From an uncultured Gammaproteobacteria bacterium (GTDB lineage Bacteria > Patescibacteriota > Patescibacteriia > JACPHY01): a DNA stretch of 21,888 nucleotides. The DNA lies in contig CAZPCZ010000017.1 of the NCBI GenBank assembly GCA_964585225.1, positions 1 through 21,888 on the forward strand, written 5' to 3'. The notes under the pieces are model-generated. The model saw only the letters and a list, made by a program, of their open reading frames with translations. It was not told where the DNA came from and searched no databases. The position numbers were made by a program, and so were the translations under genes. Numbering within the stretch: the first letter of the stretch is position 1; every line of letters starts with the position of its first letter. Positions 1 to 21,888 of the stretch are shown here, piece after piece.

Positions 1-272
1 CAGAGATCAACGAGCTCTCGTCCGCCGACCTCGACGCGCTCGCACAACAGCTCGGATCGCTGTCGATGTACTATATCCGAGTGATCGGCGAAGCGCGGCA
101 GGAAGGAGACGCAGCGGCGAATGCACAGCTCGCCAGCGAGCGAGCGGCGGCCGTCGTCGCGTACCTCGCATCGAGGGGCGTCAGCGCGAGCCGTCTCAAG
201 CCGGAGACGGCGAAGGCGAGCGTGGATGGCACCGCCGAGGTGTCGTTCGTGCTCCTGCAGAAGAACTACTAG
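1..272 (+). CDS. OmpA-family C-terminal (peptidoglycan-binding) domain protein, 3' partial; start lies upstream of the window
   Basis: Frame 3 is open from nt 3 to the TAG at 270-272. The tail ...GDAAANAQLASERAAAVVAYLASRGVSASRL... fits the OmpA_C pattern N-x2-LS-x-RRA-x-AV-x2-YL-x3-GV-x3-R. Confidence 0.5.
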   Translation, partial: EINELSSADLDALAQQLGSLSMYYIRVIGEARQEGDAAANAQLASERAAAVVAYLASRGVSASRLKPETAKASVDGTAEVSFVLLQKNY

Positions 273-325
273 AGCTGCAGGGGACCTCCCGGTCCCCCGC
301 AGTACACCCCTCCCTCCGCAATGGG

Positions 326-438
326 CGCTTGTGCGATGACGTCGCGCGGTAGCGGGCAAAGCCCTACCGCCACCGCGTCGAGGCCTCCGGCCTCGACCTC
401 CGGCTCGTCATCGCACTGCGCTCAGAGATCGGAGTAAC
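326..438 (+). repeat. Structured intergenic repeat, copy A (core GGCAAAGCCCTACCGCCAC ... CTGCGCTCAGAGATCGGAG), with internal GC-rich hairpins
   Basis: Core is near-identical to 9001-9090. It is flanked by a perfect inverted repeat gtgcgatgacg / cgtcatcgcac, and has a GGGC-AAA-GCCC hairpin plus an inner palindrome tcgaggcc-tccg-gcctcga. Confidence 0.5.
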
Positions 439-467
439 CACCAACAACCATCCTTAGGGGAGGACCA

Positions 468-1232
468 ATGGACCGAGCTACGTTCAGGAAGAAGTTCGCG
501 CTTCGCCTGGCGTCGCATCCGGTGACGGTCCTCCCATTCCTGGGGGGGCTCACCGTGATCGGCGCCGGCTGGGCAGGCATGCTGCCGGCTACCGCGATCT
601 TCGCGGGGGTCGTCGGTGTGGTCGTCGGAGTCGGCGCGCTCGTCACGCGCGCCGGGCTCCTCGGCACGCAGATCGCGCGGCAGCTCCACGAGGAGCTGCA
701 GGCGAAGGATCATGACGCGACCGAGGCTGCGCTCGATGCGTTGCGGCGTGAGTTCGCACAGGACGATGACCCGCGGGATGAGAAGATGCTCGATCAGCTT
801 CGGGAACTCGCGCGCGTGTTCAAGCGGGACACCGAGTGGATCAAGCGGGTGAACGCGGTGTCCGCGGCGGAGATCACGAGCGGCGTTGAGGAGCTCGTGC
901 GGATCAGCATTCAGAAGCTCCAGGATGCCTACCGGATCCTCCGGACTGTCGACGATCTCTCGTCCTCGCCGGTACGTCAACCGTTCGTCGAGCAACGCGA
1001 GCGGCTCCTCGGGGAGGTCAAGACGCACATCCGCGAACTCACGGACCACTTCACCGGCGTGTTCACGCTCGGGACAGGGAGGGACGTGGGTGCCGAGACC
1101 ACTCGCATTCGAAATCGACTGCAGGAGAGCCTCGACGTCGCAAGGAAAGTCGAGGAAGCGATGGATCCGCATGCCGCAGTGCGGCAGAAGATTCGAGCGA
1201 GAACGAAGGCAACAAAACCCACCACCAGCTGA
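468..1232 (+). CDS. Hypothetical membrane protein: two N-terminal TM helices plus a long cytoplasmic coiled-coil domain
   Basis: 254-aa ORF. RBS aggggagga sits 6 nt before the ATG. Hydrophobic stretches VTVLPFLGGLTVIGAGWAGML and IFAGVVGVVVGVGALV are followed by a heptad-rich charged region. Confidence 0.6.
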   Translation: MDRATFRKKFALRLASHPVTVLPFLGGLTVIGAGWAGMLPATAIFAGVVGVVVGVGALVTRAGLLGTQIARQLHEELQAKDHDATEAALDALRREFAQDDDPRDEKMLDQLRELARVFKRDTEWIKRVNAVSAAEITSGVEELVRISIQKLQDAYRILRTVDDLSSSPVRQPFVEQRERLLGEVKTHIRELTDHFTGVFTLGTGRDVGAETTRIRNRLQESLDVARKVEEAMDPHAAVRQKIRARTKATKPTTS

Positions 1233-1252
1233 AGAGAGAAGGAGGAGACACC

Positions 1253-2101
1253 ATGAAACGGTTGTTCTACGCGATGTACTACTGGACGATCGGATGGGCG
1301 ATCGGAGCGGCGAAGCCGATCGAGAGGAGCCCCAGGGTCATCGAGGCGCGATTCGACAGCATGCTCGAGAGGTACCGGTCGCGCCTCGGCGTCGTGAAGG
1401 ACGCGGTCGGCGGCATCGTCGCGCTGCGCGAGCAGCGGAAGATGGACCTCGAGCGGCTGCTCGCGCAGCAGGCCGAGCTCAGGGAGACGATGGAGGGTGC
1501 CGAGGCGCTCGCCGCCGACGCGGCGGCGAAGCTCAAGCGGACAGGCAAGACGGATGTCGAGATCCAGGAGGACGCCGAATTCAAGCAGTACTCGGCGGCC
1601 TACGCGGACGCGGAGTCCTCGCTCCAGGGCGTGGATGCCTCGATCGAGCGCATCCGGCGCGACATCGAGAACTACGAGAAGCAGGCGAGCGATCACATCC
1701 TCAAGCTGCAGGAGATGCAGCGCGAGATGAAGACGATCGAGGGCGAGAAGTACGAGACGCTCGTAGATGTCTCGATCTCCAGGCAAGAGCAGGAGCTCAA
1801 CGACATGGTCTCCGGGTTCGCCACCGACGGGATCGCGAAGGAGCGCCAGGAGCTCCGCGACATCCGCACGAAGGCGCGTGGCGACGCGGAGGTCTCTCGC
1901 AGGCTCTCCGGCGCGGACACGTCGCTCCAGGCCGCGAAGCTCCGGGCCGCGGCGCACCAGGCGCGGGCGGGCAACAAGCTCGCCGCGAAGCTGGGGCTCG
2001 GCGCGAAGACCGCCGAAGCGCAGGCCACGGCCGCGCCGGCGAAGGTCGCCGATGCGGCGGCACCGACCGGCCCCGGCGGCGGCAAGAGCGGAACGCTGTA
2101 G
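1253..2101 (+). CDS. PspA/IM30-like coiled-coil protein (family assignment tentative)
   Basis: 282-aa ORF 20 nt after the previous gene, with a strong RBS gaaggagga. It has an N-terminal amphipathic helix, long coiled coils (RVIEARFDSMLERYRSRLGVVKDAVGGIVALREQRKMDLERLLAQQAELRE...) resembling the PspA/Vipp1/LiaH layout, and an Ala/Lys-rich tail. Confidence 0.5.
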   Translation: MKRLFYAMYYWTIGWAIGAAKPIERSPRVIEARFDSMLERYRSRLGVVKDAVGGIVALREQRKMDLERLLAQQAELRETMEGAEALAADAAAKLKRTGKTDVEIQEDAEFKQYSAAYADAESSLQGVDASIERIRRDIENYEKQASDHILKLQEMQREMKTIEGEKYETLVDVSISRQEQELNDMVSGFATDGIAKERQELRDIRTKARGDAEVSRRLSGADTSLQAAKLRAAAHQARAGNKLAAKLGLGAKTAEAQATAAPAKVADAAAPTGPGGGKSGTL

Positions 2102-2111
2102 CGGAACAAGG

Positions 2112-2170
2112 GGGCGGTCCGGCACCTCCGCCAGGAGGCGGACAAGCGCCGGGCCGCCCTTTCCCTTCAC
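2112..2170 (+). terminator. Nested GC-rich hairpin (gggcggtccggc...gccgggccgccc, inner tccgcc-agg-aggcgga) followed by a T/C tract
   Basis: Inverted repeats seen directly 10 nt after the TAG of the 1253-2101 gene, then tttcccttcac. Confidence 0.5.
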
Positions 2171-2197
2171 CCTGAACCCCAACCAAAGGAGAGACCG

Positions 2198-3391
2198 ATG
2201 AAACCGATCAACGTCAACGTGTTCCTGGTCGCCGCAGCGTTCGCGCTCGGCACCGCGTGCAGCAAGAAGGAAGCTCCCGCTCCGTCGCCGAGCGGCGGGG
2301 TGGAGCCCGCGGCCGCGCCGGCGGCGGCGCCGCCCGCGGACGACACCGGCATCAGCGACTGCTCGTTTCCCTCGTTCTCCCTCGCGTACAGCGAGTACGC
2401 GTCCTGGTCCACCTACGCGGTGGCCGAGATGCAGCAGCTCGTCGGCGCGGAGAAGGGACGATGCGGTCCCATCGAGCGCAAGCACGGCGTGGACATCGAG
2501 CTGCGATTCATGGCCTACGGGCCGTCCATCGGCGCGTACGCCGGCGGAACGGCCGACGCGGTCACGATCACGCACCTCGACATGCTCACCGCGCAGCGGC
2601 AGGACACATCGGTCGTCGTCACCGCCACGTCGAACTCGTGGGGCGCCGACCGAACGATCGTGCCGAACGGCGTCACCGTCGAAAGCTTGGCGGGCAAACC
2701 CTGCCGCGGCCTCGAGGCGACCGTCTCCCAGTACGTGTTCGAAGAGACGCTCAAGAAGCTCGGCAAGGACCCAAAGCGCTACCCGTACCAGAACATGGAG
2801 CCGGACGCCGCGGCCGCCGCCCTCAAGGCGCGCGACGCGAACATCGGCTGCATCGCGGTGTGGGAACCGTTCGCGCTCGACGCGATCACGTCGCGCGGCG
2901 ACGTGCACGCCATCGCGGACTCGCGGCTCATCCCGGCCGAGATCCTCGACACGATCGTGGTCGGCCAGGCCGCACTCGACCGTCCGAAGGGCGACGCGTT
3001 CGTCGCGGCGCTGCTCGACACGTTCTACTCGATCGTCCGCGAGCTCGAAGACCCCGCGACCACCGACGCCGCGCACCGGCGCCTGGGCAAGAAGGTCACG
3101 GACCTCGACGCGGCGGCGATGCGGGACGTCCTCACGCGGTCGGTCCTGTACCGCAAGCCCGAGTGGGTCGTCGAGCTGCTCGCGAACGGGAACCCATACC
3201 CGTTCCCGGACGGCACGAAGGGCATGCGGCTCAAGGACTCGACCGAGAAGTCGGTCGCCTGGATGCTCGGCCACAAGGCGATCACCTCGGCGCCGACCGT
3301 CGGCTACGGCTCGAAGGCGCAGGCGCCGGGCGTGAACTTCCGCTTCGACCCGACGTACGTTCAGGCGTACATCGCGGCGGGCGGCAAGTAA
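2198..3391 (+). CDS. ABC transporter substrate-binding lipoprotein, NitT/TauT (NMT1/SsuA-like) family
   Basis: RBS aaaggagag. Signal peptide with lipobox-like ...FALGTAC and a Pro/Ala-rich linker. The mature domain resembles sulfonate/nitrate/taurine-type SBPs. A cognate permease and ATPase follow. Confidence 0.8.
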   Translation: MKPINVNVFLVAAAFALGTACSKKEAPAPSPSGGVEPAAAPAAAPPADDTGISDCSFPSFSLAYSEYASWSTYAVAEMQQLVGAEKGRCGPIERKHGVDIELRFMAYGPSIGAYAGGTADAVTITHLDMLTAQRQDTSVVVTATSNSWGADRTIVPNGVTVESLAGKPCRGLEATVSQYVFEETLKKLGKDPKRYPYQNMEPDAAAAALKARDANIGCIAVWEPFALDAITSRGDVHAIADSRLIPAEILDTIVVGQAALDRPKGDAFVAALLDTFYSIVRELEDPATTDAAHRRLGKKVTDLDAAAMRDVLTRSVLYRKPEWVVELLANGNPYPFPDGTKGMRLKDSTEKSVAWMLGHKAITSAPTVGYGSKAQAPGVNFRFDPTYVQAYIAAGGK

Positions 3392-3418
3392 GCGCGGGAG
3401 GGTTGTTCAACTAGCTAC

Positions 3419-3486
3419 GGGGCGGTCTGGCGCATGCCGGACCGCCCTCCACCACAGCGGTGCAGTTTCCTGAACTGCTGTGGTGG
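3419..3486 (+). promoter_or_regulatory. Two consecutive stem-loops in the SBP-permease intergenic spacer (intra-operon attenuator/processing-stabiliser candidate)
   Basis: gggcggtc-N11-gaccgccc, then ccaccacagcggtgcagtt-tcc-tgaactgctgtggtgg (near-perfect long stem). Confidence 0.4.
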
Positions 3487-3535
3487 AGAGGACGGGATAG
3501 CCCGTTCACAATTGACCGCAAAGAAGGAGGTTCCC

Positions 3536-4342
3536 GTGATCCGTACACCGATGCCTGCAGGTCGCAAGCGCATCATCACGGTGGTCACGGTGATCCTTGC
3601 GATCGCCGGATACACGTGGTGGTCGCACGAGCGCCACGTCGAGAATCCGAAGGATCGCATGGTCCCGTCGTGGTCGCAGATGGTCGAAGGATTCGAGCGT
3701 GTGAGCCGCGTGGACGAGGACGACCACGCGCGCTGGATCGTCGCCGATGCGAAGGCGACCGCACAGCGGCTCGTGATCGGTCTCGCCGCGAGCGTCGCGC
3801 TCGCGTTTGTGCTCGGCATCCTCATGGGGTGCTTCCACGCGGTCGAGGCCGCCTGCCTCTGGTGGGTCTCCGCGCTCGCGAAGGTACCCCCAACGTCCGT
3901 CATCGTCGTCATCTTCATGGCGGTCGGGACGGGTATGGAGCTCTATGCGGTCGTCATCGCGGTCGGAGTTATGCCGATTCTCACCGAGTCGGTGTTCCTC
4001 CTCGTGCGTGACGTGCCCGACGAGATGCTCTGGAAGGCGGAGACGCTCGGCGCATCTCGCACCGAGGTCGTCTGGAACGTCATCACGCGGATGGTCGCTC
4101 CGAAGTTCGTGGACAACGTGCGGCTGCAGTTCGGACCCGCGATGGTGTACCTCATCGCCGCGGAGCTCCTCTGCGCGTACGTCGGGTTCGGCTACCGCAT
4201 CAACAAGTTCGCGAGGCAGACGCACATGGACGTCGTGTTCGTGTACGTCCTCGCACTCGGGCTCTTCGGGTTCGCGGTGAACTGGCTCCTCACGGAGTTC
4301 CGGAACCGAGCGTTCCCGTGGTACCAGAAGGGAGGTCGGTAA
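3536..4342 (+). CDS. ABC transporter permease (BPD_transp_1; NitT/TauT family)
   Basis: A GTG start 6 nt after aaggagg is preferred to the upstream start in the ORF track. The protein has multiple TM helices and the EAA-loop-like region ...ETLGASRTEVVWNVITRMVAPKF... . Confidence 0.8.
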   Translation: MIRTPMPAGRKRIITVVTVILAIAGYTWWSHERHVENPKDRMVPSWSQMVEGFERVSRVDEDDHARWIVADAKATAQRLVIGLAASVALAFVLGILMGCFHAVEAACLWWVSALAKVPPTSVIVVIFMAVGTGMELYAVVIAVGVMPILTESVFLLVRDVPDEMLWKAETLGASRTEVVWNVITRMVAPKFVDNVRLQFGPAMVYLIAAELLCAYVGFGYRINKFARQTHMDVVFVYVLALGLFGFAVNWLLTEFRNRAFPWYQKGGR

Positions 4343-4343
4343 C

Positions 4344-5312
4344 ATGGCCACGAGCCAATTCGTGCTGCAGTGCGAAGGCGTGCACAAGTCGTTCGGGCCG
4401 AAGCCGGTCCTCCACGACGTGAGCCTCAACATCGCTGCCGGACAGATCGTCGCGCTCGTCGGCCCATCCGGCTGCGGGAAGTCGACGCTGTTCAATGGGA
4501 TCCTCGGGACGCACGCGCCGACGCGGGGCCGAGTGGTCGTGGGACGCAACGGACACGAGCACGTGGTGGCGGGACCGAATCGGCACTGCGGGATCGTGTA
4601 CCAACACTACGCGCTCTATCCGTTCCTCACCGTGCTCGAGAGCGTCGCGTTCGGGCTCATGCTCGACGAGACGTCGCTTCTGTTCCGTGCGTTTCGTCCG
4701 CTGAAGTGGCGGAAGCTCCGCTCGGAGCATCTTGACCGTGCGGCCGCAGCGCTCCGGCGCGTGCACCTCACGGACGCGGACTTCGGGAAGTACGCGAGCG
4801 AGCTCTCCGGCGGGATGCAGCAGCGCGTGGCGGTGGCGCAAGCCATCGTCATGCGGCCGCAGATCCTGCTCCTCGACGAGCCCTTCGGGGCCCTCGACGA
4901 GGCGACGCGGGAATCGCTCCAGACGATGCTCCTCGAGTTCTACGAAGAGAACCGAAGCGCGATCGCGCGGGGAGCGGCCCCGCCGCACACGATGGTCATC
5001 GTGACCCACGAGCTCACGGAGGCGATCTACGTCGCCGACCGCGTACTTGGACTGTCGCAGTACTGGGACTGGCGCTCCGAGGGCCACGCCGCGTGCCCGG
5101 GCGCGACGATCGTGTACGATCGGCCCGCGCCGGTGTACCGGCCGGGCGAACCCAAGAACTACGAGCAGTTCGCCGTGCAGCGGGAGGAGATCCGGAAGGT
5201 GGTGTTCGAGCCCCCCACCCCGACGCCGCGCGGGCTCCACGTGACGTTCTGGGATGACGTCCAGGCCGGCCGCGCGAGCGGCATCACCGCAACCAATGGA
5301 GGTACACCATGA
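4344..5312 (+). CDS. ABC transporter ATP-binding protein (NitT/TauT family) with a ~70-aa C-terminal extension
   Basis: Walker [10 protein letters not shown], signature [14 protein letters not shown], Walker [14 protein letters not shown]-loop VTHEL. The start is 1 nt after the permease stop. Confidence 0.9.
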
Positions 5313-7165
5313 GCACCGAGAGCAAGCAGGAGTATCCGTTCTACGACGAACTCCGTCGGGCGATTCTGTCGGGATCCTCCCGAACGGTTGCCCTGACCGG
5401 GAACGTGCCGGACCTGTTCCGTCTCGACGGCGAGGGCACCTCGGCGTACGTTCCGCTCGTCGACTTTCTTTCGAGGCGGTTCGACGTCGCGACGTACGTG
5501 CCGGTCGTCTACGAACTCGGGAAGCCGATCCGATTCGTCAACGAGCGGGACCGGCAGCGATTCCTGAAGGCGTGGGTGACGTTCCAGACGGGCCTGAGCG
5601 ACGGTGACGCGAAGATCGAGCGCGTCCTGAACCCCGGCACGAAGATCGAGCACGGGAAGGTCGCCGAGGAGCTCATGGGACAGCTCGAGGAGGCCGCGGG
5701 GAAGCCTGCGTTCGCCCTCGAGCTCCTGCGTGCCATGTGCGAGTGCTCGCGCGCGGTGGTGAAGGGGCAGCCGGTGTTCAGCGACATCGCGGGCCAGCAA
5801 CTCCACCTCGTCATCATCATCGAGGGCACCGACCTCCTCATCCCCGAGGGGCAGGTGTCCACGATGTCCGACAGCCACCTCCATCGGATCGCGACCGCAC
5901 GGGACTGGTTCTCGGACCTCGGGTTCCTGGAGGGCGGCGATACCGTCGTCCTCATCACCGAGTCCCGCGGCCTCCTCAACGAGCGCGTGGCGAAGCTGCC
6001 ACAGCTCGCGGAGGTCGAGATCCCGCTCCCGGACGAGGTGGAGCGCCTCCGGTTCATCCGGTGGTTCGCGGACTTCAAGCCGGAAGGGCAGAAACCGAAG
6101 CTCTGGTCCACGGACGAGGAGCTTGCGGTGTCCACCGCTGCGCTCACGATCCTCGAGCTCCGGCAGCTCCTCATCGGCGCGAGCCATGATGCGCGGTCCG
6201 GTCGCGGACCGCTCCAGCTCAAGGACGTGACGCGGCTCGTCGAGCGGTTCATCCAGGCACAGCTCGGCGGCGACGAGGTCGTCGAGTACCTGCGGCCGGA
6301 GCACAAGCTCGATGACCTCATCGGGTTCAAGCGGCTCAAGGCCTTCATCCGCGAGGAGATCCTCCCGGGCCTCAAGGACCTGACGAAGGATGCGATCTCG
6401 AGCATCATCGTCTGCGGGCCGAACCGGGCAGGGAAGACCTACGCGTTCGAGGCAGTGGCCGGTGAGCTCGGGATCGTCATCCTCGTGCTCAAGAACCTGC
6501 GGAGCAAGTGGTTCGGAGGGACGGACGTCATCTTCGGGCGGCTCAAGCGGGTGCTCTCCGTGCTCCGGAAGGCGCTCATCTACGTCAACGAGGCGGACAC
6601 GCAGTTCGGCGGCGTGGGCGGCGACGTCCACGAGACCGAGCGGCGCCTCACCGGTCGGCTCCAGGTCATGATGTCGGACGTCAAGCTCAAGGGCCGGATC
6701 CACTGGATCCTCGACACCGCGCGGCCGCACCTTCTGGCACCGGACATCCGGCAGCCCGGGCGCGGCGGCGATTGCATCGTCGCGGTGTTCGACCCCGAGG
6801 GCGACGAGCGCAAGGAGTTCATCCGGTGGGCGACCGAGCACGTGCTCGAGGGTCCGTTGGATGATGCAGCGATGGCGAAGGTGGAGGCGGCGACGGGGGA
6901 ATACTCCGTCGGCGCGTACACCACGCTCCGCTCGACGTTGAAGCGCAAGGCGAGGAAGACGGGCGGGAAGATGGCGCTCGAGGCGGTCCTGTACGTCGTG
7001 GAGAACACGATGCTGCCGGACGTCGGACTCGAGCGGCGCTACCAGACGTTCCAGGCGGCGCTCAACTGCTCCTGGAAGCCCCTGTTCCCGCCGAGCCTCA
7101 TCGACGTGCCACGCGACCAGCTCTACCGGCAGGTCGCGGAGCTCGAACAGCTCGGCATCCACTAG
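5309..7165 (+). CDS. AAA+ ATPase, classic clade (Walker A GPNRAGKT, SRH TARPHLLAPDIRQPGRGGD), with a ~370-aa N-terminal domain of unknown function
   Basis: The ATG overlaps the ABC ATPase TGA (ATGA). The C-terminal 250 aa align by eye with FtsH/Cdc48-type AAA modules (...LRSKWFGGTDVIFGRLKRVLSVLRKALIYVNEAD...). RBS ggagg lies 5 nt upstream. Confidence 0.8.
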   Translation: MSTESKQEYPFYDELRRAILSGSSRTVALTGNVPDLFRLDGEGTSAYVPLVDFLSRRFDVATYVPVVYELGKPIRFVNERDRQRFLKAWVTFQTGLSDGDAKIERVLNPGTKIEHGKVAEELMGQLEEAAGKPAFALELLRAMCECSRAVVKGQPVFSDIAGQQLHLVIIIEGTDLLIPEGQVSTMSDSHLHRIATARDWFSDLGFLEGGDTVVLITESRGLLNERVAKLPQLAEVEIPLPDEVERLRFIRWFADFKPEGQKPKLWSTDEELAVSTAALTILELRQLLIGASHDARSGRGPLQLKDVTRLVERFIQAQLGGDEVVEYLRPEHKLDDLIGFKRLKAFIREEILPGLKDLTKDAISSIIVCGPNRAGKTYAFEAVAGELGIVILVLKNLRSKWFGGTDVIFGRLKRVLSVLRKALIYVNEADTQFGGVGGDVHETERRLTGRLQVMMSDVKLKGRIHWILDTARPHLLAPDIRQPGRGGDCIVAVFDPEGDERKEFIRWATEHVLEGPLDDAAMAKVEAATGEYSVGAYTTLRSTLKRKARKTGGKMALEAVLYVVENTMLPDVGLERRYQTFQAALNCSWKPLFPPSLIDVPRDQLYRQVAELEQLGIH

Positions 7166-7177
7166 GAGGACACACCC

Positions 7178-7798
7178 ATGCGTAGAACCTCTCGCATTGG
7201 CATCGCGGTCGTCGCATTCCTCGCGCTCGGCGCGGACGATTGCGACTCGCCCCAGGAGGCGAAGGACCCGTTCAGCGACACGGATCTCGGCATCGCGCAG
7301 CAGCTCGACCTCGGTCGGCTGCATGGCGAGGTCGTGAACAAGCGAGTTGGGTACTTCGCGGAGGCACACCCGGCAGCCGACGCGCTTGCCGGCAAGCCGT
7401 ACTACTGCCTGGACATCCGCACAACCGCCACGAGCGGTCAGGCGACGGATACCGCGTACTGCGGCGTCCGGCAGGTCGTGTACGACTCGGTTGAGATCGG
7501 CACGAAGCTTCCGATCGAGCGCACGTACAGCGTGTACGAGATCGCGCAGCTCCACGGACGGGTCGTCGACCGACGAGCCGAACCATGGAAGCCGGCATGG
7601 TACATCGTCATCGACCACGCGACCGAGGTGAAGGTGTACCGGGTCGACCCGCAGTCGTACTACCGGTTCCTCGAACTCGGCCAGACGCTGCCGTTCACGC
7701 CGCCGGACAGCATGGTCCGGCCCGTGAGCGATCGCGGACACCCGACGACATCCGCGACGCCGGTGGTGGAAGCTCCCGCTTCCGCGTCCGCGCCGTGA
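7178..7798 (+). CDS. Secreted hypothetical protein (SPase-I type signal peptide, three Cys)
   Basis: RBS aggagga. N-terminus MRRTSRIGIAVVAFLALGA|DDC. No recognisable family. Confidence 0.6.
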   Translation: MRRTSRIGIAVVAFLALGADDCDSPQEAKDPFSDTDLGIAQQLDLGRLHGEVVNKRVGYFAEAHPAADALAGKPYYCLDIRTTATSGQATDTAYCGVRQVVYDSVEIGTKLPIERTYSVYEIAQLHGRVVDRRAEPWKPAWYIVIDHATEVKVYRVDPQSYYRFLELGQTLPFTPPDSMVRPVSDRGHPTTSATPVVEAPASASAP

Positions 7799-7812
7799 CG
7801 ACATGGAAACTT

Positions 7813-7841
7813 GGATCCCCCCGATGACCGTCGGGGGGATC
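7813..7841 (+). terminator. Perfect hairpin gatccccccga-tgaccg-tcggggggatc followed by ttcctattctc
   Basis: 11-bp perfect stem 15 nt after the stop of the 7178-7798 gene. Confidence 0.6.
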
Positions 7842-7922
7842 TTCCTATTCTCGCTTGTGCTCCTCCCCTTAGGGTAAGGGGAGGTTGGGAGGGGTTACGA
7901 TCCTGGATCACCCTGCCGGGCA

Positions 7923-7951
7923 TTGACACGCGCCATCGTTTGTGGCATACT
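7923..7951 (+). promoter_or_regulatory. Sigma-70-like promoter TTGACA-17 nt-CATACT for the oxygenase gene
   Basis: Consensus -35 and a near-consensus -10 about 38 nt upstream of the ATG at 7989. RBS ccggagg. Confidence 0.55.
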
Positions 7952-7988
7952 CCATAGTCAGTTGATCCTTCCAACCCGGAGGCAAACC

Positions 7989-8999
7989 ATGACGGCGCAC
8001 CAATCGGGGTTCACGTACCTCAAGACCGAGCATGAGATCGCGGCGGAGCTCGGGATTCCGGTTCCGGCGCCGATCCGACTGTTCGATCTCGACGGCCTCG
8101 GCATCGACCGCGCACAGTTCCTCGGGGACCTCGCGCCGAGCTTTCGGCAGCTCGCGTGGGACGAGTACGACGCGAAGCGCGAGCAGGTCGCGTTCCTCAA
8201 GCGCAACTTCCCGCAGCAGGTGGAACGGCTCCGCGATTTCCGCGCGCGGTACTACGCGGGGGAGACGGACCTCCGAGAGGTCCGCGACCTCTTCCGCCAG
8301 CTCGAGCACGACGCGCTGCGGAAGTTCGAGCGCATCCGGTCGTACCGGCGACGCTCCATCGCGCGGTTCGAGGTCGTCAAGGCCGACGATGTCATCTGGC
8401 ACAACCTGTGGCGTGTCGTCCAGCAAGAGTGCCACGGCTTCACGCAGAACGTTGGCCCGGACGACCCGCGAGCGATCGAGCGCATCTTCGATCCGACGGC
8501 GATCGACATCGTGCGGCATCGGGAGTTCCAGCGCCTCATCGTCGCGGTCGCGGAGATGGTTGAGGACGCGGAGACCGAGGCGGGGCGGCTGGTGCACGGG
8601 CTGACGCTCACGTTCCACCAGATGGGCCTCGAGGCGCTCGCGGATGGCGTCGCGCCGACGATGGCGCCGGAGGGGATCCACCGCGATGGCGCCGACTACA
8701 TCGTGTCCGCGCTCGTCGTGGAACGTGATGACGTCGAGGGTGGCGAGAGCGTCATCTTTTGTCCGGACAAGGAGCGGAAGTTCCTGACGGTGACGCTCGC
8801 GCCGGGTCAGGGGTTGTTCCAGGCAGACACGCTCTACACGCTCCCGACGGACCAGCAGCTCTGGCACAACGTGTCGCCGGTGGAACTCCGGGACAGCGAC
8901 GGCGACCAGCGCGGGAGCCGGAACATCTTCGGCTTCGACATCGTCATAGCGCGGGACGAACCTTCCGGTTCGCCCGCGGGCCCACTCCCTCCGCAGTAG
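7989..8999 (+). CDS. 2OG-Fe(II) oxygenase superfamily protein (PF10014-like; putative HxD...H iron site in ...PEGIHRDGADY... and ...LWHNVSPV...)
   Basis: The ATG with an RBS is preferred over the TTG at 7923, which is actually the -35 box. 336 aa. Motifs resemble the 2OG-Fe_Oxy_2 family. The gene is monocistronic, between a terminator and a terminator. Confidence 0.6.
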   Translation: MTAHQSGFTYLKTEHEIAAELGIPVPAPIRLFDLDGLGIDRAQFLGDLAPSFRQLAWDEYDAKREQVAFLKRNFPQQVERLRDFRARYYAGETDLREVRDLFRQLEHDALRKFERIRSYRRRSIARFEVVKADDVIWHNLWRVVQQECHGFTQNVGPDDPRAIERIFDPTAIDIVRHREFQRLIVAVAEMVEDAETEAGRLVHGLTLTFHQMGLEALADGVAPTMAPEGIHRDGADYIVSALVVERDDVEGGESVIFCPDKERKFLTVTLAPGQGLFQADTLYTLPTDQQLWHNVSPVELRDSDGDQRGSRNIFGFDIVIARDEPSGSPAGPLPPQ

Positions 9000-9000
9000 T

Positions 9001-9090
9001 CGCTTGCTCGCTCGTCGCAGCGTAGCAGGCAAAGCCCTACCGCCACGTTACTCCTCGCTCGCTGCGCTCTGAGATCGGTGAGCGAGGAAT
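9001..9090 (+). repeat. Structured intergenic repeat, copy B (core AGGCAAAGCCCTACCGCCAC ... CTGCGCTCTGAGATCGGTG)
   Basis: Shares the cgcttg...gtcgc(a/g)...tagc(a/g)ggcaaagccctaccgccac...ctgcgctc(t/a)gagatcgg(t/a)g blocks with 326-438, in the same orientation. It sits in the 3' UTR of the oxygenase gene. Confidence 0.5.
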
Positions 9091-9095
9091 ACAGG

Positions 9096-9132
9096 AACGG
9101 TCCGATGGCCATCGGACCGTTCATCCTTTTTC
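9096..9132. terminator. Perfect 28-bp palindrome gaacggtccgatgg|ccatcggaccgttc followed by atccttttt; terminator between convergent genes
   Basis: Seen directly. The downstream arm overlaps the stop codon of the minus-strand channel gene. The T-tract is on the + strand. Confidence 0.6.
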
Positions 9133-10332
9133 GGTGAGGAGTGAGACGAGATGTTGGGCGGCCAAGCTCGAGGTCGAGTAGGCGAAGTGGATGTTGAATC
9201 GCGTCTTCATCTCCTCCGCGATTTCCTTATCGAAGATGCGGAGGACGAGGCGGATATCTTTCCGGAGTGAGCGTGCGTTGAGACCGATCTCGAGATTTCG
9301 TATGTCCTCGCTAATCGTCGAGACGAGGCCGGCCGCGTGCAGCACGTCAGCATCCATGAGGTTCTTCGCGAGTGACGCATCGCCGATGAGAACCTTTGCG
9401 CCTGCAGAGCGGACGACATGGAGGAAAAGGTTGTTGGGGTTAGGTTCGAGCGCGATGATTTTCTCTCCACGACGGAGGAGTTCCATGGCCACATGGAACC
9501 CTGTCCGTCCAAGCCCGCAGACGATGATGTGGTTGCGGAGCGAGTACCGCTTGCGTCCAAATTCGAGCGTCTCCGTGCGTCGCTTGATGATGTAGTCCAC
9601 GATGAGTGAGAAGGCGATGAGCGTGAGGACCTGCGCGGTGAGGATGAGGATGGCGCGCGCGGTGACCATCGAGGCCGTGTAGTTGTGGACCACCGCGTCC
9701 TCGAAGTTGAGCCCGCTGATGATCGTCGCGACGAGGTAGAAACTCTGCACCCACGAGGTACCTTCGGTCCATCGGAAGAACAGCACGCCGCCCGCGATGG
9801 CGGCGAGGAGCAGGATGAGGATGTTCCGGACGATGCGGTCGACACGACCGCGCGCGAGCAGTCGTTGGTCGATGTGGAGGAGGGTGCCGTCATCTGCGGT
9901 CGTTCGTTCCTCTCGAGGGTCTCGGTCGCACCGCCTCGGATCTGCGCAGCGAACCGCATCTGCGAACGTCGCCGACGCGATCGCGTGCGGATTGAACACG
10001 TGGACGGATGGATGGCTCGCGGCGATGTGCGCGACGAGGTTCTCGTTCGTGATGGTCACGAAGATGCGGCCTCGCGTCGTGATGGCGAGTGTGGCGAGGA
10101 GGAGGTTGATGTTCCGGGAGTCAGAGTCCTCGAGGAGGCACACCGTCGGCGCCAAAGCTGCTCCGCTGGCATCGAGGACCTCCTTGGCGTGTTCGAGGTC
10201 GCTCTTCTCGAGCGTATCCTCAACGAACCGTTCGCTCGGGACGTGAGCGAACGGAATGCTTCGGGTTCGGAGTTTCTTTCCGAGCCGGAACGCCAAGTGG
10301 CTGGAGCCGACGATGAGGATGGGAGGAGCCAT
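9121..10332 (-). CDS. RCK (TrkA-N) domain ion-channel-like protein: RCK - 2TM pore-like module - RCK
   Basis: 403 aa. N-terminal and C-terminal Rossmann-type TrkA-N domains (ILIVGSSHLA..., IIVCGLGRTGFHVAMEL...). The central 2-TM segment has a pore-helix-like TIISGLNFED in place of the TVGYGD filter. Confidence 0.75.
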   Translation of the reverse strand: MAPPILIVGSSHLAFRLGKKLRTRSIPFAHVPSERFVEDTLEKSDLEHAKEVLDASGAALAPTVCLLEDSDSRNINLLLATLAITTRGRIFVTITNENLVAHIAASHPSVHVFNPHAIASATFADAVRCADPRRCDRDPREERTTADDGTLLHIDQRLLARGRVDRIVRNILILLLAAIAGGVLFFRWTEGTSWVQSFYLVATIISGLNFEDAVVHNYTASMVTARAILILTAQVLTLIAFSLIVDYIIKRRTETLEFGRKRYSLRNHIIVCGLGRTGFHVAMELLRRGEKIIALEPNPNNLFLHVVRSAGAKVLIGDASLAKNLMDADVLHAAGLVSTISEDIRNLEIGLNARSLRKDIRLVLRIFDKEIAEEMKTRFNIHFAYSTSSLAAQHLVSLLTEKG

Positions 10333-10337
10333 CGAAA

Positions 10338-10473
10338 AATTTCTAATTTCTAATTCCTAATGACTAATCAAATCCCAATACCTCGAATACCAAAATCCAG
10401 AAATAAGCTGTTTGGTTATTGGTCATTGGAGCTTGGTCATTGATTAGAAATTAGAAATTCGTCATTAGAAATT
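10338..10473. repeat. AT-rich nested palindromic island (arms aatttctaatttctaattcctaatgactaatca / tgattagaaattagaaattcgtcattagaaatt; inner ccaatacc...ggttattgg, ggtcattgg, ggtcattga)
   Basis: Roughly 30% GC against a >65% GC background. Imperfect long inverted repeats made of ttctaat units. Lies between the gyrB stop and the channel-gene start. Confidence 0.5.
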
Positions 10474-10480
10474 TAGTTGC

Positions 10481-12640
10481 TCAAATATCCAAATTCTTCA
10501 CCGTCTTCGCATGCGTCTGGATGAATTTCTTCCTCGGCTCCACCTCCGACCCCATGAGGACGTCGAAGATTGCGTCCGCTTTTTGCGCGTCATCCACGGT
10601 CACGCGCTTCAAGACGCGTCGAGCAGGGTCCATGGTCGTCTCCCACAGCTGTTCCGGGTTCATCTCGCCTAACCCTTTGTACCGCTGGATGGAAGCCTTG
10701 ATTTCGGTGGCGATTTCCTGTTTTGCGTCCTCTTTCTCCCCCTCCCTCCGGGAGGGGGAGGTGTGGGGGTGGGGCGCTTTCCTGCGTTGTTGCATCTCCT
10801 TCAGGATTCGATCCCGCTCGTCATCGCTGTACGCGTACCGCACCTCCTTCCCGACCTGGATGCGGTAGAGCGGCGGTTGTGCGATGTACACGTGCCCCTG
10901 TCGGACGAGCTCCGAGAAGTACCGCCAGAAGAGCGTGAGGAGGAGTGTGCGGATGTGCGATCCGTCCACGTCCGCGTCGGTCGCGATGATGATGCGGTCG
11001 TAACGGAGCTTCGCAATTTCGAACTGCTCGCCGATGTTCGTCCCGAGCGCGATGATGAGCGACTTGATTTCGTTGTTCGCGAGCATCTTGTCGAGCCGCG
11101 CGCGTTCGACGTTGAGGATCTTCCCGCGCAATGGGAGGATCGCCTGGAACTCGCGATTGCGTCCCGATTTCGCACTGCCTCCGGCCGAATCTCCTTCCAC
11201 AATGAACATCTCCGACGCCTTCGGGTCCCGCGAGGAGCAGTCTGCGAGCTTTCCCGGCAACGTGAGCCCCTCGAGCACGCCCTTGCGGAGCACAGTCTCC
11301 CGCGCGGCCTTCGCGGCCGCCCGCGCCTGCGCGGTGAGCAGGCACCGCGCGATGATCGCCTCGGCGTTCCGCGGGTGTTCCTCGAGGAACGCTGCGAACG
11401 CGTCGCCGAACACCGTCGCGACCGCGGTCTGCGCTTCGGGGTTCCCGAGCTTCGCCTTCGTCTGCCCCTCGAACTGGGGGTCTTTCACCTTCACGCTCAC
11501 GATCGCGGTGAGCCCCTCGCGGACGTCCTCACCGCTCAGGTTCTCGTCCTTCTCCTTCAGGTACCCCTTCGCGCGCGCGTACGCGTTGAGCGTCCGCGTG
11601 AGGGCAGTGCGGAAGCCCTGGATATGCGTGCCACCTTCGGGGTTCACGATGTTGTTCGCGAACGCGAGGACATTCTCGCGGACGTCCTTGTTGTATTGGA
11701 GTGCAACCTCCACCTGGATGCCATCAGATTCCTTATCGACGTAGCACACCGCATCGTGCGCGGGGTCCTTGCGTTGGTTCAAGTGGCGGACGAACGACGC
11801 GATCCCACCCTCGAAGTGGAAGGTGTACGTGCGGAGTGGTAGCACCGTGGCTGCCGCTTTTGGATCGAAGGCGCTCGCGAGGAGCTGTTGCCCGAGCGCC
11901 GACTCCTCCCGGAGGTCCTCAATGATGTACGTGACACCCTTCGTGAGGTACGCCTGCTGTCGGATGTGGTCGAGGATGGTCTGACGGTCAAACCGAATTC
12001 CTTCCGTGAAGATGACCGGATCCGGGTGGAACGTGACCGCGGTCCCAGTGCCGGCAGACGGCTGCCTGCCGATCGCCTTCACCTTCGCCCTCGGGACGCC
12101 GCGTTGGTACTCCTGCACCCAGAGTTGGCCATCGCGCTTCACCTCGGCCCGGAGCAACGTCGAGAGCGCGTTGACGACCGAGACACCGACGCCGTGGAGC
12201 CCGCCGGACACCTTGTACCCGCCGCCGCCGAACTTGCCACCGGCATGGAGCTTCGTCATGACGAGCTCGAGCGCGCTCGTCTTGAATTGCGGGTGCGGGT
12301 CCACCGGGATGCCGCGACCGTCGTCAATCACCTGGACGTGGTCATCGGGGAGAAGGCGGATCGTGATGCGCTTCGCGTACCCGGCCATCGCCTCGTCGGT
12401 GCCGTTGTCCACCACCTCATTGACGAGGTGGTGGAGCCCGGGGGATCCGGTCGTGCCGATGTACATCCCCGGCCGCTTGCGCACCGGATCGAGTCCCTCG
12501 AGCACCGTGATCTGCTGCGCACGGTACTCAGTCGCACTCTTCTCGCGTTTCTCTCCCACTCCCTTGGAGGGGGAGCGGGCGTGCCCCGCGGAGCCTTGGC
12601 GAAGTGGGGAGGGGGTGGACCCTCGTTTGCCCTTTGCCAT
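10481..12640 (-). CDS. gyrB: DNA gyrase subunit B
   Basis: Unmistakable GyrB motifs (VLEGLDPVRKRPGMYIGTT, HHLVNEVVDN, IQRYKGLGEMNPEQLWETTMDP, QTHAKTVKNLDI). The start is uncertain: the ATG at 12640 (MAKGKRG...) gives a ~40-aa basic Ser/Pro-rich N-terminal extension, an upstream ATG at 12688 is also open, and an internal GTG near 12559 would give a canonical-length N-terminus. Confidence 0.93.
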   Translation of the reverse strand: MAKGKRGSTPSPLRQGSAGHARSPSKGVGEKREKSATEYRAQQITVLEGLDPVRKRPGMYIGTTGSPGLHHLVNEVVDNGTDEAMAGYAKRITIRLLPDDHVQVIDDGRGIPVDPHPQFKTSALELVMTKLHAGGKFGGGGYKVSGGLHGVGVSVVNALSTLLRAEVKRDGQLWVQEYQRGVPRAKVKAIGRQPSAGTGTAVTFHPDPVIFTEGIRFDRQTILDHIRQQAYLTKGVTYIIEDLREESALGQQLLASAFDPKAAATVLPLRTYTFHFEGGIASFVRHLNQRKDPAHDAVCYVDKESDGIQVEVALQYNKDVRENVLAFANNIVNPEGGTHIQGFRTALTRTLNAYARAKGYLKEKDENLSGEDVREGLTAIVSVKVKDPQFEGQTKAKLGNPEAQTAVATVFGDAFAAFLEEHPRNAEAIIARCLLTAQARAAAKAARETVLRKGVLEGLTLPGKLADCSSRDPKASEMFIVEGDSAGGSAKSGRNREFQAILPLRGKILNVERARLDKMLANNEIKSLIIALGTNIGEQFEIAKLRYDRIIIATDADVDGSHIRTLLLTLFWRYFSELVRQGHVYIAQPPLYRIQVGKEVRYAYSDDERDRILKEMQQRRKAPHPHTSPSRREGEKEDAKQEIATEIKASIQRYKGLGEMNPEQLWETTMDPARRVLKRVTVDDAQKADAIFDVLMGSEVEPRKKFIQTHAKTVKNLDI

Positions 12641-12911
12641 ATCAGACCATCGAATCAAACAGAGAGGCCCTGGCTGTGGGCCGCTCATGCTTACCTTGAG
12701 GATACCATAGAGAGTCGCGGTATTCCAGTGTGCTCAGCCAGGATTTCCACATCTCCAATGGCTCCATTGACGGAAGTAAATTCGTCAATGCTTGACGATT
12801 CCTTCGATTTGTGTAAAGGTGTAGGCGCTCAGGGTGGCTGAGTGGGTTCGTTCCAGAGAGGACCGCTCGTTCACAACACCACACGCAACCGGATTGCGAG
12901 GAGGCACCATC

Positions 12912-13535
12912 GTGAGGACCATTCGAATCGTTGGCGTGGTGCTCCTCGTGGGCACCGTCATCGGCGGCCTCATCTGGGGCGCCTGGTATCTCGAGGAGTA
13001 CTCGAAGCGGATCAGAACCGTGGTCGTGGAGCGACCTGGCGGCGACCTCTTCGCTATCGAGATCGAGGAGCGTGAGGGTCCGATCGTCTTCGTCCAATGC
13101 GACGAGGACGAGTTCGAGGAGTCTTTCGCCGCGTTCCGGAAGTTCCTCAACGTCGAGGGGACGCCCCTCGCCGTTCCGGGAGGGCCGATGCTCATCGCGC
13201 AGGCACCTACCGAGGTGTCCGAGGAGCTCAAACCGGCCCAGCGGGCGGCGATCGAGATCCTCAAGCGGCACGCACCGCGGCGGATCATCCTCCTCGCCCA
13301 TTCGGACTGTCTGCTCTACGACACGGTCGCGGCCTGGCAGGATCGGCTCGATTCGGTGAAGCAGAAGCAGTTCGACGACCTGAAGCGTACCGTCGCCGTC
13401 ATCGAGCGCTGGCTCCCCCACACGAAGGTGGAGGTGTACTATGCGCTCCGCGACGGCAAGCAGATCCGATTCAACCCGGTGGACCTCTCACCGCGAGCGG
13501 GTCCGTCGGAGCGTGGATCGCTCGAGGGTCGCTGA
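12912..13535 (+). CDS. Membrane-anchored beta-carbonic-anhydrase-like protein, degenerate paralog (CDED instead of CxDxR; HSDC retained)
   Basis: A GTG start 7 nt after AGGAGG is preferred to the upstream start in the track. One N-terminal TM helix. Clearly paralogous to the 15919-16455 product (FVQCDEDEF~IYCTDPRYR; LAVPGG~ITVPGG; RRIILLAHSDC~RRIVCVAHQDC; KVEVYYA~PVETYFA). Confidence 0.6.
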   Translation: MRTIRIVGVVLLVGTVIGGLIWGAWYLEEYSKRIRTVVVERPGGDLFAIEIEEREGPIVFVQCDEDEFEESFAAFRKFLNVEGTPLAVPGGPMLIAQAPTEVSEELKPAQRAAIEILKRHAPRRIILLAHSDCLLYDTVAAWQDRLDSVKQKQFDDLKRTVAVIERWLPHTKVEVYYALRDGKQIRFNPVDLSPRAGPSERGSLEGR

Positions 13536-13593
13536 TCAGCAAGACCACGAACAACCTGTAGATGCGGCTCACGGACGCCGCAGGAGGTGTCAC

Positions 13594-14199
13594 ATGTTCG
13601 AGTGGGCTACATCGCTCCTCTCGGGCGCGATGGCGGAACTCATGTTCCTCGCCATCTGCATCGGGAGTGCGGTCATCACCACCTTCTCCCTCATCTTTGG
13701 GGGGGACCACGATGCCGATCACGGAGACGTCGGTGGCGACCACGGAGACGTGGGTGGCCACGACGTGCACCACGACGACGGCGACCACAGCCGCGACGGT
13801 CCCGGCTTCTTCTCGGTGCGGGGGCTCACGCTCTTCGGCACCGGCTTCGGGGGGGTCGGTTACCTCGTTCAGCACTTCACGAGCCGCACGCTCACGGCGG
13901 GAGCGTCGGGGCTTGCCGCGGGCGTCGCGCTCGCGGCGGTCGGCCTCGCCTTCATCCGCGCCTTCTACCACCAGCAGGCGTCGTCGCTCGTCCCTTCGGG
14001 GGCGATCGTCGGCGCGGTGGGTATGGTTACCACCTCGATTCCGCGCGACGGAGCCGGGGAGGCAGAGTTCACGGTCGGCGGTATCCACACGACACGGCTC
14101 GCGACGAGCGCGAACGGCGCGGCGATCGAGCGCGGGAAGACGGTGCGCGTGGTGCGCGCCGCCAGCCACGCGGTCGTCGTCGAGCTACTCGCCTCGTAG
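13594..14199 (+). CDS. NfeD-like membrane protein (YuaF/YqiJ family) with a His/Asp-rich repeat loop
   Basis: RBS caggagg. TM helices, then the GGDHDADHGDVGGDHGDVGGHDVHHDDGDHSRDG segment, then a C-terminal OB-fold-like ...GEAEFTVGGIHTTRLATSANGAAIERGKTVRVVRAASHAVVVE. Sits directly upstream of flotillin, as in yuaF-floT and yqiJ-yqiK. Confidence 0.7.
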   Translation: MFEWATSLLSGAMAELMFLAICIGSAVITTFSLIFGGDHDADHGDVGGDHGDVGGHDVHHDDGDHSRDGPGFFSVRGLTLFGTGFGGVGYLVQHFTSRTLTAGASGLAAGVALAAVGLAFIRAFYHQQASSLVPSGAIVGAVGMVTTSIPRDGAGEAEFTVGGIHTTRLATSANGAAIERGKTVRVVRAASHAVVVELLAS

Positions 14200-14238
14200 T
14201 CCAATCGAAACGAAACAACAAAGGAAAGGAGTAACACC

Positions 14239-15891
14239 ATGGGACTCGTCTCGTCATTCGGAGTACCGATCGCGATTATCGCGATCGCCATCGCCTTCCT
14301 CGGCGTCATCGTCTTCGTCGCGAGGAACTACCTCCGCTGTCCGCCGAACGAGGTGCTCGTCCTCTTCGGACGCCAGCATCGGTTCATCGGCGACGACGGC
14401 AAGGCGATCACCCGCGGCTACCGGCTCATCACCGGTGGCGCGGCCTTCCGCGTGCCGCTCCTCGAGCAGTCGAAGAGCCTGTCACTCGCGCTCTTCGCCG
14501 TCCCGGTCAAGGTCGAGGACACGCCGAACAAGGACGGCGTGCTCGTCACCATCGAGTCGGTGGCGAACGTACGCCTCTCCTCGAACCCGACGCTCCTCGG
14601 TGCCGCGGTCGAGCAGTTCCTCGGCAAGACGGGAGAGGAGATCGAGGCGATCATCCACTCGACGCTCGAAGGCATCGTGCGTCAGCTCGTCGGCACGCTC
14701 ACCATCGAGGAGATGGTGCGCGACCGCGAGGCGATCGCCCATCGGGTGATCGAGCTCACGACCGCCGAACTCGCGAAGCTCGGCGTCGAGTGCAAGAACT
14801 TCGTCCTCACGAAGGTCACGGACAAGAAGGGCTACATCGATGCCCTCGGCCGCAAGCGCGCGGCCGAAGTGCTCCGTGACGCCGAGATCGGCGAAGCCGA
14901 GGCGAAGCGCGAGGCGACGATCAAGTCGTCGACGGCGCTGCGGGAAGCCGAGGAGCAGCGGCTCAAGAACGAAGCCCAAGTCGCCGATGCGAACCGCGAC
15001 CTCGCGGTGAAGAAGGCCAAGTACGACGCGGAGACGCAGGCCGAGCAGGCCAAGGTCGCGCTCGCAGGCCAGATCGCGAAGGCCGAGCAGGAAAAGGAGC
15101 TCAAGCTCAAGGTGGTCGCGGTCGAGCAGACCGAGGTCGAAGCGAAGACGGGCGTGGCGGAGAAGCGCGCGGTTCTCGCCGAGAAGGAACTCGAGGCCAC
15201 GCGCATCAAGCAGGCCGAAGCCGAGAAGAGAGCCAGGATCATCGAGGCCGAGGCCGCGAAGCAGGCCCGGATCCTCACGGCCGAAGCCGAGAAGCAGGCG
15301 GCGATCACCGAGGCCGAGGGCCAGGCGACCGCGGCTGCATCGCAGGCCCGGGCCGCGGAAGAGCAGGCGAAGGCCACGAAGGCGGCGGCCAACGCGGAGC
15401 AGGCCCGCCTCGCGGCCCTGGGAAAGGGCGAAGCCGAGGCGCTCGAGGCGCGCGGCAGGGCGGAGGGCGAGGCCGTCAAGGCCAAGCTGCTCGCCGAGGC
15501 TGAGGGCGTCAAGGCGAAGAACGACGCGCTCGCCCAGATGTCAGAGGGCGCGCGGCTCATCCTCGTCCTCGACCGTCTGCCCGAGGTCCTCGAGCAGGGC
15601 GGTGAGGCGCTCGCCAAGGCGATCGGGCCGGCCTTCCAGGGCATCGGCGCCGGGCTCGCCGCGGTCGACAGGATCGAGATCATCGATCTCGGTAGCGGCG
15701 CGAACGGTCAGGGAACGGCGGTCGAGCGCTTCGCGCTCGCCGTGCCGCAGATCGTCCTCCGGGCGCTCACGGCCGGCCAGGCGACCGGGATCGACCTCTC
15801 GGATCTCCTCGGCAAGCTCGGCATCCGCGTGGCCCGGCAGGGCGGCGCCTCGGCGTCGGCCCCCCACGCAGACGGGTCGGAGAAGGCATAA
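14239..15891 (+). CDS. Flotillin-family SPFH (band 7) protein, FloT/YqiK-like
   Basis: RBS aaaggaaaggag. N-terminal TM, an SPFH domain, a long Ala/Glu-rich coiled coil with EA repeats (AEAEKRARIIEAEAAKQARILTAEAEKQ...), and a conserved C-terminal region. Confidence 0.9.
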   Translation: MGLVSSFGVPIAIIAIAIAFLGVIVFVARNYLRCPPNEVLVLFGRQHRFIGDDGKAITRGYRLITGGAAFRVPLLEQSKSLSLALFAVPVKVEDTPNKDGVLVTIESVANVRLSSNPTLLGAAVEQFLGKTGEEIEAIIHSTLEGIVRQLVGTLTIEEMVRDREAIAHRVIELTTAELAKLGVECKNFVLTKVTDKKGYIDALGRKRAAEVLRDAEIGEAEAKREATIKSSTALREAEEQRLKNEAQVADANRDLAVKKAKYDAETQAEQAKVALAGQIAKAEQEKELKLKVVAVEQTEVEAKTGVAEKRAVLAEKELEATRIKQAEAEKRARIIEAEAAKQARILTAEAEKQAAITEAEGQATAAASQARAAEEQAKATKAAANAEQARLAALGKGEAEALEARGRAEGEAVKAKLLAEAEGVKAKNDALAQMSEGARLILVLDRLPEVLEQGGEALAKAIGPAFQGIGAGLAAVDRIEIIDLGSGANGQGTAVERFALAVPQIVLRALTAGQATGIDLSDLLGKLGIRVARQGGASASAPHADGSEKA

Positions 15892-15918
15892 CCAGGACGT
15901 GGGAGGAGAAGAAACCCC

Positions 15919-16455
15919 ATGAGCACGACCACAATGAGTGTCGCACCCGCGGCTCATGCACAACAGGCGCCGAGCCCCTTCGAGAGCTCCGTTCCCTACA
16001 CCGGGGAGTGGGGCGACGCGCTCGTCATCTACTGCACGGACCCACGGTACCGGCGGCAGACGCACGAGCTCCTGCATGACCAGCTGGGGTTGCAACACCC
16101 GGCGGTCATCACGGTCCCCGGAGGGGTGGCAGTACTCCTGCCGCTCGTGGGTATCGCCCACAAGCTCGTGAAGGGCTGGCTCGACCTGCTCTTCGCGAAA
16201 CACCGCCCGCGGCGCATCGTCTGCGTCGCGCACCAGGACTGCGCTGCCTACGGCGCGGCCAAACACCCGGTCCTGAACTTCCTCGTAAAGGCAGCGACCG
16301 GGCACGCGATGGCCGATCTCCAACAGCAGCACCTCCGGCAGGCCCAGACCACGCTCGCGACGTGGTTCCCCGGCATCCCGGTTGAGACCTACTTCGCCGA
16401 GGTGAAGGCCGAGCCCGATGGCTCGCATCGGGTCGCCTTCACGCCGGTCACCTAG
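15919..16455 (+). CDS. Beta-class carbonic-anhydrase-like protein (Cab-type motifs hhIYCTDPR and IVCVAHQDC)
   Basis: RBS gggaggag. 178 aa. The CxDxR...HxDC spacing and flanking hydrophobics resemble small archaeal/bacterial beta-CAs. Paralog of the 12912-13535 product. Confidence 0.55.
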   Translation: MSTTTMSVAPAAHAQQAPSPFESSVPYTGEWGDALVIYCTDPRYRRQTHELLHDQLGLQHPAVITVPGGVAVLLPLVGIAHKLVKGWLDLLFAKHRPRRIVCVAHQDCAAYGAAKHPVLNFLVKAATGHAMADLQQQHLRQAQTTLATWFPGIPVETYFAEVKAEPDGSHRVAFTPVT

Positions 16456-16475
16456 ACGACGAAAGGAGAAACGAC

Positions 16476-16721
16476 ATGGCCATCCTCAGCATGCTGTTCC
16501 TGCTCGCGCTCATCGTGATCGCGTGCACCTACTTCAACTCGAGGCACGCGGACCTCTGGGGACTGAAGGGTGTCCTCGCCGGCACCGGGATCTTCTTCCT
16601 GGTGCGGTGGGGGATCCCGATCCTCTTCGGCCTCCTGCACCTCGCGCTCTTTCTCGTCGTGCTCGCGGTCATCGTGACCGTCGTGCTCATCGGCGTGAAG
16701 CTCCTCGCGAAGCACACGTGA
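16476..16721 (+). CDS. Small hypothetical integral membrane protein (81 aa, ~3 TM)
   Basis: RBS aaaggagaaacgac before the ATG. A strongly hydrophobic ORF, followed immediately by terminator hairpins. Confidence 0.45.
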   Translation: MAILSMLFLLALIVIACTYFNSRHADLWGLKGVLAGTGIFFLVRWGIPILFGLLHLALFLVVLAVIVTVVLIGVKLLAKHT

Positions 16722-16723
16722 TG

Positions 16724-16838
16724 GCGGCCTGAAGGCCGCCGCTACGAGCGATCGAGACACCATACGCCCCTCCGATGTTCATCGGAGGGGCGAACCATTT
16801 GGCGCAAAAAAATTTAGGGACTTGACTTTTTTTGCGCC
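16724..16838 (+). terminator. Cluster of three perfect hairpins: ggcggcc-tgaa-ggccgcc; cgcccctccgatg-ttc-atcggaggggcg; ggcgcaaaaaaa-N14-tttttttgcgcc
   Basis: Seen directly. The third stem has A7/T7 tracts and works as a terminator in either direction. Its loop carries a TTGACT box. Confidence 0.5.
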
Positions 16839-16849
16839 GTGTGCTAGGG
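16821..16849 (+). promoter_or_regulatory. Possible promoter TTGACT-17 nt-TAGGGT embedded in the third hairpin
   Basis: A -35-like hexamer sits in the loop/stem and a weak -10 about 75 nt upstream of the 16923 ATG. Low confidence. Confidence 0.3.
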
Positions 16850-16922
16850 TGGTTGTGTGAGTGATCTCGCGGCGCTCCCTGCCGTCGGGAACCACATCCG
16901 CAAGAAGAAGGAGGATGAGACG

Positions 16923-17162
16923 ATGTTCAAGTTGCTGCTGGCCGCCGTCGGCGGCGCCGCCACCGCCGCTTCGCTCTCCGAGGAGACGCAGGGCAAGCTG
17001 AAGGCCGCCGCGCGCGGCGTGCGTGACGACCTCGGCGCCGCCACGAAGGACGCCCGCGCCGCCGCCTCCCGCGAGTGGGGCCGCGTGAAGCGCTTCGTCC
17101 GCGAGGAGATCCTCGAGGAGCCGCCGCGCCCGTCCCGCTCCGACCCGCCCGCGCAGGCCTAG
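16923..17162 (+). CDS. Small Ala-rich protein, possibly YtxH-like stress protein (79 aa)
   Basis: An ATG 7 nt after gaaggagga is preferred over the upstream start. The N-terminus MFKLLLAAVGGAATAASLSEETQGKLK resembles the YtxH hydrophobic-Gly/Ala start. The rest is a charged helical region. Confidence 0.45.
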   Translation: MFKLLLAAVGGAATAASLSEETQGKLKAAARGVRDDLGAATKDARAAASREWGRVKRFVREEILEEPPRPSRSDPPAQA

Positions 17163-17270
17163 TGGTCTGCCGACCACCAGCCGACATCGCCTCCCATTGA
17201 GACCTCGACCTCGCGTCGGGGTCTTCCGCTTTCTCCTTACGCGGGATGGCGGTACCCTGAGAGCAGACCA

Positions 17271-17370
17271 GGATTGTTTCATTGTCTCATTGTTTCATTG
17301 CTCCCACCCCCTCTCGCTCCCCTTCGTGGGAAGGGGAGAACAATGTAACAATGGAACAATGTAGCAATGG
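17271..17370. repeat. Miniature TIR element: three TTTCATTG-like octamers, then the hairpin ctcccctt-cgtgg-gaaggggag, then three inverted octamers. No ORF.
   Basis: Left arm ggattgtttcattgtctcattgtttcattg matches the reverse complement of the right arm caatgtaacaatggaacaatgtagcaatgg at ~22 of 30 positions. AT-rich against the GC-rich background. The arms are near-identical to the TIRs flanking the four-helix-bundle gene. Confidence 0.6.
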
Positions 17371-17376
17371 TCGCGT

Positions 17377-18309
17377 ATGGCTGATCCACAGCTTGGTGGG
17401 CCAAATCAGGTTTCGGAACGGCAGCTCTCTTGGGGGCTGTGGTTTGTGGCGCACCGCGAGTCCCTGAAGAAGCTCGGCTACGGCGTCCTCATTGCCGTTG
17501 CGGCCGTGAGCTGGGGGTACACGCTCTGGGGCATCACGGACCATTTCCTCCTCCGAGGCCTCGACCTCCGGCGGGCGATCCAGCGTGACCTCGCGACGCG
17601 GCAGAACCCTCGTGCGGCGATCATTCAACGACAGCGACCGAAGCCCCTCGAGATCGCGGAGGTCCATCTCATCCCGAACGGGGGGTCGAGTTTCGATGTC
17701 GCCGCGCGGGTTGTGAACCCGAATCCTCGGTGGCTCGCGACCATTGAGTACCAACTCGAGGTTCCTGGGGCTCCGGTGGAACCGATGCGAACGCTCCTCC
17801 TGCCTGGACGCGACCGTTGGCTCGTTCGACTCAACGCAGAATCGAAAGCGAATCCGTCCACTGCGGTGCTCAAACTCAACCGGACCGATTGGGATCGCCT
17901 CTCCCACCTCGATGTGACGGACCCGAAGCGATTCATGGACGAGCGCCTCAATATTGAGATTATGAAGTCCGCATTCGTGCCGCCGCGTGAGCTTGCGCTC
18001 GGCGCGATTGCTCCGCCAATCCCGGGTGCGAGCTCCGGCCCTACCTCGACCACACCGACCACCGTGTCGCGCGCGACGTTCGAGGTTGTGAACCGGAGTG
18101 CATATGGGCTCCGGGATCTCGAGCTTGCGGTCTTCCTCCGTCGGAGCGGTGGGATCATCGCGGTGAACCGCATCGTGCTCAACGACCTGCGCGCCGGCGA
18201 GGCACGCGCCGCTGCGGCGACGTGGTTCCACTCACTCGGTCTCGTGCAGTCCGTCGAGGTGATTCCATACGTGAACGTGTTTGATCCGAGAACATTCATT
18301 GAACTTTGA
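17377..18309 (+). CDS. Hypothetical membrane-anchored protein with two beta-rich extracytoplasmic repeats
   Basis: 310-aa ORF with one TM (LGYGVLIAVAAVSWGYTLWGI). Starts 7 nt after the miniature element and ends 1 nt before the next TIR. No family recognised. Confidence 0.65.
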   Translation: MADPQLGGPNQVSERQLSWGLWFVAHRESLKKLGYGVLIAVAAVSWGYTLWGITDHFLLRGLDLRRAIQRDLATRQNPRAAIIQRQRPKPLEIAEVHLIPNGGSSFDVAARVVNPNPRWLATIEYQLEVPGAPVEPMRTLLLPGRDRWLVRLNAESKANPSTAVLKLNRTDWDRLSHLDVTDPKRFMDERLNIEIMKSAFVPPRELALGAIAPPIPGASSGPTSTTPTTVSRATFEVVNRSAYGLRDLELAVFLRRSGGIIAVNRIVLNDLRAGEARAAAATWFHSLGLVQSVEVIPYVNVFDPRTFIEL

Positions 18310-18310
18310 T

Positions 18311-18760
18311 CACTGTTTCATTGTCCCATTGCTTCATTGTCATGCCGATCGTATCTCCAGAAACGAAAAAGTACCTGCAGTTGAACGACATTGATGCGTA
18401 CAGAGTTGCATTCCAGCTATCGAACGAAGTTTGGGGCATCGTCATTCGTTGGGATCACTTCGCCAAGGATACGGTAGGTAAACAGTGGGCGCGCGCCGTT
18501 GATTCTATCTCAGCGAACATTGCGGAGGGGTTCGGACGTTACACAAAAAGAGATAAAATCAACTTTTACCGATATAGTTTCGGTTCTGTAAAGGAATCAT
18601 TGGATTGGAATGAGAAGGCGAAAGTGAGGGGGCTGATCTCAGCAGAACAACACCAACACGTCTACACCGCATTGAACCAGCTACCGCGGTTGATCAACCA
18701 ACTCATACAGTTCACGAACGAGCGCCTCCAGCAATGAAACAATGAAGCCATGAAACAATG
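18311..18760 (+). mobile_element. TIR-bounded cassette carrying a four-helix-bundle (23S rRNA IVS-family) gene; arms cactgtttcattgtcccattgcttcattg / caatgaaacaatgaagccatgaaacaatg
   Basis: The two 29-nt arms are inverted (~23/29 match) and each is made of three TTTCATTG-like octamers. The enclosed gene is markedly AT-rich relative to its neighbours. Arms match those of the 17271-17370 miniature element. Confidence 0.55.
18342..18737 (+). CDS. Four-helix-bundle protein (PF05635 / TIGR02436, 23S rRNA-intervening-sequence protein family)
   Basis: ...SISANIAEGFGRYTKRDKINFYRYSFGSVKESLDWNE... matches the family hallmark SIPSNIAEGxxRxSxKEFxxFLxIAxGSxxEL. An ATG 12 codons inside the TTG-start ORF is preferred. 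Confidence 0.85.
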   Translation: MPIVSPETKKYLQLNDIDAYRVAFQLSNEVWGIVIRWDHFAKDTVGKQWARAVDSISANIAEGFGRYTKRDKINFYRYSFGSVKESLDWNEKAKVRGLISAEQHQHVYTALNQLPRLINQLIQFTNERLQQ

Positions 18761-18773
18761 AGCGCTGATTATT

Positions 18774-19910
18774 GTGCCGCGTTTTCCCTCAGCACTACGT
18801 TCCGTGGATGGGTTGTTGATCACCGCTGTCGCATTGATGGCGGTGTTCGGTTGCATTGGGCTCGCAAGCTTGGGACTCCGGAGCACCCCACCAAATTTTT
18901 CGCTTCTCACACGCCAGCTCATCGCGATCGGCATCGGCGTCGTCGCGCTCGTGGTCGTTGCCCGTATTGACCACCACGCATGGGAACGGTGGTGGCCAGC
19001 GGTTGCGGTCGCCGTCGGTATCCTCCTTATCGGTGTCCTCCTCGTTGGCACCCGTATTCGCGGGACGCGCGGGTGGTTTGCGCTCGGTGGGTGGACGCTC
19101 CAGCCGGTTGAGTTCGCAAAGATCGGGCTCATCCTCCTCCAGGCGGTGTACTTCCGCCGTCGGGCGCGCCTCCTCGATCGGTTTCGAACCGTCCTCGAGA
19201 GTGCAGGGATCACCGCAGCAGTCGTGGTGCCCGTCCTCCTCCAGCCGGACCTCGGTTCCGCGGTGATCCTGATCCTCGTTTGGCTCGGCATGCTCTTCGT
19301 CATCGGTCTTCGGAAGAACCACCTCATCGCCATCGTCGCGGTCGCTCTTGTCACGGTCGCCATCGGGTGGCAGTTCTTCCTCCACCCGTACCAGCGCGAG
19401 CGGATCCTCACGTTCCTCGATCCCCACCGTGATCCCCAAGGCGCTGGCTACAACCAACGCCAGGCCGTGATCGCGGTCGGTGCCGGCGGACTCATCGGTC
19501 GCGGGTTCGGGCAGGGAACGCAATCGCAGCTCCGGTTCCTCCCGGAGGCGCAGTCCGACTTCCTCCCGGCGGTGTTCGCGGAGGAGTTCGGATTCGTCGG
19601 GCTCATGTTCCTCGTCGCGGCAGTGGTCGTCATCCTCCTCCGCTGCGCGTCGGTCGCGCGACGTTGCCCTGACGACTTCTCCGCTGCCGTTGTCATGGGA
19701 TTCGCGCTCCTCTTCGGCATCCAAGCGTTCCTGAACCTGGGGATGAACCTTGGGGGTGTGCCGGTGCTCGGGATCCCGTTCCCATTCGTGAGCGCGGGCG
19801 GGAGCGCGGTGGTCGCGTTCGGGCTCGGGCTCGGGATCGTGAGCGGGATTGCGAGGCGGACCCCCCGCGCGGAGCGGTCAACATACGAATTCGAAGTCAT
19901 CCCGAGCTAA
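18774..19910 (+). CDS. SEDS-family peptidoglycan glycosyltransferase (FtsW/RodA/SpoVE)
   Basis: Ten predicted TM helices. Conserved ...GAGYNQRQAVIAVGAGGLIGRGFGQGTQSQLRFLPEAQSDFLPAVFAEEFGFVG... and ...VPVLGIPFPFVSAGGSA... . The GTG start is as given in the ORF track. Confidence 0.85.
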   Translation: MPRFPSALRSVDGLLITAVALMAVFGCIGLASLGLRSTPPNFSLLTRQLIAIGIGVVALVVVARIDHHAWERWWPAVAVAVGILLIGVLLVGTRIRGTRGWFALGGWTLQPVEFAKIGLILLQAVYFRRRARLLDRFRTVLESAGITAAVVVPVLLQPDLGSAVILILVWLGMLFVIGLRKNHLIAIVAVALVTVAIGWQFFLHPYQRERILTFLDPHRDPQGAGYNQRQAVIAVGAGGLIGRGFGQGTQSQLRFLPEAQSDFLPAVFAEEFGFVGLMFLVAAVVVILLRCASVARRCPDDFSAAVVMGFALLFGIQAFLNLGMNLGGVPVLGIPFPFVSAGGSAVVAFGLGLGIVSGIARRTPRAERSTYEFEVIPS

Positions 19911-19916
19911 CCCACA

Positions 19917-19945
19917 TTGCGGCACGACCGTCATTCTGCTATACT
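19917..19945 (+). promoter_or_regulatory. Promoter-like TTGCGG-17 nt-TATACT upstream of the zinc-ribbon gene
   Basis: Consensus -10 TATACT 13 nt before the ATG at 19959. This would make a short-leader mRNA. The RBS is weak. Confidence 0.4.
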
Positions 19946-19958
19946 GGGAGAGTCAGAT

Positions 19959-20294
19959 ATGCGCCGATCCCCACCCTTCTCACAGGAGAGCTTGCGCCTC
20001 ATCTCGTACTGCCCGGTCTGCGACACGAGCTATAACCCGATGGAGGCGCGGGTCATTGATGAACGTGACGGACGGCACCTCATGCACATTCGGTGCAAGA
20101 AGTGCGCGCACTCAATCCTCGCGCTCGTGCTCACGAGCGGGATGGGGGTGAGCTCCATGGGGCTGCTCACCGACCTCACGTTTGACGACGTCGTGCAGTT
20201 CCGGAAGGCACAGCCGATCACCGTGGATGACGTCATCGCGCTCCACCACCTCCTCGACAAGAAGGAGGCGGAGGTATTGGGGAAGCTCCGTTGA
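19959..20294 (+). CDS. Small zinc-ribbon protein (CPVC...CKKC) with a hydrophobic central segment
   Basis: 111 aa from the internal ATG preceded by ggagagtcagat. Two CxxC pairs 29 residues apart. No family recognised. Confidence 0.5.
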   Translation: MRRSPPFSQESLRLISYCPVCDTSYNPMEARVIDERDGRHLMHIRCKKCAHSILALVLTSGMGVSSMGLLTDLTFDDVVQFRKAQPITVDDVIALHHLLDKKEAEVLGKLR

Positions 20295-20387
20295 CCTCCG
20301 GTCGGCAGCCATTGACGGCGCACATGGCCCGTGTACGATGAGGCTGCGGGTGATCCGCAGTTTTTGCGTTCAGGAACCTCTGCGAGT

Positions 20388-21098
20388 ATGGAATCACTGA
20401 CCCTCAAGGCAGCTCCACGGACCGCGCTGGGCCGGCGAGCACAGCGCGTCCGCACCAGCGGGAGCATCCCGGCCGTCGTGTACGGTCGAGAGCTGACGCC
20501 CAAGCCGCTTTCGATCTCGGGCGTGGAGTTCGCGCGTGTCTACCGATCGGCAGGGGAGTCCACACTCGTCGACCTCGCGGTGGATGGCGCTCCACCGATG
20601 AAGACGCTCATCCAAGAAGTCGCCCGGGATCCCATCACCGGGCACCCGATCCACGTAGATTTCCACGCCGTGTCCATGACGGAGAAGCTCCACACGCGTA
20701 TTCCGCTGAAGTTCATCGGCGTTGCACCGGCGGTGAAGGAAGTCGGAGGGGTCATCGTCAAGCAGTTCGACCACGTGGAGGTGGACGCGCTCGCGAGCGC
20801 GCTCGTCCACGAGATCGAGGTTGACCTCACTCCGCTCGCGCGTCTCGACGACGTTATCCGGTTCCGCGACCTCCGGGTTCCTCCCGGCATCACGCTGAAG
20901 CATGACCCCGAGGAGATCGTGGTGTCGGTGACTGAAGTGACGGAGGAGGAGGTGGCGCCGACGCCATCTGCCGCGCCGGAATCCGTCGAGGTGGTCGGCG
21001 CGAAGGGGAAGGAGGCGAAAGTCGGTGACGCCGCTGGCACCGATCCGAAGGTTGAGGAGAAGGGGAAGAAGAAGGATGAGGGGAAGAAGGGCAAATGA
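20388..21098 (+). CDS. rplY: 50S ribosomal protein L25 / general stress protein Ctc with a Lys/Glu-rich C-terminal tail
   Basis: N-terminal ...LKAAPRTALGRRAQRVRTSGSIPAVVYGRELTPKPLSISGVEF... and the central beta-barrel region are typical of L25/Ctc. An internal ATG is preferred as the start. Confidence 0.85.
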   Translation: MESLTLKAAPRTALGRRAQRVRTSGSIPAVVYGRELTPKPLSISGVEFARVYRSAGESTLVDLAVDGAPPMKTLIQEVARDPITGHPIHVDFHAVSMTEKLHTRIPLKFIGVAPAVKEVGGVIVKQFDHVEVDALASALVHEIEVDLTPLARLDDVIRFRDLRVPPGITLKHDPEEIVVSVTEVTEEEVAPTPSAAPESVEVVGAKGKEAKVGDAAGTDPKVEEKGKKKDEGKKGK

Positions 21099-21888
21099 CT
21101 GCACGCGCGCGATCCACTCGTCAGGAGCGTGCCCAGCGTGCCGCCCGGATTCCGTGGTCGGTCGTACTCGCTGGGCTCATCGCCCTCGCCGTCATCGGTG
21201 GGGGTATCATCGTGTCCGTGCGGACCGGGCTCGGACGGCGGGTGCAGCAACCGCCTGCGCTTGCGACACCTCCGACGACCGACGTGTCGCCACCGCTGCG
21301 TTCCTGGCTCGACGGCACGCCGCTCGCGGCAGGGGCAGCACAGCCACTCGCAGTCGCTATCGCGATTGATAATGCGCCCGAAGCGCAGCCGCAGTCCGGC
21401 ATCGCGACGGTCCCGCTCGTGTTCGAGGTGCCAGTCGAGGGAGGGAGGACGCGATTCGTGGCGGTCGTGTCTGTCGATGGGGGAACGCAGCCGATTGGCC
21501 CCGTGCGATCGGCGCGGCCGTACCTCGCCGGACTCGCGCAGGCGCTGGGTGCGCCGCTCGTGCATGTTGGCGGGAGCGATGCGGCAACGACAATCCTCCG
21601 CCGCAGTGGGTGGCCGCACATCAATCAGTACTTCGATCCGCCATTCTGGCGGGATGTGCGCCGGTCGGCGCCGTTCAACGTGTACACCGCGGCGTCGAAC
21701 CTTGGCGCGTTCGTGCAATCGCAAGGGTGGGAGGACCGCCTGCGTATGTCGGCCGCTGCGCTCTGGCAGTATGCCGACGGCGACGGTATCAGCGGTGTGG
21801 ATGGTTTCCTGGTTCGCCTCCCGTTCGATCGTCCGTGTCAAGCAATTAAGGAATGTCGTCCAACACCCATCGGCTCTGCAAATAAGAA
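21095..21888 (+). CDS. DUF3048 domain protein (YerB-like), 5' partial: open to the end of the window
   Basis: The ATG overlaps the rplY TGA (ATGA). N-terminal TM, then ...PLAVAIAIDNAPEAQPQSGIATVPLVFEVPVEGGRTRFVAVV...IGPVRSARPYLAGLAQALGAPLVHVGGS... matching DUF3048 N-domain hallmarks. No stop before nt 21888. It is absent from the ORF track because it is unterminated. Confidence 0.6.
   Translation, partial: MTARARSTRQERAQRAARIPWSVVLAGLIALAVIGGGIIVSVRTGLGRRVQQPPALATPPTTDVSPPLRSWLDGTPLAAGAAQPLAVAIAIDNAPEAQPQSGIATVPLVFEVPVEGGRTRFVAVVSVDGGTQPIGPVRSARPYLAGLAQALGAPLVHVGGSDAATTILRRSGWPHINQYFDPPFWRDVRRSAPFNVYTAASNLGAFVQSQGWEDRLRMSAAALWQYADGDGISGVDGFLVRLPFDRPCQAIKECRPTPIGSANK

What the first reader, a model, noticed from the sequence alone, without database searches (positions are those of the whole stretch)
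326..438. Two-copy structured intergenic repeat with conserved core GCAAAGCCCTACCGCCAC ... CTGCGCTCNGAGATCGG (second copy at 9001-9090)
Both copies sit in the same orientation in the 3' UTRs of + strand genes (after the OmpA-domain gene and after the oxygenase gene). They share blocks cgcttg / gtcgc / tagc(g|a)ggcaaagccctaccgccac / ctgcgctc(a|t)gagatcgg(a|t)g. Copy A carries an extra internal GC-rich hairpin and is closed by a perfect 11-bp inverted repeat (gtgcgatgacg...cgtcatcgcac). Copy B instead has cgcagcg...cgctgcg around the same core. Conserved sequence blocks with different closing stems and a variable insertion look like a REP/MITE-like element, or a small structured RNA (3'-UTR-derived sRNA, RNase processing site).
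Basis: seen in the sequence. Interest (0 to 1): 0.55.

Follow-up and report, generated by a model that had tools for sequence, protein, structure and literature searches.

The report
Low-copy structured intergenic repeat, CPR bacterium
A roughly 140-190-base non-coding module with two conserved hairpins sits after two genes of an uncultured Patescibacteria (Uhrbacteria-like) bacterium; one copy is shared with related genomes, the other is a recent lineage-specific insertion, so it is a previously undescribed but modest example of a transcribed bacterial repeat element.

Summary
Three colinear blocks recur at 310-434 and 8985-9080 in the same orientation. Each is expected about 0 times by chance.

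The repeat is larger than reported: copy A is 273-434, inside an insertion at 273-457, and copy B is 8948-9084. The left third of copy B is read as the last 14 codons of the 2OG-Fe dioxygenase.

- **Copy A is an insertion.** Five related contigs have only a 17-21-nt OmpA-to-next-gene spacer at that site.
- **Copy B is older.** Orthologous copies follow the dioxygenase gene in two related genomes. Two others lack it, with possible remnants. More distant relatives do not have it.
- **The module is constrained.** Orthologous copies are 82-91% identical, against 63-70% at four-fold codon sites.
- **Two hairpins covary.** H1 and H3 carry the compensatory changes. H3 presents GGGC-AAA-GCCC.
- **It matches nothing known.** There is no Rfam match, promoter, terminal inverted repeat or coding potential, and no further copy in about 70 kb of related DNA.

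Best reading: a low-copy, co-transcribed structured repeat of the REP/ERIC/BOX kind, acting in cis on mRNA. A 3'-UTR regulatory RNA with a C-rich anti-Shine-Dalgarno seed is not excluded.

Interest is modest.

The parts
273..457 (+). Copy A: the whole lineage-specific insertion between the OmpA-domain gene stop (TAG 270-272) and the Shine-Dalgarno sequence (GGGAGG 458-463) of the 254-aa gene (ATG 468)
   Evidence: Relatives L046, L047, L048, L049 and L050 have only 'TGA + 17-21 nt + ATG' here. R1 covariance model hit at 273-436, 114 bits.
275..302 (+). H1 of copy A: CTGCAGGGGACC / loop TCCC / GGTCCCCCGCAG
   Evidence: Predicted in every fold. The stem differs from copies B, C and D by compensated changes.
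310..331 (+). C-rich linker block of copy A (CTCCCTCCGCA...CGCTTG). TCCCTCC is invariant in all four copies.
   Evidence: In the fold of 262-490 it pairs with CGGAG 430-434 and with the downstream GGAGG of the ribosome-binding site.
344..378 (+). H3 of copy A: variable 7-bp stem (GCGCGGT/ACCGCGT) carrying the conserved tip GC-GGGC-AAA-GCCC-TACC-GC.
331..417 (+). Features specific to copy A: an 11-bp perfect outer stem (331-341 / 407-417) and an extra GC hairpin (377-397), partly built from a tandem CCTCCGGC(C)TCG duplication
   Evidence: fold. Absent from copies B, C and D in alignments A3 and A5.
414..434 (+). Right conserved block (H4 candidate) of copy A: CACTGCGCTCAGAGATCGGAG
   Evidence: The pairs are nearly invariant, so the helix is unproven.
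435..457 (+). Tail of the copy A insertion (TAACCACCAACAACCATCCTTAG). It is not shared with copy B and resembles the CA-rich pre-Shine-Dalgarno leaders of related genes.
   Evidence: alignment. Leaders of this kind are seen in L056, L057, L051 and L058.
8948..9084 (+). Copy B: the element at the 3' end of the 2OG-Fe dioxygenase gene. Positions 8948-8999 are translated and the stop is TAG 8997-8999.
   Evidence: R1 hit at 8948-9082, 146 bits. Orthologous copies at L052:2839-2975 and L053:1277-1380. C-terminal extension shown.
8950..8978 (+). H1 of copy B: CGCGGG-A-CGAACC / loop TTCC / GGTTCG-CCCGCG
9017..9051 (+). H3 of copy B: GCAGCGT ... GGC-AAA-GCC ... ACGTTAC. It contains the 18-nt core (9029-9046).
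9060..9087 (+). Right conserved block of copy B (CGCTGCGCTCTGAGATCGGTG), plus the copy-B-specific arm GAGCGAGG that pairs with CCTCGCTC 9053-9060
9095..9132 (+). Intrinsic terminator of the dioxygenase transcript (12-bp stem plus T run). It is not part of the repeat, but it shows that copy B lies inside the + strand transcript.
   Evidence: An equivalent terminator remains in L051 and L058, which lack the element.

Best explanation
This is a lineage-restricted, non-coding, structured repeat module of about 135 nt, or about 185 nt with the additions specific to copy A. It belongs to an uncultured Patescibacteria (Uhrbacteria-like) lineage.

**Parts, in order**
- H1, a 12-bp GC hairpin with a UCCC loop. 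It starts 0-4 nt after a stop codon.
- An unpaired C-rich stretch, CUCCCUCC.
- H3, a hairpin whose variable stem presents the conserved tip GGGC-AAA-GCCC-UACN.
- The conserved block CUGCGCUCWGAGAUCG.

**History**
- The copy behind the dioxygenase gene is the older one. It is shared with two related genomes.
- Copy A is a newer paralogue. It replaced the short OmpA-to-next-gene spacer in this lineage only.

**How it probably works (inferred)**
- The module has no promoter of its own and is transcribed as part of the host mRNAs. Copy B lies in the 3' UTR between the stop codon and the intrinsic terminator. Copy A is an intercistronic spacer.
- It most likely acts in cis at the RNA level, as REP/BIME, ERIC and BOX elements do. 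It would be a stable folded block that shapes mRNA 3'-end stability or processing.
- In copy A it may also lower translation of the downstream gene, because the C-rich linker is predicted to pair with that gene's ribosome-binding site.
- It spreads rarely. The copying mechanism is unknown and is not classical cut-and-paste, since there are no terminal inverted repeats.

**Shown versus inferred**
- Shown: the repeat itself, the insertion, orthologous conservation above the neutral level, and covariation in H1 and H3.
- Inferred: transcription, any effect on mRNA, and the mode of copying.
For: **Repeat well beyond chance**
-.

**Copy A is an insertion**
- Five related contigs (65-87% amino-acid identity in the flanking gene) carry only 'TGA + 17-21 nt' at site 1.

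**Orthologous copies at site 2**
- The element is present in L052 (79% amino-acid identity) and L053 (92%).
- The R1 covariance model scores them at 157 and 107 bits.

**Constraint**
- Element identity is 82% for B-C and 91% for C-D. Four-fold sites of the adjacent gene are 63% and 70% identical. Binomial p is about 2e-7 and 3e-7.
- The dioxygenase upstream intergenic region between the same genomes is 62-68% identical.

**Covariation**
- 7 of 32 pairs change on both sides among only 4 sequences, against 0-1 when partners are slid.
- Examples are C-G/G-C in H1. In H3 they are U-A (copies A, B) against C-G (copies C, D), and G-C against A-U between copies C and D.
- H1 and H3 are recovered by RNAalifold on an automatic alignment and on a manual one.

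**Transcription context**
- Neither copy contains a promoter-like site. A + strand terminator lies directly after copy B. No terminator lies between OmpA and the next gene.

**Descent of copy A**
- Copies A and B share derived states against copies C and D: GTAGC, CTACCGCCAC and GATCGG. This points to a within-lineage origin of copy A.

**Predicted effect in copy A**
- In both the MFE and the centroid fold, the linker CCUCC pairs with the downstream GGAGG.
Against: - Only four instances are known, and one is truncated, so covariation statistics are weak. The structure was also derived from the same sequences it is tested on.
- Copy number looks low. R1 found no further copy in about 70 kb. Scans with the 18-nt core found no other copy.
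- That core is variable, though. Copies C and D differ from it at 3 positions, so divergent copies would have been missed.
- The element is absent after the dioxygenase gene in two close relatives, L051 and L058. It is therefore dispensable.
- The B-D comparison shows little excess conservation: 86% against 81%, p = 0.12.
- There are no terminal inverted repeats and no clear target-site duplication. The junction at site 1 is a replacement of about 10 nt rather than a clean insertion.
- The functional strand cannot be decided from G-U versus A-C counts.
- No expression data exist.
Confidence: 0.5

Rival explanations
1. It is a dedicated regulatory RNA. The dioxygenase 3' UTR gives rise to a small RNA, by processing or as part of the mRNA. 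Its exposed C-rich sequences, the UCCC loop of H1 and the CUCCCUCC linker, pair with GGAGG-type ribosome-binding sites. This would resemble the C-rich seed sRNAs of Firmicutes (RsaE/RoxS; own knowledge). Copy A would be a duplicated cis version that sequesters the ribosome-binding site of the 254-aa gene.
For: - TCCCTCC is invariant in all four copies yet unpaired in the consensus.
- The H1 loop is UCCC in three of the four copies.
- The module is conserved above the neutral level.
- Copy B is followed by an intrinsic terminator, which would give a defined 3' end.
- Copy A is predicted to sequester the downstream Shine-Dalgarno sequence.
Against: - There is no promoter-like site.
- Copy A has no terminator.
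- The element is missing in L051 and L058 and absent in more distant relatives that keep the dioxygenase gene.
- C-rich sequence is common in a 65% GC genome.
- No Rfam family matches.
- There are no expression data.
Confidence: 0.2
2. It is a transposon-derived, non-autonomous DNA element mobilised as single-stranded DNA by a Y1/HUH transposase encoded elsewhere in the genome. That would make it a REP/RAYT-type or IS200/IS605-derived palindrome-associated element. The hairpins would be recognition structures for the enzyme, not RNA structures.
For: - Site 1 is polymorphic for presence or absence.
- A subterminal hairpin sits at the 5' end, preceded by TAG in three of the four copies.
- There are no terminal inverted repeats and no clear target duplication, as expected for this class (own knowledge of IS200/IS605).
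- The hairpin stems covary while the loop and foot are conserved.
- The strand of the structure is undecided, which is compatible with DNA.
Against: - No transposase lies in the 22-kb window or in any fetched locus (Pfam; gene tables).
- Only two copies are seen.
- Orthologous copies are conserved above the neutral rate. That is not expected for a dead insertion unless gene conversion acts on it.
- Site 1 shows a replacement of about 10 nt plus an unrelated 23-nt tail rather than a precise insertion.
Confidence: 0.15
3. It is a double-stranded DNA site for a protein, such as a nucleoid protein or transcription factor. The palindromes GGAACC-N4-GGTTCC and GGGC-AAA-GCCC would be recognised by a dimer, and the rest would be carried along.
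For: - The perfectly conserved short palindromes GGGCAAAGCCC and ACCTYCCGGT occur in all copies.
- Both copies lie at gene ends.
Against: - Compensatory changes extend over 12-bp and 7-bp stems whose sequence is not conserved. That fits folding, not dimer recognition.
- No adjacent regulated promoter exists at site 2, where the genes converge.
Confidence: 0.05
4. It has no function. An old 3'-flank of the dioxygenase gene was copied once by illegitimate recombination, and the conserved blocks only reflect recent common ancestry.
For: - Only two copies are known.
- The junctions at site 1 are messy.
- The element has been lost in L051 and L058.
- The B-D comparison is not significantly above neutral.
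Against: - The B-C and C-D comparisons are far above four-fold-site and intergenic identity.
- Double-sided compensatory changes keep H1 and H3 paired.
- Perfect 13-17-nt blocks persist while neighbouring stems have turned over.
Confidence: 0.1

Closest known systems
ERIC / IRU elements of Enterobacteriaceae
   Same: - Size is about 127 nt or more.
- They lie in transcribed intergenic regions, often at the 3' ends of genes.
- They fold as RNA, and some copies carry internal insertions.
- Orthologous loci differ in presence or absence.
- They are reported to affect mRNA processing and stability (PMC3184786).
   Different: - ERICs are long imperfect palindromes with terminal inverted repeats and flanking TA (PMC3184786). 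Here no terminal inverted repeats were found.
- There is no sequence similarity.
- Copy number here is apparently very low.
BOX elements of Streptococcus pneumoniae
   Same: - The build is modular: conserved end modules with a variable middle.
- They are predicted to be stable RNA structures and are transcribed (PMC3184786).
- Copy A differs from copy B by added internal hairpin modules.
   Different: - BOX modules (boxA, boxB, boxC) are defined sequences that repeat in tandem and are present in many copies.
- There is no sequence relation, and no tandem module repetition apart from a 13-nt duplication in copy A.
REP / BIME elements and their RAYT transposases
   Same: - Both are GC-rich hairpins in extragenic positions.
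- REPs show a bias for sites between convergent genes, and can affect mRNA stability (PMC3184786). Site 2 lies between convergent genes.
- Both involve a hairpin preceded by a short conserved motif.
   Different: - REPs are 20-40-nt units, usually present in more than 100 copies per genome and arranged in BIMEs (PMC2817692).
- This is a composite module of about 135 nt with 2 known copies, and no RAYT gene is seen.
IS200/IS605-derived palindrome-associated elements (own knowledge)
   Same: There are no terminal inverted repeats and no target duplication, and a hairpin sits close to the end.
   Different: No TnpA or TnpB is nearby. The target motif and cleavage sites are not defined. Orthologous copies are under constraint.
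C-rich seed sRNAs such as RsaE/RoxS (own knowledge)
   Same: UCCC and C-rich unpaired motifs are presented on or next to stable hairpins, and they are complementary to ribosome-binding sites.
   Different: - There is no homology and no Rfam hit.
- No own promoter is found.
- Existence as a separate RNA is untested.

Membership tests
MITE (classical) | Terminal inverted repeats at the two ends (PMC3184786) | tested here: not met
   The best end-to-end inverted match is 4-6 nt in copies A, B and C, no better than shuffles.
MITE (classical) | Target-site duplication flanking the element (PMC3184786) | tested here: inconclusive
   At site 1 the insertion is bounded by ...TAC-TAG| and |CCT-TAG-GGGAGG. 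However, about 10 nt of the empty-site spacer (TGAAACGAGA) are replaced rather than duplicated. At site 2 no true empty site is available.
MITE (classical) | Small (under about 200-400 bp), non-coding, folds into stem-loops as RNA | tested here: met
   The module is 135-185 nt with no conserved ORF (sequence). Fold z-scores are -7.6 (A), -6.0 (A with flanks) and -3.9 (B). Copy C is only -1.8.
MITE (classical) | Evidence of mobility: presence or absence at orthologous sites | tested here: met
   Site 1 is filled only in the window lineage and is short in L046-L050.
REP / BIME | High copy number, usually more than 100 per genome (PMC2817692) | tested here: inconclusive
   There are 2 copies in 22 kb and none in about 48 kb of related loci. 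The core 18-mer was found only at the same locus in the collections. The full genome could not be scanned, and the core varies between copies.
REP / BIME | Unit is a single 20-40-nt imperfect palindrome, often in alternating clusters | tested here: not met
   The repeat unit is a composite of about 135 nt with two different hairpins plus unpaired conserved blocks.
REP / BIME | Associated RAYT (Y1) transposase gene in the genome | not testable with these tools
   None lies in the window or the fetched loci.
Any Rfam 15 RNA family | Score at or above the family gathering threshold | tested here: not met
   There were 0 hits at gathering threshold. The best permissive hits on either copy fall far below gathering score, for example ctRNA_pGA1 at 20.9 against 45 bits, and that hit lies mostly on the terminator.
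3'-UTR-derived small RNA | A discrete stable transcript with defined 5' and 3' ends | not testable with these tools
   Only the context is known. Copy B lies between the stop codon and an intrinsic terminator. Copy A has no terminator.
Structured RNA in general | Base pairs maintained by compensatory substitutions | tested here: met
   H1 has 2 pairs with changes on both sides and H3 has 5. Overall 90% of cells are paired, against 32-45% when partners are slid. Caveat: there are only 4 sequences, and the structure was derived from them.
Island att sites / DGR template-variable repeat pair | Direct repeats delimit a mobile segment, or the differences are confined to adenines and lie next to a reverse transcriptase | tested here: not met
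   Gene order across site 1 is the same in relatives that lack copy A. Differences between A and B are of all kinds, with indels. No integrase or reverse transcriptase is present.

The most novel reading that the evidence does not exclude
The module is a previously undescribed, selectively maintained regulatory RNA of a Patescibacteria lineage. It would be carried in the 3' UTR of the 2OG-Fe dioxygenase mRNA. It would use its exposed UCCC loop and CUCCCUCC linker as anti-Shine-Dalgarno seeds. A duplicate was then recruited in cis to throttle translation of the 254-aa membrane-associated gene downstream of the OmpA-domain gene. This would be one of the first candidate sRNA or cis-regulatory RNA classes specific to CPR bacteria.
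Probability: 0.2. Interest if true: 0.55.

Novelty: new member of a known kind. Interest (0 to 1): 0.35.

Why it matters
Patescibacteria (CPR) genomes are small and tightly packed. Very little is known about their non-coding RNAs or their small mobile elements.

A 135-nt module that is conserved above the neutral rate, has compensated hairpins and has been copied to a second operon is a concrete, testable candidate for either class.

It also shows how such an element remodels genes. It gave the dioxygenase a new 14-residue C-terminus. It replaced a 17-nt intercistronic spacer with a 185-nt structured one that is predicted to mask the next gene's ribosome-binding site.

The practical value is limited by the narrow distribution and by the small number of copies known so far.

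Tried and rejected
- **Known RNA family.** Rfam found nothing at gathering threshold on the window, and nothing meaningful in permissive scans of both copies. ARAGORN found no tRNA or tmRNA.
  - The genome-contig scan gave 13 hits and the metagenome scan 28. All were chance matches without shared flanks, except the same locus.
  - In hindsight the core was a poor probe, because copies C and D differ in it at 3 positions.
- **Viral contigs.** A two-block pattern gave 2 chance hits.
- **Annotated phages and plasmids.** There was nothing beyond 32-nt GC-rich chance matches.
- **Further copies.** The R1 model with filters off found none in the window plus 12 related loci.
- **Coding potential.**
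  - The 38-codon ORF in copy A (321-437) is not conserved. It is stopped in copy B, and indels shift the frame.
  - On the minus strand, GGAGGGAG is not followed by a usable start codon.
- **Internal promoter.** None was found. The CGCTTG...TAGC spacing varies from 10 to 15 nt between copies.
- **Island att sites or DGR.** Both were rejected on synteny and on the pattern of substitutions.
- **Conserved whole-element fold.** Outside H1 and H3 the individual MFE structures disagree. The long-range linker pairing differs in each copy.
- **Strand assignment from G-U versus A-C mismatches.** The result is ambiguous.
- **Literature.** A search for the core sequence found nothing relevant.
- **Naming the source organism.** The exact-sequence look-up returned no names. 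Taxonomy therefore rests on named relatives.
- **An error of mine.** The first Pfam query for the upstream gene fragment used the wrong frame (protein 1). The OmpA assignment rests instead on the full-length 523-aa product in L015 and L016.

Full report

Yes.
- The 18-nt core occurs exactly twice, at 356-373 and 9029-9046. Only 0.02 matches are expected even when three mismatches are allowed.
- The right block CTGCGCTCNGAGATCGG occurs exactly at 416-432 and 9062-9078.

The blocks are colinear and in the same orientation.

These are the 11-bp inverted repeat and GC hairpin in copy A, and CGCAGCG/CGCTGCG in copy B.

Alignment shows that the similarity starts earlier than reported, at 273 and 8948. 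It begins with a GC hairpin that I call H1.

**2. Source and context**

The window is a whole metagenomic contig. Identical loci occur in JGI and ENA assemblies, and L014 carries both copies unchanged.

Homologues of the flanking proteins that carry names come from Candidatus Uhrbacteria and other Patescibacteria. I therefore treat the source as a CPR bacterium with about 65% GC.

- **Copy A.** It lies between the stop codon (TAG 270-272) of a 523-aa OmpA-domain protein and the 254-aa gene that starts at 468. The Pfam OmpA hit is on the full-length product in L015 and L016.
- **Copy B.** It lies at the end of a 2OG-Fe dioxygenase gene (PF10014). It is followed by a + strand intrinsic terminator at 9095-9122 and by a convergent TrkA-N gene.
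- **Promoters and terminators.** Neither copy contains a promoter-like site. No terminator separates OmpA from the next gene.

Both copies should therefore be transcribed on the + strand as part of the host mRNAs. This is an inference.

**3. Copy A is an insertion**

Five related contigs have only 'TGA + 17-21 nt + ATG' between the two genes, for example TGA-AACGAGAGGGAGGACCA-ATG. The flanking protein in these contigs is 87, 81, 75 and 65% identical to the window's. The window has 185 nt at this position.

The insertion brings its own TAG stop, where relatives have TGA. It replaces about 10 nt of the old spacer. It ends with a 23-nt CA-rich tail (435-457) that copy B lacks and that resembles the pre-Shine-Dalgarno leaders of related genes.

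This is not a clean cut-and-paste footprint. The ends carry no inverted repeats.

**4. Copy B is older and has orthologues**

| Locus | Dioxygenase identity to the window | State after the gene |
|---|---|---|
| L052 | 79% | Full copy (C) directly after the stop codon |
| L053 | 92% | Copy (D), cut by the contig end |
| L051 | 89% | No element, terminator kept; possible remnant GATCGAT |
| L058 | 83% | No element, terminator kept; possible remnant GCGCGGGAGGAACC inside the CDS end |
| L056 | 70% | No element |
| L057 | 66% | No element, different gene order |

In the window, TAG-CGCGGG... lies out of frame, so the dioxygenase reads 14 codons into the element (DEPSGSPAGPLPPQ). Close homologues end earlier.

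This explains why exact-core scans of the public collections returned only chance hits and the same locus.

**5. Constraint**

| Comparison | Element identity (ungapped columns) | Four-fold sites of the adjacent gene | Binomial p |
|---|---|---|---|
| B-C | 82% | 63% | about 2e-7 |
| C-D | 91% | 70% | about 3e-7 |
| B-D | 86% | 81% | 0.12 |

The intergenic region upstream of the dioxygenase is 62-68% identical between L052 and the window, L053 or L051, with many gaps.

The element is therefore constrained in the C and D lineages. Copy B has accumulated changes of its own (TTCC loop, CAGGC, CGCTG).

Copies A and B share derived states against C and D: GTAGC, CTACCGCCAC and GATCGG. These include a compensated U-A/C-G pair. 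Copy A therefore arose inside the window lineage, from copy B or from an unseen sister copy.

**6. Structure**

RNAalifold recovers two helices on an automatic alignment and on a hand-made one.
- **H1.** It has about 12 bp with a one-base bulge and a UCCC/UUCC loop.
- **H3.** A 7-bp stem of variable sequence carries the invariant tip GC-GGGC-AAA-GCCC-UACN-GC.

On alignment A5, 90% of cells are paired and 7 of 32 pairs change on both sides. With the 3' partners slid by 1-3 columns, 32-45% of cells pair and 0-1 pairs change on both sides.

Telling cases:
- C-G/G-C and A-U/G-C in H1.
- U-A (copies A, B) against C-G (copies C, D) in H3.
- The only two differences between copies C and D in the upper H3 are G-to-A and C-to-U at paired positions.
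- Copy A has rebuilt three consecutive H3 pairs and the lower H1 stem while keeping both paired.

Caveats:
- There are only four sequences, and the structure was derived from them.
- The right block can form a small hairpin (H4), but it hardly varies, so it is unproven.
- TCCCTCC is invariant and unpaired in the consensus.
- G-U versus A-C counts do not decide the strand.

In copy A, both the MFE and the centroid fold pair the linker CCUCC with the GGAGG of the downstream ribosome-binding site.

**7. What it is not**

- It matches no Rfam family and is not a tRNA or tmRNA.
- No ORF is conserved between copies.
- It is not a pair of island att sites or a DGR template-variable pair.
- It has no match in viral, phage or plasmid collections.
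- The R1 model built from the four copies finds only those copies in about 70 kb of the window and related loci.

**8. Interpretation**

The best fit is a low-copy member of the general class of transcribed, structured intergenic repeats such as REP/BIME, ERIC and BOX. It would act in cis on the mRNA that carries it, affecting 3'-end stability or processing. In copy A it possibly also occludes the next gene's ribosome-binding site. It is copied rarely by an unknown mechanism.

It does not meet the formal MITE definition, because terminal inverted repeats are absent. It does not meet the REP definition either, in unit size or in copy number. The claim is therefore 'works like', not 'is a member of' (definitions from PMC3184786 and PMC2817692).

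The main rival is a dedicated 3'-UTR regulatory RNA with C-rich anti-Shine-Dalgarno seeds. A Y1-transposase-mobilised DNA element, a protein-binding DNA site and a functionless duplication are less likely, but none is excluded.

**9. Verdict**

This is a real, previously undescribed small repeat or RNA module with a narrow distribution. It is a new member of a known kind, of modest interest (0.35).

The decisive data are genome-wide copy number, the presence of a transposase, covariation with many more copies, and transcript ends.

Noticed in passing
window 17273-17369 and 18314-18761: A low-GC gene for a 23S rRNA-intervening-sequence / four-helix-bundle protein lies at 18342-18737 (PF05635, E 8.7e-22). 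It is bracketed by inverted arrays of an 8-nt-period repeat: TGTTTCATTG-type at 18314-18339, and CAATGAAACA-type at 18732-18761. A second inverted pair of the same arrays (17273-17300 and 17339-17369) encloses only a roughly 40-nt GC hairpin, as if it were an empty version of the same cassette.
   Followed up: partly
window 10337-10474: An AT-rich 42-nt inverted repeat made of AATTTCT / ATTAGAA heptamers (arms 10337-10378 and 10433-10474, 79% complementary). It lies between the start of the TrkA-N gene and the end of gyrB, in an otherwise 65% GC contig.
   Followed up: no
window 7850-7920: The region upstream of the dioxygenase promoter carries an extra hairpin-rich segment of about 70 nt (…CCCCTTAGGGTAAGGGGAGGTTGGGAGGGGTTACGATCC…). 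It is absent from L053. L051 shares 26 nt of it exactly, at the orthologous place. This is a second small indel-type element in this lineage. The promoter TTGACA-17-CATACT behind it is conserved in the window, L053, L051 and L058.
   Followed up: partly
window 9096-9121; L057 about 4917-4942: The terminator hairpin ACGGTCCGATGGCCATCGGACCG after copy B is 25/26 identical to a hairpin at a different locus of a 66%-identity relative (L057). The orthologous terminators of closer relatives (L051, L052, L058) have different stems. The hairpin is possibly mobile or convergent.
   Followed up: partly
L046:2952-2968, L058:1086-1100, L053:1271-1280: The short spacer at site 1 (TGAAACGAGAGGGAGG) resembles the post-stop sequences at site 2 (TGAAAACGAGAACGG in L058, TGAAAACG|CGGG in L053). 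They share TGAAA(A)CGAGA. This may hint at a preferred target, or it may be chance.
   Followed up: no
window 15150-15473: A 33-nt coding tandem repeat (about 3 copies, GGCCGAAGCCGAGAAGCAGGC...) lies inside the SPFH/flotillin-like gene 14239-15891. It probably encodes an Ala/Glu/Lys-rich coiled-coil segment.
   Followed up: no
L057:5030-5075: Five tandem copies of CATCAACCA lie immediately upstream of the dioxygenase start codon in the relative L057. CA-rich leaders (CAACAACCA and similar) precede the ribosome-binding sites of several genes in this group, including the tail of copy A.
   Followed up: no

What the first reader, a model, noticed from the sequence alone, without database searches (positions are those of the whole stretch)
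12912..16455. NfeD-flotillin operon bracketed by two paralogous beta-carbonic-anhydrase-like proteins, one intact-motif and one degenerate and membrane-anchored
The 12912-13535 and 15919-16455 products are clearly homologous to each other along their whole length. The downstream one has the beta-CA zinc/catalytic signature in the right order and spacing (hhIYCTDPR ... IVCVAHQDC, like Cab-type CMDSR ... GHTDCG). The upstream one keeps Cys/His/Cys (QCDEDE ... LAHSDC) but has lost the catalytic Arg and gained an N-terminal TM helix. A flotillin/NfeD scaffold flanked by an active-looking enzyme and its pseudo-enzyme paralog suggests a membrane-microdomain-organised CO2/bicarbonate or metal-handling module. 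This recalls the stomatin/anion-exchanger/CA association known in eukaryotes. I do not know of a described bacterial operon with this composition.
Basis: partly seen in the sequence, partly recalled or inferred. Interest (0 to 1): 0.7.

Follow-up and report, generated by a model that had tools for sequence, protein, structure and literature searches.

The report
Flotillin operon with two carbonic-anhydrase-like partners
A bacterial membrane-scaffold (flotillin/NfeD) operon is flanked by two related zinc-site proteins with a carbonic-anhydrase-like fold, and the same four genes recur in distant bacteria, so these proteins may be dedicated partners of a bacterial flotillin; their chemistry is untested.

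Summary
Five tightly spaced + strand genes, each with a Shine-Dalgarno site, form an operon: A (12912-13535, one N-terminal TM helix), an NfeD-like protein, a 550-aa flotillin, B (15919-16455) and a small local membrane ORF.

A and B are homologous (family profiles: 98.8%, E 9e-17). B passes Pfam PF20393 "Pro_CA_2, putative carbonic anhydrase". A is a divergent, membrane-anchored branch of that family (99.9%, E 4e-33).

B keeps Cys/Asp/Arg/His/Cys. A keeps Cys/His/Cys with an invariant Glu in place of Asp and a variable Arg position. That is a conserved variant, not decay.

A-NfeD-flotillin-B recurs in 9 independent loci with unrelated flanks and no counter-example. NfeD-flotillin-B also occurs without A. 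Most family members are not flotillin-linked.

The function is inferred: a zinc hydratase-like client or partner of a flotillin scaffold, possibly tethered through A. No paper found describes this linkage. I rate it a new variant of a known kind, of moderate to high interest.

The parts
12912..13535 (+). Gene A: 207-aa membrane-anchored, divergent Pro_CA_2 (beta-CA-fold) paralogue. TM helix about residues 6-24 (12927-12983). Putative zinc ligands are C63 (13098-13100), H130 (13299-13301) and C133 (13308-13310). An invariant E65 (13104-13106) replaces the catalytic Asp, and E67 sits at the Arg position.
13594..14199 (+). NfeD-like (YqiJ/YuaF-type short NfeD) membrane protein, 201 aa. It has three hydrophobic segments, a His/Asp/Gly-rich loop (13699-13800) and a C-terminal beta-rich domain.
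   Evidence: Only weak Pfam hits (NfeD 10.7 bits, YqiJ_N 10.4 bits). Homologues in other cassettes carry faint precomputed PF01957/PF25842 hits. It occupies a conserved position upstream of flotillin in every cassette, at 35-43% identity.
14239..15891 (+). Flotillin (SPFH/Band_7) scaffold protein, 550 aa. It has an N-terminal hydrophobic anchor, an SPFH domain, a long Ala/Glu-rich coiled-coil region and a flotillin C-terminal region.
   Evidence: PF01145 E 4.9e-22; PF15975 Flot at 19.9 bits, below cut-off. NCBIfam FloT model 216 bits, below the equivalog cut-off of 700. 41-50% identical to the flotillins of the other cassettes.
15919..16455 (+). Gene B: 178-aa soluble Pro_CA_2 protein with the full beta-CA signature. 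Residues are C39 (16033-16035), D41 (16039-16041), R43 (16045-16047), H105 (16231-16233) and C108 (16240-16242).
16476..16721 (+). Small hydrophobic ORF (81 aa), 20 nt after B, with its own AGGAG site. It probably belongs to the transcript in this organism but is not a conserved cassette member.
   Evidence: ORF and RBS. It is called on the independent contig L014. There is no equivalent downstream of B in L004, L007 or L011. No family hit.

Best explanation
This is a conserved operon in which a flotillin/NfeD membrane scaffold is genetically tied to two zinc-site proteins of the Pro_CA_2 branch of the beta-carbonic-anhydrase superfamily.

Shown:
- Both proteins have the beta-CA fold.
- B has the complete Cys-x-Asp-x-Arg ... 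His-x-x-Cys catalytic signature.
- A is a paralogue carrying an N-terminal transmembrane anchor. It keeps Cys/His/Cys but has an invariant Glu in place of Asp and no fixed Arg.
- The order A-NfeD-flotillin-B recurs across diverged genomes. NfeD-flotillin-B is the core, and A is an addition in one clade that arose next to the cassette-type B.

Inferred:
- B is a zinc-dependent small-molecule hydratase. CO2/bicarbonate is the most likely substrate.
- B works at the membrane as a dedicated client or partner of the flotillin assembly.
- Beta-CAs function as dimers or higher oligomers, so A most likely pairs with B (or with itself). That would tether the activity to the flotillin microdomain, or regulate it, with its Glu-type site either permanently 'closed' or tuned differently.

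My confidence differs by step: about 0.9 for fold and family, about 0.8 for a functional link to flotillin, about 0.35 for true CA activity, and about 0.3 for an A:B heteromer.
For: Fold and family:
- Pfam PF20393 hit for B.
- 96 of 98 broad relatives hit PF20393, and 52 of 98 also hit PF00484 weakly.
- The broad profile hits 26 beta-CAs among 27 PDB matches. The best is Nce103 at E 1.4e-6, aligning CSDxR and HxDC.

Site conservation:
- C39/D41/H105/C108 are invariant, and R43 is at least 90% conserved, in 98 representatives.
- The C-x-D type has Arg in 108 of 117. The C-x-E type (A-like) has Arg in only 17 of 64.
- C/E/H/C are invariant in 42 A-types.

Linkage:
- The full cassette occurs in the window/L014, L004, L007, L008, L009, L011, L033, L138 and L141, with different flanking genes each time. 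Truncated but consistent copies are L136 and L139.
- In an independent motif-based sample of 80 family genes, flotillin sits directly upstream in 4 of the 35 loci with at least 1.5 kb of upstream sequence (7 of 80 overall). Band_7 is the only recurrent Pfam family among 109 adjacent same-strand ORFs.
- Operon structure: short gaps, an SD site before each gene, and a 4-nt A/NfeD overlap in L004.
- In an NJ tree the A-types sit next to the cassette-type B clade.

Background: SPFH proteins form rings, domes or cages that hold client proteins (PMC12624060, PMC13220708, PMC11222466).
Against: - No activity, metal content or interaction data exist for any member of PF20393.
- TM-scores to solved beta-CAs are only 0.43-0.52 and sequence identity is 11-18%, so the pocket may differ. 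B has no hit to the canonical PF00484 model.
- Zinc-site geometry in the models could not be measured here.
- Most family members (about 90% of the sample) are not next to flotillin, so the family's basic function does not need a scaffold.
- A's topology is ambiguous. It has a short N-tail with 1-2 Lys/Arg, and acidic W-x-L-E-E follows the helix. If A's domain is periplasmic it cannot pair with cytoplasmic B.
- Cassettes lacking A exist.
Confidence: 0.5

Rival explanations
1. A and B are non-catalytic. They are zinc-site (Cys2His) proteins that act as adaptors, regulators or sensors of flotillin/NfeD assembly, for example sensing bicarbonate/CO2, zinc or thiol redox state. They would reuse the beta-CA fold as LCIB-type and other CA-like proteins do.
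For: - A has lost the Asp-Arg dyad but is under strong constraint, including an A-specific invariant CLLYD...AAW stretch.
- The fold match to real CAs is only moderate (TM 0.43-0.52).
- LCIB-type beta-CA-fold proteins are among the structural hits.
- NfeD itself is a non-enzymatic SPFH partner (PMC13086221).
Against: B and about 92% of the C-x-D family keep the full catalytic set Cys/Asp/Arg/His/Cys. That is hard to explain without catalysis. Most family members are stand-alone genes, which fits an enzyme better than a scaffold adaptor.
Confidence: 0.25
2. The proteins are enzymes of the beta-CA fold with a different substrate, for example a COS/CS2-type hydrolase or another small heterocumulene or ester. 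CO2/bicarbonate is not the physiological substrate.
For: - Family-specific conserved residues (PGG, HxDCxxY) differ from canonical beta-CA motifs.
Against: - No sulfur-metabolism or other pathway genes recur next to the family.
- COSase and CS2 hydrolase share the same catalytic residues as CAs, so sequence cannot discriminate between them.
Confidence: 0.12
3. This is a zinc or other metal handling module. The His/Asp-rich loop of the NfeD-like protein and the two Cys2His sites would buffer, deliver or sense a divalent metal at the membrane.
For: A 34-residue loop with 11 Asp and 7 His lies in the NfeD-like protein (13699-13800). Similar loops occur in all cassette homologues. Both flanking proteins have conserved metal-ligand triads.
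Against: - No metal transporter, chaperone or regulator is conserved in the neighbourhoods.
- From my own recollection, not tested here, His-rich loops are a general trait of YqiJ-type NfeD proteins, including operons without CA-like genes.
- One buried catalytic-type site per protein is poor buffering capacity.
Confidence: 0.08
4. The adjacency is incidental. Two unrelated housekeeping CA-like genes merely sit beside a flotillin operon in this genome.
For: Most Pro_CA_2 genes are not flotillin-linked.
Against: - The same gene order occurs in 9 independent, 34-50% diverged loci with unrelated flanks.
- Every A-type locus examined is linked.
- Linkage occurs in at least three parts of the family tree.
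- The genes show operon-like spacing.
Confidence: 0.02

Closest known systems
Pfam PF20393 (Pro_CA_2, 'Putative carbonic anhydrase'), an uncharacterised bacterial family
   Same: B scores above the gathering threshold (41.9 vs 30 bits). 96 of 98 broad relatives match. They share the C-[ST]-D-x-R ... PGG ... H-x-D-C-x-x-Y signature.
   Different: A scores below threshold (18.7 bits). It has a TM anchor and a C-x-E site with a variable Arg position. The flotillin-linked members are a minority of the family. No member has a tested function, and I found no paper on the family.
Canonical beta-class carbonic anhydrases (Pfam PF00484; e.g. Cab 1g5c, Nce103 3eyx, pea 1ekj)
   Different: Only 11-18% identity and TM 0.43-0.52. 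B has no PF00484 hit. Canonical motifs (GQxP, RN[AV][AG]N, GHxxCGG) are replaced by family-specific ones (VPGG, AHxDCxxY). Activity is unknown.
Bacterial flotillin-NfeD operons (B. subtilis yuaF-floT(yuaG)-yuaI; E. coli yqiJ-yqiK; S. aureus nfeD-floA)
   Same: The NfeD-like gene lies immediately upstream of a flotillin with an N-terminal anchor, SPFH domain and coiled-coil C-terminus. The operon partnership matches that described in PMC2636767 and PMC11222466.
   Different: Described operons have no CA-like genes; in B. subtilis the third gene, yuaI, encodes a GCN5-related acetyltransferase (PMC2636767). Here one or two Pro_CA_2 genes are fixed members of the cassette.
HflK/C-FtsH and other SPFH cage-client assemblies
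   Same: The concept of an SPFH ring or cage that encloses or organises a specific membrane-anchored enzyme (PMC13220708, PMC12624060).
   Different: The client here would be a single-pass beta-CA-like protein, not a protease. No physical interaction has been shown, so this is an analogy only.

Membership tests
Beta-carbonic-anhydrase superfamily (fold level) | Alpha/beta fold with a central parallel sheet, as in solved beta-CAs | tested here: met
Beta-carbonic-anhydrase superfamily (fold level) | Zinc ligands Cys ... His-x-x-Cys in the canonical positions | tested here: met
   C39/H105/C108 are invariant in 98 relatives and align with the CSDSR and HTDCGG motifs of Nce103. A has C63/H130/C133 invariant in 42 A-types and aligned to the B ligands.
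Beta-carbonic-anhydrase superfamily (fold level) | Catalytic Asp-Arg dyad (C-x-D-x-R) | tested here: met
   This row is for B only. D41 is invariant, and R43 is present in 108 of 117 C-x-D-type sequences. For A this feature is NOT met: Glu is invariant at the Asp position, and the Arg position is Arg in only 17 of 64.
Beta-carbonic-anhydrase superfamily (fold level) | Three-dimensional zinc-site geometry, zinc occupancy and CO2 hydration activity | not testable with these tools
No biochemical data exist.
Canonical beta-CA, Pfam PF00484 (Pro_CA) | Score at or above the PF00484 gathering threshold | tested here: not met
   Neither A nor B has a PF00484 hit at E <= 1. 52 of 98 relatives give only weak hits, the best at E 1e-4.
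Pfam PF20393 (Pro_CA_2) | Score at or above the gathering threshold (30 bits) | tested here: met
   B scores 41.9 bits. A scores 18.7 bits, below threshold, but profile-profile comparison places it in the family at 99.9%, E 3.8e-33. A is therefore a divergent subfamily rather than a threshold member.
Flotillin (SPFH2 / FloT-YqiK type) | SPFH/Band_7 domain, N-terminal membrane anchor and a flotillin-type coiled-coil C-terminus | tested here: met
   PF01145 E 4.9e-22. The Flot C-terminal model gives 19.9 bits, below its cut-off of 27. The NCBIfam FloT model gives 216 bits over residues 12-380, below the equivalog cut-off of 700. The hydrophobic N-terminus is seen directly. This is a flotillin-family protein, not a FloT equivalog.
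NfeD (short, YqiJ/YuaF-like) | C-terminal NfeD OB-fold domain and N-terminal TM segments, encoded next to an SPFH gene | tested here: inconclusive
   PF01957 gives 10.7 bits (cut-off 29.1) and PF21001 gives 10.4 bits. Homologues have faint precomputed PF01957/PF25842 hits. Position and hydrophobic pattern fit. No structure was predicted for it.

The most novel reading that the evidence does not exclude
The cassette encodes the first genetically defined, dedicated enzymatic cargo of a bacterial flotillin. In this reading a membrane-tethered A:B heteromer of a divergent beta-CA-fold family works inside or at a flotillin/NfeD dome. That would create a membrane-attached compartment for CO2/bicarbonate interconversion, or for a chemistry not yet known for this fold.
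Probability: 0.25. Interest if true: 0.8.

Novelty: new variant of a known kind. Interest (0 to 1): 0.6.

Why it matters
It is still debated what bacterial flotillins do and whom they serve, and clients have mostly been inferred from proteomics. A cassette that fixes two specific proteins next to flotillin and NfeD across distant lineages gives a concrete, testable client or partner pair. It also gives a first functional handle on PF20393, a family of about 1000 sequence clusters with an intact beta-CA catalytic signature and no characterised member. If B is a real CA, this would be a prokaryotic case of a scaffold-organised CO2/bicarbonate enzyme at the membrane. If it is not, the family is a new use of the beta-CA fold.

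Tried and rejected
- Single-sequence searches of A and B against PDB sequences found nothing relevant. The A-type profile alone also found no beta-CA. The link to beta-CA needed the broad family profile and structure comparison.
- NCBIfam gave no family for A, B or NfeD.
- PADLOC gave no defence-system hit.
- Rfam found no RNA family in the window.
- The promoter/terminator scan was not informative.
I replaced it with my own degenerate DNA pattern spanning CSDxR-PGG-HxDCxxY. All 80 returned loci were true family members.
- The genome-contig scan with the A family gave only two loci, so taxonomy is poorly resolved. The two are an Acidobacteriota MAG and a 7.5-kb contig binned as Ca. Komeilibacteria.
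- The afdb50 fold library was unavailable.
- I tested whether the N-terminal [FY]-x-S-x-x-P-[WYF] motif of B is a flotillin-specific docking motif. It occurs throughout the family whether or not flotillin is adjacent, so I rejected the idea.
- Positive-inside analysis of A's topology was ambiguous.
- A search for other recurrent neighbours of the family found none beyond flotillin, apart from one closely related group of six loci (L032, L055, L056, L057, L080, L090).
Full report
**1. What is in the sequence**

On the + strand, downstream of a divergently oriented 735-aa ORF that reads as GyrB (10481-12688, my reading of the translation, not tested), lie five closely spaced ORFs:
- A: 12912-13535, 207 aa.
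- An NfeD-like protein: 13594-14199, 201 aa.
- A flotillin: 14239-15891, 550 aa.
- B: 15919-16455, 178 aa.
- A hydrophobic 81-aa ORF: 16476-16721.

The gaps are 58, 39, 27 and 20 nt, and each start codon is preceded by a GGAGG/AGGAG site 6-9 nt upstream. An independent metagenome contig (L014) carries the same genes with the same gene calls.

**2. A and B are homologous**

BLASTP of the two proteins gives E 1e-8 over the C-terminal 90 residues. Close relatives were collected for each: 6 for B and 15 for A. hhalign of the two alignments gives 98.8% probability, E 9.4e-17, over 138 columns that span nearly the whole globular domain of both.

In a joint alignment, C39, G69, P97, H105, C108, Y111, W149 and A160 (B numbering) are invariant. 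A wider A-type alignment (42 sequences) against a wide family alignment (98 sequences) gives 99.9%, E 3.8e-33.

**3. Relation to beta-carbonic anhydrase**

B passes the gathering threshold of Pfam PF20393, 'Pro_CA_2, putative carbonic anhydrase' (41.9 against 30 bits). A hits the same model below threshold, at 18.7 bits.

An exhaustive profile search finds 976 cluster representatives at E <= 1e-3. Across 98 of them, C39, D41, H105 and C108 are invariant and R43 is at least 90% conserved. 96 of 98 match PF20393, and 52 of 98 also weakly match the canonical beta-CA model PF00484.

A profile of these 98 sequences searched against all PDB sequences returns 27 matches at E <= 10, of which 26 are beta-CAs. 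The best is yeast Nce103 (3eyx, E 1.4e-6). That alignment puts the family's CSDxR on Nce103's CSDSR and its HxDC on HTDCGG.

AlphaFold models are confident: B has pLDDT 88.2 and pTM 0.79, and A has pLDDT 83.6 with an N-terminal helix at 2-31.
- Foldseek agrees for B: the top 30 hits are all beta-CAs, with E down to 2e-5.
- TM-scores of 0.43-0.52 and 11-18% identity show a distant relationship.

In the B model the first Cys follows strand 1, and His-x-x-Cys follows strand 3. From my recollection of solved beta-CA structures, that is the canonical placement. I could not read the model coordinates, so the zinc-site geometry itself is untested.

**4. How A differs**

A-type proteins have a single N-terminal hydrophobic helix (mean hydropathy 2.4) after a tail with a median length of 6 residues.

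Their site is C-x-E rather than C-x-D, and the Glu is invariant in 42 diverse A-types. The position of the catalytic Arg holds Arg in 17 of 64, Glu in 15 and Lys in 9, with other residues in the remainder. By contrast, the C-x-D type has Arg in 108 of 117.

A-types also share a strongly conserved stretch after the second Cys (CLLYDT[IV]AAW). This is the pattern of a constrained variant site, not of a decaying pseudo-enzyme.

Topology is unresolved. The short tail carries 1-2 Lys/Arg, while the segment after the helix has more Lys/Arg but also a conserved acidic W-x-L-E-E.

**5. The linkage to NfeD-flotillin is conserved**

Starting from A or B homologues, the order A-NfeD-flotillin-B was found in the following loci:
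- the window/L014
- L004 (with L005 and L006)
- L007
- L008
- L009 (a 1.4-Mb contig of an Acidobacteriota MAG)
- L011-L013
- L033
- L138 (B cut by the contig end)
- L141 (A cut by the contig end; the flotillin is split in two frames)

L136/L137 and L139 end inside the flotillin but are consistent with the same order. Pairwise identities between cassettes are about 41-51% for A, 35-43% for NfeD, 41-50% for flotillin and 28-46% for B.

The flanking genes differ in every locus: a GyrB-like ORF here, sulfatase/AsnA in L004, PTR2/porin in L007, and MazE/Fic in L011. No A-type gene was found outside such a cassette.

B-type genes directly after a flotillin were also seen in L001 and in the distant L010.

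**6. An independent sample of the wider family**

I scanned the metagenome collection with a degenerate DNA pattern for CSDxR-PGG-HxDCxxY. All 80 returned loci encode true family members.
- Flotillin lies directly upstream in L023, L033, L048, L049, L053, L081 and L085. That is 4 of the 35 loci with at least 1.5 kb of upstream sequence.
- Clustering of neighbouring ORFs finds flotillin as the most recurrent neighbour. The only other recurrent clusters belong to one group of six loci (L032, L055, L056, L057, L080, L090).
- A Pfam scan of 109 adjacent same-strand ORFs finds Band_7 (6) and Flot (4) as the most recurrent families. Only Aminotran_5 and Cupin_2 (2 each) also recur; the rest are singletons.
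- L053 and L023 have NfeD-flotillin-B with no A-type gene upstream.
- In a neighbour-joining tree the A-types sit next to the cassette-type B clade. Other flotillin-linked B genes (L010/L085/L049, and L023) sit elsewhere in the tree.

My reading is as follows. The family is mostly stand-alone. Its one recurrent partner is flotillin. The core module is NfeD-flotillin-B. A arose by duplication of B within such an operon and acquired a membrane anchor.

**7. Mechanism (inferred)**

SPFH proteins assemble into rings, domes or cages on membranes, and these organise or enclose clients. Examples are HflK/C with FtsH, and S. aureus FloA-NfeD, which holds unfolded proteins (PMC12624060, PMC13220708, PMC11222466).

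In this operon the natural candidates for client or partner are A and B. B has every residue needed for beta-CA-type catalysis, so it is most simply a zinc hydratase. CO2/bicarbonate is the default substrate, and COS/CS2-type chemistry cannot be excluded from sequence.

Beta-CAs act as dimers or higher oligomers (established knowledge). A membrane-anchored paralogue that always co-occurs with B is therefore a plausible tether or regulatory subunit. None of this has been tested.

The rivals, set out in the rival explanations, are a non-catalytic adaptor or sensor role, a different substrate, and a metal-handling role suggested by the His/Asp-rich loop of the NfeD-like protein. Incidental adjacency is effectively excluded.

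**8. Novelty**

B is a new member of an already catalogued but uncharacterised Pfam family, and A is a divergent anchored subfamily of it. Full-text searches found no paper mentioning PF20393, and none linking flotillin, NfeD or SPFH operons with a carbonic-anhydrase-like partner. Three papers that discuss SPFH/NfeD operons or neighbourhoods do not mention one either (PMC2636767, PMC9239133, PMC13086221).

I classify the cassette as a new variant of a known kind: an SPFH-NfeD operon with dedicated beta-CA-like partners.

**9. Limits**

- No biochemical evidence exists for any family member.
- Zinc-site geometry was not measured.
- No multimer prediction was possible.
- The NfeD assignment rests on weak profile hits plus position.
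- Taxonomy is known for only two loci.
- The neighbour-joining tree is crude.
- The motif-based sample is biased towards GC-rich genomes, because the DNA pattern fixed TGC-TCN codons.

Noticed in passing
window 13699-13800 (NfeD-like protein residues 36-69): A His/Asp/Gly-rich loop, GGDHDADHGDVGGDHGDVGGHDVHHDDGDHSRDG (11 Asp, 7 His, 10 Gly), lies between the first two hydrophobic segments. Comparable loops occur in the NfeD-like proteins of L004, L007, L008, L009, L011 and L033. It looks metal-binding.
   Followed up: partly
window 16476-16721 and 16723-16740: An 81-aa very hydrophobic ORF sits 20 nt after B with its own AGGAG site. It is present on L014 but not in other cassettes. Directly after its stop codon is a GC-rich hairpin (GGCGGCC-TGAA-GGCCGCC) without a T-run, which the terminator scan did not report.
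   Followed up: partly
L053 6201-8878 and L023 720-4735: These are NfeD-flotillin-B cassettes without any A-type gene upstream, so A is not obligatory. In L023 the ORF with the NfeD-like part is long (317 aa stop-to-stop). The upstream ORF ends in a sequence that looks like ECF sigma-factor region 4 (my reading, not tested). The flotillin signal there spans two overlapping frames.
   Followed up: partly
L020 2855-3310 and 3480-3956; L139 3780-4232 (- strand): Two Pro_CA_2 genes lie in tandem without any flotillin (L020). An extra Pro_CA_2 gene sits on the opposite strand about 0.7 kb upstream of an A-NfeD-flotillin cassette (L139). Paralogue pairs of this family therefore occur in more than one arrangement.
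   Followed up: no
L141 772-2699: The flotillin of this cassette is split into two overlapping reading frames (called as 229-aa and 314-aa genes). This is either a frameshift or an assembly error.
   Followed up: no
L008 (MHKK01000059.1, 7.5 kb): A complete cassette lies on a short contig binned as Candidatus Komeilibacteria (candidate phyla radiation). Its A protein (256 aa) differs at only a few residues from P0020 (also 256 aa), which comes from an unrelated run. The bin assignment of such a short contig may be unreliable.
   Followed up: no
L032, L055, L056, L057, L080, L090: A subgroup of short Pro_CA_2 genes (about 140 aa, CSDGR[IVL]) shares conserved downstream ORFs with one another. 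It is the only recurrent neighbourhood besides flotillin. The six loci cluster together in the NJ tree. The neighbours were not identified.
   Followed up: no
window 18774-19910 and L136 1342-2430: An FtsW/RodA-family gene lies about 2.3 kb downstream of the cassette in the window, and directly upstream of the cassette in L136/L137. This could be chance or loose synteny among relatives.
   Followed up: no

What the first reader, a model, noticed from the sequence alone, without database searches (positions are those of the whole stretch)
17271..18760. Family of CATTG-octamer TIR elements: an empty miniature copy and a copy carrying an AT-rich four-helix-bundle (23S rRNA IVS-family) gene, possibly forming a composite around a hypothetical membrane-protein gene
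Two elements 1 kb apart share nearly identical arms made of three TTTCATTG-like octamers (t/ctgtttcattgtc[t/c]cattg[t/c]ttcattg), each paired with an inverted copy. The miniature element (17271-17370) encloses only a GC hairpin and sits immediately 5' of the 17377 ATG. The second (18311-18760) encloses a gene with the PF05635 four-helix-bundle hallmark whose GC content is far below the host's. Its arms overlap the stop codon of the upstream gene, its own stop, and the 5' end of the SEDS gene region. The outermost arms of the two elements are also inverted relative to each other, so the 310-aa gene in between could be cargo of a composite unit. In 23S rRNA, homologous ORFs sit in intervening sequences excised by RNase III at flanking inverted repeats. 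Here the same gene type appears in an mRNA context with octamer-array arms, which suggests an IVS-like RNA-processing cassette or a protein-binding iteron array (for example for the encoded 4HB protein). I am not aware of such TIR architecture being described for these genes.
Basis: partly seen in the sequence, partly recalled or inferred. Interest (0 to 1): 0.75.

Follow-up and report, generated by a model that had tools for sequence, protein, structure and literature searches.

The report
IVS-like gene cassette with octamer-array arms
A small four-helix-bundle gene of the kind known from insertions in bacterial 23S rRNA sits here between two ordinary genes, bracketed by inverted arrays of an 8-base repeat; the same layout surrounds its relatives in many bacterial phyla, which points to a widespread and largely undescribed selfish cassette with gene-less miniature copies.

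Summary
Four arms (17272-17300, 17341-17369, 18311-18339, 18732-18761) each hold four nnnCATTG octamers. One pair encloses a GC hairpin. The other encloses a 131-aa PF05635/TIGR02436 gene with GC 0.48, against 0.63-0.65 for the host genes.

It is not local. In 80 genome loci from several phyla, about 80% of homologues have 7-9-nt arrays on each flank, against 7% of background windows. The unit is YTNNATTG, period 8, typically four per arm. More distant PF05635 clades carry different arm motifs. Gene-less hairpin minis with the same unit types occur nearby.

The gene is co-oriented with its neighbours in 88% of loci and fits tightly between them. It is under strong purifying selection (dN/dS 0.04-0.07). 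Relatives of this Uhrbacteria-like host have the same gene junction empty, filled by the same cassette, or filled by a different mini.

The layout matches the Coxiella 23S rRNA intervening sequence, which has an RNase III-cut stem and heptamer repeats. Here, however, mismatches between arms show no G:U bias and unit order is not mirrored. The conserved motif, not base pairing, therefore looks like the main constraint.

The composite-transposon idea is rejected. How the cassette moves is unknown.

The parts
17272..17300 (+). Left arm of the gene-less mini element E1: GATTG TTT CATTG TCT CATTG TTT CATTG (4 units, period 8)
17301..17340 (+). Loop of E1: a GC-rich hairpin (CTCCCC..GGGGAG). It is homologous to spacer sequence in relatives L084 and L092, which have no CATTG arms. 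Similar CU/GA hairpins fill the loops of minis in L012.
17341..17369 (+). Right arm of E1: CAATG TAA CAATG GAA CAATG TAG CAATG. The last unit lies where relatives have a conserved TACAATGG box 8 nt upstream of the ATG of the 310-aa gene.
18311..18339 (+). Left arm of the gene-bearing cassette E2: CACTG TTT CATTG TCC CATTG CTT CATTG. It starts 2 nt after the stop of the 310-aa gene and ends 2 nt before the cassette's ATG.
18342..18737 (+). 131-aa four-helix-bundle protein (PF05635 / TIGR02436). pI 9.4. GC 0.48. dN/dS 0.04-0.07 against orthologous copies. AF2 model of four helices (pLDDT 91), closest to the pentameric 2GSC and 2RLD structures, then Avd.
18732..18761 (+). Right arm of E2: CAATG AAA CAATG AAG CCATG AAA CAATG A. 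The first unit contains the last Gln codon and the TGA stop of the 4HB gene.
10337..10474 (.). Third gene-less inverted-array mini, with a different heptamer unit (AATTTCT / AGAAATT, with TTGGTCA-type units inside). It lies between the gyrB stop and the start of the TrkA_N gene, both on the minus strand. Same architecture, different arm family.

Best explanation
18311-18761 is a compact selfish cassette of the same kind as the ORF-bearing intervening sequences of 23S rRNA. It consists of a PF05635 four-helix-bundle gene bracketed by two oppositely oriented arrays of a cognate short motif, here YTNNATTG with four units per arm. It sits in sense orientation at the junction of two co-transcribed host genes. 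17272-17369 is a gene-less derivative of the same family.

Shown:
- The gene-plus-arms architecture is conserved across phyla, and different protein clades carry different arm motifs.
- The cassette lies in sense orientation with tight spacing and no promoter-like site.
- The protein is under strong purifying selection.
- The site is present, absent or differently filled among relatives, and the cassette's phylogeny disagrees with the host's.
- Gene-less minis share the unit types of the 4HB arms in the same genome.

Inferred:
- The gene is expressed from host read-through transcripts.
- The arms are primarily arrays of recognition sites for a sequence-specific binder, most economically the basic, probably pentameric 4HB protein itself. 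That protein is a structural relative of Avd, which sits on RNA in the DGR reverse-transcriptase complex.
- Because the two arrays are inverted, they can also pair in the transcript into an imperfect duplex of about 30 bp. This would be an RNase III-type substrate, as demonstrated for the rRNA versions, and cutting it would separate the cassette from the host mRNA.
- The minis are non-autonomous copies, analogous to REPINs relative to their RAYT gene.

The step that copies the element into new sites is not identified.
For: Association across genomes:
- A periodic array is present on 61/79 upstream and 61/75 downstream flanks of homologues in 80 genome loci, against 7% of background windows.
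- There are 289 ATTG/CAAT-type arrays in 1.2 Mb, against 42 in shuffled sequence.
- Unit consensus is YTNNATTG. 383 of 415 core spacings are 8 nt. The modal number is 4 units per arm.
- Arms of the same locus are more complementary than arms of different loci (13.7 vs 9.4, p 7e-12).

Other PF05635 clades have their own arm motifs:
- GARACGA (L024, with a related purine-rich form in L022), CTCAAAA (L082) and nnACTAG (L075).
- AAACTCA/TGAGTTT in 4 of 4 further loci, including one between trpB and trpA.
- GACAGAT in the Coxiella IVS.

Placement and selection:
- The ORF is co-oriented with its upstream neighbour in 69/78 loci and with its downstream neighbour in 61/69 (p about 1e-11 to 1e-12). Median spacers are 54 and 44 nt.
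- No sigma-70-like promoter or terminator in 17100-18900.
- dN/dS 0.04-0.07 and pI 9.4.
- The fold is closest to the pentameric 2GSC and 2RLD, then to Avd and the Avd chains of the DGR ribonucleoprotein.

Mobility over evolutionary time:
- The site is empty in L087/L088 and L089/L090, where the stop and start codons overlap or abut. L093 has only a short spacer.
- The same cassette is present in L085/L086 and L092.
- L091 has it with a different right junction.
- L084 has a different mini at the same site.
- The window's 4HB gene is closer to that of L085 (92% aa; 0.72 identity at 4-fold sites, against 0.43-0.49 for three of the four host genes compared and 0.62 for the fourth, the 111-aa gene) than to that of L092 (82%; 0.24). 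The host genes show the opposite order.

Minis:
- 20 gene-less L-loop-R pairs occur in the gene-first loci.
- Their units match the 4HB arms of the same locus (0.28 vs 0.075, p 0.003).

Folding:
- E1 z -6.0. The E2 arms pair in both the MFE and centroid structures.
Against: - No direct evidence for RNA cleavage, for protein binding, or for any transposition chemistry.
- No recombinase, reverse transcriptase or nuclease is encoded in the window.
- No target-site duplication could be recognised.
- An array-first sample of metagenome contigs (80 loci with 4 x CATTG at 8-nt spacing) contained no PF05635 gene at all. 29 of 70 testable arrays had an inverted partner within 260 nt. Such arrays are therefore mostly found away from any 4HB gene, and dependence on the protein is unproven.
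- The E1 loop is homologous to host spacer sequence that lacks arms in L084 and L092. A simple 'insertion of a foreign mini' does not explain this.
- Evidence against pairing as the selected property: G:U-type and A:C-type mismatches are equally frequent (62 vs 72), and the order of variable units is not mirrored between arms (2.571 vs 2.568 in permutations).
Confidence: 0.55

Rival explanations
1. A DNA transposon family (autonomous copy plus MITE-like minis). The arms are subterminal arrays of binding sites, as at Tn7/Mu or CACTA element ends. An unidentified enzyme encoded elsewhere moves the element, and the 4HB protein acts as the end-binding accessory factor.
For: - Empty, filled and differently filled states of the same site occur among relatives.
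- A second case of site re-use is seen in Ignavibacteria-type genomes.
- Gene-less minis share unit types with the 4HB arms of the same genome.
- Mismatches between arms show no RNA-type bias, and unit order is not mirrored. Both fit arrays of DNA sites.
- The gene is 60-70% identical across phyla.
Against: - No transposase is present in the window or recognisably linked to the cassette.
- No target-site duplication was found.
- The strong sense-orientation bias of the ORF (88%) is not expected for a symmetric DNA element with its own expression signals.
- An 8-bp spacing places successive sites on different faces of duplex DNA.
Confidence: 0.2
2. A purely RNA-level processing cassette. All that matters is that the arms pair into a duplex cut by RNase III, exactly as in rRNA intervening sequences. 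The repeat structure is a by-product of slippage.
For: - Precedent in the Coxiella and other 23S IVSs: a stem cut by RNase III, with heptamer repeats at the 5' end.
- PF05635 ORFs occur in rRNA insertions of CPR bacteria.
- Predicted stems for E1, E2 and the third mini.
- Sense orientation within operons.
Against: - G:U-type mismatches are not favoured over A:C-type on the sense strand (62 vs 72).
- There is no mirrored complementarity at the variable unit positions.
- The core ATTGYT is conserved across phyla, which pairing alone does not require.
- None of the 80 homologous loci lies within 10 kb of an rRNA gene.
Confidence: 0.15
3. The arrays are host intergenic elements (REP-like stabilisers, terminators or slippage-prone microsatellites) unrelated to the gene. 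The 4HB gene merely tends to land in or next to them.
For: - Array-first sampling found many gene-less arrays and hairpins and no 4HB gene.
- Array copy number is unstable, ranging from 3 to 18 units.
- The E1 arms surround a host-derived hairpin.
Against: - Arms hug both ends of the ORF and even overlap its start and stop codons.
- The arm motif changes with the protein clade.
- Empty sites in relatives have neither arms nor gene.
- Enrichment next to the gene is about ten-fold over background.
Confidence: 0.07
4. The two elements form a composite transposon that carries the 310-aa membrane-protein gene as cargo.
For: The outermost arms (17273-17302 and 18730-18759) are 90% complementary.
Against: - The 310-aa gene has host GC (0.63).
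- It lies between the same neighbours in all eight related lineages examined, whether they have no element, only the 4HB cassette, or a different mini.
- E1 occurs only in the window's own lineage.
Confidence: 0.02

Closest known systems
ORF-containing intervening sequences (IVS) of 23S rRNA (Leptospira, Coxiella burnetii, Xanthomonas, Brucella; 'S23p' ORF)
   Same: - The same protein family (PF05635).
- The ORF is bracketed by terminal inverted repeats.
- In Coxiella, tandem heptamers of variable copy number lie directly upstream of the ATG, inside a 28-bp stem that RNase III cuts (PMC4990558).
- Distribution is sporadic and suggests horizontal transfer.
- ORF-less short versions also exist in rRNA (own knowledge: Salmonella and other enterobacterial IVSs of about 100 nt).
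   Different: - This cassette lies between protein-coding genes of an operon, not in rRNA helix 25 or 45. None of 80 homologous loci is near rRNA.
- The arms are regular arrays of a phylum-spanning 8-nt motif.
- The protein is under strong purifying selection, whereas the Coxiella ORF is decaying and probably not translated.
- Processing by RNase III has not been tested here.
REPIN/RAYT systems (REP elements and their TnpA(REP) gene)
   Same: A single protein gene flanked by inverted copies of a short repeat that also occurs as many gene-less hairpin-forming copies in intergenic regions of the same genome (comparison from own knowledge).
   Different: - RAYTs are HUH (Y1) transposase relatives with known DNA-cleaving chemistry. 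The 4HB protein has no known catalytic motif.
- REPs are single palindromes, not tandem arrays of 7-8-nt units.
Avd, the accessory variability determinant of diversity-generating retroelements
   Same: - The same fold and superfamily. The Foldseek list runs 2GSC and 2RLD, then 4DWL and the Avd chains of the DGR RNP 8UB7.
- Small and basic; the solved relatives are pentamers.
- Avd contacts nucleic acid next to its own gene.
   Different: - No reverse transcriptase or template/variable repeats in the window.
- Sequence similarity to Avd is negligible (6-10% identity in the structural alignments).
- No relatives of this clade in IMG/VR viral contigs.
Correia/NEMIS elements of Neisseria and similar bacterial MITEs
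   Same: The minis are 80-140-nt intergenic inverted-repeat elements that are co-transcribed with flanking genes. Correia elements are cut by RNase III when transcribed (own knowledge).
   Different: Correia elements have unique 26-bp TIRs and a TA target duplication. Here the arms are arrays of short units and no duplication is seen.

Membership tests
PF05635 / TIGR02436 four-helix-bundle ('23S rRNA-intervening sequence protein') family | Sequence match above the curated cut-offs | tested here: met
   Pfam 77.8 bits against a cut-off of 33.8. TIGR02436 80.2 bits against 24.
PF05635 / TIGR02436 four-helix-bundle ('23S rRNA-intervening sequence protein') family | Four-helix-bundle fold like the solved members | tested here: met
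   AF2 model with helices 18-34, 39-65, 69-95 and 101-130, pLDDT 91. Best PDB matches are 2GSC (TM 0.80/0.91) and 2RLD, then Avd 4DWL.
PF05635 / TIGR02436 four-helix-bundle ('23S rRNA-intervening sequence protein') family | Homopentameric ring | not testable with these tools
   Inferred only. 2GSC and 2RLD are deposited with five chains each, and the Xanthomonas protein is described as a homopentamer in PMC4990558.
rRNA intervening sequence (IVS) | Located within a 23S (or 16S) rRNA gene, replacing a helix tip | tested here: not met
   The cassette lies between a 310-aa gene and rodA. No rRNA similarity was found in the window or in any of the related loci.
rRNA intervening sequence (IVS) | Terminal inverted repeats able to form a long stem that encloses the ORF | tested here: met
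   30-nt arms, 80% complementary. The arms pair in the MFE and centroid folds.
rRNA intervening sequence (IVS) | Excision from the transcript by RNase III | not testable with these tools
   Needs RNA-end mapping in a carrier organism.
Diversity-generating retroelement (Avd component) | Adjacent reverse transcriptase and template/variable repeat pair | tested here: not met
   No RT domain in any sizeable ORF of the window. The only repeats are the short arrays.
Classical TIR transposon / MITE | Target-site duplication flanking the terminal repeats | tested here: not met
   Comparison of filled and empty sites and of about 30 minis shows no consistent direct duplication. TGAT on both sides of E2 in the window is absent from the orthologous copy in L085.
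Classical TIR transposon / MITE | Element-encoded or linked transposase | tested here: not met
   The only ORF is the 131-aa 4HB protein. It has no hit in PHROGs or PADLOC, and its only Pfam hit is PF05635, with no transposase family.
Classical TIR transposon / MITE | Presence/absence polymorphism at orthologous sites | tested here: met
   Empty in L087/L088 and L089/L090; L093 has only a short spacer. Filled in the window, L085/L086, L091 and L092. Filled with another mini in L084.

The most novel reading that the evidence does not exclude
PF05635 four-helix-bundle proteins are sequence-specific, ring-shaped binders of tandem 7-8-nt arrays. Together with those arrays they form a previously unrecognised, phylum-spanning class of mobile cassette with abundant non-autonomous minis. 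The long-puzzling ORF-bearing rRNA intervening sequences would be only the special case that landed in rRNA, and the DGR Avd protein a domesticated relative. Each protein clade would recognise its own motif. The element would propagate by a mechanism that uses no classical transposase, for example array-guided recombination or a reverse-transcriptase-assisted step.
Probability: 0.3. Interest if true: 0.9.

Novelty: new variant of a known kind. Interest (0 to 1): 0.74.

Why it matters
The origin, spread and ORF function of bacterial rRNA intervening sequences have been open since the early 1990s. PF05635 is a very large family without a known function (4586 clusters at 50% identity match this profile).

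This analysis shows three things:
- The gene travels with clade-specific inverted arrays of short tandem repeats.
- It sits in sense orientation at operon junctions in many phyla.
- Gene-less copies of the arms accompany it.

This turns a vague 'hypothetical protein' into a defined genetic element with testable parts: a protein, a cognate motif, minis, and empty versus filled sites. Several carriers are cultured Bacteroidota, so binding, processing and mobility experiments are feasible. The result also offers a non-DGR context in which to understand Avd-like proteins. Finally, it flags a class of intergenic hairpins that genome annotation currently ignores.

Tried and rejected
- Composite transposon around the 310-aa gene: rejected by synteny and GC.
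- RNA-strand test on arm mismatches: no G:U excess.
- Mirror-order test of variable unit positions: no signal.
- Target-site duplications: none consistent.
- rRNA context: no rRNA near any of the 80 loci.
- Rfam: only spurious sub-threshold microRNA-type hairpin hits.
- Sigma-70 promoter and intrinsic terminator scans: nothing in or around the elements.
- PHROGs and PADLOC: no hit.
- IMG/VR viral contigs: no relatives of this clade.
- PDB by single sequence: no hit. By profile: weak hits to 2RLD and 2GSC.
- Literature searches for PF05635, TIGR02436, S23p, four helix bundle protein, and literal array sequences found only the Coxiella IVS paper, a CPR rRNA-insertion paper and a DGR paper. None describes array-flanked copies outside rRNA. 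The 1993 Leptospira IVS paper could not be retrieved.
- Array-first metagenome scan: intended to test the association from the repeat side. It returned no 4HB genes, mostly gene-less hairpins, and some plain tandem repeats. This limits the claim that the arrays depend on the gene.
- A resemblance of A-rich right-arm units (TTTAACAAT) to the rrn boxA antitermination motif was considered. It was dropped as probably compositional and was not tested.
Full report
**1. What is in the window**

The region reads as follows.
- 17272-17300: GATTG TTT CATTG TCT CATTG TTT CATTG.
- 17301-17340: a 40-nt GC-rich hairpin.
- 17341-17369: CAATG TAA CAATG GAA CAATG TAG CAATG.
- 17377: the ATG of a 310-aa ORF, which ends at 18309.
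- 18311-18339: CACTG TTT CATTG TCC CATTG CTT CATTG.
- 18342-18737: a 131-aa ORF.
- 18732-18761: CAATG AAA CAATG AAG CCATG AAA CAATG A.

A search for three CATTG at 8-nt spacing (up to 2 mismatches) finds 8 overlapping hits. All lie in these four arms, against 0.02 expected by chance.

The 131-aa ORF matches PF05635 (E 9e-22) and TIGR02436 (E 1e-22). The next gene is a RodA/FtsW-type SEDS protein. The small gene has GC 0.48 and GC3 0.58, against 0.62-0.65 and 0.73-0.85 for its four neighbours.

**2. Source organism and the same site in relatives**

The exact protein occurs only on short metagenome contigs with the same gene order. Its closest named relatives are from Candidatus Uhrbacteria and other Patescibacteria.

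Homologues of the 310-aa gene led to eight related lineages with the same synteny: gyrB ... 310-aa gene, rodA, a 111-aa gene, L25. The junction between the 310-aa gene and rodA has the following states.
- Empty, with overlapping or abutting stop and start codons (TGATG or ATGA), in L087/L088 (62% identity of the 310-aa protein) and L089/L090 (47%). L093 (45%) has only a 50-nt spacer.
- Occupied by the same CATTG cassette in L092 (82%) and L085/L086 (72%).
- Occupied in L091 (51%), where the right arm runs directly into the rodA ATG. That is a different right junction.
- Occupied in L084 (85%) by a different gene-less hairpin, made of AAACTCT heptamers and their imperfect complements.

The cassette's phylogeny disagrees with the host's.
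- The window's 4HB gene is 92% identical in protein to that of L085. Identity at four-fold degenerate sites is 0.72, where three of the four flanking host genes show 0.43-0.49 and the fourth, the 111-aa gene, shows 0.62 (34/47 against 0.47, p 4e-4).
- It is only 82% identical, with 0.24 at four-fold sites, to that of L092. Yet L092's host genes are the closer ones.
- Window-to-L085 identity peaks over the cassette and decays into both flanks.

The element is therefore gained, lost or exchanged on evolutionary time scales, and repeatedly at the same gene junction.

The 310-aa gene is an ordinary syntenic host gene. The 'composite' reading is rejected.

**3. The architecture is general**

A scan of one genome per species returned 80 loci encoding homologues at 42-72% identity. 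They come from Patescibacteria, Bacteroidota (including cultured Pontibacter, Hymenobacter, Pedobacter, Larkinella, Dyadobacter and Mucilaginibacter), Ignavibacteria, Gammaproteobacteria, Planctomycetota and Omnitrophota. None lies within 10 kb of an rRNA gene.

Reading their flanks shows, almost everywhere, a T-rich array of nnnnATTG units just upstream of the ATG. The inverted CAATnnnn array starts at or over the stop codon.

Quantified:
- 61/79 upstream and 61/75 downstream flanks hold a strict 7-9-nt periodic array, against 7% of background 150-nt windows.
- ATTG/CAAT-type arrays number 289 in 1.2 Mb, against 42 after block shuffling.
- The unit consensus is (T/C)T N N A T T G. 383 of 415 successive cores are 8 nt apart. 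Four units per arm is the mode on both sides.
- 53 left-to-right arm pairs enclose a 4HB ORF, with a median gap of 393 nt.

More distant PF05635 clades show the same plan with other motifs.
- GARACGA/TCGTYTC in L024, and a related purine-rich form in L022.
- CTCAAAA plus CTAAAAA in L082.
- nnACTAG/CTAGnnn in L075.
- A second large Patescibacteria clade sampled separately: AAACTCA units that run through the start codon (AATGTCA), and 5-7 GTTTTGA-type units after the stop. This held in 4 of 4 distinct loci, one of them between trpB and trpA.

The published Coxiella 23S IVS has 2-3 GACAGAT heptamers, variable between strains. They lie directly upstream of the S23p ATG, inside a 28-bp terminal-inverted-repeat stem that RNase III cuts (PMC4990558). 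PF05635 ORFs have also been noted in 16S and 23S insertions of CPR bacteria (PMC11270868).

The window's cassette is therefore an IVS-type unit in a protein-coding operon, and the short-repeat arms are a family trait.

**4. Gene-less minis**

Twenty left-array, short-loop, right-array hairpins without a gene occur in the gene-first loci. Loops are 6-114 nt, and the set includes the window's E1.

Units of minis not adjacent to a 4HB gene match that locus's 4HB arm units far more often than those of other loci (0.28 vs 0.075, p 0.003). In the window the two left arms are 92% identical.

Two minis in L012 carry a CU/GA hairpin in the loop that resembles E1's loop.

The window holds a third mini at 10337-10474, between gyrB and a TrkA_N gene. 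It is built of AATTTCT/AGAAATT heptamers.

L084's mini at the rodA junction resembles the AAACTCA clade's arms.

A caveat concerns E1. Its GC hairpin is homologous to spacer sequence in L084 and L092 that has no CATTG arms. Its last right-arm unit coincides with a conserved TACAATGG box that relatives carry 8 nt upstream of the ATG. E1 is therefore not a simple insertion of a foreign block. How arms come to flank a host hairpin is unexplained.

**5. Evidence on mechanism**

(a) Strand. The arms are symmetric, but the ORF is not randomly oriented. It is co-directional with the upstream neighbour in 69/78 loci and with the downstream neighbour in 61/69. Median spacers are 54 and 44 nt, and the arms essentially fill them (p about 1e-11 to 1e-12). 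No promoter- or terminator-like site is found around the window's elements. This fits expression from host read-through transcripts.

(b) Protein. dN/dS is 0.04-0.07 and pI 9.4. The AF2 model has four helices (pLDDT 91). It is closest to the pentameric XCC0516 and BT_0352 structures, then to Avd and the Avd chains in the DGR reverse-transcriptase ribonucleoprotein. The protein is functional and belongs to a superfamily in which one member is known to sit on nucleic acid.

(c) Pairing versus motif. The arms can pair: E1 -49.8 kcal/mol with z -6.0, and the E2 arms pair in the MFE and centroid folds. Same-locus arms are more complementary than arms from different loci. However:
- Across 64 loci the non-Watson-Crick positions show no excess of G:U-compatible over A:C mismatches on the sense strand (62 vs 72).
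- The order of the variable unit positions in one arm is not mirrored in the other (2.571 matches per unit observed, 2.568 after permuting unit order).
- The core ATTGYT is conserved across phyla.

The arms therefore behave as two independent arrays of one oriented motif, and their complementarity is largely a consequence of that. This favours recognition of the motif by a factor. The only factor that travels with the motif is the 4HB protein.

(d) Site re-use. Besides the window/L084 case, the junction between a 181-aa gene (...HHADFVSFDPFKA*) and a 656-aa gene (MSQTLIEKIAQKFA...) behaves the same way. It holds a window-clade cassette in L007 and L014. In L022 and L024 it holds a very different PF05635 clade with GARACGA arms, and the host flanks are nearly identical.

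(e) Against a tight dependence on the gene. An array-first scan of metagenome contigs for four CATTG at 8-nt spacing returned 80 loci. None has a PF05635 ORF, even with a broad family profile that finds 101 hits in the gene-first loci. 29 of 70 testable arrays have an inverted partner within 260 nt, against 3/75 on the control side. Many are from GC-rich soil contigs with RRTCATTG units, and some are plain tandem repeats.

(f) No reverse transcriptase, transposase or nuclease is encoded in the window. No target-site duplication is visible. The clade is absent from IMG/VR.

**6. Interpretation**

Best supported. This is an IVS-type selfish cassette and its non-autonomous derivative. It is embedded in sense at operon junctions, and its arms are arrays of a cognate recognition motif that can also form an RNase III-type duplex.

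The architecture, its breadth, the sense embedding, the selection on the protein and the site polymorphism are shown. Read-through expression, binding by the 4HB pentamer, RNase III processing and the mini-to-master relationship are inferred. The copying mechanism is unknown.

Rivals, in decreasing order of probability:
- a DNA transposon with subterminal binding-site arrays, moved in trans;
- a purely structural RNA processing cassette;
- host hairpins unrelated to the gene;
- the composite transposon (rejected).

**7. Novelty**

ORF-bearing rRNA IVSs and the Coxiella heptamers are published. I found no description of array-flanked PF05635 cassettes in protein-coding operons, of clade-specific arm motifs, or of the associated minis. 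The library searched lacks most subscription journals, so prior description cannot be excluded.

I rate this a new variant of a known kind, of high interest. It gives concrete, testable handles on two old questions: what IVS ORFs do, and how IVSs spread. It does the same for a very large protein family of unknown function (4586 clusters at 50% identity).

Noticed in passing
window 10337-10474: A third gene-less inverted-array hairpin built of 7-nt units (AATTTCT x3, AATGACT ... TTGGTCA, AGAAATT). It lies in the 148-nt spacer between the gyrB stop and the start of a TrkA_N-domain gene on the minus strand. Arms are 42 nt and 79% complementary. The fold is -41.9 kcal/mol, z -4.9. The architecture matches the CATTG elements, but the arm family is different and its gene-bearing partner was not found.
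   Followed up: partly
L084 4927-5040 (Uhrbacteria GCA_016205885.1), orthologous to window 18310-18770: The same junction between the 310-aa gene and rodA holds a different gene-less hairpin: AAACTCT x4, then a loop, then TTTAGGG/TTTAGTG units. Its arms resemble those of a second PF05635 clade (AAACTCA/TGAGTTT). Its mismatches are G:U-compatible on the sense strand.
   Followed up: partly
L007 5582-5959, L014 2167-2538, L022 1175-1537, L024 7536-7898: A second case of site re-use. One junction in Ignavibacteria-type genomes, with nearly identical host flanks, carries either a window-clade cassette (YTNNATTG arms) or a very different PF05635 clade with GARACGA heptamer arms.
   Followed up: partly
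window 17356-17376, compared with L084 3980-4000, L085 2312-2332, L087 3981-4000, L089 3977-4000: Relatives carry a conserved gcgcTACAATGG box 8 nt upstream of the ATG of the 310-aa gene. This looks like a -10 element for a leaderless or near-leaderless mRNA. In the window the last unit of the E1 right arm (gTAGCAATGG) occupies exactly this position, so the element either preserved or supplies this signal.
   Followed up: no
window 17301-17340; L012 5783-5819 and 14646-14696; L092 27-55: A pyrimidine-run / purine-run GC hairpin (CTCCCC..GGGGAG, CTCTCCTT..AAGGAGAGGG) recurs in Patescibacteria spacers. It appears sometimes inside CATTG-type arms and sometimes alone. It may be a separate small element or an anti-Shine-Dalgarno-like structure.
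   Followed up: no
L097, L105, L108, L119, L120, L140, L145 and others (metagenome contigs, GC 0.56-0.64): Abundant gene-less hairpins in GC-rich soil and peat contigs. Their arms are made of RRTCATTG octamers (GATTGAGT CATTGAGA CATTG ... CAATGACT CAATG). The outermost unit is typically GATTG/AATTG on the left and CAATC/CAATT on the right. No PF05635 gene lies on these contigs.
   Followed up: partly
L163 10114-10200: A CATTG octamer array is followed directly by an array of CGATTTT/CGACTTT heptamers. Two different array families abut.
   Followed up: no
L219 1501-1893: A PF05635 cassette of the AAACTCA clade sits between trpB (PALP domain) and trpA in a tryptophan operon. This illustrates that these cassettes are tolerated inside essential biosynthetic operons.
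   Followed up: no
L084 1-1085, compared with window 10481-12688: The gyrB gene of the close relative L084 carries an intein (PF14890; 1171-aa product). The window's gyrB (735 aa) has none.
   Followed up: no
window 18774-18806: The rodA start is ambiguous. The longest ORF starts at GTG 18774, but relatives align from the codon corresponding to GTG 18804 (ATGGAT(T/G)GG in L087, L091 and L084). The low-GC tract of the cassette extends about 60-100 nt into this 5' region.
   Followed up: partly
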